Assembly: GCA_046052125.1 (NCBI GenBank) | Contig: JBJOMY010000002.1 | Coordinates: 1 to 64,000, forward strand | DNA: 64,000 nucleotides | Reading direction: 5' to 3' | Source of the DNA: Cyanobacteriota bacterium | Lineage (GTDB): Bacteria > Cyanobacteriota > Cyanobacteriia > PCC-6307 > Cyanobiaceae | Made by a program: the position numbers and the translations under genes | In this document: piece by piece, positions 1-64,000 of the stretch | Position numbering within the stretch: the first letter of the stretch is position 1 | How the letters are laid out: each line of letters opens with the position of its first letter | The notes under the pieces: generated by a model | The model's input: only the letters and a program-made list of their open reading frames with translations | The model's database searches: none | Told to the model about the DNA's origin: nothing

Positions 1-958
1 TCGTGCTGGAAACGTCTCCCTCTACGCCAACGGCACTTTCCTCACCTCAGGAAACATCTCCCACGGCATCCTTCTCCAGTCCATCGGCGGTGGCGGCGGT
101 CAAGGCGGTTCCGTCACCTCCAATGCCTCCGCTAGCGCCGACTCCGCGAATTCCTCCTTCTCCTTCGGCGCCTCCGCTTCCCTCTCCGGCTCCGGCGGTA
201 GTGCCGGTGCAGCCGGTGATGTCTTTGGCTCCATCGCCGGTGACATCCAAACCCAGGGCGATGGCTCCATCGGCTTCTTCGCTCAGTCCGTGGGTGGTGG
301 TGGTGGCGCCGGTGGCTCCGTCACCAATGCCGCCGGCTCCGGTGGCAACGCCTCCCTTCAAGCCTCCGCCTCCTTCGCCATGGGTGGCGCCGGTGGCAGC
401 GGCGGCTCCGCTGGTGATGTCTCCTTCGCCGTTCCCTCTCAACTCACCGTCATCACCGGAAACCTCACTGCAGGTACCGGCACTGGCGCTCACGGCATCC
501 TCCTCCAGTCCATCGGTGGCGGTGGCGGTCAAGGCGGTTCCATCCTCTCCGGCAACGCCACAACCTCCGCTTCCAACTCCTCCTTCTCCTTCGGCGCCTC
601 CGCTTCTCTCTCCGGTTCCGGTGGTGCCGGCGGTTCCGCTGGCTCCGTCTCCCTCGGTTCCTCCTCTCAAATCGCTCCCCTCGCCGTTCAAACCTTCGGC
701 GATAACGCTCACGGCGTCTTCCTTCAGTCCGTCGGCGGCGGTGGCGGTGCCGGTGGCTCCGTTAACTCCGCGGCAGCCGGCGGCAACCTCTCCGCTTCCT
801 TCGCCATGGGCGGTGCCGGTGGCTCCGGGGCTCGTGCTGGAAACGTCTCCCTCTACGCCAACGGCACTTTCCTCACCTCAGGAAACATCTCCCACGGCAT
901 CCTTCTCCAGTCCATCGGCGGTGGCGGCGGTCAAGGCGGTTCCGTCACCTCCAATGCC
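1..958 (+). repeat. Exact 127-bp direct repeat (1-127 = 832-958), period 831 bp (277 codons)
   Basis: Base-by-base identity from tcgtgctggaaac to tccaatgcc. Further near-identical sub-blocks at ~62-110 / ~491-540 and ~153-200 / ~578-625. Confidence 0.92.
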
Positions 959-3900
959 ACGGCAGGAGCCAGCGAAGCCAACGCCACCTTCAGCATGGGG
1001 CTGAATGCCAGCAGTGCTGGTGAGGGCGGCAAGGGCGGTTATGGCGGTGCTGTCACGGCTCAGCTAGCCGGCACCGTCCAAACAACAGGCGACCAGTCGA
1101 TCGGCGTGTTCCTGCAATCGGTGGGCGGTGGAGGCGGTGCGGCCGGCACGGTCACCAACACCGGCGCCGGTGCCAATGCCACCTACAGCGCCGGCGCCAG
1201 CTACAGCATGGGCGGTGCTGGCGGCTCAGGTGCCAATGGCGGCAAGGTCAAGCTCAAGCAGAAGGGCAGCGGCAACCTCACGGTGTTCACCGAGGGTGAC
1301 AACAGCCAGGCCATCCTGCTGCAATCCGTTGGCGGGGGCGGGGGCCAGGGATCGAGCGTCAGCAACAGTTCGAACGGCGGTAACGGCAGCTACTCCTTGG
1401 GCGGCAGCGTGGGTGCCCCCGGCGCTGGTGGTGGTGGGGGCAATGGCGGCTCCGTGACCGCCACGTTGAAGCAGCTGATCATTCAGACGACGGGCAACAG
1501 CTCCCCCGGCCTGATGGCCCAGAGCGTTGGTGGCGGCGGCGGCGCGGCCGGGACAACGATGAACGATGTGCAGGACGCCAGCGTGAGCCTGCAGCTCAAC
1601 CTTGGGGCTAGCGGCGGCGACGGCGGCAGCGCCGGCAAGGTGAACGTCACCGTGAATGGCGGTCAGCTCGCCACCTTCGGTGACAGTTCAGCGGCGATCT
1701 ACGCCCAGAGTGTGGGTGGCGGTGGTGGTCAGGCGAGTTCCGCCATGGGCAATGGCGACGGGTCAAGCGTCTCGTTGAGCGGCACGATGGGCGGAACCGG
1801 CGGCGGTGGCGGTGGCGGCGGTTCCGTGAGCGTCAGCAATCGGGCCCGCATCAGCACCAGCGGTGTCAACTCCGTCGGCATCTACGCCCAAAGCGTCGGC
1901 GGTGGTGGTGGCGAAAGCAGCGTCACCAGCCCGAGCACCAGCTCCTCCAACAACCTCAACGGCAGCTTGCAGATCGGAGGCAGTGGTGGCTCCGGTGGCA
2001 ACGGCGGCAATGTGACCGTGACCAACCGCGGTCGCATCGACACGCTCGGCTCCCAAGCCCATGGCGTGTTTGCCCAGAGCGTTGGCGGCGGTGGCGGTCG
2101 CGTCTCCATGGCACTGGCCAACAATTCGAGCAACACGGGCAATGCAGCCCTGAGCGTTGGTGCCAGCGGCGGGAGTGGCGGTAATGCCGGCTCCGTGAAG
2201 GTGACCAACCGTAGTGTGATCGTGACCCAGGGCGATGCCGCCTACGGCATCTATGCCCAGAGCGTGGGCGGTGGTGGTGGTTCGGTGAGCAGCAGCTCGT
2301 CGGTGGCCCTGACGTTCGGGGCCAGTGGCGGCGACGGCGGCAACGCCGGCTCGATCACCATCACCAACAGCGGCAGTGTGGGCACCTACGGCAACAACGC
2401 CGTCGGGGTGTTTGCCCAATCGGTGGGTGGCGGTGGTGGCGATGCCGGCACCACCCAGTCGACCCTCACCATGGGAGCCAGTGGCGGCACTGGTGGCAGT
2501 GCCGGTTCGATCAACATCGACAACTCCGGACTGATCGTTACCTATGGCGCCAGCTCAATCGGCGTCTTCGCCCAATCGGTCGGCGGCGGCGGCGGCCGCG
2601 CCACCACGGGCAACGGAGCCGCGAACTTCGGAGCCAGTGGTGGCGCCGGCGGTAACGCCGGCAACGTGAGCCTGGTGAACAGCGGCACCATCGCCACCTA
2701 TGGCGAAGACTCGATCCCTGTGTTGCTCTCCAGCGTCGGCGGCGGTGGCGGCATCGCCAACAGCGGCTTCCTCGATGCCGTGCTGGGCAGCCAAAGCTCA
2801 GGCAGCAATGGTCAATCCGGGGTCACAAGCCTGGTGAACACGGGCACACTCCAATCCAGTGCCATCTACTCGCCCGGCATCCTTTATCAATCGATCGGCG
2901 GCGGCGGCGGCAGCATCAACCGCATCTCCGGCAGCGCGACCGCCGGCTCCACGTCAGCCACAGGTGCCCAAGGGGCTCAGCCGATCACCCTGAGCAACAG
3001 TGGCAACATCATCACGCTGGGCGCCTACTCCGGCGCTTTGATCGCCCAGAGCATCGGTGGAGGCGGCGGCCGCATCGCCCAGGTGGGAACATCCGCCGTG
3101 CTCGGCGCCACCAACGCCAGCAGCAGCGCCAATCTCAACGGCGGGGCGATCACCATTAATTCCAGCAGCACCTTCCTGCTCACCGAAGGCACCTACAGCC
3201 CAGGGATCCTGGCTCAGACCATCGGCGGCGGCGGCGGCTACATGGGCCCCGTAGGCAGCGGCAACGCCAGCCTTGGCATCAGCGGCAGCCAGGGCCAGGC
3301 CAATGGTGGTGCGATCACGGTGAACAACAGCGCCATCATCGTGACCAAGGGCGACTATTCAGGCGCCATCACCCTCCAGAGCATTGGTGGTGGTGGTGGC
3401 CAGGTGGGCACAGTCAACGGAAGTGTGCAGCTGGGTTCGATCAACAGCGGTGGTAGTCAGGCCGGCGGCAACATCACCCTCAACAACAGCGCTTCTCTCG
3501 AGACCACCGCCAACAGCAGCCCTCTGCTGATCGCCCAAAGCGTCGGCGGTGGTGGTGGTGTCGTGGGGCTGGTCAGTGGCTCCGCCAATCTCGGCAGCAT
3601 CAACATCGCCCCCGGCACGAACGCTCAGGGCGGCCAGATCAGCATCGTCAACACGGGCGAAAGCCTGGTGACACGCGGCCAGAACTCGCCGGCTTTCTAC
3701 GCCCAGAGCGTGGGTGGTGGTGGTGGTCGTGCAGCGGCTGTGACTGGCAACGTGACCATGGGCGCCAGCGGCAGTGGCTACCTCTCTGGCGGCAATGTGA
3801 GCGTCAACAACACCGCCAATGTGGCCACCACGGGCATCAATGGCTTAGCCATCCTGGTGCAGAGCATCGGTGGTGGCGGTGGCACCGCAGGGATCTCCGA

Positions 3901-6900
3901 GGGCAATGCGGTGGTGCTCGGCGGCTCCGCCCTCGGCGAAACCATGGGTGGAGCCGTGAGTTTGATCAACTCCGGCACCATCTACACCGAGGGCAACAAT
4001 GCCTCGGCGCTGCTGGTGCAGAGCATCGGTGGCGGTGGTGGTGCAGCCGCCAAATCTGCCGGAGACCTCAGCCGGCTCGGCGGCACGGCCGGTCAGCAGA
4101 GCGGCGGCGGCAGCGTCACCATCAACAACAGCGGCGCCATCCAAACCATGGGCTACGGCTCGGCTGGCTTTGTGGCGCAGAGCATCGGTGGCGGCGGTGG
4201 CTACATCGCGGAAACGAACGACACCGACAGCTACGACGTCACCCTCTCCGGCACCGGACAAGAGCAGGCCAGTGGTGGCAACCTGACGATCACCAACACA
4301 GCCCCCTTCATCAGCACCAATGGGAGCTACTCCCCAGCATTGGTCGCCCAGAGCATCGGTGGTGGTGGTGGTTGGTCGCTGCTGCGTAGCAATCCAGATG
4401 CCCAGATCGGCAGCGAAAGCGGTGGCGGCATGACTGGGGGCTCCGTCAATCTGCGGAGCACATCAAACATCTACACCACAGGCGCCTCCTCAGCTGGCGT
4501 GGTGATCCAGAGCATCGGGGGTGGCGGTGGTGTCACCGGTAGTGCCGTGGGCAACGTGACGCTTGGAGCCAGCAACGTGAGCGGCAACCTTTCTGGCGGC
4601 CCTCTGACGGTGCAGCTTTCGGGCATCGTCTACACCACCGGCTATGCCTCACCCGCAGTGGTGGTGCAGAGCATCGGCGGCGGCGGCGGCCTGGGTGATG
4701 TGGTCGGCGGTAACGCTCAGCTCGGCCAAAGCGGCACCCAAAGCTCCAACAGCAACAGTGGCACCATCACCCTCAAGACCCAGGGCCGGGCGGTCCAGAC
4801 CGACGGCACAGGCGCACCGGCTGTGATAGCACAAAGCATCGGTGGTGGCGGCGGCTGGCTGTCGGATGTGTCGGTGAATGCCAACTTGGGCGGCACCACA
4901 GCGTCGGGAGGCAGCAGCAGCGCTGGTGCCATCCAGGTCACCAACAACTACAAATTGATCGCCACCCAGGGCCGCAACAGCACGGGTCTCCTGGTGCAGA
5001 GCATCGGTGGCGGTGGTGGTTTCACCGGTATCACCGCCGGCGCCAACCTGATTCTGGGCGGCAGCAACACCGGCAACACCACTGGTGGGAACGTCCAGGT
5101 TCGCAGCCGCTCCACGATCACAACCACCGGTCTGAATGCAGCCGCGATGGTGGTGCAATCGGTTGGCGGTGGTGGTGGATCGTCCGCCACCATCAGCGGC
5201 GATCTGATCCGTCTGGGCGGCAGCGGCAGCGGCGATGCCAGTGCCGGGGCGATAAACGTCACCAACAGCGGCAACCTGCAAACCGAAGGCACAGGCTCAG
5301 CAGCCCTGTTGGTGCAGAGCATCGGTGGTGGTGGTGGCTACATCTCCGAGGTGAATGGCGATGAGCAATACAGCGTCTTCTTCGGTGCCCGGGGCAACCT
5401 CTCATCCAATGGGGGATCCATCAATCTGCGCAACAGCGCCCGGCAGATCACCACTCTTGGCGACTATTCCGCCGCCGTGAACGTGCAGAGCATTGGCGGC
5501 GGCGGCGGCTACGCCCTGATCAAGGGTGCCAATCGAGCTGCAACCCGTCTGGGGTCCATCGGTGCGGATGCCAGCGCCAATGGTGGCAATCTTGAGATCA
5601 CCAACGCCGCGAACATCTACACCCAGGGGGTCTCCTCGGTGGGGATTAACGCGCAGAGCATCGGTGGCGGTGGCGGCACGATCGCTGCAGCGTCAGGCCG
5701 CCTCAACCTCGGTGCTGATCTGCTCGCCGGCAGCGCCAATGCAGGGGCGATCAGCTTCAACAACAGCGGGAGTGTCTACACACAAGGAGACTTCTCCCCG
5801 GCCCTGTTCATCCAGAGCATCGGCGGCGGCGGCGGCAATGTGGGCGGTGGTGATAAGGACGGATTCAGCGATCTCGGCGCTACGGGCGTGTCAGGCCGGG
5901 GCAGCAGCAGCGGCGGCACGATCAGCGTGACCCTCAGCGGTGCATTGGCCCGCACCGACGGCAACACGGCGCCCGTTCTCACCGTGCAGAGCATCGGTGG
6001 CGGCGGCGGCCGGGTGGGCGATGCGGCCGGCGGCATCCTGCTTGGGGGTAGAGACCTGCAGGCCGCAGGTGGCGGCACGATCAGTGTCAACAGCAGCACC
6101 GAGCTGGTGAGCCTCGGGGCCGATTCCCCAACGGCCGTGATTCAGAGCATCGGCGGCGGTGGTGGCGTGGTGGGACGTGTCACCGGCACCCGGATCGGCA
6201 TGGGGGGAACAGGTCTCAACGATGCAGCAGGCGGCAACGTGAGCGTGAGCAACAGCGGAGACATGACCTCCCTGGGCCAGAACGCAGCCTTGCTGGTGGT
6301 ACAGAGCATCGGCGGCGGCGGCGGTTTCACCGCCACCACCCAGGGCTCGGAAAACGCCGCTGAAACCGTGAACCTCGGCAGCACCCAGAGCAGCAATGTG
6401 GCCGGCGGATCGATCACGGTGGTGAACAGTGCAGCGCTCAGAAGTGTCGGCACTGCTTCCGACACCCTGCTGGTACAAAGCGTGGGCGGTGGCGGCGGCG
6501 TCGTTGGGCGCATTGGCGACAGCCCGCGGGTGTTCAACCTCACCCTTGGCGGCTCTGACGTGAACAACGCCGCTGCTGGCGCCATCAACATCAACAACAG
6601 CGGCGCTCTGCTCTACACCGAAGGCGACTATTCCCGGGCCCTTCTGGTACAGAGCATCGGCGGCGGCGGCGGCTGGGCATACGTCAACTCCGACACCGAC
6701 TCACTGAGCTATGTGGGAGCCAACCGTGCAACCGGCGATAACGCTGCCGGATGGATCTCAGTTGTGAATAGTGCCGAAGTGGTGACCAAAGGGCTCAGCT
6801 CCGGCGGCATCATCATTCAGAGCATCGGCGGCGGCGGCGGCGTGATCGCCAATGCCGCTGGCGAGCTCACCATGGGATCCACCAACAGCACCGGCGACAC

Positions 6901-9900
6901 CTCCGGTGGCAGCGTGACCCTGCGCAACAGCGGCAACATCAGCACCCTGTCCATCGATTCACCAGCCCTGTTCGTGCAGAGCATCGGTGGCGGTGGTGGC
7001 CGCGCCAATAACATCCGAGGCGAGCTGCAGCTTGGTCTCACCGGCACCGAGGGGTCCCTGACTGCCAGCGCCGGCGACATCAACATCACCAACACCGGGG
7101 CCTTCATCAGCACCAGCGGCGATTACGCCGGCGGCTTGGTGGCCCAGAGCATCGGTGGCGGCGGCGGCCTCACGGGCAGCATCCTGGAAACCAACACAGA
7201 GGGACGACTGGGCAGCGGCGCTTACTCGCCGAGCACCACTGTTCCATCACTGGGAAACAGCTACATCCTCAATTCTGGCAACATCACGATCTCCAACACA
7301 GCTGAAATAACCACGATAGGCAGCTATTCACCGGCTCTGCTAGCCCAGACCATCGCCGGCGGTGGGGGCCTCACAGGAGAGATCACCGGTGGCACCCTCA
7401 CCATGGGCATGAATGGCGCCGCAGTGGCCAATGCCGGCAACATCACCATCACCAATAGCGGCCAGCTGCTCACCCGCGGCATCTTCTCCGCTGGTCTGCT
7501 GGCCCAGAGCATCGGCGGTGGCGGCGGCGCCACCAACTCGGAGGGCAACGACAAGTTCTTCATGGGCAGCCTGTTCGGCCAGCAGAGCCGCGCTGGCTCC
7601 GTGACCGTGAACAACAGCGGCTCGATTCAGACCCAGGGCGAAGGATCGGTTGCCCTGCTCGCGCAGAGCATCGGTGGCGGTGGTGGATACACCGCCTCGC
7701 TGGAATTCACCCCAGGCAACACAGCCGAAAAGATGTATCTCTCCGGCTTCTACACCAACGACGCTGCCGCTGGCGACATCACCGTAACGAACAGCGGCGA
7801 AACGGTGAGCACCCTCGGGGCCAACTCCCCAGCTCTCCTGATTCAGAGCGTGGGCGGCGGCGGCGGCTGGAGCTTCGTGGAAGGTATGCACTCCGCCAAG
7901 GGCCGCGTGGGCATGAAGGGCGGCAGCAATGCTCCCGGCGGCGACATCACAGTGACCAACAGCGCCGACCTGGTGACCCTGGGGGCCAACTCCCATGCCC
8001 TGCGCATCCAGAGCATCGGCGGCGGCGGTGGCTCGATTGCCGCCGATGCCGACTGGCTATCCCTGGGGGCGATCGACGGCGTGAGCACGGATGGTGTGAG
8101 CGATATCGCCCTACGAGGCGACCTGAGCGGCGGCGATGTGAACGTGACCAACAAGGGACGCATCAGCACCGCTGGAGAGAACGCCAGTGGCCTGGCCGTG
8201 CTCTCCCTCGGCGGTGGCGGCGGCTCGGTGTTCGGCTCGATCTACCAGCGCGCCAGCATGGGCAGCTCGGTGACGCTGGCGGGTGATACCAACCTCCAGG
8301 GCGGCAACGTCATGGTGAATTCCAAGGGCAAGTCGATCCAGACCCTGGGCAGCGCGGCACCGGCCGTGATGGTGCAGAGCATCGGTGGCGGCGGCGGCTA
8401 CGTGGGCAGCATCCAAGGCGATCTCACGATGGGCGGCAATGTGGCCGGACTGGCCATGGGCGGCAGCATCAGCGTGAAGAACCGGGCGGAGATCTCCACC
8501 ACAGGCAACAGCTCCCCCGGTCTGCTGATTCACTCCGTCGGCGGCGGCGGCGGCGCCACAGGCCCCATCAGTGGTGATGCCTCCTTCGCACTTCTGGGCA
8601 GCGTCGGCTCCGCCAACAACAGCGCAGCTGCCGTGACGGTGACCAACCGCGGCACCGTGACCACGCAGGGCAGCAATGCCCCCGCCCTGCTGGCCCAGAG
8701 CATCGGCGGCGGCGGTGGTTACACCACCACCAGCAGCGGCACCGATCTGATCCTGATGGGCAGCTACGGCACCGGCACCCAGCAGGGCGGGGCCGTGAGC
8801 GTGAACAACAAGGCGATCCTGCAAACCCAGGGTCGCGGCTCTCAGGCCCTGGTGGCCCAGAGCATCGGCGGTGGTGGCGGCTTTGTGGGCCAGGTGAGCG
8901 ACAACTCCAGCCCCACCCTCATCCTTGGCGCCAAGGGAGCTCTGGTGGACGGCAACCAGCGGCGCACCTTCATCGACAACATCCGGGCCGACCAGGCGAC
9001 CTTCGATTCTTTGGATCCCAGCACCATCGATGGCTTGAATGATGCGCTGAGCCTCCTGGCCCAACAGTTCAGCAACCAGGCCGGCGCCGGTGATGCCAGC
9101 GCTGTCACCGTTGAATCTTCGGCCCGTTACCTCGCCACCCAGGGCAACGCCGCCACGGTGCTGCTGGCCCAGAGCATCGGCGGCGGCGGTGGCTGGAGCG
9201 TGCTGCAGGGATCCGACGATCTGATGCTGCTGGGCTCCATCAAAGGCGGCCAGGGCAATGCCGGCAGCGTGAGCGTGACCAACAGCTCAATCCTCTCCAG
9301 CCTGGGCGACTTCTCCTCCGCCCTGCTGGTGCAGTCGCTCGGGGGCGGTGGTGGCTTTGCCGGTGATGGCGGCCGCCAGGCCCATCTCGGCGCCTATGAG
9401 AGCAATGGCTCCATGCAGGGCAGCACGGTCACCGTGAACAACAGCGCCGCGCTGGTGACCCAGGGCAACAGCTCAATCGGCCTGCTCGCCCAAAGCATTG
9501 GTGGTGGCGGCGGCAAGGTGGTGACCATCAACGGTGCCGCTCAACTCGGCAGCATCGGTGTTCTGGGCGCTGGCAGTTCCCAGAACTCCGGCACTGTGGT
9601 CGTGGTGAACACTGCCCCTGGCATCCAAACTGCTGGCAACAATGCCCCCGCCCTGCTTGCCCAGAGCATCGGCGGCGGCGGCGGCATCGTGGCAACCGTG
9701 AATGGCGAGGTGACCCTCGGCAGCACTGACAGTGCCGGTAGTCAACAGGGCGGCAACGTCACGGTGCGCAACAGCGGCGTTCTGATCACCAGCGGCACCA
9801 ACGCCGCAGGCCTGGTGGCCCAAAGCATCGGTGGTGGCGGCGGCATGGCCGGCATCAACAGCAGCAACCTCTCCATGCAGCTCGGCAGCTCAGGGGGCAC

Positions 9901-12900
9901 AAACCTTCAGGCCGGCGCCGTCACGGTCACGAACAACGCTCAGATTCAAACCACAGGCAACAATGCCGCGGGCATGACCCTGCAGAGCATCGGCGGCGGC
10001 GGCGGCATGGCAGCCAGCAGCGCCACAACCGCCAGCGGCGACGACCGGCTGGGCAGCACCAACAGCAGCAACAGCGGCGCTGGCGCCCTCGAGCTCACCA
10101 GCAGTGGCCAGATCACAACCGCAGGTAGCGGTTCTCCGGCCCTGTTGCTCCAGAGCATCGGTGGCGGCGGCGGCGCCATTCAAGCGATCGACAACGCTGC
10201 AACCACCAACCTCAGCCTCGGCGCCAGCGGCGGCGGCAACGCCAGCGGCAACACCGTGCAACTGGACCATCGCGATGGTGTGATCGCCACCAGCGGAGAG
10301 AACGCTGCCGGAGTTGTGGTGCAGAGCATCGGCGGTGGTGGCGGCTGGTCACTGGCGCAAAGCACCCTCTCCACAACCCTGGGCAGCAACGGGCTCCTTG
10401 ACGGCTCCGCCGCCGCAGTCAGCGCTCTGCTCAACAGCAACGTGGCCACCAGTGGCAACAACTCACCCGCTCTCGTGCTGCAGAGCATCGGCGGGGGTGG
10501 TGGCTACGGCGGCAACAGTCAGGGCAATATCCAGCTGGGCGCCATCAACAGCAGCGGCAATCTCTCTGGTGGTGCAATTGAGCTGAACCTCAACGGCAGC
10601 CTCCAAACCACGGGCAACAACGCACCGGTGGTGTTGATCCAGAGCATCGGCGGCGGCGGTGGCCGCGCCGCCAACGCCGACGGCAATGCCAGCCTTGGTC
10701 TGAGCAACAACAGCAGCACCGGCAGCGTCGACGCCAGTGCCGCTGACATCACGGTCACCGTGGCCAGCAGCCCCGTTGGTCTGGTGTCGCTGGGCGACGA
10801 GTCACCGGCGCTGGTGGTTCAGAGCATCGGTGGCGGCGGCGGCATCGTGGCCAGCGTCAACGGCAACGCCAACCTCCAGGGCAGCGGCAACGGCAACCTC
10901 TCCGGTGGCGATGTCACCGTGTCCACCGAGGCCATGGTCCGCACCCTCGGCAACAACGCGGCGGCCCTGCTGGCCCAGAGCATCGGCGGTGGAGGTGGCG
11001 CAGCCAGTGTGGTGGGCGGCGACACCATTCAACTCGGCACCAGCAGCAGCGGCACCAGCATCAGCGGCACCGTCACGGTGACCACCAAGGAGCTGATCAC
11101 CACCCAGGGTCGCAATGCCGCCGCCATCGTCGCCCAGTCGATCGCTGGTGGCGGCGGTATCGCCTACACCGACCAGGGCAGTGTCACCCTTGGAGGCAGC
11201 GTTAATGGCCTGGCGAATGCCGGCGATGTGACCGTGACCACCGCCAACGCCTCCACGGTGGCGACGGCGGGAGAGAGCGCTGTGGCTGTGCTGGCTCAGA
11301 GCATTGCCGGAGGTGGCGGCTTTGTGGGCGGCAGCGGCACCGGCAACAGCTCGAGTGTGCGCCTCGGTGGCTCGGGCAACCAGCTCGGCAACAGTGGAGC
11401 GGTGTCGGTCAGCCTGGCCAACGACGGCACGGTGCAAACCAGCGGCAACCAATCCCCGGCAGTGATCGCTCAGAGCATCGGCGGGGGTGGCGGCTTCACC
11501 AACCAGAGCGGCACCAGCATGAGCCTGGGCATGAGCGGCGGCCGTGGCAGCAACGCCAACACGGTCACCGTGGTGAACCGAGGCCGCATCTTCACGAGCG
11601 GCGACAACTCAGAAGGCGTCATCGCCCAGAGCATCGGCGGCGGCGGTGGTTCAGCCGGAGCCAGCGGCACCAGCCTGGTGATGGGTGCCAGCGGTGGTGC
11701 CAACGGCTCCGGTAGCGACGTCAGCGTGCGCAACCAGGGCACCAAGATCGTCACCAGCGGCAACTACTCCATCGGTGTGGTGGCCCAGAGCGTCGGCGCC
11801 GGTGGTGGTCGGGTGGCCAGCGCCAGCGGCAGCATCACCCTCGGTGCCGATGGTGGCTCCGGCGATGGCGGCTCGGTGTTGCTCAACAACAAAAATGGCT
11901 TGATCGCCACCTCCGGCGACTACGCACCGGCCTACCTGATCCAATCCGTGGGTGGCGGTGGTGGCGTCGTGGGGATTGGCACCGGCAGTTCCAGTGGCGA
12001 GGTGGTGCTGGGTGGCGGCAGCAGCGGCACGGCCGGTAGCGGTGGTGTGGTGGCCCTCACCAACAACAAGGGCAAGATCCAGACCACCGGTCAATACTCC
12101 GCCGGCGTCATTCACCAGAGCATCGGTGGCGGCGGCGGCTGGATCGGCAGCGTGACCTCCGGCAACGTGCGCCTCGGCGGTCAAACCGTCGGGCGCTCCG
12201 ACGGTGCCGATCTCAACTTGATCCTGCGCTACAAGCTGGTGACCAACGGCGACAACGCGCCTGGTGTCACCCTCCAGAGCCTCGGCGGTGGCGGCGGTGT
12301 GGTGGCCAACGTGGGCGGCAACCTCAGTCTGGGAGGCAGCCTGTCAGGGGCAATATCTGCCAGCGGCGGCAGCCTCAATTACACGGGCTACAACAAGCAG
12401 ATCGCCACCAACGGCAGCGACTCCCCCGCTCTCGTGCTGCAGAGCATCGGCGGAGGCGGTGGCTTGGTGGGTTCGCTCGGCGGGTCCCTGAGCGTGGGGA
12501 CCACCACATCAGCCGGCAGCTTCAGCAATGGCGCCGCAATCACAGCGGTGAATCGCGCTGAACTGAGCACCAACGGCAACAATTCCGCCGCCGTGGTGCT
12601 GCAGAGCATCGGCGGTGGTGGTGGTCTGATCGCCAGCTCCCCTCGTGGCGTCACGATCGGAAGCAACGGGTCCGGCGTTAGCCGTTCCGGCGACCTAAAC
12701 CTCACCACCCTCCAAGCGATCCAGACCCGGGGGATCAACTCCCCCGGTGTGATTCTCCAGAGCATCGGTGGCGGCGGCGCCCTCGCCACTGCCAGCGGTG
12801 GCGCGATCGCTCTAGGCGGATCCCCCCAGGGCAACAGCAACAGCGGCTCGATCACCTACAGCAGCCAATCCACCATCGGCACCGGCGGAAGCGGCGGCGC

Positions 12901-15900
12901 ATCGGGCACCGGCAACGCCAGCGGCGATGTGATCGATCCGGAACAGAGCCGCAACTCGCCCGCGGTGATTGCCCAGAGCATCGCTGGAGGTGGCGGCTAC
13001 GTGGGCAGCACAGCCGGCGCGACGGCCAGCTCCATCAGCCTGGGCAGCAGCAACGCCGCCATCTCCGAGGCGGCAGATGTGAACCTCAGCTTTAGCGATG
13101 CTCTGAGCACCAATGGCACCCAGAGCATCGGTGTGCTGGCCCAGAGCATCGGCGGCGGTGGTGGCTACACCAGCCTTGGAGGCACCAGCGTGCGGGTGGG
13201 TGCCATCGACGGTGCACGCCACAGTGCCGGCAACGTGACGGTGACCCTGAGCGGCAAGAACGCCACGGTGGACACCTACGGCGATCAAGCCGACGGCATC
13301 CTGGCCCAGAGCATCGGTGGCGGCGGCGGCTTGGCGGGCAGCAGCAGCAGCAGCCTGCGCCTCGGGGCGAGCCGCAGCGTTGCCGTCGACCCGGCGGTGC
13401 TGAGCAGCAGCGACGGCGGCAGCGTCACCATCAACAACGCCGCCCGAGTGGTCACCCGCGGCAACTACGCCATCGGCATCTTTGGCCAGAGCGTGGGAGC
13501 GGGCGGTGGCCGTGCCGGCGATGCCAGCGGCTCGGTGACCCTCGGCGCCGATGGCGGCCGCGGCGATGGTGGTGCCGTGACCCTGAACCTCAACGGCAGC
13601 GACAAGGGCAACGGGCTGGTAGCCACCTACGGCGATACGGCGCCGGCATTCCTGCTCCAGAGCATCGGCGGCGGCGGCGGTGTTGTCTTCCCTGCCGGCA
13701 TCGTGGCCTCCGGCAGCCTGCTGCTGGGCGGTGGCAGCTTTGGCGCCAGTGGCAGCGGCGGCAGCCTCAGCTTCACCACCAACAGCTTCAGCGAGGTGTA
13801 CACCCTCGGTGAAAACTCCAGCGGTTTCGTCTATCAAACGATCGGTGGTGGTGGTGGTTTCGCCGGCAGCACCAGCAGCTCCGCGCAGATCGGTGGCGTG
13901 TTTGCCGGCCGCTCCCGCGGCAGCGATCTAACGGTGGTGAGCCTCTACGACGTGAGCACCGGCGGCAGCAACGCACCGGCCCTGCTCGCCCAGACCATCG
14001 GCGGCGGCGGTGGACGAGGCGGCAACATCGGCACCACCCTTGAGATGGGTGGCAACGGCTCCGGCCTTGAGCCTGACGGCCGCGGCGGCACCCTCTCGAT
14101 CACGGTGAACAGCAACCTGTTGAGCAGCGGCGCCAACACCGCTCCGCTCACAGCCCAGACGATCGGTGGCGGTGGCGGCATCACGGGCAGCGTGGGCGGC
14201 AACACCAGCCTTGGCGGCAGCGGCAACGGTGATCGTCGCGGCGGCGAGCTCAGCATCACCATCAGTGGCAATCTCTCCAGCACGGGCAGCAACGGCGCTG
14301 CCCTGTTGGGACAGACCATCGGTGGTGGCGGTGGCGCCACAGCAGCGGTGGGCGGCAGCCTCAGCCTGGGCAGCAGCGGAGGCGGAATCGCCAGCGACAG
14401 CCGCGGTGGTGCCATCAACGCCAGCATTGGCACTGATCAGGTGCTGATCAGCTCGGGGGAAGCCAGCCCCGCGGTGGTGCTGCAGACGATCGGCGGAGGC
14501 GGCGGTTTCAGCAGCTCCGCCCTAGGGGCTGTGACCCTTGGCAGCGCCGCTGGGTCCAACGGCAACCAGAGCGCAGCCCGCATTGACTTCAACAACGCCG
14601 GAACCATCCAGACCAGCTCCGACAACGCCCCGGCGGTGGTGCTTCAGAACATCGGCGGCGGCGGCGGCTACAGCTTCGGCGGCAGCAGCACCACCTTCCG
14701 TAGCACCAACAACGGCATCGCCGATGCCGGTGACATCACGGTGACCAACAGCGGCACCGTGGCAACCCAGGGCAGCAACAGCTTCGGCATGTTGGTGCAG
14801 ACCATCGGCGGCGGCGGTGGCTTGTCAGGCGCCAGCGGCGGCAGCGTGAGCCTGGCGGGCAACGCCAACACCGCAACCAACTCCGGTTCGATCCGGATCG
14901 ACAACAGCGGCCGCATCAGCACAACGGGACGCGGGGCCCACGCCCTGGTGGTCCAGACCCTGGCCGGTGGCGGTGGTTTCGTGCTCGGGGGCGTCAGGCG
15001 TGACAGCAGCTCCGGCAGCGGGACCACCACCGGACGGAGCGGCAACATCGCGGTGAACAACAGTGGTGTGATCAGTGCCAGCGGCGAGAACGCCGTTGCC
15101 CTGCTCTTCCAGAACGCCAGCGGCGGCGCTTACCTCTATCAGAACCCTGACGGCACCGTGAGCGCTGTCTCCAGCGCACCCGACAGCGACAGCAGCCGCG
15201 CGGGTGAAGTGGTGGTCACGAACACCGGTGTGATCCAGTCCACCGGTGTCGGCGGCATCGGCATCACCAAATCCACCAACGCCAACGACACGCACGGCAA
15301 CCTCCGGGTGGAGAACGCCGAAGGGGCCACCATCCAGGGCGGGGCGGGTGGTGCAGCCATCGTGCTGGTCACCGATCAGGTGGAGAGGGTGATCAACCGC
15401 GGCTCAATCATCGCCGGCGACAAGGGTCGCGCCATGGCCCTAGAGGGCGTCGGTGGCAACGACTACGTGCGCAATTACGGCACCATTGCGGGCAACATTG
15501 CGATCCCAGGAGCCCTTACCGACTTCTACAACGCCCCAACCGGTCGTATCGAAGCTCAGTTCATCGATCTTGATGAGCAGTCGATCGTCTTGAACTCGGG
15601 AACCATCTCACCCAATGGTCCATATCGCCTCGGAACCCTCGACATCTGGGCTGACTACATTCAGACAGGTACCGGCAACTACGAAGCCGATTTGGTGCTT
15701 CGCAGTGGTGTCACCGATCAACTGAATGCTGCTTCAGCCACCTCCATCGATGGCACGGTGACCCTGCTGCCCAACCAGGTGGGTCAGGCCAAACCCGGCA
15801 GCTTCACGAGCACTGGCATCATCGACACGGCTGCGGGCATCAGCCTTGATGGCTTGGAGCTGGTGGCCCCCATTTCTGCGGTGGCCGACTTCTCCATGCG

Positions 15901-17209
15901 CCTGATCGAAGGTGGTCGCGATCTGGCCTTCGACTACAGCGTTGATTACGCCCCGAAAGGCCTCAGCCCCAACTCCACCAACGTGGGCAAGGCGATCAAC
16001 ACCATCCAGGCCGCAGGCAGCACCAGCAAGTTCGAACCCACGGCTGCTCTCGTCTTCTACGACGAAACCGTGTCGGAGCTGGATGACACCTACCGTCAGC
16101 TATCCGGTGAAGCACTCACGGCCTTCAGCCAGGTGGCAATTGATGCCGCCCAAAACTTCCAGATCGCCGTCAACAACAACCTCGATGAGGTTGCCCTCAA
16201 CCCTGAAGCCCGCTGCCTGGCGGAACAGCAGCAGGCTCCTCGCCAACCCACAGGGTTCGGAGATCAGCCAAAACAACAGCCGGCACCAGCGGTAGCCCCT
16301 TGCGGCACCTGGCGCGGCTGGGCCCTCATGAGTGGCTACGACGCATCAACCCCCGGCCAAGGCAGCTCAGATCAGGCCTCCTACGACACCACCGCCTTCG
16401 GCACCACCATCGGCGCTGACGCCTTGGTGCGTCACGGCACCCTGGTCGGCGCCGCCGCACGCTGGGACAACCTCTGGACCACCGCCTCCTCGCTGGGCAC
16501 TTCAGGGGTCACCACCGGCTGGAGCGGCATGCTCTACGCCAAGCAGGCCCTCGGCCCCGAGACCAGGCTCACAGCCATGCTCGGAGCCGGCAGCTACAGC
16601 GCAGACATCCGGCGCAATCTCAGCCTCAGCGCCCCGGCCACCGAGCAGAGCACGGTGAATGCAACCGGTTACTCCGCTCAGCTGGGGGTGAGCCACCGTG
16701 TTCCCATCGGCCGCGCTTCCCTCACACCCAAACTGGGTATTAGCTGGCTGCAACTGAAGCAACCGGGCTTCAGTGAATCCACCAGTTCCAGTGGAGCCGC
16801 CTTCCAGCAACCCGGCAACCCACTCGATCCGGTGCCATCACCGGGCAAGGCCTCCTACTCACTCAAGGTGGCCAGCGAGACCTACACGAGTGTTCCGCTC
16901 AGCTTCGGCGTCGAGTTCAGCCAGGCGATCAAGAAGGGTTCCACCACCTGGATCCCCCGATTGGGCATCGGCTACTCCTTCGACCTGGCCAACACCCAAC
17001 GCAACATGAATGCCCAGTTCACGGCGGCGCCGGGTGCCTCTTTCGATGTGGAAGGCACGCCCGCACCCTCCCAGTGGTGGACCATCGGGCTGGGTCTGGA
17101 CGTGCAACTTGGTGATCGCGTCAGCCTGTATGGCGGTGCCTTGGGTCAGCTTTCTCCCGGTAGCACCCAGTCAATCAACTACGGCGGCGGCTTCCGCTGG
17201 CGCTTCTGA
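2..17209 (+). CDS. Giant Gly/Ser/Asn-rich repeat autotransporter (type V) protein, 5' end outside window
   Basis: The frame of the 290..17209 ORF is open back to base 2 (RAGNVSLYANG...). About 88 repeats ending QS(I/V)GGGGG by manual count. C-terminal ~300 aa has alternating amphipathic strands and ends ...YGGGFRWRF (terminal Phe, a typical outer-membrane barrel signal). Confidence 0.9.
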   Translation, partial: RAGNVSLYANGTFLTSGNISHGILLQSIGGGGGQGGSVTSNASASADSANSSFSFGASASLSGSGGSAGAAGDVFGSIAGDIQTQGDGSIGFFAQSVGGGGGAGGSVTNAAGSGGNASLQASASFAMGGAGGSGGSAGDVSFAVPSQLTVITGNLTAGTGTGAHGILLQSIGGGGGQGGSILSGNATTSASNSSFSFGASASLSGSGGAGGSAGSVSLGSSSQIAPLAVQTFGDNAHGVFLQSVGGGGGAGGSVNSAAAGGNLSASFAMGGAGGSGARAGNVSLYANGTFLTSGNISHGILLQSIGGGGGQGGSVTSNATAGASEANATFSMGLNASSAGEGGKGGYGGAVTAQLAGTVQTTGDQSIGVFLQSVGGGGGAAGTVTNTGAGANATYSAGASYSMGGAGGSGANGGKVKLKQKGSGNLTVFTEGDNSQAILLQSVGGGGGQGSSVSNSSNGGNGSYSLGGSVGAPGAGGGGGNGGSVTATLKQLIIQTTGNSSPGLMAQSVGGGGGAAGTTMNDVQDASVSLQLNLGASGGDGGSAGKVNVTVNGGQLATFGDSSAAIYAQSVGGGGGQASSAMGNGDGSSVSLSGTMGGTGGGGGGGGSVSVSNRARISTSGVNSVGIYAQSVGGGGGESSVTSPSTSSSNNLNGSLQIGGSGGSGGNGGNVTVTNRGRIDTLGSQAHGVFAQSVGGGGGRVSMALANNSSNTGNAALSVGASGGSGGNAGSVKVTNRSVIVTQGDAAYGIYAQSVGGGGGSVSSSSSVALTFGASGGDGGNAGSITITNSGSVGTYGNNAVGVFAQSVGGGGGDAGTTQSTLTMGASGGTGGSAGSINIDNSGLIVTYGASSIGVFAQSVGGGGGRATTGNGAANFGASGGAGGNAGNVSLVNSGTIATYGEDSIPVLLSSVGGGGGIANSGFLDAVLGSQSSGSNGQSGVTSLVNTGTLQSSAIYSPGILYQSIGGGGGSINRISGSATAGSTSATGAQGAQPITLSNSGNIITLGAYSGALIAQSIGGGGGRIAQVGTSAVLGATNASSSANLNGGAITINSSSTFLLTEGTYSPGILAQTIGGGGGYMGPVGSGNASLGISGSQGQANGGAITVNNSAIIVTKGDYSGAITLQSIGGGGGQVGTVNGSVQLGSINSGGSQAGGNITLNNSASLETTANSSPLLIAQSVGGGGGVVGLVSGSANLGSINIAPGTNAQGGQISIVNTGESLVTRGQNSPAFYAQSVGGGGGRAAAVTGNVTMGASGSGYLSGGNVSVNNTANVATTGINGLAILVQSIGGGGGTAGISEGNAVVLGGSALGETMGGAVSLINSGTIYTEGNNASALLVQSIGGGGGAAAKSAGDLSRLGGTAGQQSGGGSVTINNSGAIQTMGYGSAGFVAQSIGGGGGYIAETNDTDSYDVTLSGTGQEQASGGNLTITNTAPFISTNGSYSPALVAQSIGGGGGWSLLRSNPDAQIGSESGGGMTGGSVNLRSTSNIYTTGASSAGVVIQSIGGGGGVTGSAVGNVTLGASNVSGNLSGGPLTVQLSGIVYTTGYASPAVVVQSIGGGGGLGDVVGGNAQLGQSGTQSSNSNSGTITLKTQGRAVQTDGTGAPAVIAQSIGGGGGWLSDVSVNANLGGTTASGGSSSAGAIQVTNNYKLIATQGRNSTGLLVQSIGGGGGFTGITAGANLILGGSNTGNTTGGNVQVRSRSTITTTGLNAAAMVVQSVGGGGGSSATISGDLIRLGGSGSGDASAGAINVTNSGNLQTEGTGSAALLVQSIGGGGGYISEVNGDEQYSVFFGARGNLSSNGGSINLRNSARQITTLGDYSAAVNVQSIGGGGGYALIKGANRAATRLGSIGADASANGGNLEITNAANIYTQGVSSVGINAQSIGGGGGTIAAASGRLNLGADLLAGSANAGAISFNNSGSVYTQGDFSPALFIQSIGGGGGNVGGGDKDGFSDLGATGVSGRGSSSGGTISVTLSGALARTDGNTAPVLTVQSIGGGGGRVGDAAGGILLGGRDLQAAGGGTISVNSSTELVSLGADSPTAVIQSIGGGGGVVGRVTGTRIGMGGTGLNDAAGGNVSVSNSGDMTSLGQNAALLVVQSIGGGGGFTATTQGSENAAETVNLGSTQSSNVAGGSITVVNSAALRSVGTASDTLLVQSVGGGGGVVGRIGDSPRVFNLTLGGSDVNNAAAGAININNSGALLYTEGDYSRALLVQSIGGGGGWAYVNSDTDSLSYVGANRATGDNAAGWISVVNSAEVVTKGLSSGGIIIQSIGGGGGVIANAAGELTMGSTNSTGDTSGGSVTLRNSGNISTLSIDSPALFVQSIGGGGGRANNIRGELQLGLTGTEGSLTASAGDINITNTGAFISTSGDYAGGLVAQSIGGGGGLTGSILETNTEGRLGSGAYSPSTTVPSLGNSYILNSGNITISNTAEITTIGSYSPALLAQTIAGGGGLTGEITGGTLTMGMNGAAVANAGNITITNSGQLLTRGIFSAGLLAQSIGGGGGATNSEGNDKFFMGSLFGQQSRAGSVTVNNSGSIQTQGEGSVALLAQSIGGGGGYTASLEFTPGNTAEKMYLSGFYTNDAAAGDITVTNSGETVSTLGANSPALLIQSVGGGGGWSFVEGMHSAKGRVGMKGGSNAPGGDITVTNSADLVTLGANSHALRIQSIGGGGGSIAADADWLSLGAIDGVSTDGVSDIALRGDLSGGDVNVTNKGRISTAGENASGLAVLSLGGGGGSVFGSIYQRASMGSSVTLAGDTNLQGGNVMVNSKGKSIQTLGSAAPAVMVQSIGGGGGYVGSIQGDLTMGGNVAGLAMGGSISVKNRAEISTTGNSSPGLLIHSVGGGGGATGPISGDASFALLGSVGSANNSAAAVTVTNRGTVTTQGSNAPALLAQSIGGGGGYTTTSSGTDLILMGSYGTGTQQGGAVSVNNKAILQTQGRGSQALVAQSIGGGGGFVGQVSDNSSPTLILGAKGALVDGNQRRTFIDNIRADQATFDSLDPSTIDGLNDALSLLAQQFSNQAGAGDASAVTVESSARYLATQGNAATVLLAQSIGGGGGWSVLQGSDDLMLLGSIKGGQGNAGSVSVTNSSILSSLGDFSSALLVQSLGGGGGFAGDGGRQAHLGAYESNGSMQGSTVTVNNSAALVTQGNSSIGLLAQSIGGGGGKVVTINGAAQLGSIGVLGAGSSQNSGTVVVVNTAPGIQTAGNNAPALLAQSIGGGGGIVATVNGEVTLGSTDSAGSQQGGNVTVRNSGVLITSGTNAAGLVAQSIGGGGGMAGINSSNLSMQLGSSGGTNLQAGAVTVTNNAQIQTTGNNAAGMTLQSIGGGGGMAASSATTASGDDRLGSTNSSNSGAGALELTSSGQITTAGSGSPALLLQSIGGGGGAIQAIDNAATTNLSLGASGGGNASGNTVQLDHRDGVIATSGENAAGVVVQSIGGGGGWSLAQSTLSTTLGSNGLLDGSAAAVSALLNSNVATSGNNSPALVLQSIGGGGGYGGNSQGNIQLGAINSSGNLSGGAIELNLNGSLQTTGNNAPVVLIQSIGGGGGRAANADGNASLGLSNNSSTGSVDASAADITVTVASSPVGLVSLGDESPALVVQSIGGGGGIVASVNGNANLQGSGNGNLSGGDVTVSTEAMVRTLGNNAAALLAQSIGGGGGAASVVGGDTIQLGTSSSGTSISGTVTVTTKELITTQGRNAAAIVAQSIAGGGGIAYTDQGSVTLGGSVNGLANAGDVTVTTANASTVATAGESAVAVLAQSIAGGGGFVGGSGTGNSSSVRLGGSGNQLGNSGAVSVSLANDGTVQTSGNQSPAVIAQSIGGGGGFTNQSGTSMSLGMSGGRGSNANTVTVVNRGRIFTSGDNSEGVIAQSIGGGGGSAGASGTSLVMGASGGANGSGSDVSVRNQGTKIVTSGNYSIGVVAQSVGAGGGRVASASGSITLGADGGSGDGGSVLLNNKNGLIATSGDYAPAYLIQSVGGGGGVVGIGTGSSSGEVVLGGGSSGTAGSGGVVALTNNKGKIQTTGQYSAGVIHQSIGGGGGWIGSVTSGNVRLGGQTVGRSDGADLNLILRYKLVTNGDNAPGVTLQSLGGGGGVVANVGGNLSLGGSLSGAISASGGSLNYTGYNKQIATNGSDSPALVLQSIGGGGGLVGSLGGSLSVGTTTSAGSFSNGAAITAVNRAELSTNGNNSAAVVLQSIGGGGGLIASSPRGVTIGSNGSGVSRSGDLNLTTLQAIQTRGINSPGVILQSIGGGGALATASGGAIALGGSPQGNSNSGSITYSSQSTIGTGGSGGASGTGNASGDVIDPEQSRNSPAVIAQSIAGGGGYVGSTAGATASSISLGSSNAAISEAADVNLSFSDALSTNGTQSIGVLAQSIGGGGGYTSLGGTSVRVGAIDGARHSAGNVTVTLSGKNATVDTYGDQADGILAQSIGGGGGLAGSSSSSLRLGASRSVAVDPAVLSSSDGGSVTINNAARVVTRGNYAIGIFGQSVGAGGGRAGDASGSVTLGADGGRGDGGAVTLNLNGSDKGNGLVATYGDTAPAFLLQSIGGGGGVVFPAGIVASGSLLLGGGSFGASGSGGSLSFTTNSFSEVYTLGENSSGFVYQTIGGGGGFAGSTSSSAQIGGVFAGRSRGSDLTVVSLYDVSTGGSNAPALLAQTIGGGGGRGGNIGTTLEMGGNGSGLEPDGRGGTLSITVNSNLLSSGANTAPLTAQTIGGGGGITGSVGGNTSLGGSGNGDRRGGELSITISGNLSSTGSNGAALLGQTIGGGGGATAAVGGSLSLGSSGGGIASDSRGGAINASIGTDQVLISSGEASPAVVLQTIGGGGGFSSSALGAVTLGSAAGSNGNQSAARIDFNNAGTIQTSSDNAPAVVLQNIGGGGGYSFGGSSTTFRSTNNGIADAGDITVTNSGTVATQGSNSFGMLVQTIGGGGGLSGASGGSVSLAGNANTATNSGSIRIDNSGRISTTGRGAHALVVQTLAGGGGFVLGGVRRDSSSGSGTTTGRSGNIAVNNSGVISASGENAVALLFQNASGGAYLYQNPDGTVSAVSSAPDSDSSRAGEVVVTNTGVIQSTGVGGIGITKSTNANDTHGNLRVENAEGATIQGGAGGAAIVLVTDQVERVINRGSIIAGDKGRAMALEGVGGNDYVRNYGTIAGNIAIPGALTDFYNAPTGRIEAQFIDLDEQSIVLNSGTISPNGPYRLGTLDIWADYIQTGTGNYEADLVLRSGVTDQLNAASATSIDGTVTLLPNQVGQAKPGSFTSTGIIDTAAGISLDGLELVAPISAVADFSMRLIEGGRDLAFDYSVDYAPKGLSPNSTNVGKAINTIQAAGSTSKFEPTAALVFYDETVSELDDTYRQLSGEALTAFSQVAIDAAQNFQIAVNNNLDEVALNPEARCLAEQQQAPRQPTGFGDQPKQQPAPAVAPCGTWRGWALMSGYDASTPGQGSSDQASYDTTAFGTTIGADALVRHGTLVGAAARWDNLWTTASSLGTSGVTTGWSGMLYAKQALGPETRLTAMLGAGSYSADIRRNLSLSAPATEQSTVNATGYSAQLGVSHRVPIGRASLTPKLGISWLQLKQPGFSESTSSSGAAFQQPGNPLDPVPSPGKASYSLKVASETYTSVPLSFGVEFSQAIKKGSTTWIPRLGIGYSFDLANTQRNMNAQFTAAPGASFDVEGTPAPSQWWTIGLGLDVQLGDRVSLYGGALGQLSPGSTQSINYGGGFRWRF

Positions 17210-17283
17210 TCCCTCAGATGGCTTCTGACCGGTAGCCATCTTCAGTGGTCATCGCTACGGTTTTGGCACATCAAGTGCTGACT

Positions 17284-18054
17284 ATGGGTCTGCCTACACC
17301 AGGCACTAACAAGCTTCAAGTCCTACGCGCTATTGAGGATGGCTGGCAGGCCTTCTGCCGAGCCCCCTGGCCCTTCCTGCTCTTTCAGGTGCTGGTGCTG
17401 CTGATCATGGCGCCCTTCGCCGCCTTAATGGTGAGCGGCCTGGTGCGCCTGAACAGCCCTGAACCCTCCTTCCTGCACCCGGTGGCCGCCGGTGTGGGTT
17501 TGGTCGTGGGCGTGATCGGTTACGTGATCGTGGGGCTGTGGGGTGCCGTGGGAATCACCCGTAGTGCCTGGATGAGCCTCGACGGGCAGAAGCCCAGCTT
17601 CCGCAACTTCACCCGCTGGGATGGTGCCGCCAGCCGCCGTCTGCTCGGTTCGGCGATCCTGCTGGCGATCGTGGTCGGCGTGGTGGGCGTGATCGCTACC
17701 TTGATCGGCACTGGCCTCAACCAGGTGAATGCGGCGCTCACCGCCATTCCGGTGATCATTTTCGGCATCTTCTACATCTGGTTCCTGATCAGCCAGAAGT
17801 TCCTGCTGCAGCTCTCGCTGTTCGGGGTGAAGCGCCCTGTGGAAACCATTCAGGCCGGCGTGAGTGGTGTGAACCCCAGCTGGTGGGTGGTGCTGTGGCT
17901 GGCGATCGTGGAAAGCGTGATCCACGCAGTAGCCGCGCTGTTCAGCTACGGCGGTCTGTTTGTGATCTTCCCTGTGGTGATCTGCATCAGCACCGCGGCC
18001 TACCGCCAGCTGTTCGGCAGCCAGGACCACACCGGCATCCTCAGCAACGGCTGA
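17284..18054 (+). CDS. Conserved hypothetical integral membrane protein (~6 TM)
   Basis: Multiple hydrophobic stretches, ending '...ISTAAYRQLFG'. ATG 17284 preferred over GTG 17245. Confidence 0.75.
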   Translation: MGLPTPGTNKLQVLRAIEDGWQAFCRAPWPFLLFQVLVLLIMAPFAALMVSGLVRLNSPEPSFLHPVAAGVGLVVGVIGYVIVGLWGAVGITRSAWMSLDGQKPSFRNFTRWDGAASRRLLGSAILLAIVVGVVGVIATLIGTGLNQVNAALTAIPVIIFGIFYIWFLISQKFLLQLSLFGVKRPVETIQAGVSGVNPSWWVVLWLAIVESVIHAVAALFSYGGLFVIFPVVICISTAAYRQLFGSQDHTGILSNG

Positions 18055-18077
18055 GTCCGATCAGCTAGCTGATGGGA

Positions 18078-18983
18078 TCAACGGCGGCGTGCCAGCCGCC
18101 ATTTCGCTGAACGGCTGCGGGGGTTGGAGCACTGCTCCTCCTCCGCAGCCGTTTCCGGTTTGCGGGTGACCCGCTGCAAGCGCTCATCGCTCACGAAGGC
18201 CGTTTTCACGCGCCGGTCTTCGAGGGAGTGAAAGCTGATCACCCCGAACAGGCCGCCGCTCAACAGCCAGTCGGGGGCCACCTGCAGCAAACGATCCAGC
18301 ACGCCCAGCTCGTCGTTCACGGCAATCCTCAGCGCCTGGAAGGTGCGAGTGGCGGGGTGGATGCGGCCACGGCGCGCTTTGGGGGGGTAGCAACCTGCGA
18401 CTGCGTAGGCCAGGGCTGCAGTGCCGCTGTAGGGACCCTGCTCGGCCAGGTCGTGCTTGATCCGCCGGGCAATGCGGCGCGAGAGCCGCTCCTCCCCATA
18501 GGCGTAGATCAAATCCGCCAGTTCCGTTTCATCCAGGCGCTCAATCAAGTCCGCCACCGGTTCACCGGCGCCAGGATTCATGCGCATGTCGAGCGGGCCA
18601 TCGAGGCGGAAGCTGAAGCCGCGCGCCGCCACATCGAGTTGGGGGCTGCTCACCCCGAGGTCGGCCAGCACCGCCAAAGCCGGCTCAGGCGGGCTGTAAG
18701 CCGCGAAATTGGTGGCCACGATCTGCACCCGATCGCCGAAGGGCGCCAGGCGTTCTGCTGCTGCGGCACGGGCGGTGGGGTCTTGATCCAGCCCGATCAA
18801 CCGCAGCAGTGGATGAGCCTCCAGCAGCAGGGCGCTATGCCCCCCACCGCCCAGGGTGCAATCGATCAACAGGCCGTCACCCCGGGCAGCCAGCAGCGGT
18901 TCCAGCTCTGCGAACCCCGCCAGCACTGGCGCCGCCAGCACCGGAACGTGATCAAAGCTGGAGGAATCCCGCAAATCGCCCAA
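18078..18983 (-). CDS. rsmH: 16S rRNA m4C1402 methyltransferase RsmH (MraW)
   Basis: [49 protein letters not shown] and NPRSRSAK motifs. Confidence 0.96.
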
Positions 18984-19051
18984 GCGCAGCGCCAGAAGCG
19001 GTGGCCCTTCCTTCCTAAGATCCCGCCAGCGAGCCCATCCCCCACGGCCCC

Positions 19052-20236
19052 ATGACGCAGCTGGAAACGCGCACGGAGCCGATGGTGGTGAACTTCGGGC
19101 CCCACCACCCCTCGATGCACGGGGTGCTGCGGCTCGTGGTGACGCTCGACGGGGAAGACGTGGTGGACTGCGAGCCGGTGATCGGCTACCTGCACCGCGG
19201 CATGGAGAAGATCGCCGAGAACCGCACGAACGTGATGTTCGTGCCCTACGTGAGCCGCATGGACTATGCGGCCGGCATGTTCTACGAGGCGATCGTGGTG
19301 AACGCGCCCGAGCGGCTGGCCAATGTGCCGGTGCCGAAGCGCGCCAGCTACATCCGCGTGTTGATGCTGGAACTCAACCGCATCGCCAACCACCTGCTCT
19401 GGCTTGGCCCCTTCCTCGCAGACGTGGGCGCCCAGACGCCGTTCTTCTACATCTTCCGCGAACGGGAGATGATCTACGACCTGTGGGAAGCGGCCACCGG
19501 CCAGCGGCTGATCAACAACAACTACTTCCGCATCGGTGGTGTGGCCGCAGATCTGCCCTACGGCTGGCTGGAGAAGTGCCTCGACTTCTGCGACTGGTTC
19601 GGCCCCAAGATCGATGAGTACGAGAAGCTGATCACCAACAACCCGATCTTCCGCAAGCGGATTGAAGGGCTGGGCGTGATCAGCCGCGAGCAGGCGATCA
19701 ACTGGAGCCTCTCCGGCCCAATGCTGCGCGCTTCAGGCGTGCCCTGGGATCTGCGCAAAGTGGATCACTACGAGTGCTACGACGACTTCGACTGGGATGT
19801 GGCCTGGGAGAAAGAAGGCGACTGCTATGCCCGTTACCGGGTGCGCGTTCAGGAGATGCGCGAATCCCTCAAGATCCTGCGCCAGGCCTGCCAGATGATC
19901 CCCGGAGGCCCCACCGAACACCTGGAAGCCCGCCGCATGGCCGAAGGCAAGGGCAGCGAGTTCGCTGGCTTCGATTATCAAATCGTGGCCAAAAAGGTGG
20001 CCCCCACCTTCAAGATCCCCAGCGGTGAGCTCTACACCCGCCTGGAATCCGGCAAGGGCGAGATCGGCGTGTTCATCCAAGGCAACGACGACGTGACTCC
20101 CTGGCGCTTCAAGATCCGCGCCGCCGATTTCAACAACCTTCAGATCCTTCCCCACATCCTCAAGGGGGCGAAGGTGGCCGACATCATGGCCATCCTCGGC
20201 TCGATTGACGTGATCATGGGTTCGGTGGATCGATGA
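19052..20236 (+). CDS. ndhH: NAD(P)H-quinone oxidoreductase subunit H
   Basis: [15 protein letters not shown]...[12 protein letters not shown]; 394 aa ending GSVDR. Confidence 0.98.
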
Positions 20237-20261
20237 GCAGCCTGGATCGCTGATCCGCCCC

Positions 20262-20711
20262 ATGGGGCCCGACGACTGGTTGGTGCTGTGCCGCACCGTG
20301 CGCTTCGGCGACACCGATGCTGCGGGTGTGATGCATTTCCACCAGCTGCTGCGCTGGTGTCATGAGGCCTACGAGGAGAGTCTCGAGCGCTTCGGAATTG
20401 CGGCACCAGAGATCTTTCCCGTGCCGGGAAGGTCTCCCGAAACCGCACTACCGATCGTGCACTGCAGCGCCGACTTTCTCCGCCCACTCGTCTGCGGTGA
20501 TCCCCTGGCCATTGCCCTGGAGCCACGCCGCATCGATCCGGGCTGCTTCGAGCTGACCTACCGCTTCAGCAGCAACCTCACCCCTGTCGCCACAGCCCTC
20601 ACACGCCACCTGGCCATCAGCAGCAGCCAGCGCCAACGCCGTGAACTGCCCGAAGCAATCAATCGTTGGCTGGAGGCGTCGTCCCTGAAGGGCGGGATTC
20701 AACCGCTGTAA
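20262..20711 (+). CDS. Hotdog-fold thioesterase, likely DHNA-CoA hydrolase
   Basis: RTVRFGDTDAAGVMHF...CHEAYEESL; located in the men cluster. Confidence 0.85.
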   Translation: MGPDDWLVLCRTVRFGDTDAAGVMHFHQLLRWCHEAYEESLERFGIAAPEIFPVPGRSPETALPIVHCSADFLRPLVCGDPLAIALEPRRIDPGCFELTYRFSSNLTPVATALTRHLAISSSQRQRRELPEAINRWLEASSLKGGIQPL

Positions 20712-21900
20712 GCCAGTTTTGCCAGCGCGAGCGCTGCCATTTGCCCAGGGCGGTGCGCTCCAGCTCAGGGCAGAGCAGCCAACGCCGAGGCCGCTGGCTG
20801 GGGGGCAGGCCTAGGGATAGCTCCTCCAAACGCTGACGCAGCTGTTCAGCCTCAGCCCTACCCACCGCGGCAGGCTTCACCAACGCCACCAGCCGCTCGC
20901 CCCACAGGAGATCCGGCTCCGCCAGAAGCAGCAGCTCCGCCACGGGTAAATCTGCTGCGCGGCTCAGCTGCAGCAAGCGCAGCTCAACGTGGTCTGGAAA
21001 CACGGTTTCGCCACCGCTGCTGATGGCGCCGTCGAGACGGCCTTTCAGCTGCAGCCCGTCTGGAGCCAGCAAGGCGCGGTCGCCACTGGTCCACCAACCC
21101 TGACTCAACGCCAAGGGCTGGAGCTCACCGTGCAGCAGACATCCCTCAGCCAGGCTGGCCGCCTTGATCTGCAGCGCGCCGGTCGCTGGATCCAGGCGCA
21201 ACTGGGCATGGGGCAGGGGCTGGCCGCAGCCCCGCACACCATCGAGAAATTGCTGCGGCGGCAACGCCGCCACCATCGCGGCGGTTTCAGTGCTCCCGTA
21301 GCAAGGCGAGAGGCGCACGCCCAGTTGGCGGCAGTGCTGAGCGACTGAGTCCGGCAACGCTGCACCCCCCACCCAGATCAGCTCGAACGCCGCCAACCAG
21401 CGCTGCCCCACCGGATCCTCCAGGAGCCGCTGCAACTGCGTGGGCACCAACGAGAGCACGGCCGGTGCCGCAGGCCTGGGGAGCCGCGGCGGCTCGCGCA
21501 TCCACTCCGGCTCCAGCCACCGCAGCGCAGCGCCCCAACGCTGCGCCCGCACCAGCGGTAACAGCCCACTGACGTGCTGCAGCGGCAACGGATTGAACAG
21601 CTCAAGCCGTTGCGGATCCAGCCCGAGCTGGCACAACCAGCTGCCGGTGGCATCCGCCGCCACCTGCAGATGCCTGAACGGCTGCAGGCACCAGCGGCGC
21701 GCACCACTGCTGCCTCCGGTGCCCAGCACCACCGCCGCACCCCAGCCGGAATCGCACTGCTGCGGCAGGGCCTGCTCCAGCAGTGCAGCTTCCTCGGGCG
21801 CTGCAATGGCCACAGTGCGCTGCTCACTCCAGGCACGCAGCACCGCTGCCGCCAGGGCAGCGCGATCTCCTTGCGCCACCAGGAGCTGCGGCCTGCTCAC
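20659..21900 (-). CDS. menE: o-succinylbenzoate-CoA ligase
   Basis: GTGGSSG, YGSTETAA, GRLDGAISSGGE and GKWQR AMP-binding motifs. GTG 21900 overlaps the menC stop. Confidence 0.85.
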   Translation of the reverse strand: MSRPQLLVAQGDRAALAAAVLRAWSEQRTVAIAAPEEAALLEQALPQQCDSGWGAAVVLGTGGSSGARRWCLQPFRHLQVAADATGSWLCQLGLDPQRLELFNPLPLQHVSGLLPLVRAQRWGAALRWLEPEWMREPPRLPRPAAPAVLSLVPTQLQRLLEDPVGQRWLAAFELIWVGGAALPDSVAQHCRQLGVRLSPCYGSTETAAMVAALPPQQFLDGVRGCGQPLPHAQLRLDPATGALQIKAASLAEGCLLHGELQPLALSQGWWTSGDRALLAPDGLQLKGRLDGAISSGGETVFPDHVELRLLQLSRAADLPVAELLLLAEPDLLWGERLVALVKPAAVGRAEAEQLRQRLEELSLGLPPSQRPRRWLLCPELERTALGKWQRSRWQNWLTAVESRPSGTTPPAND

Positions 21901-22889
21901 GCCGCGGCCTCCCAGACCCGCTGCGGATCCGCGGAAAACAAATCGCCACCGGGACTCCAACCCGGTGCCAAGCCTGGCGCCGCAGGCGTGGGGCCATCGG
22001 CTTGCAAGGCGGCGAGGTGCTCGAGAAAGCGGTGGCCGATACCCGTTTCAAAAGCGGTGCTGAGCATCTGCCTGGGGGCGGTGCCGGCTTCGAGCTGACG
22101 CAGCAAAGGCCGTGGATCACCCTCCTGAAGCGGGCGACGCACCAACCAACCCGACCAGGCCAAGCGTTGCTGTTCGGATAGGTGCGGGAGGGATTCATCC
22201 AGAGCCACCGGAACCCTGGCCACCAGCGCTTCCAATCCCTGGAGATCGTGGGGCGCCAGCGGCTGCTCCAGCCACTCGAGCCGAGATTCGCTCTCCAAGC
22301 GATCAACCCACTGGCCTGCCGTGAGGCGATCCCAGCCGCCATTGGCATCGAGGCGCAGACGTGATTCCAGAGGCAAACGCTGCAACAGAGCATCGAGCAG
22401 GGCTCGCTCCTGGACATCGCCCACAGCAGCCACCTTCCACTTCAGGGTGAGCGGCTGCGCGGGCTGGATGCAGTCGTGGCTCAGAACCTGCTCCAAAGCA
22501 GGCACAGCAGCCTCGCCAGCTGGCAGCAGCCAAGCAGCGGCCGGTGCCGAACGCCACCCACCCTGGGCCATCGATCCCAGGCCATCGAGCTCCGCCAAGG
22601 CCATGCCGAGGCCGCAGGCGAGCGCAGGCGGCAACTGCGGCAGCTGCAACTCAAGTGCCCCGCGCTCGATGGCAGCCGGAACGGCCGCCATCGCCGCCGC
22701 TAGATCTGTATCTGACCCTGATAACAGCGGCGCAGCTGCCTCGCCCCAACCGCAGTGGCCGTCGGGGGTGGTGAGCCGCAGCAACCAGCCACGACGCTGC
22801 ACCAAGGCACCACGGCTGGTGATCAGGCGGCGCGGCAGGTCAAAGCGATAGGGCCGCCAGCTCAACTGCAGCAGCCCCTGCACACTCAT
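21897..22889 (-). CDS. menC: o-succinylbenzoate synthase
   Basis: Enolase-superfamily motifs KWKV, LRLDANGGW, WLEQP and ALDES. Confidence 0.88.
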   Translation of the reverse strand: MSVQGLLQLSWRPYRFDLPRRLITSRGALVQRRGWLLRLTTPDGHCGWGEAAAPLLSGSDTDLAAAMAAVPAAIERGALELQLPQLPPALACGLGMALAELDGLGSMAQGGWRSAPAAAWLLPAGEAAVPALEQVLSHDCIQPAQPLTLKWKVAAVGDVQERALLDALLQRLPLESRLRLDANGGWDRLTAGQWVDRLESESRLEWLEQPLAPHDLQGLEALVARVPVALDESLPHLSEQQRLAWSGWLVRRPLQEGDPRPLLRQLEAGTAPRQMLSTAFETGIGHRFLEHLAALQADGPTPAAPGLAPGWSPGGDLFSADPQRVWEAAA

Positions 22890-23845
22890 CCCAGCCAGCG
22901 GCCAAGAGCCAGTCCCGCCGCCAAACCCAGTCCGTTCAGGGCCTGAAAGCGCAGGGCCAAAAACTTGCTGCCCACGATGCGCTCCGGCTCACGGTGATGC
23001 TGGCGCAACAGGCGGATAAGAGCCTGGGCTGGCGGCAAACCAATCGCCCCGATCAACGCCGTGAGCGGCCAATGCCCCACCAGCACCGGCGCCCACTCCA
23101 AGGCAAGAGCTGCCGCCACAAACCAAGGAACCAGGGCAGCAGCGGAGCCTGTGCCCAAACGAACCACCGGGGAGCGCTTGCCGTGGGCGGCGTCCTCCTC
23201 CACCTGATGGAAGTGGGAGCAGAACAGCACCAAGGTGGTTGCCAACGCAGGGCCGCTGCCCAATTCCAAAGCAACCCGCCAGGGCAGCGCCGCCTCAGCC
23301 GCCGGGGCCAGGGCCAACAGGGCGGCAGCGGTAGCCAGGGGCCCGAAGGCGATCCAGCAGAGCGGTTCGCCGAGCCCTCGGTAGCCCAATCGCAGCGGCG
23401 GCCCTTGATAGGCGTAACCGATGCCGCAGCAGGCGAGCACTAACCACAAAACGGCTGAGCTACTGCGGAGTCCGACCAGCGCCATCAACAACAAACCGAG
23501 CAGGAGCGCACCGTTGGCAAGCCAAGCGACCCGGTCGCGCCGGCCGGTGAGATTCACCACCGAGTGGGGCTTGCCGTGGGTGTCCACGCCTGTATCGGCA
23601 TCGAACACATCGTTAGCCAGGTTCTCCCAGGCCAAGAGCAGCACCGCCGCTACAAGGAACAGCAGCAGCTGATCCAGGCGCACCTGCAATCCCTGGCCCG
23701 CCCGCCAGCCGGCGGCGAGCAGCACCGGCATCACGGCCACCGAATACATCGGCCATTTGATCGCTGCCTTCCACAGGCGCCGGCGTTGCGCCGAATCGGC
23801 ATGAAGGCTTGCGACGACCTGAGGCTCGGACGCGGGCAGGGGCAA
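22886..23845 (-). CDS. menA: 2-carboxy-1,4-naphthoquinone phytyltransferase
   Basis: AAIKWPMYSVA, NDVFDADTGVD and EDAAHGKRS; UbiA-family hydrophobicity. Confidence 0.92.
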   Translation of the reverse strand: MPLPASEPQVVASLHADSAQRRRLWKAAIKWPMYSVAVMPVLLAAGWRAGQGLQVRLDQLLLFLVAAVLLLAWENLANDVFDADTGVDTHGKPHSVVNLTGRRDRVAWLANGALLLGLLLMALVGLRSSSAVLWLVLACCGIGYAYQGPPLRLGYRGLGEPLCWIAFGPLATAAALLALAPAAEAALPWRVALELGSGPALATTLVLFCSHFHQVEEDAAHGKRSPVVRLGTGSAAALVPWFVAAALALEWAPVLVGHWPLTALIGAIGLPPAQALIRLLRQHHREPERIVGSKFLALRFQALNGLGLAAGLALGRWLG

Positions 23846-23898
23846 CTGGCGGCGCTGGAAGGCCCATACATTTGAGCAGCCGCTTCAGCCCGCTCCGG

Positions 23899-25326
23899 GT
23901 GCAGGCTCCATCCAGCGTCACAACCAGCTTCAGCGATCTGCTGGCGGCAGCGGCCGAAGGCGCGCGCCAGCTGGATGGAGAGGGTGTGCTCAGCCTGGCG
24001 CTGCCGCTGGCCGGCCGCGACCCGATGGCGCTGCTGAGCCAGCTGGAGCAGGGCGAACGCTTCCGTTTCCTTTGGGACAGCGCACCAGGGCTTTGTCTGG
24101 CCGCCAGTGGTCGCTGCAACAGCCTCGAGCTGAGCGGTCCGCGCCGATTTGAACTCGCCCAGCGCTTCAGCGCCGTAAGCCTGGGCCGGCTAGCCGCACC
24201 CCAAAGCTGCCCACCGCTGGCACGGCCGCGGGTGCTGCTGGCCTTCTCCTTCTTTGACAGTCCGCTGCAGGAGGGCGAAGGCGTGCCCGGGGTGCAGGCC
24301 GTGCTGCCCCGCTGGCAGCTGAGCCGCCAGGGCCGCCACTGCTGGCTGCGGCTGCAGCGCACCCTCGGCGGCGAGGTGAGTGCCCGTGCCCTGGCCGAAG
24401 AACTGTGGGAGCAGGCCCAGCGCCTGAGTCAACTGCCGTCCGACCCCTGCGCCGAGCAGGGCGATGCGCCTGGCCCGGCCATCCTCAACAGTCCTGCCTG
24501 GCAGGAGGGCTATCGCTCCGTGGTGCAGCGGGGCCTGGAACTGGTGGAGGGGGGCGAGCTGCGCAAGTTGGTGCTGGCGGTGCGCCAACAGCTCCTGCTG
24601 GCCCAACCACTGGATCCCCTGTTGCTGCTCGCCCAACTGCGTCAGCGCCAACCAGGCAGCTGCCGCTTCCTCTGGCAACAGGGGGATGGCCCGGCCCTGC
24701 TGGGGGCATCGCCTGAGCGATTGCTCACGGTGCGCCAGGGCCAGCTGCGCAGCGACGCCCTAGCGGGCACCTCGCCCGTGGGTCCACAAGCCGAGCAACT
24801 GCTGCACTCCGATAAGGACCGCCGCGAACACGAACTGGTGGTGGAGGCGATCACCGAGGTGCTGCACCAGGCAGGACTGACACCGCGGCGACCTCGCCAC
24901 CCACGCCTGGCCCGCCACGGCCAACTGGTGCACCTGCACACCCCTATCACCGCACCCCTGGCAGACCAGCAGCCCCTGGCCGTCGCCGCAGCCCTGCACC
25001 CCACACCGGCTGTGGCCGGCCTGCCCCGCCGCGAAGCGATGGCCGCGCTGCGCAGCCTCGAGCCGTTCGAGCGCGGTTACTACGCCGCTCCCATCGGCTG
25101 GATCGATAGCGAAGGCGATACAGAGCTGCGGGTGGCGATCCGCAGCGGCTGCCTTCAGGGCCAGAAGCTTGAGCTCACGGCCGGCGCCGGACTGGTGCGG
25201 GGATCAGCGGTGGATCGTGAACTGGCGGAGGTGGCCCTGAAACTGGGGGTGCTGCAGCAGCAGCTCGATCTGCCCGGGATCAACAGCAGCACGGCTCAGA
25301 GCGCCAGCAAACGCTCAATCGTCTGA
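23899..25326 (+). CDS. menF: Isochorismate synthase
   Basis: [31 protein letters not shown] and AGAGLV motifs. Start uncertain (23809-23899). Confidence 0.9.
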
Positions 25327-26291
25327 TCGGCAAGGGCGATTCCGCCCAGCCGCTCCACTTCCCGCACGCCGGTGGGGCTGGTCACGTTGATTTCGCTGAG
25401 GCGGCCATCGATCACATCGATGCCCACAAAGAACAACCCCTCCGCCTGCAGGGCCGGTGCCAGCTCTGTGCAGATGCGCCGTTCCTGATCGGTGAGCTCG
25501 GTGGCCTCCGGCTCCCCGCCCACCGCCAGATTGCTGCGGAATTCCCCGGGGGCCGGCTTGCGGTTCACAGCACCGAGGGGCTCTCCGTTCACCAGCAGGA
25601 TCCGCTTGTCACCGGCCGTGACCGCCGGCAGGAAGGCCTGCACCATCACCGGCAAGGTCTGCTGATTGGTCACCAGCTCAAGCAGCGCCTTCAGGCCGGG
25701 AGCTTCAGCGTGGCTGCGCACCACCCCCTGACCCGCACGCCCACCGAGGGGCTTCAGCACCACGTCGCCATGGTCGGCGGCGAAGGCCGCCAATTGCTCA
25801 GCGTTGCTGCTCACCAGGCTGGGGGCCATCAGATGGCTCCAGCGCAGGGCGCCGAGCTTCTCGTTCCAGGCCCTCAGCGAGGCGGGGCGATTCAGCACGC
25901 GCACGCCCTGCCGCTCCGCCAGCTCGAGCAGATGGGTGGAATAGAGGTAAGCCTCATCCACCGGCGGGTCCTTGCGCATCCACACCCGGGGGAATGCGGT
26001 CAACGGCAACCAGCGGGGTGCCTCGGCCTCAAACCAGGGATCCGGAAGATCCCAACCGCTGGCGGTGGGCCTGATCTCCGCTAAGCGGATCGGCTGGGCC
26101 AGCACCATCGGCTCATGGGCCGGATCGCTGCCGCGCACCGCCAACTGAGCCGGCGTGCACACCCACACCTGCTGCCCGGCCCGCTGGGCGGCCTGCATCA
26201 GGGCAACGCTGGAATCTTTGGTGGGGCGAAGCTGCGCGATCGGATCGATCACAAACAGCTGGGCCTCGCGCCCGGCCTCAAGCACCACCAA
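25296..26291 (-). CDS. gshB: Glutathione synthetase
   Basis: [31 protein letters not shown] and EINVTSPTG. Confidence 0.96.
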
Positions 26292-26293
26292 GG

Positions 26294-26551
26294 TCAGGCT
26301 CCGAGCAGCGCATCGAGCTGGCCGCTGCGCTCGAGGGCATGCAGGTCATCGCAACCACCCACGTGCTGGCCGTTGATGAAGGTCTGCGGCACGCTGCGGC
26401 GCCCGCCGCTCTTGGCGGCCATCGCCTCGCGGGCGGCTTCATCACCATCGATGGCGTATTCGGTGTAGGCCACGCCCTTGCGATCCAGCAGCGCCTTGGC
26501 CCGAATACAGAACGGACAGGCGCGCCAGGTGTAGATCTCAACGCTTGCCAT
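26294..26551 (-). CDS. grxC: Glutaredoxin 3
   Basis: CPFC, SVPQ and GGCDDL motifs. Confidence 0.95.
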
Positions 26552-26643
26552 CAAGGCGCCAACCGCAGCCTGGATCCTAGAAGCGGCGCCCCGCCCTGCT
26601 GCCCACCATTCAGTACGGTCGACCCAACGTTCAACAGCCGCCG

Positions 26644-27772
26644 GTGCTCGACCTCACCGACTTCAAACGCGACCTCTCCGAGCTCACTGACCGCCTGGGC
26701 AATGCCCAGGACTGTCTTTGACGTTCCTGCACTGAAAGCACGCCAGCAGGACCTCGAGCAGCTCGCCTCCCAGCCCGATTTCTGGGACGACCAGAAGCAG
26801 GCTCAGGCCAAGATGCGCCAGCTCGATGAGGTGAAGGCTCAGCTCGAGCAACTCAGCAAGTGGCAGGCCGCAGTGGCAGATGCCGAGGCCACCGTTGAGA
26901 TCTACGGCCTCGAGCCCGATGAGGAGCTGCTGAGCGAATCCAACGAAGCCCTGCAGAAGCTGCGGGCTGATCTGGATCGCTGGGAGCTGGAGCGCCTGCT
27001 CAGCGGCCCCTACGACAAGGAGGGTGCCGTGATCTCGATCAACGCCGGTGCCGGCGGCACCGACGCCCAGGACTGGGCGCTGATGCTGATGCGCATGTAC
27101 ACCCGCTGGGCGGAGGACCACGGCATGAAGGTGACCGTGGACGAACTCAGCGAGGGTGAGGAAGCGGGGATCAAGAGCTGCACGATCGAGATCGAGGGCC
27201 GCTATGCCTACGGCTACCTGCGCAACGAGAAGGGCACGCACCGGCTCGTGCGCATCTCGCCGTTCAACGCCAACGACAAGCGCCAGACCAGCTTCGCCGG
27301 CGTGGAGGTGATGCCGAAGATCGAGGAGGAGGTGAAGCTCGACATCCCCGATAAAGACCTGGAGATCACCACCTCACGCTCCGGCGGCGCTGGCGGCCAG
27401 AACGTGAACAAGGTGGAAACGGCCGTGCGCATCCTGCACATCCCCACCGGCCTGTTCGTGCGCTGCACCCAGGAGCGCTCGCAGCTCCAGAACAAGGAGA
27501 AGGCGATGGCGCTGCTGATGGCCAAGCTGCTGGTGATCGCCCAGGAGCAGCGCGCCGCCGAGATCGCCGACATCCGCGGCGACATCGTGGAAGCGGCCTG
27601 GGGCAACCAGATCCGCAACTACGTGTTCCACCCGTACCAAATGGTGAAAGACCTGCGCACCCAGCACGAAACCACCGACGTGCAGGGCGTGATGGACGGC
27701 GACCTCGACCCCTTCATCCAGAGCCTGCTGCACGCCGGCGTGGAAGTGGCCGGAGGCAGCAGCGATGACTGA
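26644..27772 (+). CDS. prfB: Peptide chain release factor 2, +1 programmed frameshift
   Basis: GTG 26644 opens [29 protein letters not shown]. The +1 frame continues DVPALK... and contains the SPF and GGQ motifs. Confidence 0.96.
26708..26722 (+). promoter_or_regulatory. RF2 autoregulatory frameshift cassette (AGGA...CTT TGA C)
   Basis: CTTTGAC at 26716-26722, with an SD-like AGGA just upstream. Confidence 0.93.
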
Positions 27773-27947
27773 GCCCCAACTGCCTCAGGCCCAGGGGGAA
27801 AACCCCAGCTTCACCAAACTGGCGATGCGCAACATGGTGCGCAAAGGCAAGCTCAGCCTGTTCCACTTCGGACTGACAGCTCTGGGCTTCGTGGGTTTCA
27901 TCGTGCTGGTGGCCTATCTGGGCCGCCCGCAGCTCCCCGGCAGCTGA
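27765..27947 (+). CDS. Small cyanobacterial membrane protein (DUF3285-like)
   Basis: [20 protein letters not shown] plus one TM helix; lies between prfB and ybeY. Confidence 0.8.
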
Positions 27948-27950
27948 GCG

Positions 27951-28523
27951 ATGGATCCCACCGAGCTCAGCCCCACGCAACCCGATCTCGATCTGGCCTT
28001 TGAGGCCGACGACAGCCTGCCGCCCGAGCTGCTGGAGCAGGCCGGCGACCTGGCCGACCCCCTGCAGGGAGCCGAGCAGTGGCATCTGCGCATCAGCGGC
28101 TGGCTGGAGCAGCTGGCCGGGGAACTGCCACCAGAGCTGCAGGCCTCGGCCTACAGCTTGGGGTTAAGCCTGGTGGGCGATGACGAGATCGCTGAACTCA
28201 ACCAGGACTGGCGAGACAAAGCCGGCCCCACCGACGTGCTGGCCTTTGCCGCCCAGGACGAGGGCCTGGAGGATGCACCGCCGATCCCGATGCCTAGCGC
28301 AGCCGAGGAGGCCGAACCACTGGAGCTCGGCGACATCGTGATCTCCCTGGAAACCGCAGCCCGCCAGGCACCGGAGCACGACCACGACCTCCGCCAGGAG
28401 CTGCTGTTTCTGGCCACCCATGGTCTTCTCCACCTTCTGGGTTGGGATCACCCAGACGACCCCAGCCTGGCGGCGATGTTGTTGCGGCAGGAGCAGCTGC
28501 TTTGCGCTTCTCAGCAGCGGTAA
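27951..28523 (+). CDS. ybeY: rRNA maturation endoribonuclease YbeY
   Basis: PTDVLAF, LGDIVIS and HGLLHLLGWDH. Confidence 0.95.
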   Translation: MDPTELSPTQPDLDLAFEADDSLPPELLEQAGDLADPLQGAEQWHLRISGWLEQLAGELPPELQASAYSLGLSLVGDDEIAELNQDWRDKAGPTDVLAFAAQDEGLEDAPPIPMPSAAEEAEPLELGDIVISLETAARQAPEHDHDLRQELLFLATHGLLHLLGWDHPDDPSLAAMLLRQEQLLCASQQR

Positions 28524-28559
28524 GGTGCGGCCAATGAGACCAAGCGGGGGCTTTGGCGG

Positions 28560-29066
28560 ATGCTCGTTCCCCAGGAACCAGGCTCTGAGTTGAGGCCCAC
28601 GCTGCGCGAAGTGCACCACAGCCAGTCCGATACCGGAACCGGGCACGCCTCAGCCCGTGAGTCTCCCGCCAAGGTGCGGCGCCTCGGCGCTTGGACCGTG
28701 GCCGGCGATCTGCCCGCAAGCTTTCGCTACGCCGCCCAGGGGCTGATCTACAGCTTCCGCAGCCAACGCAACTTCCGCATCCATGTGGTGACCGGTGCCG
28801 TGGTGTTCGGCCTGGGGCTCTGGCTGCAGCTGCCTCTGGCGCAGCTGGCGGTGCTGGTGCTCACCGTGGCCGCGGTGCTCGTTCTGGAACTGATCAACAC
28901 GGCCACTGAAGCGGTGGTGGATCTGGCCATCGGCCGCCGGTTTCATCCCCTGGCCCGCATCGCCAAGGACTGCGCCGCCGCGGCAGTGCTCGTTGCCGCC
29001 CTCAGTTCGCTGGTGATCGCCTCACTGCTGCTGCTGCCCGCCCTGCTGGTGCGTCTGGGCGTTTGA
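28560..29066 (+). CDS. dgkA: Diacylglycerol/undecaprenol kinase family protein
   Basis: [28 protein letters not shown] and AKDCAAAAV. Confidence 0.88.
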
Positions 29067-29089
29067 ATGGGGCCAGGCCAGGCGCGGCG

Positions 29090-29686
29090 ATGCTTCTCGT
29101 TCTCGACAACTACGACAGCTTCACCTTCAACCTGGTGCAATATCTGGGCGAGCTGGCCGCCGATCACCCGATCTGCGACGACCTGCGGGTGGAACGCAAC
29201 GACGCCCTCACCCTGGAGCAGATTCGCGCGCTTGCCCCCGACGCGATCCTGATCTCCCCGGGCCCAGGCGACCCTGATCAGTCCGGCGTGTGCCTCGAGG
29301 TGCTTCGGGAGCTCAGTCCCACCATTCCCACCCTGGGGGTCTGCCTAGGACACCAGTCGATCGCTCAGGTGTATGGCGGCAAGGTGGTGCGGGCCAAAGA
29401 ACTGATGCACGGCAAAACCTCACCGGTGCTGCACGAAGGCGCAGGAGTGTTCGCCGGCCTCCCCAACCCGCTCACGGCCACCCGTTATCACAGCCTGATT
29501 GCCGAGCGCGACTCCCTGCCCGACTGCCTGGAGATCACCGCCTGGCTCGAGGACGGCACGATCATGGGGCTGCGCCACCGCGACTACCCCCATCTGCAGG
29601 GGGTGCAGTTCCACCCGGAAAGCGTGCTCACCCAGAACGGCCACCAGCTGCTGAGCAACTTTCTCGCCCAGGCAGCAGCGGGCTAG
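29090..29686 (+). CDS. trpG: Anthranilate/aminodeoxychorismate synthase component II
   Basis: [28 protein letters not shown] and QFHPES. May serve as the shared TrpG/PabA. Confidence 0.9.
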
Positions 29687-29724
29687 GGTTCGGCCCACGC
29701 AACTTCTGGGCGATCCGCTTCCCC

Positions 29725-30465
29725 ATGGCCCTGCCCACCACCATGGCTCTGTCGATCCGCGCGCTGAGCGCCGCGGCCGTGGTCGCCCTACCCCTTTCGG
29801 TGCTGCCGGCCGTCGCTGAAACCGGCGTCACGATCACCAGCTACGGCCACAGTGCTCTGCTGATCCAGGGGGGCGGCGCCTCGGTGCTGCTCAACCCCTT
29901 CAAGGCTGTGGGCTGCGCCGCCGGTTTGCCCGAGCCCCGCGTGAGCGCGAACGTGATCCTGGCCAGCAGCCGCCTCCTGGATGAGGGTGCTGGGGTGGCC
30001 AGCGGACGTTTTCTGAGCAGCCCGGGGTCGTACCGGGTGGGCGGGCTGAAGATCGAAGGGCTCTCCGCACCGCACGACCGGTTCGGCGGTCGCCGCTTCG
30101 GGCAATCCACCCTCTGGCGCTGGAAGCAGGGCGGACTGGAGTTCGCGCATCTCGGCGGCACCGCCGCACAACTCAGCCCTGAAGATCGGGTGCTCCTGGG
30201 CAAGCCCGACGTGCTGATCATCGGCGTGGGCGGTGGGGCGAAGGTCTACAACGGCGCTGAAGCTGCCGCTGTGGTGCGTGACCTCGCCCCACGGCGGGTG
30301 ATCCCGGTGCAGTACGTGAGTGGCACGGCACCCCAAGGCTGCGACCAGAGCGGCGTCGATCCCTTTTTGCAGGCCATGGGCGGCACGCCTGTGAAACGGG
30401 TGGGTCGGGTGTTGAGCCTCCCCGCCAAGCTCAGCGAAGGCACCCAGATCGAGGTGATGCGCTAA
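29725..30465 (+). CDS. MBL-fold metallo-hydrolase-like protein with signal peptide
   Basis: Signal-like N terminus, ITSYGHSALLI, AHLG, PDVLIIGVGG and IPVQY. The canonical HxHxDH motif is absent. Confidence 0.75.
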   Translation: MALPTTMALSIRALSAAAVVALPLSVLPAVAETGVTITSYGHSALLIQGGGASVLLNPFKAVGCAAGLPEPRVSANVILASSRLLDEGAGVASGRFLSSPGSYRVGGLKIEGLSAPHDRFGGRRFGQSTLWRWKQGGLEFAHLGGTAAQLSPEDRVLLGKPDVLIIGVGGGAKVYNGAEAAAVVRDLAPRRVIPVQYVSGTAPQGCDQSGVDPFLQAMGGTPVKRVGRVLSLPAKLSEGTQIEVMR

Positions 30466-31580
30466 GCGCTGAATTCGATCTCCCGGAACGCCTCCCAGAA
30501 CTGCTGCATCTGGGCTCGGGTGCCGATGCTCACCCGCAAGGAGCCATCGATGAGCGGTTTGCCATGCATGGCGCGCACCAGGATGCCCGCCTGCCGCAGA
30601 GCCGCATCCACCTGGTGGGCATCGCGCTTTGGCCAGATCAGCAGATAGTTGCCGCCCTCCACGTGATGGCGCACCCCGGCTGAGCGCAGCTGCTCCGCCA
30701 GCCAGCTGCGTGCCTCACAAACCTCCTCGACGTAGCCATCCACATAGGCCTGATCGTTGAGGGCGGCGAAGGCGGCCGTCACCGCAAAGCTGTTGATGTC
30801 GTAGGGACCGGTGACCCGGCTGATCCTGTCCACCACAGCGGGATGGCCGATGGCGAAACCAATACGTAAGCCGGCCAGGCCGGCGGTTTTCGCCAGGGAG
30901 CGCAGCACCACCAGGTTGGGGGTGGCGTTGAAATCCGCCAGCGGCAGCACGCTGTCGCCCGTGAACGCTTCGTAGAGCTCATCCACCACCACGAGGGTTT
31001 GGGGTACAGCAGCCGCCAGCTCGACGATCGCGGCAGGGGCCAAGCGGGTGCCCGTGGGGTTGTTGGGATTGCAGATCAGCAGCAGCCGCGGCGGCTGGCC
31101 GGAGGCTGGAGAAAGGAGAGCGCGGCGAATCGCCTCCAATGGAAACGCGAACCCCTCGGCTTCGTAGGGGATGGCCTCGATCACCATGCCCTGCATCTGC
31201 GCGCAGGGGGTGTAATAGCCAAAGGTGGGCGACGTCGTGAGCAACGTCTCCCCGCGGTCGCCATAGGCATGGAAGATGGCGTGAATCGCGGCATCCACAC
31301 CGTTGAACAGCCCCACCTGATCGGGCTGCAACGGCAGGCCCAGGTTGGCCACCACCGCCTCGCGCAGGCCGTCGTATTCGGGGTAGATGGCGATGTGATC
31401 GGCGGGGATGGCGCGCAACGCCTCCACCACCCGGGGGCTGGGGCCGATCGTGTTCTCGTTGAAATCAAGCCGCAGCATCTGGCGCCGCCCCTCCAGCGGT
31501 GCGCTGTAGGCGTGGAGACTCTCCACCTCTGGGCGGGGCAGAGGGAACTGCACTCCGGCGGCGTTGTGGTCCTGCGTCAT
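30462..31580 (-). CDS. hisC: Histidinol-phosphate aminotransferase family (PLP)
   Basis: LDFNEN, NPNNPTG, VDELY and RSLAKTAGLAGLRIG. Confidence 0.85.
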   Translation of the reverse strand: MTQDHNAAGVQFPLPRPEVESLHAYSAPLEGRRQMLRLDFNENTIGPSPRVVEALRAIPADHIAIYPEYDGLREAVVANLGLPLQPDQVGLFNGVDAAIHAIFHAYGDRGETLLTTSPTFGYYTPCAQMQGMVIEAIPYEAEGFAFPLEAIRRALLSPASGQPPRLLLICNPNNPTGTRLAPAAIVELAAAVPQTLVVVDELYEAFTGDSVLPLADFNATPNLVVLRSLAKTAGLAGLRIGFAIGHPAVVDRISRVTGPYDINSFAVTAAFAALNDQAYVDGYVEEVCEARSWLAEQLRSAGVRHHVEGGNYLLIWPKRDAHQVDAALRQAGILVRAMHGKPLIDGSLRVSIGTRAQMQQFWEAFREIEFSA

Positions 31581-31584
31581 CCGA

Positions 31585-33384
31585 TCACATGCGCTCGAGG
31601 GTGGGAATGCCCAGCAGGCCCAAGCCCAGTTTGAGGGTGTCCGCCGTAAGGCGGCAAAGGGCCAGGCGCGAGCGCAGAGCAGCAGGCTCAGCCTTGAGCA
31701 CCGGCACCTGGTCGTAGAAGCGGTTGAACACCTGGCTGAGCTCGAACAGATACGTACAGAGCCGGTTGGGCAGAAGTTCTTCCTCCACTTCTGCAATCAC
31801 TGAATCGAACTTCAGCAGCTCACGCACCAGCGCCCACTCCTGGGGCTCGCTGAACTGCAACGGCTCGCTGGCACCACCGCTGCCGGCCTCCAGATCACCA
31901 CCCTTGCGGGCGATGCCAGCAATGCGCACCACGGCATAGAGCAGATAAGGCGCGGTGTTGCCCTGCAGGGCCAACATCCGATCAAAGCTGAACTGATAGT
32001 TCGTGATCCGGTTCTGGCTGAGGTCGGCGTATTTCACGGCGGCCAGTCCCACCGTGGTGGCCACGTGCTGAATGAAGGCCTCGTCTTCACTGCGGCCCTC
32101 CTCCTCCAGGCGGCCGCGTAGATCGGCTTCGGCGCGCTCCACCGCTTCATCGAGCAGATCGCGCAGGCGCACGGTGTCGCCAGCACGGGTCTTGAGCTTC
32201 TTGCCGTCTTCCCCCTGCACCAGGCCGAAGGGCACATGCTCCAGCCGCCCATCCTCCGGCACCCATCCGGCCCGGCGAGCCACCTGGAACACCCCAGCGA
32301 AGTGGTTGGCCTGGCCAGCGTCAGTCACGTAGATCACGCGGCGGGCGCCATCGCCATCGGGGGCTGCTCCGAAGCGATAGCGGATCGCAGCCAGATCAGT
32401 GGTGGCGTAGTTGAAGCCGCCATCACTCTTCTGCACGATCACCGGCAGGGGCTTGCCGTCCTTACCGCTCACCCCTTCGAGAAACACGCAGCGGGCGCCG
32501 TCGTCCACCACCAACAGGCCAGCGGCGTCGAGGTCGGCAACGACGCTCTCCAGGTAGGGGTTGTAGAAGGATTCGCCGCGCTCGTTGAGGCGAATGTCGA
32601 GCCGGTCGTAGATCTTCTGGAATTCACGGCGGCTCTGATCACAGAGCAGGCCCCAGGCCTTGAGCGACACCGGATCGCCGCCTTGGAGCTTCACCACCTC
32701 TTCGCGGGAGGTGGTCTGGAAGGCCTCGTCGTCGTCGAAGCGCTGCTTGGCCTGGCGGTAGAAGGCCACCAGGTCGCCCAGATCCACCGCATCGGCGGTG
32801 TTGAGCGCTTCGGGCGCTTCCTCCTTCAAGTGGGTGATCAGCATCCCGAACTGGGTGCCCCAATCGCCCACGTGGTTAAGGCGCAGCACCGGATGGCCGC
32901 GGAACTCGAGCACCCGCGCCAGGGAGTCGCCAATGATCGTGGAGCGCAGGTGCCCCACATGCATTTCCTTGGCGATGTTGGGGCTGGAGAAATCCACCAC
33001 CACTGGCGCCCCCTGATCCACACCTGGCACCCCAAGGCGCTGATCACCGAGGCGGGTCTGCACCTCCGCGGCCAGCAGCTCAGGCCTGAGGGTGAGGTTG
33101 ATGAAGCCAGGGCCGGCGATCTGGGGCTCCAGGCAGAGCTCGTTAAACCCTGGATCTGCCTTGAGCTGCTCCACGATGGCCGTGGCGATTGCCCGCGGCG
33201 GCTGGCCCAGGGGCTTGGCCAGGGGGAGGGCGCCATTGGCCTGAAAGTCGCCGAACTCCGGCTTGCTAGCGGGGGCTAACTGCGGATCAAAACCCGAGCC
33301 AGCCGCCTCAGCTGCAGCATCGGGGAAGGCACGCTGCATGGCCGAGCGCAGCTGGGCTTCGAGGGTCTCAGCGATGCGCAGCAT
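31585..33384 (-). CDS. argS: Arginine-tRNA ligase
   Basis: [29 protein letters not shown] and KKLKTR; ends LERM. Confidence 0.97.
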
Positions 33385-33444
33385 GGACTTCAGAAACCGC
33401 TCTGGCGGCATGTCTGCTTCTGATCATCCCTCCCAGCCTTGAGC

Positions 33445-34296
33445 TCAGCCCTCGAAGCGCATACTCAGATCCAGCCAGCTGCTACGTGTGATCGGAGCAC
33501 TGGTGGAGATCAGATCAATACCGGTGGCGGCATAGGCGCGCAGCTGATCGGGCTGCACACCAGATGCCTCCAGCACCACTGAGCGCGGGGCCAGCTGGCG
33601 TAATTGCGGCACCAGCTCTGCCAGAGCCTCCGGGCTGAACTCATCGAGCAACACCCCATCCGCCCCAGCCAGCACCGCTTCTTGGGCCTGTTCGGGTGTT
33701 TCAGCTTCCACAATCACCTGCGCCGGCCAGGGAGCGGCGGCCCGCACGGCTGTGAGGGCCTGGCTGATGCCACCGGCCCAGGCCAGGTGGTTCTCCTTGA
33801 GCATGGCTGCGTCATCAAGGCCGAGGCGATGGTTCACGCCACCGCCGCAGCGCACCGCGTATTTCTCCAGCACCCGCAGACCGGGGGTGGTTTTGCGGGT
33901 ATCCGCCAGACGAACGCCCGTGCCCTGCAGCTGGTCCGCCAATGCCGCCGTGGCCGTGGCAATGCCGCTGAGCCGCATAGCGAGATTCAAGGCTGTGCGC
34001 TCCACCGCCGCCAACGCCTGGGCCTGACCCTCCAGCTCCAGCAGCCGTTGACCGCAGCCCACCAGCTCCCCCTCCGCCACGAGCAACCGCACCTGCGCCT
34101 GGGGATCGAGGCTCTGGAGCAGCGGTTCCAGCAGCACCCCGCCGCAGAACACGCCCTCGGCCTTGCTGATCCAGTGGGCCCTGGCATGGGTGCCTTGCAG
34201 GGCGGGGGCCGTGAGATCACCGCGGCCGATGTCCTCCATCAGCCAGGCCTGCAGCTGAGCGCGCAGTTGCGGCGTGATCACCAGCGGAGCTGCCAT
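33445..34296 (-). CDS. nadC: Nicotinate-nucleotide pyrophosphorylase
   Basis: EDIGRGDLT, DTRKTTPGLR, NHRLGLDD and LDLSM. Confidence 0.95.
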   Translation of the reverse strand: MAAPLVITPQLRAQLQAWLMEDIGRGDLTAPALQGTHARAHWISKAEGVFCGGVLLEPLLQSLDPQAQVRLLVAEGELVGCGQRLLELEGQAQALAAVERTALNLAMRLSGIATATAALADQLQGTGVRLADTRKTTPGLRVLEKYAVRCGGGVNHRLGLDDAAMLKENHLAWAGGISQALTAVRAAAPWPAQVIVEAETPEQAQEAVLAGADGVLLDEFSPEALAELVPQLRQLAPRSVVLEASGVQPDQLRAYAATGIDLISTSAPITRSSWLDLSMRFEG

Positions 34297-34359
34297 CCAA
34301 TCCACCAGCCAACGCCCCCTCATTGTGTGGGGCAGGCCGGGGCCCATTCAGGCCAGGGT

Positions 34360-35745
34360 CTACTTGCCGATGCAGAAGCGAGAGAACACGCGATCGAGCA
34401 CCGCTTCGCTCACCTCCTCACCGGTGATCTCCCCCAGGGCGCGCACGGCTGCCCGCAGATCAATGGTCCAGAAATCCCATGGCAGCTCTTGCCGTGCAGC
34501 CTCCAGGCTGGCGCCCAAGCTCGCAGCCGCAGCTGCCGCCAGATCCTGCTGGCGGCGATTGAGCGCCAGCTGCACCCCATGGGGATCACTGTGGCCGCAG
34601 CGACTCAGCAACTGCTGCACCAGATCGTCCTGCCCCGCTCCAGTGAGGGCGCTGATGCAGACATCCGCCTGAGCACTCGGCTCATTGGCGCGGGCTAAGC
34701 AATCGGCTTTGTTGCCCACCACCACCAGCGGCACCGCCTCGGGCACCAGATCGCGCAGGGCCTGATCCTCCGCACACCACCCCGCCGAGAGGTCAAACAG
34801 CAGCAGCACCGCATCGGCGGCCTGCAAGGCGGCGCGACTGCGCTCAATGCCGATCTGCTCCACCCGATCGCTGGTGGTGCGGATGCCGGCGGTATCAAGC
34901 AGCGTGATCGGCACGCCCTGGAGCACCAGCTCGCTTTCCACCAGATCGCGGGTAGTGCCGGGCAGATCGGTCACGATGGCGCGCTCACTGCGGCTGAGCA
35001 GGTTGAGCAGGCTGGATTTGCCCACATTGGGGCGGCCCACGATCGCCACCTTGAGGCCTTCACGCAGCAGCTGACCGCGCTGGCCATCAGCCACGAGCTG
35101 CTCGAGTGCAGCCTGAACATCCTTCAGCTGGTGCGCCACAGCGGGCCCATCGAGGGGCGGCAGATCCTCTTCAAAGTCCACCCGCGCTTCCAGCTCCGCC
35201 AACTGATCGAGCAGGCGCTCGCGCAGGGATGCGATGCGCGCCTGCAAACCACCATCCAGGCCTGCCATCGCCAGCTGCGCGGCACGGCGGCTGCGGGCGG
35301 CGACCAGTTCGCTGATCGCTTCGGCACGGGTGAGATCGAGCCGTCCGTTCAAAAACGCCCGCTGGCTGAATTCGCCGGGCAGAGCACGGCGGGCGCCGCT
35401 TGCAAGCACCAACTCGAGCACCCGCTGCACGCAAATCAGGCCGCCGTGGCAGTGGAGCTCCACCACGGTTTCGCGGGTGAAGCTCCGGGGCGCTCGCATC
35501 AACAGCAGCAACGCTTCATCCACCCGCTCGCCGCTGGCGGGATTGCACACATGGCCGTAGAGCACCCGGTGGCTCTCCCAGGACTGCTCACCAGGTGCCA
35601 CAAACAAGCGGCGGCCAATCGCCTCGGCCTCGGGACCGGAGATCCGCACGATCGCCACGCTGCCCTCGCCGGGGGCAATGGCCGTGGCAACCGCAGCGAT
35701 GGTGTCGTCCGGCAAGGCGGGAGGCGGGGATGCCTCCAGTGTCAC
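34360..35745 (-). CDS. mnmE: tRNA modification GTPase MnmE
   Basis: DTIAAVAT, GRPNVGKSSL, GTTRD, DTAG and FCIGK. Confidence 0.97.
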   Translation of the reverse strand: MTLEASPPPALPDDTIAAVATAIAPGEGSVAIVRISGPEAEAIGRRLFVAPGEQSWESHRVLYGHVCNPASGERVDEALLLLMRAPRSFTRETVVELHCHGGLICVQRVLELVLASGARRALPGEFSQRAFLNGRLDLTRAEAISELVAARSRRAAQLAMAGLDGGLQARIASLRERLLDQLAELEARVDFEEDLPPLDGPAVAHQLKDVQAALEQLVADGQRGQLLREGLKVAIVGRPNVGKSSLLNLLSRSERAIVTDLPGTTRDLVESELVLQGVPITLLDTAGIRTTSDRVEQIGIERSRAALQAADAVLLLFDLSAGWCAEDQALRDLVPEAVPLVVVGNKADCLARANEPSAQADVCISALTGAGQDDLVQQLLSRCGHSDPHGVQLALNRRQQDLAAAAAASLGASLEAARQELPWDFWTIDLRAAVRALGEITGEEVSEAVLDRVFSRFCIGK

Positions 35746-35752
35746 CCGCGGC

Positions 35753-35941
35753 TCAAGACTCCGGGAAGCCGGGGCAGACCATCAGATCGATATGACCTCC
35801 GCTGGGATGGCGCCACTCCCGAAACTCTTCGGCAAGGGCCCTGTGGTTTTGGATCTGTTGCTCGTGCTCGAGCGAGATCAACCGTTGATGCACCAGATCA
35901 AGGGTGTCGTCGATCAGTTGAGCGGCCTGTTCAGAAGTCAT
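35753..35941 (-). CDS. Small hypothetical protein (62 aa)
   Basis: ATG-started, co-oriented with both neighbours, helical and acidic (MTSEQAAQLIDDTLDLVHQRL...EEFREW). Confidence 0.55.
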   Translation of the reverse strand: MTSEQAAQLIDDTLDLVHQRLISLEHEQQIQNHRALAEEFREWRHPSGGHIDLMVCPGFPES

Positions 35942-36054
35942 GGCAACGGCAGCAGGTTGCACCTGTCGTAGGCAGCCGAGCGCCGCGGAGCTGTAGTGCA
36001 CGCCACCGGCCGTGGTGTGTGTTGCCGGATCAGAACGCAAAGGAGCAGAGCCCG

Positions 36055-38397
36055 TCAGCCGATGCCGGTGCGGGCGATGTCGAGCACATCCGCCATCGAG
36101 CGGATCTGGTCCATGGTGTCGCGCAGCTGGTGGGCGCTCTGAAGCTCCACGCGCAGGTCGATGCGGGCGGGCTTGCCGGGGTTGGTGCGCACGCGGGCAT
36201 CACTCACGTTGATGCGGTGATCGGAGAGGCGGGTGAGGATGTCTTTGAGCACGCCAACGCGATCGAGCACTTCGATGCGGAGCTGCACGGGGTAGCGCCG
36301 GCGCAGGGCTTCGGCGGCATTGGGGCTCCATTGCACGGGCAGGCGCCGCTCCACCGGGACCGAGCGGAGATTGGAGCAGTCCTGGCGGTGAATGGTGATG
36401 CCGTGGTTGCCGAGGGCCACGGTGCCCACAATCGCTTCACCGGGCAGTGCGCTGCAGCAGCCGCCCATGCGGTATTCCAGGCCCTCCAACCCCAGGATCG
36501 GGCTGGCCTCACCGTGGGTGGCCAAGGAGGTGGCTGGTGCCGCGGAGGCCTGGGCCTCCACCTTGCGGGCCAGCTCCTCATTGCTGAGCTCCGGCTCCAC
36601 CTCAGCCGAAACGAGCCGCAGCTCCTCCCGCAGGCGATTGAGCACCTGATGCAGGGTGACCCCACCAAAACCGATCGCCGCCAGCAGGTCTTCGGTGGCC
36701 ACGAGGTTGCAACGCCGCGCCACCTTCGCCATCGCGTCGCCGTTGAGCAGGGCGTCAAAGCCATCGCGGCCGAGCTCCCGCTCGAGCATCGCTGTGCCGC
36801 GTTGGATGTTCTCCTCGCGGTGGCTCTTTTTGTACCACTGGCGGATGCGATTTCTGGCCGTGGGTGTAGCCACGAAGTTGAGCCAGTCGAGGCTGGGATG
36901 CGCCGCCTTGGAGGTCATCACCTGCACGAAGTCGCCGTTCTGCAGGGGCGTGGCCAGGGGACAGAGACGATCGTTAATCCGCACGCCCTGGCAGTGATTA
37001 CCAACTTCGGAGTGAATGCGATAGGCGAAATCCACAGCGGTTGAGCCCTTGCGCAGACCCACCACATCACCCTTGGGGGTGAACACGAACACCTCCTCAT
37101 CGAAGAGGTCTTCCTTGATCGAGCGAAGGAAATCGCTGCTGTCGTCGCCAACTCCATCTTTCTGCCAATCCACCAGCTGCCGCAGCCAGTTGAAGCGCTC
37201 GGCATCAGCGCCGGTGGCGGCCGGGGAGCCGCCCTCCTTGTATTTCCAGTGGGCGGCGATACCGAACTCCGCCACGCGATGCATTTCGCCGGTGCGGATC
37301 TGCACCTCGATCGGCCGATGCCGACCGATCACCGCCGTGTGCAGCGATTGGTAGCCGTTGGGCTTGGGCAGACCGATGTAGTCCTTGAAGCGGCCGGGGA
37401 TGGGCCGGAAGGTGTCGTGCACAACCGCCAGGGCCCGGTAGCAGCTCTCGAGATTCGGGCAGATGATCCGCAGGGCGGCCACGTCATAGATCTCGTGGAA
37501 CGCCTTCTGCTGACGCTGCATCTTGTTCCAGATGCCATAGAGGTGCTTCGGCCTGCCACTCACCTCACAGTCAGACAACCCCACCGCCGCCAAGCGATCG
37601 CGCAGAAGCTGAACGGTGACGCCGAGCCGCTCCTCGCGATCACTCCGCTTGCTCGCGACCTGCTGCTGCACATCGCGGAAGGCCTCGGGCTCGAGGATCT
37701 TGAAGGCCAGATCCTCCAGTTCCCACTTGAAGCGGCCGATGCCCAGGCGATTCGCGAGCGGCCCGTAGATCTCACGGGTTTCGCGGGCGATGCGCTGCTG
37801 CTTTTCGGGTTTGAGCGCCCCGAGCGTGCGCATGTTGTGGAGCCGGTCCGCCAGCTTCACCAGCACCACCCGGATGTCGCTGGCCATGGCCAGGAACATG
37901 CGCCGCAGGTTCTCCGCCTGGGCCTCGGTTTTGTTGGTGAAGTGGATGCCGCCGAGCTTGGTCACGCCCTCCACCAGCCCGCGCACCTCAGCGCCGAAAT
38001 GCTGCTCGATCTCCTCAGGGGTGACGTCGGTGTCTTCCACCACGTCGTGGAGGAAACCAGCGGCGATCACCCCTGCGCTGGCGCCGATGTCGCGCAGGAG
38101 ATCCGCCACTGCCACGGGATGACAGATGTAGGGCTCGCCACTGGCCCGCACCTGGCCGTCATGCAGCTGAAAGGCGAAATGGAACGCCGCCGCCAGCAGA
38201 CCCTCCGCATCGGTAGGGCAACTGTCGCCCGCCCCCGGGGGCACATGTTCGATGCAACGGCACAACCAGTCCGGAAGGGCGATGCCGTAATCCGCCGGGC
38301 CATGGATGCTGCGCAAACCCAAGGCCGGAGGCGCACCAGCACACACAGGCTCCTCGGGAGCAACTGCTGCAGCTGTGCCGGTTACCGCCTGGAGCAT
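36055..38397 (-). CDS. spoT: Bifunctional (p)ppGpp synthetase/hydrolase Rel/SpoT
   Basis: GEPYICHP, LHDVVEDT, KLADRLHNMRT, NGYQSLHT and EVQIRT; TGS and ACT domains. Confidence 0.95.
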   Translation of the reverse strand: MLQAVTGTAAAVAPEEPVCAGAPPALGLRSIHGPADYGIALPDWLCRCIEHVPPGAGDSCPTDAEGLLAAAFHFAFQLHDGQVRASGEPYICHPVAVADLLRDIGASAGVIAAGFLHDVVEDTDVTPEEIEQHFGAEVRGLVEGVTKLGGIHFTNKTEAQAENLRRMFLAMASDIRVVLVKLADRLHNMRTLGALKPEKQQRIARETREIYGPLANRLGIGRFKWELEDLAFKILEPEAFRDVQQQVASKRSDREERLGVTVQLLRDRLAAVGLSDCEVSGRPKHLYGIWNKMQRQQKAFHEIYDVAALRIICPNLESCYRALAVVHDTFRPIPGRFKDYIGLPKPNGYQSLHTAVIGRHRPIEVQIRTGEMHRVAEFGIAAHWKYKEGGSPAATGADAERFNWLRQLVDWQKDGVGDDSSDFLRSIKEDLFDEEVFVFTPKGDVVGLRKGSTAVDFAYRIHSEVGNHCQGVRINDRLCPLATPLQNGDFVQVMTSKAAHPSLDWLNFVATPTARNRIRQWYKKSHREENIQRGTAMLERELGRDGFDALLNGDAMAKVARRCNLVATEDLLAAIGFGGVTLHQVLNRLREELRLVSAEVEPELSNEELARKVEAQASAAPATSLATHGEASPILGLEGLEYRMGGCCSALPGEAIVGTVALGNHGITIHRQDCSNLRSVPVERRLPVQWSPNAAEALRRRYPVQLRIEVLDRVGVLKDILTRLSDHRINVSDARVRTNPGKPARIDLRVELQSAHQLRDTMDQIRSMADVLDIARTGIG

Positions 38398-38510
38398 GAC
38401 GCCCTGCCGATATTTCCATCGTATGCAGAGGGTGAAACAAACCGGCCCCAGGTTCGGGTTTGCAGGCGAAGTGGCTGCCAACCTGAGCGACAACAGCGCC
38501 GCCGCAATCC

Positions 38511-40142
38511 ATGGCCGCACGCCAGAGCTCCGGGCCGGTGCTGAAGCTCGATCAATTGCAGGTTCGCTACCCCGAGGCGAACAGCGACACCCTGGCCGGA
38601 CTAACGCTCACGCTGAACCCAGGAGAGCGACTGGCGCTGGTGGGCCCCTCCGGCTGCGGCAAGAGCACCGTGGCCCGGGCCGTGCTGCAGCTCCTTCCCC
38701 AGGGCAGCCTCTGCCAAGGGGGGCTGGAGTTGTGCGGCCAGGATCCGCGGGCGCTCCGGCGCGGGGCGCTGCGCAGGCTGCGGGGCGAAGCGGTGGGGCT
38801 GGTGTTTCAGGACCCGATGACCCGGCTCAATCCGCTGCTCACCATCGGAGAGCACCTGGCCGACACCCTGGCCCAGCACCGGCCGGCCTGGAAACGCCAC
38901 CAGGTGAGGCTGCGGGCGGAGATGCTGCTGGAGCGGGTGGGCATCCGCGCCGATCGCTACGGCAGCTACTCCCATGAATTCAGCGGTGGGATGCGCCAGC
39001 GGCTGGCGATCGCCCTGGCCATGGCCCTGGAACCGGCGCTGGTGATCGCCGACGAGCCCACCACGAGCCTCGATGTGGCGGTAGCGGGGCAGGTGATGGA
39101 AGAACTTTGCCGGCTGTGCGAGGAAGCGGGCAGCGCCCTGCTGCTGATCAGCCACGACCTGGCCATGGCCGGGCGCTGGTGCCAGCAGATCGGCGTGCTC
39201 GATCAGGGAAGGCTGGTGGAGCAGGCTCCGGCCACGGAGCTGCTCACGGCACCGCGATCCGCCCTGGCCCAACGGCTGGTGGGAGCAGCCCGCAGCCGCG
39301 AAGGCAGCCGCACGCCCGAAGCCCCAGCCGCAGCGCCTCTGCTGCTCGAACTGGAGGATCTGCGCTGCTGGCACCCCTTGCCAGGGCTGCCCTGGCAGCG
39401 CAACTGGTACCGGGCCGTGGACGGGGTGAGCCTGCAGTTGCGGCAAGGCGAAACCGTTGGGGTGGTAGGCGCTTCCGGCTGCGGCAAGAGCACCCTCTGC
39501 CGGGCCCTGATGGGGCTGGCGCCGGTGCGGGGAGGCACGGTGCGGCTGCAGGGGCAGGATCTGCGACGCCTGAGGGGCCAAGCCCTACGGCGCGCACGGC
39601 GGCGCATTCAGATGGTGTTTCAGGACCCACTGGCCTGCCTGAACCCAGTGATGACCGTGGCTGAAGCGATCGCCGATCCGCTCTTGATCCATGGACTGAG
39701 CAGCCGCAGCCAGGCGATGGAGCGGGCCCGCGAGCTACTGGCCGCCGTGGGGCTGAACCCGCCGGAGGCCTATGCACAGCGGCTACCCCGCCAACTCTCA
39801 GGCGGACAGCAACAGCGGGTGGCCATCGCCCGCGCCCTGGTGCTCGACCCACAGGTGCTGCTCTGCGACGAGAGCGTGAGCATGCTCGATGCGGAAATCC
39901 AGGCGGAGGTGCTGGAGTTGCTGAGGGAGCTGCAGCAACGGCTGGGCCTGGGCCTGGTGTTCGTGACCCACGACCTCTCGGTGGCCAGCGGCTTCTGCCA
40001 GCGCGTGATCGTGGTCGATGGAGGACGGATCGTGGAGGAGGGCCCCGGCGATCAGCTGCTGGAGCATCCGCAAGCTGCGATCACGCGCACGCTGGTGGAA
40101 GCCTGTCCTCGCCTGCCTCAGCCGGCCAGCTCCCACCACTGA
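38511..40142 (+). CDS. Dipeptide/oligopeptide-type ABC ATPase with two fused NBDs
   Basis: Two Walker A motifs (GPSGCGKS, GASGCGKS); FSGGMRQR and LSGGQQQR signatures. Confidence 0.92.
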   Translation: MAARQSSGPVLKLDQLQVRYPEANSDTLAGLTLTLNPGERLALVGPSGCGKSTVARAVLQLLPQGSLCQGGLELCGQDPRALRRGALRRLRGEAVGLVFQDPMTRLNPLLTIGEHLADTLAQHRPAWKRHQVRLRAEMLLERVGIRADRYGSYSHEFSGGMRQRLAIALAMALEPALVIADEPTTSLDVAVAGQVMEELCRLCEEAGSALLLISHDLAMAGRWCQQIGVLDQGRLVEQAPATELLTAPRSALAQRLVGAARSREGSRTPEAPAAAPLLLELEDLRCWHPLPGLPWQRNWYRAVDGVSLQLRQGETVGVVGASGCGKSTLCRALMGLAPVRGGTVRLQGQDLRRLRGQALRRARRRIQMVFQDPLACLNPVMTVAEAIADPLLIHGLSSRSQAMERARELLAAVGLNPPEAYAQRLPRQLSGGQQQRVAIARALVLDPQVLLCDESVSMLDAEIQAEVLELLRELQQRLGLGLVFVTHDLSVASGFCQRVIVVDGGRIVEEGPGDQLLEHPQAAITRTLVEACPRLPQPASSHH

Positions 40143-40351
40143 GGCTTCATGAAGTAGTCCTCGTCCTCGTAGTCCACCAGGGCGCCATCGGCGTGCTTCA
40201 CCAGGTCGCTGGGGCGCACCTCAAAACCGGCCTGACGGGCAATCGCAGCCACTTCATCCGCATCGGCCGCCGCCGCGGTGGAGAGCTCCTGCTGCAGAGC
40301 CGGATCCTGGCGGACAGCGGTGATGAAGGCGTGGAGTGCCTGCTCGGCCAT
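40118..40351 (-). CDS. Nif11-like leader-peptide protein (77 aa), in frame with the end of rluD
   Basis: MAEQALHAFITAVRQDPALQQEL...EVAAIARQAGF matches the Nif11/ProcA leader pattern. AGAGG lies 8 nt before the ATG. Confidence 0.75.
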   Translation of the reverse strand: MAEQALHAFITAVRQDPALQQELSTAAAADADEVAAIARQAGFEVRPSDLVKHADGALVDYEDEDYFMKPQWWELAG

Positions 40352-41332
40352 GGATAAGGCCTCTGGAGGGAACGTGGAACCAGTCTGATGGCGGCGGCGC
40401 AACAGGGCCAGCAGCTTCTCGAACACAGGCGGCAGCGGTGCCTCAAAGAGCATCCGCTCGCGATGAATCGGATGGTCGAGCCCCAGTTGAAAGGCATGCA
40501 AAGCCTGGCCGGGCAGGGCCAGCGGCAGCTTGCGGCAGCGGGAATACACCGGATCGCCCACGATCGGATGGCCGATATGGGCGCAGTGCACGCGGATCTG
40601 GTGCGTGCGGCCGGTGTCGAGCTTGAAGCGCATCAGGGAGTAATCGCCAAAGCGCTCCAGCAGGGTCCAGTGGGTGCAGGCATGGCGGCCGCTGTCGTCA
40701 TGCACCACGGCGTATTTCTTGCGATCGGCGGGATGGCGGCCGATGGCGCCCACGATCGTGCCGTGCTCGGCGGCGGGCACGCCGTGCACCACCGCCAGGT
40801 ATTCGCGTGAGGCGATGCGCTTCTGGATCTGCACCTGCAGCTTCACCAGCGCTTCCTGGCTTTTGGCCACCACAATGCAGCCGGTGGTGTCTTTATCGAG
40901 GCGGTGCACGATGCCGGGCCGCAACTTGCCGCTGATCCCAGGCAGATCCGGGCAGTGGTGCAGGAGCCCATTCACCAGGGTGCCGTCTTTATTGCCGGGG
41001 GCCGGATGCACCGTGAGACCAGCCGGCTTGTTGAGCACGATCAAGTGCTCGTCTTCAAACAGCACATCCAGGGGGATCTCCTGGGGCATCAGGTAAGGCA
41101 GCGGCTCCGGCGGCGGCATCCAGACCTCCACCGTGTCGCTCTGGCGCAGGGGGGTTTTGGCCTTGCCCGTGACGCCATTCACCCGCACGTAGCCAGCATC
41201 GATGAACTTCTGGATGCGGGCGCGGCTCTGCTCGGGGCGCTGAGCCACGAGCCAGCGGTCGAGCCGCATCGGCAGCGGCTTGGGGTAGGTGAGGGTGACG
41301 AGCTCGCCCTCGCCTTCGCCGAATCCGCTCAC
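40118..41332 (-). CDS. rluD: RluA/RluD-family pseudouridine synthase with in-frame C-terminal Nif11-like extension
   Basis: S4-like RLDRWL, NKPAGL, VHRLDKDTTG, TGRTHQIRVH and QALHA. No stop after ...LLALLRRR. Confidence 0.9.
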   Translation of the reverse strand: MSGFGEGEGELVTLTYPKPLPMRLDRWLVAQRPEQSRARIQKFIDAGYVRVNGVTGKAKTPLRQSDTVEVWMPPPEPLPYLMPQEIPLDVLFEDEHLIVLNKPAGLTVHPAPGNKDGTLVNGLLHHCPDLPGISGKLRPGIVHRLDKDTTGCIVVAKSQEALVKLQVQIQKRIASREYLAVVHGVPAAEHGTIVGAIGRHPADRKKYAVVHDDSGRHACTHWTLLERFGDYSLMRFKLDTGRTHQIRVHCAHIGHPIVGDPVYSRCRKLPLALPGQALHAFQLGLDHPIHRERMLFEAPLPPVFEKLLALLRRRHQTGSTFPPEALSMAEQALHAFITAVRQDPALQQELSTAAAADADEVAAIARQAGFEVRPSDLVKHADGALVDYEDEDYFMKPQWWELAG

Positions 41333-42360
41333 GGCAGCTCCAGGGCCAGGGGCCCCAGCATGCCCCGCCGGAAATCATCGAGAAAGCGCTGGGCCATGCG
41401 GGCGGTGTCGCCACTGGTGTGGCGCTCTGCCGCGGCCCGCAACCAACCATCGGCATCCGGGCGCGGCGCAGCTGGCACACCGTCCAGCGAAGACGCGCCC
41501 GCAGACAACTGTCCAGGATTCTGCGCAGTCTGTACAGAATCCTGGACCGTTGCGATGGAGAGATCCGCAGCTGGTCCGCGCTCCAGAGCCAAGCCCTGAT
41601 CCGGACCTTGATCCAAGGCCTCAACCGGAACGCCATAGCGGCTCTCCAGCAAACCCGGCTTCACGCCAGAAGCCGCCACGCGTTCCAGCGCAGCCAGCAT
41701 CTGCACGAAGGCCATCGCCACCGCTTCGCCGTCGTAGGCCGCCTGACCGATGTCGTCGCAGAGGGCCAGGCGCAGTGCCGCCAGTTGGTCGTCGAGCCGC
41801 GGGGGCAGCACCCCCGGGGCATCGAGCAGATCAAGGTCCTGCCCCAAGCGCACCCAACGCAGGCTGCGGGTGACGCCGGCGCGGCGGGCGCTGTCCACTA
41901 CCTTCTGGCGCACCAAGCGGTTGATCAAGGCCGATTTGCCCACATTCGGAAAGCCGAGCATCAGGGCGCGCACCGGCCGGGGGCGCATGCCGCGGGAGCG
42001 GCGGCGTTCATTAAGAGCATCACCGGCGCGGATCGCCGCCTGTTGCAGCTGCTTCACGCCAGTGCCCGCCTTGGCATCGCTCCACCAGGGGGTCTGCCCC
42101 TGGCTGCGGAACCAGGCATCCCAGGCCTCTTGGGCGGCTTTCGGGATCATGTCGCGCCGATTAAGCACCAGCAGGTGCTGCTTGCCTGAAATCCAGCGCT
42201 GCAGGCGGGGGTGACCGGTGGCCGTGGGGATGCGCGCATCGCGCACCTCGATCACCAGGTCCACCTTGGCCAGGTTGTCGGTGAGCGAGCGCTCCGCCTT
42301 GGCGATATGGCCCGGATACCACTGGATCGCCGGGGCGGCGGAGCTCAGCAACTCACTCAC
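41329..42360 (-). CDS. ylqF: Ribosome biogenesis GTPase RbgA/YlqF, with apparent ~45-aa insertion
   Basis: IQWYPGHIAKA, EVRDARIP, GFPNVGKS and DAPG. Confidence 0.95.
   Translation of the reverse strand: MSELLSSAAPAIQWYPGHIAKAERSLTDNLAKVDLVIEVRDARIPTATGHPRLQRWISGKQHLLVLNRRDMIPKAAQEAWDAWFRSQGQTPWWSDAKAGTGVKQLQQAAIRAGDALNERRRSRGMRPRPVRALMLGFPNVGKSALINRLVRQKVVDSARRAGVTRSLRWVRLGQDLDLLDAPGVLPPRLDDQLAALRLALCDDIGQAAYDGEAVAMAFVQMLAALERVAASGVKPGLLESRYGVPVEALDQGPDQGLALERGPAADLSIATVQDSVQTAQNPGQLSAGASSLDGVPAAPRPDADGWLRAAAERHTSGDTARMAQRFLDDFRRGMLGPLALELP
41507..41552. repeat. 13-bp perfect inverted repeat inside the ylqF insertion
   Basis: gtccaggattctg (41511-41523) / cagaatcctggac (41535-41547), extendable past one mismatch. 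Confidence 0.85.
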
Positions 42361-42734
42361 GGAACCACCAACACAGGGCAGGGCGCCAGCTGGATCACGC
42401 GCGAGGCGGTGCTGGGCGCTTCGTCAGCCTCCAGCGTGAGCCCTCGCGTGCCCATCACGATCACATCGGCGTTGATCTCATCGGCCACATCGCAGATCAC
42501 AAACGCCGGCTTGCCCTCCCGCTCGATCACCTCACAGCTCACGCCCTGCTCCTGAAAACGGCTGCGGGCCTGCTCCAGCAGCGCGGCCACGGCGGCCGGA
42601 TCGTCCTGCCCCGGCTCCACAACCGACAGCACCACGAGGCGGCTCTGGTGTTGCTGGGCCAGCTTCAGGGCCGTGGCGGCGGTTTCAGCCGCCTGGCGGC
42701 TGCGATCAATCGGGAAGAGAACGGTCTCGAACAT
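42357..42734 (-). CDS. Universal stress protein
   Basis: MFETVLFPID, GKPAFVICDVA, DVIVMGTRG and CPVLVVP. Confidence 0.93.
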   Translation of the reverse strand: MFETVLFPIDRSRQAAETAATALKLAQQHQSRLVVLSVVEPGQDDPAAVAALLEQARSRFQEQGVSCEVIEREGKPAFVICDVADEINADVIVMGTRGLTLEADEAPSTASRVIQLAPCPVLVVP

Positions 42735-42855
42735 GGCCGCTGGGCCGGTGTTCCCTCTGTTTAGCGCCAGAAGCGACATCAGCCAGGGCCTGCCGTATTA
42801 AGCCCCCCCTTGACCGGCCCGCTAAATTCGCCCGACCCTTCTTTTGCTTAACGCC

Positions 42856-44061
42856 ATGGCGAAGCGCTCCCTGGCCAGCCTCTCCGCTGATGAACTGCGC
42901 GGCAAGCGCGTGCTGGTCCGGGTCGACTTCAACGTGCCCCTCAACGATGCCGGCGCCATTACCGATGACACCCGCATCCGCGCCGCCCTGCCCACCATCA
43001 ACGACCTCACCGGCAAGGGCGCCAAGGTGATCCTCTCGGCCCACTTCGGCCGTCCCAAGGGCCAGGTGAACGAGGGCATGCGCCTCACCCCCGTGGCCGC
43101 CCGCCTGAGCGAACTGCTGGGCAAGAGCGTGGTGAAGACCGACAGCTGCATCGGCCCCGACGCCGAAGCCAAGGTGGCCGCCATGGCTGAGGGCGATGTG
43201 GTGCTGCTGGAGAACGTGCGCTTCTTCGCTGAGGAAGAGAAGAACGAAGGCGATTTCGCCAAGCAGCTGGCAGCCCTGGCTGATGTGTATGTGAACGACG
43301 CCTTCGGCGCCGCCCACCGCGCCCATGCCTCCACCGAGGGCGTGACCCAGTACCTGAGCCCCAGCGTGGCCGGCTACCTGATGGAGAAGGAGCTGCAGTA
43401 CCTGCAGGGCGCCATCGATGAGCCCAAGCGCCCCCTGGCCGCCATCGTGGGAGGCTCGAAGGTGAGCTCCAAGATCGGCGTGCTCGAAGCCCTGCTCGAC
43501 AAGTGCGACAAGATCCTCGTCGGCGGCGGCATGGTCTTCACCTTCTACAAAGCCCGCGGCCTGGCCGTTGGCAAGAGCCTGGTGGAAGAGGACAAGCTGG
43601 AGCTGGCCAAGGAGCTTGAGGCAAAGGCTGCGGCCAAGGGCGTTCAGTTCCTGCTGCCCACCGATGTGGTGCTGGCCGACAACTTCGCTCCCGACGCCAA
43701 CACTCAGATCGCCAATGTGAACGCCATCCCCGATGGCTGGATGGGCCTGGACATCGGTCCTGACTCCGTGAAGGTGTTCCAGGACGCCCTGGCCGACTGC
43801 AAGACCGTGATCTGGAACGGCCCCATGGGCGTGTTCGAGTTCGACGCCTTCGCCGCCGGCACCAACGCCATCGCCACCACCCTGGCGGACCTGAGCGGCA
43901 AGGGCTGCTGCACGATCATCGGCGGCGGTGACTCCGTGGCCGCTGTGGAGAAGGCCGGCCTGGCCGACAAGATGTCGCACATCTCCACCGGCGGCGGCGC
44001 CAGCCTCGAGCTGCTCGAAGGCAAGGTGCTGCCCGGTGTGGCCGCCCTCGACGAAGCCTGA
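42856..44061 (+). CDS. pgk: Phosphoglycerate kinase
   Basis: [29 protein letters not shown] and [11 protein letters not shown]. Confidence 0.98.
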
Positions 44062-44085
44062 TTCAGCGGGTTCAACCCACTGCAG

Positions 44086-44110
44086 AGGCCCCCGTAAGGG
44101 GGCCTTTTTT
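44086..44110 (+). terminator. Rho-independent terminator of pgk
   Basis: aggccccc-gtaa-gggggcct followed by a T run. Confidence 0.9.
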
Positions 44111-44114
44111 GCGC

Positions 44115-45404
44115 CTAGCGATCGTCGCGATCACCAGATGCAACCGAGCGGCCCCGCAGCACCACCGCAAAGCCCTCGGCGCTGCGCCGGCACTCCAGCT
44201 GACCGCCATGGCTGGCCGCCACCCGCGCCGCGATCGCCAGGCCCAGGCCGCAGTGGCCGCCGCCGCCACGGGCCCGATCAAGCCGCTGAAACGGCTGCAG
44301 CGCCTGCGGCCAGGCCTCGGGGCTGATGCCGGCGCCGCGATCCCACACCTCGATGCGGAATCCGTCGTCGGCTTCGCGGCGCAACACCAACCGCAGGGGC
44401 GGCCGGCCATGGCTGAGGGCATTATCGAGCAAGTTGCCCACGGCCCGGCCCAACGCTGTGGGCTGCACACAGGCCTGCAGCGGTTCGAGATCGAGCAGCA
44501 ACTGATCGGGCTCAATCGGCGCGCTGAGCTCCGCAAGCCATTGATCCAGCGGCAACTCCACCGCCGCCTCCGCATCACCGCCGCCGGCGAACAGCAGAAA
44601 CTGGGCTGTGATCCGCTCCAGCGCATCGAGATCGGCCTCGGCCCGCTGCTGCTCCTTATGGCCGGTCAGACGCAGACGCAGTCGGGTGAGCGGGCTCTTG
44701 AGGTCGTGGGCGATGCCGGCGAGCATGGTGGTGCGATCGCGTTCATTGGCCGCCAGGCGCTGCACCATCGCCTTGAAGCGCGCCGTAAGCCGGCGCACGG
44801 CGCCACTGCCGGATGACGGCAGGGGGGAAGCCAGAGAGGCGGCACCGGCCTGATCGCTGTTGCCCACTTGGGCCAGGGCCTGCTCCAACTGCTGCAGCGG
44901 CCGTTGCACCTCCCACCACAGGTAGAGCAGCGAGCTGGAGATACTGCCCGCGAGCAGAGCCAGTCCCAACAGGAGCGGATCGGGGGCACGTCCCCGCGCT
45001 GTATCGAGCGGGGTAAACAGCCACACCGGTTCCAGGGGTGAGAGCAACTCAACCCACACGCCCGGACGCGTTGCCGCAGCCGGCAACACCGGCGGGCAGG
45101 GGGCGATCTCCCTGCAGAGCTCCTGCTGCAGTTGGCGGGCCTGCCGCTGCAGCCGGCCATCGCGACTGAGCGGTGGATGGGCACCCACCCGCAGCGGTAG
45201 GCCGCTGAGGCGCGCCAGAGCAGCCGGTGGCAGGCGATCAAGAGCCAGCTCTCCGAGGCGGAGATTGAACGCCACCTCAGGGCCGAGCTGGAGGATCTGA
45301 GCCCGCTCCAACCGCTGGGCCAGCAGAGCCTGCAGCAAAGCCAGGCTGAGAGCCGACACGCCGGCCCCCACCAGGACAGTCCTAACGGCTGCGGGGCTGG
45401 CCAT
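44115..45404 (-). CDS. EnvZ-like sensor histidine kinase
   Basis: Two TM helices, HAMP region, H-box AGIAHDLKSPLTRL, N-box NLLDNA, DRGAG and GLGLAIA. Confidence 0.9.
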   Translation of the reverse strand: MASPAAVRTVLVGAGVSALSLALLQALLAQRLERAQILQLGPEVAFNLRLGELALDRLPPAALARLSGLPLRVGAHPPLSRDGRLQRQARQLQQELCREIAPCPPVLPAAATRPGVWVELLSPLEPVWLFTPLDTARGRAPDPLLLGLALLAGSISSSLLYLWWEVQRPLQQLEQALAQVGNSDQAGAASLASPLPSSGSGAVRRLTARFKAMVQRLAANERDRTTMLAGIAHDLKSPLTRLRLRLTGHKEQQRAEADLDALERITAQFLLFAGGGDAEAAVELPLDQWLAELSAPIEPDQLLLDLEPLQACVQPTALGRAVGNLLDNALSHGRPPLRLVLRREADDGFRIEVWDRGAGISPEAWPQALQPFQRLDRARGGGGHCGLGLAIAARVAASHGGQLECRRSAEGFAVVLRGRSVASGDRDDR

Positions 45405-46122
45405 CAGGCACGAACACATAGCCGTAGCCCCACACCGTCTGCAGGTAGCGGGGACGGGCGGGATCGGGTTCGACCAGCTTGCGCACGCGCGACACCTGCA
45501 CATCCATGCTGCGGCTATCGGTGTCGGAGCCGGGACCGCGGGCCAGCTCGATCAAGCGCTCCCGCGAGAGGGGGCGATGCGGGTGCTGCACGAAGGCGGC
45601 CAACAGGCTGAACTCACCGCTGGTGATCACCACCGGTGCACCAGAGCGCTCCAGGCTGCGGGCCGCAAGATCGAGGCGGTTATCGCCGAACTCCACCAGC
45701 CGCCCCTCCGCCACTGGCGTCCCGGCCGGGAGAGCCACACGCCGCCGCAACACCGCCTCGATCCGCGCCGTGAGCTCCCGCGGCAGGAACGGTTTACCCA
45801 GGTAATCGTCGGCCCCCTGCTCGAGGCCAATAATCCTGTCGACGCCGTCGCCCCGGGCGGTGAGCATCACCACCGGTAGATCGTCACCGCCATCGCGCAG
45901 GCGGCGCAGCAGGGTGAGGCCGTCGTCGCCGGGGAGCATCACATCGAGCACCACTAGATCGGGCCGCTGCGCATCGAGCCGGGCCATCAGCTGCTCACCG
46001 CTGCTCAAGCAGCGCACGTCGTAGCCCTGATCGGTGAGGTAGGTACCCAGCAAACGCCGCTGCTCAGGGTCGTCATCCACCACCCAGATGCGCGACGAAG
46101 CGCTGCGCTGAGCAACAACCAT
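45382..46122 (-). CDS. OmpR-family response regulator
   Basis: VVDDD, LDVMLPG, GADDYLGKPF and RYLQTVWGYGYVFVPDG. Confidence 0.94.
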   Translation of the reverse strand: MVVAQRSASSRIWVVDDDPEQRRLLGTYLTDQGYDVRCLSSGEQLMARLDAQRPDLVVLDVMLPGDDGLTLLRRLRDGGDDLPVVMLTARGDGVDRIIGLEQGADDYLGKPFLPRELTARIEAVLRRRVALPAGTPVAEGRLVEFGDNRLDLAARSLERSGAPVVITSGEFSLLAAFVQHPHRPLSRERLIELARGPGSDTDSRSMDVQVSRVRKLVEPDPARPRYLQTVWGYGYVFVPDGQPRSR

Positions 46123-46251
46123 CGATCGGTTCAGCGAGGCTGCGCCGACTGTATGGAGATCAGGGCGTTCAGGCAGCGTCAGACAGATCTGGTCACAGGT
46201 TGGTGGCGAGACTGCCGCCTGGAACCCCAAGCGGCTCCATAGCCTGAGGGC

Positions 46252-46740
46252 ATGCGCCGCCGCCATGCGACCCCCCAATGCGCTCTTGCGTTCGCCCTGG
46301 CGTTGAGCCTGGGCGCAGCTGCTGCGGGCCGGGCTCAGACCGCCGCGGAGAAGCAGAGCTATCAGCAGCGGCTCCAACAGCTGTTCCAACGCCTGGATCG
46401 CAATAGCGACCAGCGCCTGCAGCGACAGGAAGTGCAGGGGCATCCCTATCTGGAGCGCCACTTCGAGCGGCTGGACAGCCAGCAGCGGGGTTATCTCACC
46501 CCCGACGAGCTGAAGCCGGCCGAGGCCCAACGCGGCGAACGCGCAGCGCGCTTCTTCAGCCAGGCTGATCGCAACGGCGATGGCCGCATCGACCGCCGCG
46601 AAGCGGAGGGATACACCTGGTTGCGGCAACACTTCAGCAGTGCCGACCGCAATGGCGATGGCAGTGTGGATCGGCAGGAGCTGAACGGCCTGGCCGAGCA
46701 GCGTCGCCGCCAACAGTCACCCGAAAGCCGTGCCCGCTGA
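46252..46740 (+). CDS. Secreted EF-hand calcium-binding protein
   Basis: Signal peptide, then loops DRNSDQRLQRQE, DSQQRGYLTPDE, DRNGDGRIDRRE and DRNGDGSVDRQE. Confidence 0.85.
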   Translation: MRRRHATPQCALAFALALSLGAAAAGRAQTAAEKQSYQQRLQQLFQRLDRNSDQRLQRQEVQGHPYLERHFERLDSQQRGYLTPDELKPAEAQRGERAARFFSQADRNGDGRIDRREAEGYTWLRQHFSSADRNGDGSVDRQELNGLAEQRRRQQSPESRAR

Positions 46741-46750
46741 TTCCACGCCG

Positions 46751-47650
46751 ATGCCTCTGGCCTGGATCGGCCTGGGGGCCCTGGGCGCACCGATGGCGCT
46801 CAACCTGGTGCAGGCCGGGTACCGGCTCAGGGTGTTCAACCGCGACCCAAGCCGCTGCGAAGCCCTGATCAGTGCCGGGGCGGATCAAGCTCTCACCCCG
46901 TCCGAAGCCGCAGCAGGAGCCGAGGTGCTGCTGGTGTGCGTGAGCGACGATGCCGCCGTGGAGGCGGTGCTCCTTGGAACGCCCAATCCAGAGTTCCGTA
47001 CAGACCAAACGGAATCGCAAGCAGCAGCGATTCACGGCCTGGCCCCAGGCAGCCTGGTGATCGACTGTTCCACCATCAGCCCCGCCACCAGCCGCCGCGT
47101 GGCAGCAGCCCTGGGGGAGCGCGGGATCGCCTACATCGATGCCCCGGTGACCGGCGGCACCGAGGGCGCCAAGGCCGGCACGCTCTCCGTGCTCGTGGGC
47201 GGTGAGACCGCCCACCTGGAGCGGGCCCGGCCGCTGCTGGAGGTGCTCGGCAGCGCAATCACCCACTTCGGCCCAGTGGGATCCGGCCAGGAGGCCAAAG
47301 CGGTGAACCAGGTGCTGGTGGCGGGCAGCTACGCCGCCGTGGCCGAGGCGCTCAGCCTGGCCGAACGCCTTGGCCTCAATCGCAGCCAGGTGGTGGAGGC
47401 GCTCAAGGGCGGCGCCGCGGGCTCCTGGGCCCTGGAACACCGCAGCGAGCGGATGATCAACGATCACTACCCCCTGGGTTTCAAGCTGGCTCTGCACCGC
47501 AAGGATCTGGGCATCGCCCTTGCTGCAGCGGCCGAACAAGAGCTGGAGCTACCGGTGAGCCAGTTGGTGGCCGCCATGGAAGACCAGCTCATGGAAGCCG
47601 GGCACAGCGATCTGGATGTGTCGGCGTTAGCGCGTTGGTTTAGAAGCTGA
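46751..47650 (+). CDS. NAD(P)-dependent beta-hydroxyacid dehydrogenase (GarR/MmsB family)
   Basis: IGLGALG, DCSTISP, DAPVTGG, KAVNQ and KDLG. Alternative GTG start at 46730. Confidence 0.9.
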   Translation: MPLAWIGLGALGAPMALNLVQAGYRLRVFNRDPSRCEALISAGADQALTPSEAAAGAEVLLVCVSDDAAVEAVLLGTPNPEFRTDQTESQAAAIHGLAPGSLVIDCSTISPATSRRVAAALGERGIAYIDAPVTGGTEGAKAGTLSVLVGGETAHLERARPLLEVLGSAITHFGPVGSGQEAKAVNQVLVAGSYAAVAEALSLAERLGLNRSQVVEALKGGAAGSWALEHRSERMINDHYPLGFKLALHRKDLGIALAAAAEQELELPVSQLVAAMEDQLMEAGHSDLDVSALARWFRS

Positions 47651-48377
47651 GCTCCGCGCGGTCGGCCACCACACGCACCTGCTTGCTGGCGGCCACGATC
47701 CCCTTGGGATGCACCAGCAACACCGCCCAGGTTTGGCTGCCGGGCTGGAACGGGGCCTGCACGCTCTTGAACAATCCGCCGCCGCCGAGGGCTTCCAGCT
47801 GCAGGTCGGGCGTCTGCAGACGCAAGAGCTCACCGGGGCTCACCGCCTTGATCGCACCAGCCACCACAGCCCCATCGAGCGGTTCATCGAACACCACGTC
47901 GAGGTCGTAGCGCTGACCGGTGAGGACCGCATCGGGGATCAACAGGCTCACCTTGAGGTCGTTGTCGCCGCTCCGCAACAGCGACGACTCACGGATCAGC
48001 TCCTGGCTGTTGAAGCGCGGACCACTGGCGCCAAGCACCAACTGCTGACGCGCCTCAAAACGGAAGCGGTAGGGGCCCTCCTCACGGCTCCCGGTCACAT
48101 TGATCTCGGTGGTAGCCCGCCCGTCCTTGAGCAGAGGGCCGGGCTGAACGCGCCAACTGGCATCCGGGAACTGCTGGCGGAGCAACAGGCGGCGGCGCTC
48201 CACCTCCGCTGGATCAAGGCCCTGTCCCGGCTCGAGCACCGCATCCAGAGCAGCCGGCGAGCTGCTGTTGAGGGCATCCTGCAGGGCCTGCAGGCTGGGG
48301 GCCGCCCGCAGCGGTGTTGAGCCCATCACCACACCGGCCAGGGCGAGGGCAGCCGGCAGGAGAGGGCGCAACAGCAC
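47640..48377 (-). CDS. Conserved cyanobacterial hypothetical exported protein
   Basis: Signal-like N terminus; PDAVLTGQRYDLDVVFDEPL and GGGLFK. Confidence 0.7.
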   Translation of the reverse strand: MLLRPLLPAALALAGVVMGSTPLRAAPSLQALQDALNSSSPAALDAVLEPGQGLDPAEVERRRLLLRQQFPDASWRVQPGPLLKDGRATTEINVTGSREEGPYRFRFEARQQLVLGASGPRFNSQELIRESSLLRSGDNDLKVSLLIPDAVLTGQRYDLDVVFDEPLDGAVVAGAIKAVSPGELLRLQTPDLQLEALGGGGLFKSVQAPFQPGSQTWAVLLVHPKGIVAASKQVRVVADRAELSF

Positions 48378-48431
48378 TGGGGCTCAACCAACACACGGCC
48401 CTTAAGTTAGGCGCGCCTTCCCGCCGCCACC

Positions 48432-49508
48432 ATGTCCCGCCTGTTGATCGCGGCCAGCGGCACCGGCGGGCATCTGTTCCCGGCTATGGCCGTGGCGCAG
48501 GCACTGCCCCCCGACTGGCAGATCCAGTGGCTGGGGGTGCCTGACCGACTGGAGACCGAGCTGGTGCCAGCGGAGATCACCCTGCACACCGTGCAAGCGG
48601 GCGGGCTGCAGGGGCGAGGGCTGCAGAAACTGCTCAACCTGCTGCGACTGCTATGCGCCAGCTGGAGCGTGCGCCAACTGATCCGCCGAGAGCGCATCCA
48701 GGTGGTGTTCAGCACCGGCGGCTACATCGCCGCGCCGGCGATCCTCGCGGCCCGCTGGTGCGGCGTTCCAGTGGTGCTGCACGAATCGAATGGCGTTCCC
48801 GGCAGAGTGACACGTCTGCTCGGCAAGCTCTGTACGCACGTGGCGGTGGGTCTACCCCAAGCGGCCGAGCGGCTCCAGGGCTGCCAGCCGCGGGTCACGG
48901 GAACCCCCGTGCGGCGCGAGTTTTTGCAGCCTGCGGCCCTGCCCGCTTGGGTGCCCGCGGGGCCGGGGCCCTTGCTTTTGGTGATGGGCGGCAGCCAGGG
49001 AGCGGTTGGGCTGAATCGCATGGTGCGACCCCTGTTGCCTCGCTTGCTGAGCGCGGGGTGCCGCGTGGTGCATCTGAGCGGCAGCAACGACCCCGAAAGC
49101 GGCCAACTGCAGCACCCGCACTACGCCGAGCGTCCCTTCAGCGATGAAGTGGCGGGCCTTCTGCAACACGCCGATCTGGTGATCAGTCGCGCCGGGGCCG
49201 GCAGCCTCAGCGAACTAGCGGTGTGCGGCAGCCCCTCAATCCTGGTGCCCTTCCCCCAAGCCGCCGACAAGCATCAAGACGCCAACGCTGGTGCAGCAGC
49301 AGCGCTCGGGGCGGCCGTGATCGTGTGGCAGCACCCGCCTGAGCACCCGGCGCTTGAGCAGGCGATCTGGCGCTTGCTGGGGCCTCGGCTGCGGGGCAGC
49401 GATCCGGCTGTGGATCCACTCCTGGAGCTGCGGCGCGGCATGGAGCGGCTAGAGGTGCGGGATGCGGATCAGCTGTTGGCGGGGTTGCTGATGGAGTTGA
49501 GCTCCTGA
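48432..49508 (+). CDS. murG: MurG N-acetylglucosaminyl transferase
   Basis: [26 protein letters not shown] and HQDANA. Confidence 0.95.
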
Positions 49509-50575
49509 CGCATTGCTCGGATGATGCGGCGATTGCCAGCGCGGCTCAGGTAGCCGATGCGCAACCAGGTTTCGTCCAATCCTTCAAAGGAGCGGCAATC
49601 GCGCAGGAGGATCCGGTGTCGAGTTTCCAGAGCCTCACGCAACGGCTGGAGAGACACGGGCTCGCCATTGCACTCGCCGCGAATCAAGAGGTAATTCGCC
49701 GCAGACGGCATCGGGATGATGCCGGGCAAGCTCGCGAGCTGGTGCTGCAACCACGCACCCTCGCGGGCCGTCCAGCGCTGCACGCGTTGTATCCAGGCCT
49801 GGTGCCGTTTCGGGCTCCGCAACAAGGCTTGACCCACTGCCGAGGCCACAGCATTCACCGGCCAGGGATCACGCCACTGAGCCCAACGCTGTAGGCGCTC
49901 AGGTTGAGCCACCGCGTAGCCCAGTCGTAATCCGGCGATTCCGTACAGCTTGGTGAGGCTGCGGATCACCACGAGGTTGGGGTGATCCGCCACGAGTGGG
50001 ATCAACGATTGGACTTCGCCGTTGGGCACCAAGGGAAGAAAAGCCTCATCACAAATCACCAAAGCAAAACGGTCCAACAACGGTTCAAGCGACGTACGAC
50101 TCCACAGCTGGCCCGTGGGGTTGTGGGGATTGGTGATCCAGAGCACCCCCGCCTCAGTCGGGCAAGACGGGAAGGACGTCGCGTCATTGCTGGTCCACTG
50201 CAATGGCAGTCGCATAGGAGCGGTATCAGCGCCCCAACAACACAACGCTCGCCGATAGTCAGCGAATCCAGGCTGGGGGAGCACAGAACATCCCATTGCC
50301 TCCGCATCCCGAGCCGCCCAGGTGAAAAGCTCCGCAGCGCCATTACCAGGGAGAACGGTCTCCGGAGCCAATTCATGGGACAGGCCAATGCACTGACGTA
50401 GCCGTTCCATGCCTCGATCGGGATACGCACCCAACGAAGCCCGAAAAGCCTCCGTACGGACAGTCCATGGGAGAGCGAACGGAGCCAAGGAGGCGCTTGC
50501 ATCCAGCAACTGGTGCGGACGGCAGCCGAGCCGAAGGGCGGTGGCTTCAAGATTGCCGCCGTGGGCTTCAAGCAC
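49469..50575 (-). CDS. cobD: Threonine-phosphate decarboxylase (cobalamin pathway, CobD/CobC-like)
   Basis: N-terminal [39 protein letters not shown] and RDCRSF. Confidence 0.82.
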
Positions 50576-50662
50576 TCAGGAACTGCACTCGCAACAACCA
50601 GCCTGATCGACGATCTGACACAGGTCCTGTACAACCAGTGAACTGTTGATGCACTGAACGCG

Positions 50663-51469
50663 ATGCCACAGCACCACTGGCTAGCCCTGGGATCAATCCT
50701 GGCCGTGGTCAGCTGTGGTGCCGGCATCCCAGCAATGTCAGCCGATTCCAAAGCTCTCGTACAAACCCTGGACGAGCGGAGCTGCACCCGTTGCAACCTT
50801 CAGGACGCTGATCTAGTGCATGCCGACCTGCGCGACGCGCGTCTTCAAGGGGCTCAATTGCAACGGGCCAACCTGAGCGGAGCGCGCCTTGACGGAGCTG
50901 ATTTACGGCATGCGGATCTCAGCTTCACCAGCCTGACAGGAGCCTCTTTGGAAGGCGCCGATCTGCGGGGAGCAACGCTCACGGGCACTGATTTCCGCAA
51001 CAGCAATCTGAGTGGGGCCCAAATCGACCCAGGCAGCCTGAGTAGAAGTCACTGGCATGGAGCCAGAGGAGTTTCGGGATCGCTGCACAGTTACGCCGAA
51101 CTGCACAATGCTGGCGTCCAAGCGGCACTGAAGGATCAGCATCCCGTGGCGGAACGTTGGTTCAGCGAAGCGATCAAGCGCATGCCCAACGCAGCGGTCA
51201 GCTGGGTTGCCCGCGGCATCAGTCGAGCTGAACAGGGACAACTCCTGCTGGCGTCCCAAGACCTTCGTTACGCCGGCGCGCTTTATGCACAACTGGGAGA
51301 CCAAGAACAAGCCACAGCCCTCACCAAGGCAGCGGAACTACTGGTTCAGCCGACCAAACGCCCAAAAGGCGGCAATGGAATCGGTTCTCAGCTGATGACA
51401 GGCGCCCTAGCCGCATTCCAATTGCTTGCCCCATTAGCAGCGAAAACGATGCTGCCGATGCCGTTTTAA
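50663..51469 (+). CDS. Pentapeptide-repeat protein with TPR-like C terminus
   Basis: CTRC followed by A(D/N)Lxx repeats, then a helical TPR-like segment. Confidence 0.88.
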   Translation: MPQHHWLALGSILAVVSCGAGIPAMSADSKALVQTLDERSCTRCNLQDADLVHADLRDARLQGAQLQRANLSGARLDGADLRHADLSFTSLTGASLEGADLRGATLTGTDFRNSNLSGAQIDPGSLSRSHWHGARGVSGSLHSYAELHNAGVQAALKDQHPVAERWFSEAIKRMPNAAVSWVARGISRAEQGQLLLASQDLRYAGALYAQLGDQEQATALTKAAELLVQPTKRPKGGNGIGSQLMTGALAAFQLLAPLAAKTMLPMPF

Positions 51470-53628
51470 AAACCTGATGACGGAGACGACACAAACTGCC
51501 GCGCGTCTTGCGTGGTGGCCTGATAGCCATATCCGTACACACCCCCATCCACATCATCGACAATCCTCGGCGTCACGAGGATGACAAGCTCATTTTTCGA
51601 GCGTGTATTTGAAGACGATCTGAAGAACTGACCCACGAAAGGCAGATCGCCAAGAATTGGCCATTTCGTAACGGCTTGCCTGTCTTCGTCGGAAATCACA
51701 CCAGTAAGGATGAGGGTCTGCCCATCTCGCACGCGCACAGAGCCCGTATCCAACCTACGCACACGCAAGATACTGACATTGCCACATCCTTCAATTTGCT
51801 GAGGAGTGTCCGCAACAGCAGACACTGCGGGCGATAGCGAAAACGTCACAAATCCATTGTCATCAATCTTGGACACCTTGGCACCAAAGGTCAGACCAGC
51901 AGTGCCAAATTCAGGCTGACAGGTATTAGGGGCCCCGTTTTGACCAGCTTGAACCGTGTAGTCCGTAATTACCTGAGTCCCAACAGTCACAAATGATTCA
52001 TTGGCAAACGGCCTCCCGATACTTGCCGTGTTTAAGACAGCATTACCACCGCCGTCGGACGCCGCCGCAACAGCGGCGCCGCCCTGAATGGGCTCGGCAT
52101 TTTCACTCAGAATCAACGTCGGACTCGCAAGAACTTTTGTATTTTCCGACTGAATCTGAGCCCTAACTAGATCATAGAAGTTGTTCCGTGCATAAGCCTC
52201 ACCAGGATTCGCAGGGCCAGGAACGAATGGCTGATCAGAAACAGGGGGCAGACGATCATTGAAGGCGCCGACCAATCGCCCTTCCTGACTCACGATAAAG
52301 TTGTTACCATACCGAAAAGCGAAGCTATTTTTAATATCAGTATCGTTCTTCAATGTCACGTCAAGGATTCTTACCGATAGAGCAACCTGCCGCTGGCGCA
52401 GGTCGATCTGGCGCAAGTAGTTTTCGGCGACATGCACTAGCTGGGCATCGCCAACCAGAGTGATCGTCTGCAGTCTCGAGTCCGTCGTGCCAATCAAACC
52501 AAGGAGCGGTCCAGCCGCAGAGCCATAGGTTTCAGTGGAGGTGATTTTTTCTTCCCTCGTCTGCTGAGTCTGCTGAGCACCAGCCACCTGATTAGCCAAA
52601 GACTGACCAGAGCTCACCACATTGGTGATGGAAGTTACTTTCGTAATCCGAGCACCAAGACTGGCGAGATAATTGGCAGCCGAATCAGCCGACACTTGAT
52701 TCAGTCGATAGACCTTAGAGAGCTGAGCCCCGAAAGTCTTACCCAAAACAGAGGGGCCCACCATCAACATTCTCCCCTCAAGCTTTCCCTGCAAACCAGC
52801 AGCCAAGAGCACAGAATTAATAGCCCTTGAATAGGATTCACCACGAAATGCCAGGGAAACTGTGGGCTCCTGCCTAGGCGATGGATTGGAAGAGGGAGCA
52901 GACGATGGAAGCTGCGCAGCATCGTCTGCTACATAAACAAAGCCATATCCCCCCAACTGCGCCAATGCCATTAATGCATCCTTTGGGGGTGCATTACGAA
53001 GGGTCATCGTTACAGGAGGGCCATCCAAGCGAAGAAAGCTTCGATTGGATAACACCATGGTTCCAACGGCCATATCACCCAGCGGAGGCGCCACTGCACG
53101 AGGCTGGAAGGGCGGCGCATAAGCGGACTGTGGAACACTGCCAGGCTGGCGAACATTGAGCAAAGCAGCCCTAGAACTTGACGGTGCTGAAGCCTGAAAA
53201 CTGATAATCAGATTGCGACCATCCGCACTCACCACAGGACGACCAAGCGCAGCACCTGGCATGGGTACAACTTGCAATTGATAGTCACGACCAGCCCCAT
53301 CCAGATTCACCGCCTGCAAGCCGGCTTCAGGCAACGTGAGGCGCTGAGGGCCTAGCCGTAAGCCACCAGGAGTTCCAATCCGAAGATCCCCCTGCCAGGC
53401 CTGTCCATCACGGCTCTGTTGCAGTACCGGGCCGGCACCGGTGCCCTCAATCACGAGTTCAACACCTTCGGAGGAGCGTCTCAAGGTGAGCGCTACAGCT
53501 CCAGCCGGATTCGCAGAAGAACTGGCTGTGGGTGCTGGTATGGCAGCTTGGCGGGGAGCCGCGCTCAAGGGCGCCAGCGATGCGCCTGCGGCCAGCAAGG
53601 CCAGAACCAGGCCACAACGCAGCTTCAC
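51466..53628 (-). CDS. pilQ: Type IV pilus/type II secretin (PilQ-like)
   Basis: Secretin motifs VLASPTL, VRDGQTLILTG, WPILGDLPFVGQFF and ELVILVTPRI. Confidence 0.88.
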   Translation of the reverse strand: MKLRCGLVLALLAAGASLAPLSAAPRQAAIPAPTASSSANPAGAVALTLRRSSEGVELVIEGTGAGPVLQQSRDGQAWQGDLRIGTPGGLRLGPQRLTLPEAGLQAVNLDGAGRDYQLQVVPMPGAALGRPVVSADGRNLIISFQASAPSSSRAALLNVRQPGSVPQSAYAPPFQPRAVAPPLGDMAVGTMVLSNRSFLRLDGPPVTMTLRNAPPKDALMALAQLGGYGFVYVADDAAQLPSSAPSSNPSPRQEPTVSLAFRGESYSRAINSVLLAAGLQGKLEGRMLMVGPSVLGKTFGAQLSKVYRLNQVSADSAANYLASLGARITKVTSITNVVSSGQSLANQVAGAQQTQQTREEKITSTETYGSAAGPLLGLIGTTDSRLQTITLVGDAQLVHVAENYLRQIDLRQRQVALSVRILDVTLKNDTDIKNSFAFRYGNNFIVSQEGRLVGAFNDRLPPVSDQPFVPGPANPGEAYARNNFYDLVRAQIQSENTKVLASPTLILSENAEPIQGGAAVAAASDGGGNAVLNTASIGRPFANESFVTVGTQVITDYTVQAGQNGAPNTCQPEFGTAGLTFGAKVSKIDDNGFVTFSLSPAVSAVADTPQQIEGCGNVSILRVRRLDTGSVRVRDGQTLILTGVISDEDRQAVTKWPILGDLPFVGQFFRSSSNTRSKNELVILVTPRIVDDVDGGVYGYGYQATTQDARQFVSSPSSGF

Positions 53629-53687
53629 CCTTGATCTCGCGCGGTTTTGGGCGGATCGTATCGGTGAACACCAGGCGCGGCCAGGCT

Positions 53688-54374
53688 TTACGGGGTTTTG
53701 CGTGGCGGCTCCGCTTCGCTGTAGACGCTGAGAGTCAGGCGCAGGTTGGTGGTGTTAGGGGCTGCTTCGCCAGGCTTTCCAGCCTCCTTGAGCTCATGTT
53801 TAAGGCTGAGATCGCTCTGCACCACCAACAGGCTCAGCTGCTCGAGTCGACGCAGGAGGTCCAGCAATTGCGGCCCCTTCCCCCTGGCCGTCAGCAATAG
53901 CGAGGTTTTCTGCAGGCCTGGGGCCAGCAGAGGATCGGGGGGTGGAGGCGGCGGCTCGCCCTTGGCGGGTTTGGGTTTCGCGGATGCGGCCCCAGCCTCA
54001 GATGCGGACGTGGTGATCGGCTCGTAGCCATCGAGCACAACGCCGCTGCGCTGGGCTTCTGCGCTCAGCTGAGCCATGAACGTGTTGATCTCACCACTGC
54101 CAGCAATCAGACCCAGGATCTGGCGGCTGCGCCGCTCGGCCTCCTGCACGTTGTCGCCGAGCTTGAGCAATTGGGCCCGCAACAGCGGTAGGCGCTGGCG
54201 CTGCTCCTCCAGTTGCTCCAACTCCTGTTGCGCAAGCTGGAGCTGCTGCCAGCTGGGCCAGAGCGCTGCCGCCACCACACCCAAGCTCAACAGGGCGCCG
54301 GCTGCCACAGGCAACCCGAGCAGGAGCCACTCCCGCTTGGTGGGGGAAGAAGGTTTCCCCTGCAGGTTGGTCAT
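53688..54374 (-). CDS. PilO-like pilus assembly protein
   Basis: TM plus coiled coil; position between the PilN-like gene and the secretin. Confidence 0.65.
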   Translation of the reverse strand: MTNLQGKPSSPTKREWLLLGLPVAAGALLSLGVVAAALWPSWQQLQLAQQELEQLEEQRQRLPLLRAQLLKLGDNVQEAERRSRQILGLIAGSGEINTFMAQLSAEAQRSGVVLDGYEPITTSASEAGAASAKPKPAKGEPPPPPPDPLLAPGLQKTSLLLTARGKGPQLLDLLRRLEQLSLLVVQSDLSLKHELKEAGKPGEAAPNTTNLRLTLSVYSEAEPPRKTP

Positions 54375-55066
54375 GGCAGCACCCCCGCCCGCTCAAGGAT
54401 CTGCAGGCGCCGAGCCAGACCCTCAGCGCCAAGCTTCTGCAGCAGCCTCACCTGTTGATTGGGGGGCAGGGTGGCGAATGATGCAGTGAGATCCCATTCC
54501 ACCGGCGCCCCGGTCTTCGCGGGATCACGACTGAGCTTCACCACCTTCACGCCCTTGGCTTCAAACAGGGGGGATTCAGCCAACAGCAGGGTCAGGGCAT
54601 TCACCCGCCGAAACGCCTGTGGATCAGCGGCCACACCCTTGAGCTTGAGGCTGCCGCCCTGCACCTGCGCGTCGATGAGCTGAACGCCTTGCGGGGTGAT
54701 CGCTGCCAGTTGGGCGACCAGCGCCGAGCCTGAAGACACGGCCACCAACCCTTTCGCCAAACCCTCATTGCTGCGCTGGATGGTGCTGAGCTTGCGGCGC
54801 TGGACCAGCGCCCTGGCCTCGAGGGTCTGCACCTGAACCGGAATCCCCCGCAGCCCCTGCAACTGCAGCTCGAGCTGAGCCTGCCTCCATCGCAACCCAA
54901 CCCAGATCAGCAGCACCGCCACCACCAACCCACCACTGATCGACGCACCGCGCAGCAACAGCCCCCGCGCCGGAACCAATGGCTCCGCCGCCGCTGCTAA
55001 TCCGCGCTCCAGCCGCCGCTGCGGCAGCAGATCTCCATCGCTCTCCAGCCAGCTGGGGGTGCTCAT
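54371..55066 (-). CDS. PilN-like pilus assembly protein
   Basis: DLL motif, TM, coiled coil and TPQGVQL; operon position. Confidence 0.7.
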   Translation of the reverse strand: MSTPSWLESDGDLLPQRRLERGLAAAAEPLVPARGLLLRGASISGGLVVAVLLIWVGLRWRQAQLELQLQGLRGIPVQVQTLEARALVQRRKLSTIQRSNEGLAKGLVAVSSGSALVAQLAAITPQGVQLIDAQVQGGSLKLKGVAADPQAFRRVNALTLLLAESPLFEAKGVKVVKLSRDPAKTGAPVEWDLTASFATLPPNQQVRLLQKLGAEGLARRLQILERAGVLP

Positions 55067-55908
55067 CGCCTCAGCTCTGCCTCCGCCAGTCCCCATAGGG
55101 CTGGCACACCCTCAACCCGGGCTGTCCCGCTAGCGGGACAGCCCAGCGCCTCGGCACTGGCGGGATCACCACCGAGCACGATCGCGGCAGTGGGGCTGTA
55201 GCGCCGCCGCCATCGAGCCAAGGCCAGGCTCAGCTCCTCGGGATCACTGGTCGCTGGCATCAACCACTCGCCGAGCGGCTGCCCCTGATCCAGAGCCAGC
55301 AACCAACTTTGATCCGGCTCCAACTGCAGCAACACCTGCACACCCTCGCCAGCCTGAATCTGTGAACTCACCGCGCGCCAGAGGCAGATCGGCAGGGCCT
55401 CCACAGCGTCGAGCGCCACGCTGGCCTGGTTGCACACTTCAATCCAGGCTTCCAGCACACTCCGCTGCACTGCCACCACTAAGGATCGCGGCTGGTCGCC
55501 CGGTAGAGGTTCCAACAACAGATCCGCGTCCTGCAGCGACCAGGGCAACTCCAGCTCCAGTTGTTGCTGCCGCACCACCAGCTCGGGATGCTCCGGCCAG
55601 GAGGCATCAGGCCACTCGATCACGCGCCAGGCGGTGGCGGTTCGCGGCAGCACGGCTTTCACTCGGGCGCTGGCGTAGCCACGCTCCACCAATAGATCTC
55701 CGAGCAGATCTCCTAAGGCCTCAACCGCCTTGGGCTCACCATTCACACAAAGCCCTTCCGGCAGCGGTACCCGCTCCAGCCAAGCCACGCGCTCCCCATC
55801 GAGAACCATCGCCGTGAATGCCTGATCCTCGAGCTGCAGATACACGCGCCGAGGGAAGAGCCAACTCTTGAGCGGTGCCAGCTGATCCTGAAGCCCGGAG
55901 AGCACCAC
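55063..55908 (-). CDS. PilM-like (divergent) pilus assembly protein
   Basis: VPLPEGLCVNGEP...ALGDLL; first gene of the pilMNOQ-like operon. Confidence 0.6.
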   Translation of the reverse strand: MVLSGLQDQLAPLKSWLFPRRVYLQLEDQAFTAMVLDGERVAWLERVPLPEGLCVNGEPKAVEALGDLLGDLLVERGYASARVKAVLPRTATAWRVIEWPDASWPEHPELVVRQQQLELELPWSLQDADLLLEPLPGDQPRSLVVAVQRSVLEAWIEVCNQASVALDAVEALPICLWRAVSSQIQAGEGVQVLLQLEPDQSWLLALDQGQPLGEWLMPATSDPEELSLALARWRRRYSPTAAIVLGGDPASAEALGCPASGTARVEGVPALWGLAEAELRR

Positions 55909-55936
55909 CGCAGCTCAGCCGCCCACTGCCCGCAAA

Positions 55937-57097
55937 CTATCGCCAGCCCGCGCCGCTGCCCACCGCTTCACCGATGTTCCGGAAGCCGTGGCGATCGAGC
56001 TGCTGGCAGATCCCCTCAACGATCGCCGGCACCAGCTGCGGGCCCTCGTAGATCCAACCGGTGTAGAGCTGAATCAGCGAGGCCCCGGCACTGATCCTCT
56101 CCCAGGCCGACTCGGGCGAGTCAATCCCACCCACGCCGATTAACGGCAGGCCAGGCCCAGCCACCGCCCGCAGCCGGCGCAGCACCTCCAGAGCACGGCC
56201 GCGCAGCGGCGCACCGCTGAGGCCACCGGCTTCCTCCGCCAGGGTGCGGCCGGTTTGGGCGATGCGCCGCTGCTCAAAGCCGAGCCGGTTCAGGCTCGTG
56301 TTCACGGCGATCACGCCGGCCAGGCCCTCCTCGTAGGCCAGGCGGGCAATGGCATCGATCGCTTCATCCTCGAGATCAGGGGCGATCTTCACCAGCAACG
56401 GCGGGCAGGCCGGCAGCCGCCGCAGCCGCTCCACCAGGCGGCGCAGCTGGGCATCGTCCTGCAGCTCCCGAAGCCCCGGAGTGTTGGGGGAGCTCACATT
56501 GATCACGGCGTAATCCGCCAGGGGAGCGAGCAGCTCCAGGGAGGAGGCGTAATCGTCGGGCGCCTGCTCCAGCGGCGTGATCTTCGACTTGCCGAGGTTG
56601 ATCCCAAGCACCGCCGGCCGCTGGCCCGCCGGTGGCAGCGCCTGGCGCTCAAGGGTGCGGCGAGCAGCTTGAGCGCCGTTGTTGTTGAAGCCCATGCGGT
56701 TGAGCGCCGCCCGCTCGGCCGCCAGCCGGAATAGGCGTGGCTTGGGATTGCCGGGCTGGGCGTGCCAGGTGACGGTGCCCACCTCCGCAAAGCCGAAGCC
56801 AAACAAGTGCCAGATGCCGGCGGCCACGGCGTTCTTATCGAAACCGGCCGCCAGGCCCACGGGGTTGCGGAAGCGGCAACCGAACAGGGTTTGCTCGAGG
56901 CGCAGGTCGCGCACCTCCAGCTCAGCGCCAAGCCCCGCCAGGCTGCCGTTCACCAGCGGCCAGTTGCGCCGAAGCGAGGCCTGACCCAGGGCCTGCAGGG
57001 TGAGCTGGCTGAGCTGCTCGGCGTCGGCCCCCTCGTCCCGGCTCAGCAGCGGGCCGACGAAGCGTTGATACAGAGCCCCGGTGCCGGTCTCAGCCAT
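55937..57097 (-). CDS. pyrD: Quinone-dependent dihydroorotate dehydrogenase
   Basis: [30 protein letters not shown] and VKIAPDL. Confidence 0.96.
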
Positions 57098-57860
57098 CCA
57101 GATTCCGCTCGGCCTCTACCGATCCTGACGCTTCCCTGGCCAAACGCCAGCGTCCATCCGCCTGGGGCAGCACCTGCCAATCCCGCCAACGCCAGGGTTC
57201 GCTGCGGGCTTCCAGGCTCTTGAGGGGCTTTTCCACCAGTTGCGCCAGTTCCGCAAGGCTGAGGCCATAGGCCCCTTCCGCCAGGCGATCGGCCAGCTCC
57301 AGGCGGGTGAGCAGCTGCTGCAGCGCCGGTGGCGCCAGATCCGGCTTGGCCGCGGGGGCGGTCTCACTCACCATTAAGCCGCCGTAGTCGCCATGGGCCA
57401 ACTGGGGCTTCTGCCCCTTGGAGTAGGCCACGGCGATGGCATCGCAGCGATCGTTATCGGGATCACCGCTGTGGCCCTTCACATAGGTGAACGGCAGGCC
57501 TGACACGCGCGCGGCATCGAGGGCTTCCCAGAGATCACGGTTGAGCACCGGGCTGCCGGAAGCCGTGCGCCAGCCCTTGCGCTTCCAACCGTTGATCCAC
57601 TTGCTGAAGCCGTCGATCAGATATTTGGAATCGGTACGGATCGTGAGGTTGGGGTCACGCGGGAGCACCGCCAGCTTCTCGAGCAGCGTCAGCGCCGCCG
57701 TGAGCTCCATGCGGTTGTTGGTGGTGTTGGGCTCGAAGCCGCCGAACTCCTGCACCGAGCCATCGCTGAAACGCAGCAGGCAGCCCCAGCCGCCGGGGCC
57801 TGGGTTGCCGCTACACGCGCCATCACAGGCAGCCGCTACCACCACTGGCTGATCAGGCAC
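57090..57860 (-). CDS. rnhA: Ribonuclease HI with C-terminal extension
   Basis: [33 protein letters not shown] and NDRCD. Confidence 0.92.
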
Positions 57861-57922
57861 TGGGCTTGCTCCTCCGGCTCCGGTACAACTCTCTCCTGAT
57901 GTGATGTGCAGGCGAGAGATCC

Positions 57923-58606
57923 ATGCAGCGAACCTACCTGCCACTGCTGGGGCTCGCCGCGAGCGCGGCCGCACCGGCCATCGCCGCCAGCGTGTTCAAC
58001 AGCCAACCCCTCGATCAGGCGCGCTTCGCGGTGCTGGCCCAGCCGCTCGGCAAGAGCGATTGGAAACTGCTCGTGCTCGAGCAGATCAAGCCGGAGCCCC
58101 GCTGCTGGGAGAGCCGCAGCGACGGCCTGATCGATCCGGCGCTCAACCGCTTCGACTTCACCGGGATCTGCAGCCGCTACATCGACAGCAACGGCTACTC
58201 GCTGCGGGTGGGCGATGAGGACCTGGCGAACCGCTATCGCCTGCGGCTGGAGCAGAACGGCCAGAGCGTGGTGCTCCTGGCCATGAACCCCAACGAGCCG
58301 GCGGAACTGGTGGTGGGCCGAGGGTCGATGCCCCAGCGCGACCGCGAAGCGTTTGTGGCGATCCAGCTGGAGCCGGGCTGGCGCCTGGAGCGGCGCGCCT
58401 ACGGCAGCCAGACCCTCAGCCACGTGTATTTCGCCAATGGCACCCCGCTGAGCCAGCTGGTGGCGCGGGCAAACCGCACACCGGCCACCAAAGCGCCGGT
58501 GACGGCGATCGCGCCCCCGCCCACCGGAAGCATCCGCCCGCTTCCCCCCCAGCCAAGCGGCGGCGGCGGGGCCATTGCGCTTCAGGTGATCCCCTTCAAG
58601 CCGTAG
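57923..58606 (+). CDS. DUF3747-like exported protein
   Basis: Signal peptide, EQIK..PRCW and [19 protein letters not shown]; Pro-rich tail. Confidence 0.8.
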
Positions 58607-58668
58607 GCCAGCTGATCCAGTGGCCCAATCCCCCTTGGAGCTTTTTCCTCCTGCTGTATGTTTCTCTT

Positions 58669-58766
58669 GTGTGAGGAGTGCGGAACACCACTTCCGGGGT
58701 CGAAACGAGGACAGACTCCCAGAAGCGTTCCGAACTCAAAGCCCTGCCTTCGGCGGGGCTTTTTTG
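58669..58766 (+). ncRNA. yfr2: Yfr2-family small RNA
   Basis: 5' GUGUGAGGAGU; nested stem CGGAAC/GUUCCG, CUUC/GAAG, GGGGUC/GACUCC with a GAAAC-containing loop; own terminator; TATGTT -10-like hexamer at 58657. Confidence 0.8.
58738..58766 (+). terminator. Terminator of the Yfr2-like RNA
   Basis: aaagccctgcc-ttc-ggcggggcttt followed by a T run. Confidence 0.85.
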
Positions 58767-58785
58767 TTGGCTGCCGATCACGCAC

Positions 58786-58814
58786 AAAAAAACCGGCCCC
58801 CGCAGGAGCCGGCT
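58786..58814 (-). terminator. Terminator of the rplJL operon
   Basis: Minus strand agccggctcc-tgcg-ggggccggtt followed by a T run. Confidence 0.85.
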
Positions 58815-58860
58815 GAATAGAAGCGTGATGGCAGGCCGCCGGGGCGGCCCACCGCAGCGA

Positions 58861-59247
58861 TCACTTGATGGTGACCTTGCCGCCGGCCTCTTCAACGGCC
58901 TTCTTGAGGGTCTCGGCGTCAGCCTTGGACACGCCTTCCTTGATGGCACAAGGAGCGCCTTCCACGAGAGCCTTGGCTTCGCCCAGGCCCAGACCGGTAG
59001 CTTCGCGCACGGCCTTGAGCACCTTGATCTTGGCAGCGGCGTCGAAGCTGTCGAGCATGACGTCGAACTCGGTCTTCTCTTCAGCAGCCTCAGCAGCACC
59101 GCCAGCGGCGGGAGCGGCCATCACAACGCCAGCGGAAGCGGCGGCGGACACACCGAAAGCCTCTTCGATCTGCTTGACGAGCTCGGAAGCTTCAAGCAGG
59201 GAGAGCGACTTCAGTTGCTCGAGAATTTGGTCGGTAGTAGCAGACAT
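58861..59247 (-). CDS. rplL: 50S ribosomal protein L7/L12
   Basis: [29 protein letters not shown] and GLGLGEAK. Confidence 0.98.
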
Positions 59248-59309
59248 GGTTGGGAATCAGCAACAGATCTGTATGAACAGTCGGAGCGGAGAGCTCAGCA
59301 GAGCAGGCC

Positions 59310-59843
59310 TCAGTTGGCCGTGCCCTCGCCGTCGGCGTGCTGCTTGAGCGCCCGGGCAAGACCGGAGGGAACTTCGTTGATGCCCACAGCCACCTTGGTG
59401 GCCACGGCATTGATCGCACCGGCGATCTGTGCCATGAGCACCTCCTTGGAGGGCAGATCCCCGATCGCCTTGATTTCGGACTTGGAGAGGAGCTTGCCTT
59501 CGAAAAGGCCGCCCTTCGTTTCCGATTTCTTGGTGTCCTTCTGGAAGGACTGAACGGCTTTCACCGCACCACCCACGTCGCCCTTAACGAGCACGAAGGC
59601 GTTGGTGCCGGTGAGCAGGGAATCGAGTTCCGACCAAGCGCTGTTGCCATCAATGGCACGGCGCATCAAGGTGTTTTTGGTCACCTTGCACACACCGTTG
59701 CTGGCCTGCAGACGGGTCCGCAGATCAGACATCTCCTTGATGGACAGGCCCTTGTAATCAAGAACCAGCGCCATTTCGGCCTCACCGAGGAGCTGCTTGA
59801 GCTCTTCGACGATCTGTTGCTTGTTCTCCAGCGTGCGGCCCAT
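59310..59843 (-). CDS. rplJ: 50S ribosomal protein L10
   Basis: [19 protein letters not shown] and LPSKE. Confidence 0.97.
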
Positions 59844-59965
59844 GGGAAACGGAACGGATCGGGGGAACAAGCCGGGTACGCAGCCCCAGTGCGAATGCAC
59901 TCGAGGGGCTGCGGCTTGTCATCCCCCCAACGGCGAACCGCCAGGGCAAAAACCAGTCGCGTGCA

Positions 59966-60041
59966 CCTCGGCAGGGTTTGCAACTCGCGGCACGGGATCA
60001 CCGAAGCGATCGCCAGCCTTGAACAGACCTGCTGTCTTGGG
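59966..60041 (-). promoter_or_regulatory. Ribosomal protein L10 leader
   Basis: Minus strand ccaAGACAGCAGG...CCTGCCGAGG core, located in the rplA-rplJ gap. Confidence 0.75.
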
Positions 60042-60149
60042 TAGGGCGCGTGCCCTTCTGGCCTAAGCCAGCTTGCAACCTTACAACAAGGCCCCCGCCA
60101 AGGCAGGGGCTGAGAGCCGGGAACGGAGCCCCGGCCGGAAGCACCTGGA

Positions 60150-60857
60150 TCAGGCTTCCTGCTTGATGTCCTGCAGGGCAGACACATCCACTTCCACCGA
60201 GGGGCCCATGGTGGAGGTGATGTAGAGGCTCTTCCAGTAGCGACCCTTCGCACCGCTGGGCTTGTTGCGGTCGATGGTCTCCTGCAGGGCCTTGAGGTTG
60301 TCGAGCAGCTTGGCGGCGTCGAAGCTGGCCTTACCGAAACGCACGTGCACGATGCCGGTGCGGTCGGCGCGGAATTCCAGTTTGCCGGCCTTGAACTCAC
60401 TGATGGCGCCAGCCAGATCAGTGGTGACGGTGCCAGCCTTGGGGTTCGGCATCAGACCACGGGGACCGAGCACGCGACCGAGCTTGGCCACCTTGGGCAT
60501 CATGTCGGGGGTGGCGATCAGGAGGTCGAACTCCATTTCGCCCTTGGCGATGGTCTCCACCAGATCGTCGTCACCAGCCAGATCAGCGCCGGCGGCCTTG
60601 GCTTCGGCCACCTTCTCGCCACGGGCGATCACGGCGATGCGGATGCTCTGGCCGGTGCCGTGGGGCAGCGCCACGGTGGTGCGCAGCTGCTGGTCGGTGT
60701 ACTTGGGGTCGATGCCGAGGCGGGCGTGGGCTTCGACGGTCTCGTCGAACTTGGCCGTGGCGTTGGCCTTCACCAGTTCCACCGCCTCGAGCGGGGAGTA
60801 GGTGCGGGTCTCAACCTTGCCGAAGGCGGCGGAATAACGCTTGGAAACTTTGGGCAT
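60150..60857 (-). CDS. rplA: 50S ribosomal protein L1
   Basis: [24 protein letters not shown] and TSTMGP. Confidence 0.98.
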
Positions 60858-60954
60858 GTCGGGCGTGGGGTGCAGGCGAGCGTTGAAGCTCTCCCCCGGT
60901 AAAGAACAGAGATGGACAGGAGATCAGTGCATGGGCCTAAGCCCGCGGCTGGCC

Positions 60955-61380
60955 TCAGTCGTTCACGGCGACGCCCATGTTGCGGGCGGTGCCTTCGATG
61001 ATGCGCATGGCCGAATCAACGCTGGTGCAGTTGAGGTCGGGCAGCTTGGTCTTGGCGATCTCTTCGAGTTGCGCGCGGCTAATCGCACCCACGGAACCCT
61101 TGGAGGAGGTGGCAGCACCCTTCTCGATGCCGGCTGCTTTGGAGATCAGCACGGAAGCGGGAGGGGTCTTGGTGATGAAGGTGAAACTGCGGTCTTCAAA
61201 AACCGAGATTTCAACCGGGATCACATAGCCAGCCTTGTCCTGCGTCCGAGCGTTGTACTCCTTGCAGAACGCCATGATGTTGACGCCGTGCTGACCGAGG
61301 GCAGGGCCCACCGGCGGCGCGGGGTTGGCTTTGCCGGCCTGGAGGGCCAGCTTGATCACAGCTACAACTTTTTTTGCCAT
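60955..61380 (-). CDS. rplK: 50S ribosomal protein L11
   Basis: [18 protein letters not shown]. Confidence 0.98.
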
Positions 61381-61498
61381 CGTCCTGGCGGCTTGAGCAA
61401 TCTGCGGATTCGCGACCCTAGGGCAGCGTGTGCGGCAGGTCCCGGAGACCGGAACACCACCTGTGGCCGCCCTCCGCAGGGAGACGGCCGCACCGAAA

Positions 61499-62170
61499 TC
61501 AGCTCTGCTTGCTGATCTGCGAGAACTCGAGTTCCACCGGGGTCTCCCGGCCGAAGATCGAGAGCAGGGCCTTGAGCTTGTTGCGCTCGCCCGACACCTC
61601 GATCACCTCGCCCTGGAAGTCCTTGAACGGACCGGCGGTCACCAGGATCTGATCGCCCTCGGTGAGGTCGACCTTCACCACAGGCTTCTTCTCGGCAGCG
61701 CGCTTGAAGATGCGATCCACCTCAGAGCGGCTGAGGGGACGGGGCTTGATGTGGCCACGGGCCTTGCCGGTGGCGCGGCGATCCTCAGCGCCCACGAAGT
61801 TGATCACGTTCGGGGTGCTGCGCACCGCCATCATCGTGTCCTCATCCAGCACCATCCGCACGAGCACGTAGCCGGGGAACACCTTCTCTTCGGTGCTGGT
61901 GCGGCTGCCGTCCTTCTTGAGCTTCACCGCCGGGGTCTGGGGGATCTCGATCTCGAGGATGCGGTTGTCCACGCCCAGGGTCACGGCGCGCTGCTCGAGC
62001 GTGGCCTTCACCTTCTTCTCGCAGCTGGAAGCCACCTGCACGGCATACCAGCGGGCGATCGGTGCACGACCCTCCAGCGCTGGTGCCGCAGGAGCTTCGG
62101 CCGTTTCAGCCAGCTCGGCAACAGCAAGATCTTCAGTGCTCAGATCAACGTCGGACACGGGCAATGGCAA
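61499..62170 (-). CDS. nusG: Transcription factor NusG
   Basis: [25 protein letters not shown] and [10 protein letters not shown]. Start uncertain. Confidence 0.96.
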
Positions 62171-62185
62171 GGGGGGAGAGATAAA

Positions 62186-62398
62186 TCAGCGGAACACCTG
62201 GGCATTGGCCCAGCTGTAGAGACGATCGACGGCGGCGATGGCGAAGGCCGAGAGGGTCACCATCAGAATCACAGCCACGGACTCAGCGAACAGCTGCTGG
62301 CGGCTGGGCCACACCACCTTGCGGAGCTCGGCGACGGTGTTGCCCACGAAGCCTTCAGAGGCCGGCGGATTGGGTTGTGGCTCAGTCGGGGTTTCCAC
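62186..62398 (-). CDS. secE: Preprotein translocase SecE
   Basis: ELRKVVWPSRQQL plus TM; upstream of nusG. Confidence 0.94.
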   Translation of the reverse strand: METPTEPQPNPPASEGFVGNTVAELRKVVWPSRQQLFAESVAVILMVTLSAFAIAAVDRLYSWANAQVFR

Positions 62399-62470
62399 CG
62401 GAGTGTCCAGAAGGGGTTCGCACAGCGAATGTGCGCGCTGTTGCGCAAACAGCCACCCTACCGGATGTGA

Positions 62471-64000
62471 TCAAACCGCCAGAGCGATCGGACTGAAGCA
62501 CAGCCGCCCCTCCGCCTCCACCAGGCTCACCTGCACAGCAGATGCGCCGACAAAGCGCTCCTCTAGGAGTTCGGTGGCGAGCGGATTCTCGATGCTGCGC
62601 CGCAACAGGCGCCGCAGCGGGCGAGCGCCGTATTCGGGCTCGTAGCCCTGCTGGGCCAGCCAGGGCACCACAGGCTCATCCACCTGCAGCTCCAACCCCT
62701 GCTCCCGCAGCAATGCACCCAGTTCCGCCAGCTGCAGATGCACAATCCGCTGCAGCTCCTCAGGCCCAAGCGGCTTGAAGCGGATCACCTCATCAATGCG
62801 GTTGAGGAACTCCGGCCGGAACTGGCTGGCCAGGGCCTGCTCCACCTGCTGCTCCAGCGCAGCGGGGTCGGCGCCACTGCGAGCGTTGTCGAGGATGGCG
62901 CGGCTGGCGAGGTTGCTGGTCATCACCACCACCGTGTGGCGGAAATCCACGGTGCGGCCCTGGGAATCGGTGAGGCGCCCATCGTCGAGCACCTGCAGCA
63001 GCACGTTGAACACATCCGGGTGGGCCTTCTCCACTTCATCGAGCAGCAGCACCGCATAGGGGCGGCGGCGCACCGCCTCGGTGAGCTGACCGCCTTCCTC
63101 GTAGCCCACATAGCCCGGAGGAGCCCCGAGCAGGCGGGCCACGGCGTTGCGCTCCATGAATTCGCTCATGTCGAGCCGCACCAGCGCCTCCTCCTCATCG
63201 AAGAGCGCCGCCGCCAGGGCCTTGGCCAGCTCGGTTTTGCCCACGCCAGTGGGGCCGAGAAACAGGAACGAACCCACGGGCCGGCGCGGATCCTTCATGC
63301 CGGCCCGGGCGCGGCGGATCGCCGCGGCCACGGCCGCCACCGGCTCCCGCTGGCCAATCACCCGCTCGCCGAGCCGCTGCTCCAGCTCCAGCAATTTCTG
63401 GCGCTCGCCCGCCATCAGGCGCTGCACGGGAATCCCGGTCCAGCGGGCCACCACATCAGCGATGTCGCCCTCTTCCACCTGCTCGCGCAGCAACGACTGG
63501 CCCGCTCGCTGCTGCTCCTGCAGTTGCGCCTCCAGCTCGCTGCGGCGCTGTTGCACGCCATGGAGCTGGTCGTATTGCAAGCGGGCCGCCTCCTCCAGGT
63601 CGCCGTCGCGCTCGGCCTCGGCGATCTGCAGCCGCAGGCTCTCGTCGTCGGCCAGCAACTGCCGCAACTCCGCCAATTCCTCGCGCTCCCCCTGCCAGCG
63701 CTGCTGCAGCTCCTGGAGTTGGGCGCTGGCCTGGCGGCGCTGCTCCTGCAAGGCCACCCGCTCGGGCTCAGGTGCACTCTCCGCCGACAGCAACGCCAGT
63801 TCCACCCGCCGCAGCTCGCTTTCGGCCTCCTCCACGAGCCGCGGCTTGGAGGTGACCTCCATGCGCAGCTGGGCGGCGGCCTCATCGATCAGATCGATCG
63901 CCGAATCAGGCAAACAGCGATCGGCGATGTAGCGATCGGCCAGGCGCGCCGCGGCCACCACGGCTCCATCGGTGATTGCCACGCCGTGGTGCAGCTCGTA
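62471..64000 (-). CDS. clpB: ClpB-type chaperone, 5' end outside window
   Basis: M-domain coiled coil, GPTGVGKTEL, RLDMSE, APPGYVGY and GARPLRR. Confidence 0.92.
   Translation of the reverse strand, partial: YELHHGVAITDGAVVAAARLADRYIADRCLPDSAIDLIDEAAAQLRMEVTSKPRLVEEAESELRRVELALLSAESAPEPERVALQEQRRQASAQLQELQQRWQGEREELAELRQLLADDESLRLQIAEAERDGDLEEAARLQYDQLHGVQQRRSELEAQLQEQQRAGQSLLREQVEEGDIADVVARWTGIPVQRLMAGERQKLLELEQRLGERVIGQREPVAAVAAAIRRARAGMKDPRRPVGSFLFLGPTGVGKTELAKALAAALFDEEEALVRLDMSEFMERNAVARLLGAPPGYVGYEEGGQLTEAVRRRPYAVLLLDEVEKAHPDVFNVLLQVLDDGRLTDSQGRTVDFRHTVVVMTSNLASRAILDNARSGADPAALEQQVEQALASQFRPEFLNRIDEVIRFKPLGPEELQRIVHLQLAELGALLREQGLELQVDEPVVPWLAQQGYEPEYGARPLRRLLRRSIENPLATELLEERFVGASAVQVSLVEAEGRLCFSPIALAV

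Follow-up and report, generated by a model that had tools for sequence, protein, structure and literature searches.

The open reading frame on the minus strand at 40118..41332 of the window (the whole stretch of 64,000 nucleotides that was analysed) probably encodes a genuine and evolutionarily maintained domain fusion, created when a small gene of the Nif11 family was inserted, together with a short region upstream of it, at the extreme 3′ end of rluD. Wherever the rluD frame is open into the insert, the cell would make a fused pseudouridine synthase, the tail of which is most likely an accessory module in late 50S maturation and, in our assessment, no RiPP precursor.

The fused frame and its synthase

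The locus comprises the following features.

40118..41332, minus strand: whole fused ORF of 404 aa, with a GTG start and a TGA stop at 40118-40120 (ORF list and translation)
40391..41332, minus strand: RluA/RluD-type pseudouridine synthase part, aa 1-314, C-terminus LLALLRRR (Pfam and NCBIfam HMMs)
41129-41269, minus strand: S4 domain, aa 22-68 (Pfam, 35.9 bits)
40577-41047, minus strand: PseudoU_synth_2 catalytic domain, aa 96-252 (Pfam, 111.1 bits)
40895-40897, minus strand: codon of Asp146 within HRLDKDTTG, invariant among 43 fused proteins
40352..40390, minus strand: linker HQTGSTFPPEALS, 13 aa, aa 315-327 (comparison with relatives and structure model)
40382..40387, minus strand: CAGACT hexamer, inferred candidate for a -10-like element, 30 nt 5′ of the tail ATG (DNA conservation in fused and split loci)
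40121..40351, minus strand: 77-aa tail, aa 328-404, with its ATG at 40351-40349
40202-40351, minus strand: Nif11 domain PF07862, aa 328-377 (Pfam, 45.6 bits)
about 40133-40186, minus strand: predicted beta-hairpin and short helix with the motif G..LV.Y.DEDYFMK..WW, in the C-terminal part of the tail
40118..40390, minus strand: segment of ~270 nt missing from empty-site relatives (DNA alignment and C-termini of tail-less rluD)
41329..42360, minus strand: ylqF/rbgA, ribosome biogenesis GTPase YlqF/RbgA, 5′ of rluD (TIGR03596, 280.4 bits, cut-off 208.2)
38511..40142, plus strand: convergent double ABC-ATPase gene, sharing its last 25 nt with the end of the tail ORF

The original prediction of an in-frame RluD-Nif11 fusion agrees with the translation, which runs without a stop from LLALLRRR through HQTGSTFPPEALS into MAEQ; the 13-residue linker, the internal ATG, the AGAGG ~10 nt upstream of it and the CAG at 40387-40385 to which that prediction had drawn attention are all present. 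Its assignment of the tail to Nif11 likewise held, the scores exceeding the cut-offs of both TIGR03798 and PF07862 (for the latter, 45.6 bits with the full protein and 49.6 bits with the 77-aa tail alone, cut-off 23.8).

Judged from its sequence, the synthase part keeps all catalytic features. It scored 292.8 bits against the RluA subfamily model TIGR00005 (cut-off 192.7) and 111.1 bits against PF00849, PseudoU_synth_2 (cut-off 26.8), and H143, R144, L145 and D146 of HRLDKDTTG showed no variation among the 43 fused proteins; Asp146 of the HRLD motif is the residue that we take to be catalytic. The best specific model was the E. coli-type RluD equivalog NF008385, with a score (246.2 bits) below the cut-off of 351, so that the exact rRNA target sites of the synthase can only be inferred. 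The fusion thus resembles the known 23S rRNA pseudouridine synthases of the RluD/RluA family (TIGR00005; E. coli RluD, NF008385) in its N-terminal S4 domain, its PseudoU_synth_2 domain and its HRLD motif, and differs from them by the added 13-aa linker and 77-aa C-terminal domain of Nif11 type. Two more RluA-family paralogs are found in the genome.

The ylqF stop and the rluD start overlap as GTGA, and from this arrangement rluD and ylqF/rbgA would form an operon-like pair. The fused rluD adjoins the gene for YlqF, a late-50S assembly GTPase. The neighbours of the locus are ylqF, usp and the ABC-ATPase gene, which is devoid of a C39 domain.

Insertion of a small-gene cassette at the end of rluD

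The fused locus was intact in 28 genomes from three genera, each locus having been checked directly. Among the 120 best database protein clusters, 86 were fused forms of 396-425 aa that harbor all three Pfam domains, with identities down to 77%, and all 81 longer proteins with a tail were RluD fusions or fragments of such fusions. Stop-free full-length matches were present in 7 of the 25 same-genus genomes, plus one partial match. The carriers of the fusion are a group of freshwater picocyanobacteria. Two other arrangements were found around rluD. In ten genomes the tail is a separate ORF directly 3′ of rluD (split state), indicating that fusion is not required for retention of the tail; in 13 of 25 same-genus genomes rluD has no tail and there is no copy of it within 1.5 kb. 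Together with the lack of any tail match at E 1e-6 in 14 of 29 genomes of the genus, this shows that close relatives can do without the tail. In marine-type genomes the tail is free-standing, with no rluD within 3 kb at the 7 loci checked and with rluD located elsewhere in the 5 genomes searched; the neighbours of these marine homologs were a short-chain dehydrogenase, GST and FUR, and none related to the ribosome was seen.

Tail-less genomes of the same genus and the marine outgroup G378 have a common rluD end, RRR followed by AGVD..PP, that represents the empty site. Aligned at the DNA level with this empty site, the window differs by one clean block of ~270 nt that consists of the linker, the tail ORF and the tail stop, and that is flanked on one side by the RRR codons and on the other by the 3′ end of the ABC gene in antisense. 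These alignments show the fusion to have arisen through insertion of a small-gene cassette and not through stop loss between two resident genes; by the same comparison, the linker derives from what used to lie upstream of the tail gene before its insertion.

A single insertion site lies behind all fused and split loci, and the adjacency of rluD and tail is therefore one event that does not count as recurrent support for a functional link between the two. On a tree of the RluD core, the fused state needs 7 changes; fused, split and empty loci are scattered among one another, and the split state occurs in only about three lineages. Approximately unbiased (AU) tests on this tree were borderline, a single clade of all cassette-bearing rows receiving p 0.055 and a single clade of the fused rows p 0.045, values that are compatible with more than one succession of insertion, fusion, fission and loss.

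Median dN/dS values for the tail were 0.23 at fused loci and 0.24 at split loci, compared to 0.14 for the synthase core; by these estimates the tail is under purifying selection. The linker, in turn, varies among relatives both in sequence and in length. Eight lengths from 10 to 20 aa were recorded across 69 parsed fused proteins, and longer linkers (19 and 26 aa) among 17 unparsed rows bring the overall range to 10-26 aa. All of these length changes preserve the frame, as any fused protein must; the tally is thus one of in-frame changes and no independent test, and it is biased in that the fused proteins were picked by length.

Fold, expression and possible role of the tail

Comparison of fused and free forms shows the tail to be a small protein family of its own, in which a predicted Nif11 fold is combined with a C-terminal motif. 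This motif, G-x-L-V-E-x-x-D-E-D-[YF]-F-[ML]-K-x-x-W-W, is near-invariant at the C-terminal end, and M1, D30, D32, G42, G56, L58, D63, E64, D65, K69, W72 and W73 are invariant in the 23 fused and free forms compared. A free-standing picocyanobacterial family (P0121-P0125, 77-111 aa) is orthologous to the tail and has the same Nif11 fold and the same DED[YF]F[ML]K..WW end; each of its members has a gene of its own, located behind rluD in some genomes and away from it in others. Three conserved cysteines of the marine free-standing forms are missing from the freshwater and fused forms.

The tail is predicted to fold into four helices of Nif11 type followed by a beta-hairpin and a WW helix bearing the invariant DED..K..WW, the whole forming an acidic module. 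AlphaFold2 modelling from the tail alignment yielded a mean pLDDT of 86 and a pTM of 0.71. In full-length modelling, in which only one of five models was confident, linker residues 319-324 had pLDDT values <50 and the tail blocks values of 69 to 84. The tail profile matched the NMR structure of a Nif11 leader (PDB 9zn4) at E 6e-8; a Foldseek search of the PDB with the tail model returned nothing at E 0.001 or better. A relation to EF-hand pairs (the best VIA-align matches, Z 4-5.5) was considered and rejected, the score being below the noise level of the tool for helical models and the tail having no canonical EF-hand loop.

As we picture it, a Nif11-family small gene and its short upstream region would have landed just after the conserved LRRR of rluD, at the point where rluD converges on the ABC-ATPase gene. 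Where the rluD frame stayed open into this cassette, the product would be an RluD-type 23S rRNA pseudouridine synthase extended by a flexible linker of 10-26 aa and a folded acidic module of 77 aa. The most likely role of this module would be to serve RluD as an accessory, for binding or regulation, in late 50S maturation.

It is possible, if on balance unlikely, that the locus gives two products, the free 77-aa tail being made besides the fusion from an internal promoter, with CAGACT as the -10 box and a transcript start ~20-25 nt before the conserved internal ATG at 40351, such that tethered and free forms would coexist. All 38 fused and split loci have a hexamer CA[GA]A[CG]T 23-48 nt 5′ of the tail ATG (~0.007 expected per 41-nt span); in 27 of the 28 fused loci the distance is exactly 30 nt, and positions A2, A4 and T6 are invariant throughout. 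The hexamer persists even at loci where it does not code or is read in a different frame (G373 has its rluD stop 110 nt before the tail ATG, with the hexamer after that stop, and in G183 and G234 hexamer and rluD stop overlap) and is absent at rluD ends without a tail. In free-standing homologs the corresponding place, 21-24 nt ahead of the ATG, is taken by -10-like boxes (TAGAAT, TAGAGT or TATAAG), the tail methionine is nearly invariant in the 86 fused proteins, and no second copy of the tail family was found in G000. Set against this, a scan of 39900-42500 for consensus sigma-70 promoters found nothing, the hexamer begins with a C, which fits a -10 box poorly, and there is no evident -35 element. 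Moreover, the hexamer encodes Gln-Thr in fused forms and the methionine is position 1 of the Nif11 model, and the conservation may be partly at the protein level or inherited. The Shine-Dalgarno-like AGAGG, for its part, is confined to the genus and one neighbouring genome, G406. Separate expression of the tail from this candidate internal promoter is a possibility.

Two other regulatory candidates were discarded. A conserved Shine-Dalgarno sequence was rejected on the ground that GAGG-type sequences are missing from the fused and split lineages other than the genus and G406, and a promoter common to Nif11 genes on the ground that the CAGACT hexamer does not recur at any of the 11 further Nif11 loci in the genome. 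An Rfam search gave no meaningful match (one at E 0.82), and RNAalifold analysis of 16 loci around the hexamer and the ATG revealed no consensus structure, the window's own fold having a z of +0.4.

Neutral read-through appears doubtful to us. Here the small gene would have come to lie behind rluD by chance, the frame would happen to run into it in some lineages, and the tail would do an unrelated job, the fusion being tolerated or serving only to get the tail translated. Much of the distribution is compatible with such an accident: the single insertion site, the intermixing of the three states on the RluD tree, the ten split genomes that keep the tail at the same dN/dS as the fused ones, marine homologs unlinked to rluD, and the rarity of chance stops at high G+C content. 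Conversely, at least 8 distinct linker lengths occur among the fused proteins, which were picked by length and hence give a biased count, against about three split lineages, and the fusion persists over three genera and down to 77% identity.

Returning to the accessory-module reading, a more specific version of it is speculative and in our view rather improbable. The Nif11-like module would be a dedicated factor of late 50S maturation that binds RluD or a partner (the 50S subunit or YlqF/RbgA), its invariant DEDYFMK..WW end, acidic and aromatic, perhaps serving as a peptide for docking or mimicking RNA. The series from free trans-acting protein through neighbouring gene to tethered domain would then be preserved among these genomes, possibly with both forms made through the retained internal promoter. 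If true, this would provide a first function for a non-RiPP Nif11 protein and hint at the role of the Nif11 fold before its recruitment as a RiPP leader. Haft 2010 (PMC2887384) describes Nif11 proteins outside RiPP biosynthesis as having no known function.

The RiPP reading and related Nif11 architectures

The original prediction had called the tail a RiPP-leader-like peptide, and a reading in which it is a RiPP- or bacteriocin-type Nif11 leader that is cleaved off, its C-terminal 20 aa being exported or modified, finds some footing in the annotations. The scores with leader_Nif11, TIGR03798, were 38.4 and 43.3 bits (cut-off 32.3), although only positions 1-53 of the 68 in the model were matched. 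In automatic annotation the free-standing family goes under the name 'Nif11-like leader peptide family natural product precursor', and JGI names a 143-aa open frame over the tail (P0271) a 'predicted ribosomally synthesized peptide with nif11-like leader'. In addition, the genome has one C39-peptidase ABC transporter and G56-A57 is in principle a possible cleavage site of GA type. The motif ELSDEELEAVAGG, a Gly-Gly type cleavage motif at the end of Nif11 leaders according to Table 3 of Haft 2010 (PMC2887384), falls within positions 54-68 of TIGR03798, which the tail leaves unmatched. No Gly-Gly was seen in the tail or its relatives, and the tail contains no cysteine and no variable core rich in Cys, Ser or Thr; its last 20 aa are instead the most conserved part of the family and are predicted to fold onto the helices. 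A LanC-like enzyme had no match in the genome (99.96% complete), the C39-peptidase transporter, the only one of the genome, sits on another contig, and no modification or export gene was seen adjoining the fused locus. We conclude that the tail is not a RiPP precursor and regard the opposite view as very improbable.

A recent stop loss, which the original prediction had offered, or an error of sequencing or assembly, either of them confined to this strain, would have in its favor, beyond the bare sequence, only that the CAG at 40387-40385 is one change away from TAG, and has a negligible probability in view of the cassette origin, of the identical open frame kept by relatives (the 28 genomes of three genera and the 86 protein clusters) and in metagenomes, and of the gap-free bridging of the linker by contigs of two public runs. 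These runs stem from relatives of the organism and are not its own reads; records 3 and 4 of run X1 (RNA library) cover 40327-40552, and record 18 of run X23 (library of unrecorded kind) covers 40113-40417. The evidence from RNA runs consists of Logan contigs (24 runs found, four aligned), which carry no information on starts, strand or level.

Among the nearest known systems are the Nif11-derived RiPP precursors (N11P, TIGR03798; prochlorosin ProcA type; MppE leader, PDB 9zn4), with which the tail has the helical Nif11 leader fold and the sequence family in common. It differs from them in having no Gly-Gly motif, no variable core rich in Cys, Ser or Thr and no modifying enzyme or exporter nearby, in having an invariant C-terminal part with a predicted fold, and in being the C-terminal domain of an enzyme rather than free-standing. 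Precedents for Nif11 as a module of larger non-RiPP proteins are provided by fusions of Nif11 domains with cupins (TIGR03890) and by proteins with multiple Nif11 repeats. In the cupin fusions the Nif11 domain is N-terminal and its partner a cupin, whereas here it is C-terminal and its partner an RNA enzyme; the scores obtained here with TIGR03890 (13.6 and 17.4 bits) were far below the cut-off of 159.45. One Nif11-cupin gene is present in the genome, and proteins with 3-4 Nif11 repeats were among the database matches.

In line with the original prediction, which knew of no described fusion of this kind, a literature search for Nif11 together with RluD/RluA or pseudouridine synthase found, among the matches listed, no description of one and no paper joining the two. 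Public databases already contain the fused proteins, named simply as pseudouridine synthases; the fusion is an overlooked architecture, not a new kind of system. What it offers is a Nif11-fold protein physically tied to a ribosome-modifying enzyme and under selection in several genera, with natural split, fused and empty alleles among close relatives that provide a testable handle on the function of the Nif11 fold. It is also a clean example of domain gain through a small gene inserted as a cassette. For genome mining it carries a warning, in that matches of the tail family to TIGR03798 and PF07862 do not denote natural-product precursors.

Domain architecture of the fused gene

The gene under study consists of a single open frame on the minus strand, the start of which shares bases with the stop codon of the upstream gene (GTGA overlap), and harbors the following features:

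40118-41332, minus strand: fused ORF, 404 aa, GTG start
aa 22-68: S4 domain (Pfam)
aa 96-252: PseudoU_synth_2 domain (Pfam)
aa 328-377: Nif11 domain (Pfam; 45.6 bits, cut-off 23.8)
40387-40382: CAGACT hexamer, ~30 nt upstream of the ATG of the Nif11-type part

The protein runs through ...EAPLPPVFEKLLALLRRR, then HQTGSTFPPEALS, then MAEQALHAF...WWELAG to the stop. The details reported in the original prediction, namely a 13-aa linker, an ATG at 40351, an AGAGG and a CAG at 40387-40385, were all present. The synthase part (aa 1-314) is an ordinary RluA/RluD-family enzyme, scoring 292.8 bits with the TIGR00005 RluA subfamily model (cut-off 192.7) and 246 bits with the RluD equivalog model of the E. 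coli type, below the cut-off of 351 (both NCBIfam). Its HRLD catalytic motif was invariant in 43 fused proteins, and the S4 domain was also retained. The 77-aa C-terminal part (aa 328-404, hereafter the tail) exceeded the cut-offs not only of the Pfam Nif11 profile but also of TIGR03798 leader_Nif11 (38.4 bits for the whole protein, 43.3 with the tail by itself, cut-off 32.3; NCBIfam). In the full-length structure model, pLDDT fell below 50 at linker residues 319-324 and ranged from 69 to 84 in blocks of the tail.

The rluD-tail gene is preceded by ylqF/rbgA, whose product is a GTPase of 50S assembly (TIGR03596, 280 bits), and ylqF in turn by a gene for a universal stress protein (Usp; 42357-42779, minus strand), immediately adjacent and in the same orientation. 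On the other side, a convergent ABC-ATPase gene shares 25 nt with the end of the tail ORF (40118-40142); in most inspected tail-less relatives (loci L008-L016 and L086), the last ~11 rluD codons are antisense to the 3′ end of this ABC-ATPase gene.

Distribution of the tail and its insertion into rluD

The whole protein was searched against 41 genomes, 25 of the same genus (the window's own included) and 16 from other cyanobacterial families. A full 1-404 match without stops was found in 7 of the 25 same-genus genomes (the window's own, G000, with G007, G011, G021, G008, G017 and G020), and G002 also carries the fusion, on a cut contig. The match stopped at residue 316-330 in 13, and the gene was fragmentary or missing in 4; in the 16 genomes from other families, the best match was over by residue 314-330. 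Among the 120 best clusters of the protein database, 86 were fused (396-425 aa, all three Pfam domains, identity down to 77%), 2 were fused but N-terminally cut, and 32 were plain (314-334 aa). Source names included Synechococcus sp. GFB01 and, from lakes, several 'Cyanobacteria bacterium' MAGs, and JGI labels fused forms '23S rRNA pseudouridine1911/1915/1917 synthase'. Thus, the fusion is not an accident private to one strain. The linker was spanned without gaps by public contigs, RNA and other, of freshwater metagenomes, which stem from relatives. A tail-only query against longer proteins returned 81, every one an RluD fusion or a piece of one; this type of tail has no partner other than RluD.

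When the 77-aa tail was used as query against 401 genomes of the same family and the loci retrieved were inspected directly, four states emerged. The fused state comprised 28 loci (9 of this genus, 4 of genus g63 and 15 of genus g49). The split state, in which the tail is a separate ORF directly behind rluD on the same strand (gap of -4 to +110 nt, measured in 9 of 10), was found in 10 genomes (G125, G089, G214, G246, G273 and G284 of g65; G183, G234 and G276 of g79; G373 of g80). A single in-frame TGA parts rluD from the tail in G214 (L078 783-1229) and G089 (L066); the genome search gave the G214 match as a 416-aa open frame, and direct translation revealed the stop. Stop-codon read-through at these two loci would restore the fusion. 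Tails elsewhere in the genome occurred in marine-type genomes (g53, g21) and two g49 genomes, with no rluD inside 3 kb at 7 of 7 loci checked and rluD found at another place in 5 of those genomes. Finally, 13 same-genus genomes with a short rluD were empty, with no tail homolog within 1.5 kb.

In tail-less same-genus genomes, rluD ends in RRR followed by AG(A/V)D..PP... and a stop, an ending shared by the marine genome G378, an outgroup on the RluD tree. Alignment of the window's DNA with the empty sites showed that they differ by one clean block, extending from just after the RRR codons (40390) to the tail TGA (40118), beyond which shared sequence (ggcaggcg...) starts again. Thus, a ~270-nt cassette, made of a short upstream region and a small ORF, went into the end of rluD, and the recent stop loss proposed in the original prediction was not borne out. 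The linker is the former upstream region of the cassette, and is therefore very variable in sequence and length while its flanks are conserved. In split genomes, rluD runs 3 to 22 codons past RRR before its stop.

Eight linker lengths, from 10 to 20 aa, occurred in 69 fused proteins parsed by sequence pattern, and linkers of 19 and 26 aa were visible in 17 that the pattern failed to parse. This variety suggests that the reading frame outlived many changes in linker length, in a sample biased by the choice of proteins by length. The median pairwise dN/dS of the tail was 0.23 in fused (28 loci) and 0.24 in split (8 loci) forms, and that of the synthase core was 0.15 and 0.14, respectively.

A quick ML tree built from 55 rows of the RluD core united the non-marine rows in a clade (99% support) whose first branch, g63, was wholly fused. 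The window belonged to a 9-row clade (98%) consisting of fused rows only, itself enclosed in an 18-row clade (96%) of which the remaining rows were all empty. The fused state required 7 changes on this tree, at least 3 of them forced by well-supported branches. AU tests were borderline (p 0.055 against a single clade of cassette-bearing rows; p 0.045 against a single clade of fused rows). The empty sites may be either ancestral alleles that recombination has spread or the result of precise losses.

A conserved hexamer and the possible role of the fusion

All 38 fused and split loci carry the motif CA[GA]A[CG]T 23-48 nt upstream of the tail ATG, at a distance of exactly 30 nt in 27 of the 28 fused ones, against a background expectation of 0.007 per 41-nt span. 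The motif was retained where non-coding (G373, G276, G089, G214) and where it shares bases with an rluD stop read in another frame (G183, G234), and was not found in rluD ends without a tail; the constraint therefore appears to act on DNA or RNA and to belong to the cassette. Positions A2, A4 and T6 were invariant and fit a -10 box, making the hexamer a candidate -10-like element; free-standing homologs carry TAGAAT, TAGAGT or TATAAG 21-24 nt ahead of their ATG. A consensus sigma-70 scan of 39900-42500 yielded no promoter, and neither RNA structure nor an Rfam family was found around the hexamer. Because the hexamer is conserved upstream of the tail ATG, the dual-product locus put forward in the original prediction, yielding both the fusion and a separately expressed tail, is kept in consideration, albeit as a rather unlikely arrangement.

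The tail probably serves the synthase as an accessory module, for binding or regulation, in its action on late 50S particles. Under the main rival explanation, the fusion is read-through that the cell tolerates, and the tail has a job of its own, unrelated to RluD. Among the matches listed for the Nif11 domain, alone or with pseudouridine synthase, RluD or RluA, no description of this architecture was found in the literature. Fused proteins are already in public databases with their three domains assigned; the architecture was overlooked, and the finding is real but modest. Its main value lies in a natural experiment on the role of non-RiPP Nif11 proteins.

The tail as a Nif11 family

Twelve residues were invariant in 23 fused and free tails (M1, D30, D32, G42, G56, L58, D63, E64, D65, K69, W72, W73). 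The Pfam Nif11 model does not cover the best-conserved part, G-x-L-V-E-x-x-D-E-D-[YF]-F-[ML]-K-x-x-W-W. A search of 1.84 billion cluster representatives gave full-length profile matches (positions 1-76 or 5-76) for five clusters (79-111 aa), the remaining matches being a few fragments and otherwise generic Nif11 domains. AlphaFold2, run on the tail alignment, confidently predicted a small fold (mean pLDDT 86, pTM 0.71): four helices (2-15, 17-23, 31-40, 47-55), then a hairpin (59-62/65-68) and a last helix (72-75). The tail is a conserved domain, modelled with confidence. Its profile matched 9zn4, a Nif11 RiPP leader solved by NMR (E 6e-8); an ECOD curation paper (PMC12353581) assigns Nif11 to the three-helix 'LigA-like' group.

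Whereas the Nif11 likeness put forward in the original prediction held, the accompanying likeness to RiPP precursors did not. In the definition of Haft et al. 2010 (PMC2887384), an N11P precursor consists of a Nif11-like leader that closes with ELSDEELEAVAGG and a short core after it. Although the tail truly belongs among the Nif11-domain proteins, it lacks three of four defining features of such precursors. It left the last 15 model positions of TIGR03798 unmatched, contains neither Gly-Gly nor Cys, and ends in 20 invariant residues with no variable core. No LanC_like match was found in the genome (99.96% complete), the sole C39-peptidase transporter of which sits on another contig. The unmatched leader end, the missing Gly-Gly and Cys, the invariant C-terminus and the lack of LanC_like rule out a RiPP precursor.

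Nif11-cupin (TIGR03890) and multi-Nif11 proteins provide precedents for Nif11 as a module in larger proteins. The genome holds 11 further Nif11 loci above cut-off, one a Nif11-cupin fusion; the WW motif was absent from all 11. At C4:269722-269892 (L024), a Nif11 domain is N-terminal to a longer Nif11/cupin-type protein (open frame of 209 aa).

Four marine free-standing homologs of the tail (L068, L069, L072 and L073, from G314, G378, G318 and G339) have three conserved Cys (C..S..C.DVDDQC), at positions occupied by Ser/Ala in freshwater and fused tails; in G318 and G339, a short-chain dehydrogenase gene follows directly behind the tail gene, and FUR is close by. A distant paralog found in same-genus genomes (L081, G012 C20:2839-3072; G297 C3:96835-97068; 31-33% identity, open frame of 138 aa) has the related ending ...EQADEQLEQTWWRL; rluD of G012 is without a tail. 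Four near-identical small Nif11 paralogs (MSWSELERFV...) of the window's genome (L028-L031; C1:300410-300550, C3:24136-24276, C4:2321-2464 and C1:706838-706978) share the upstream stretch cttggcatggtgagagacccaggg right before the ATG.
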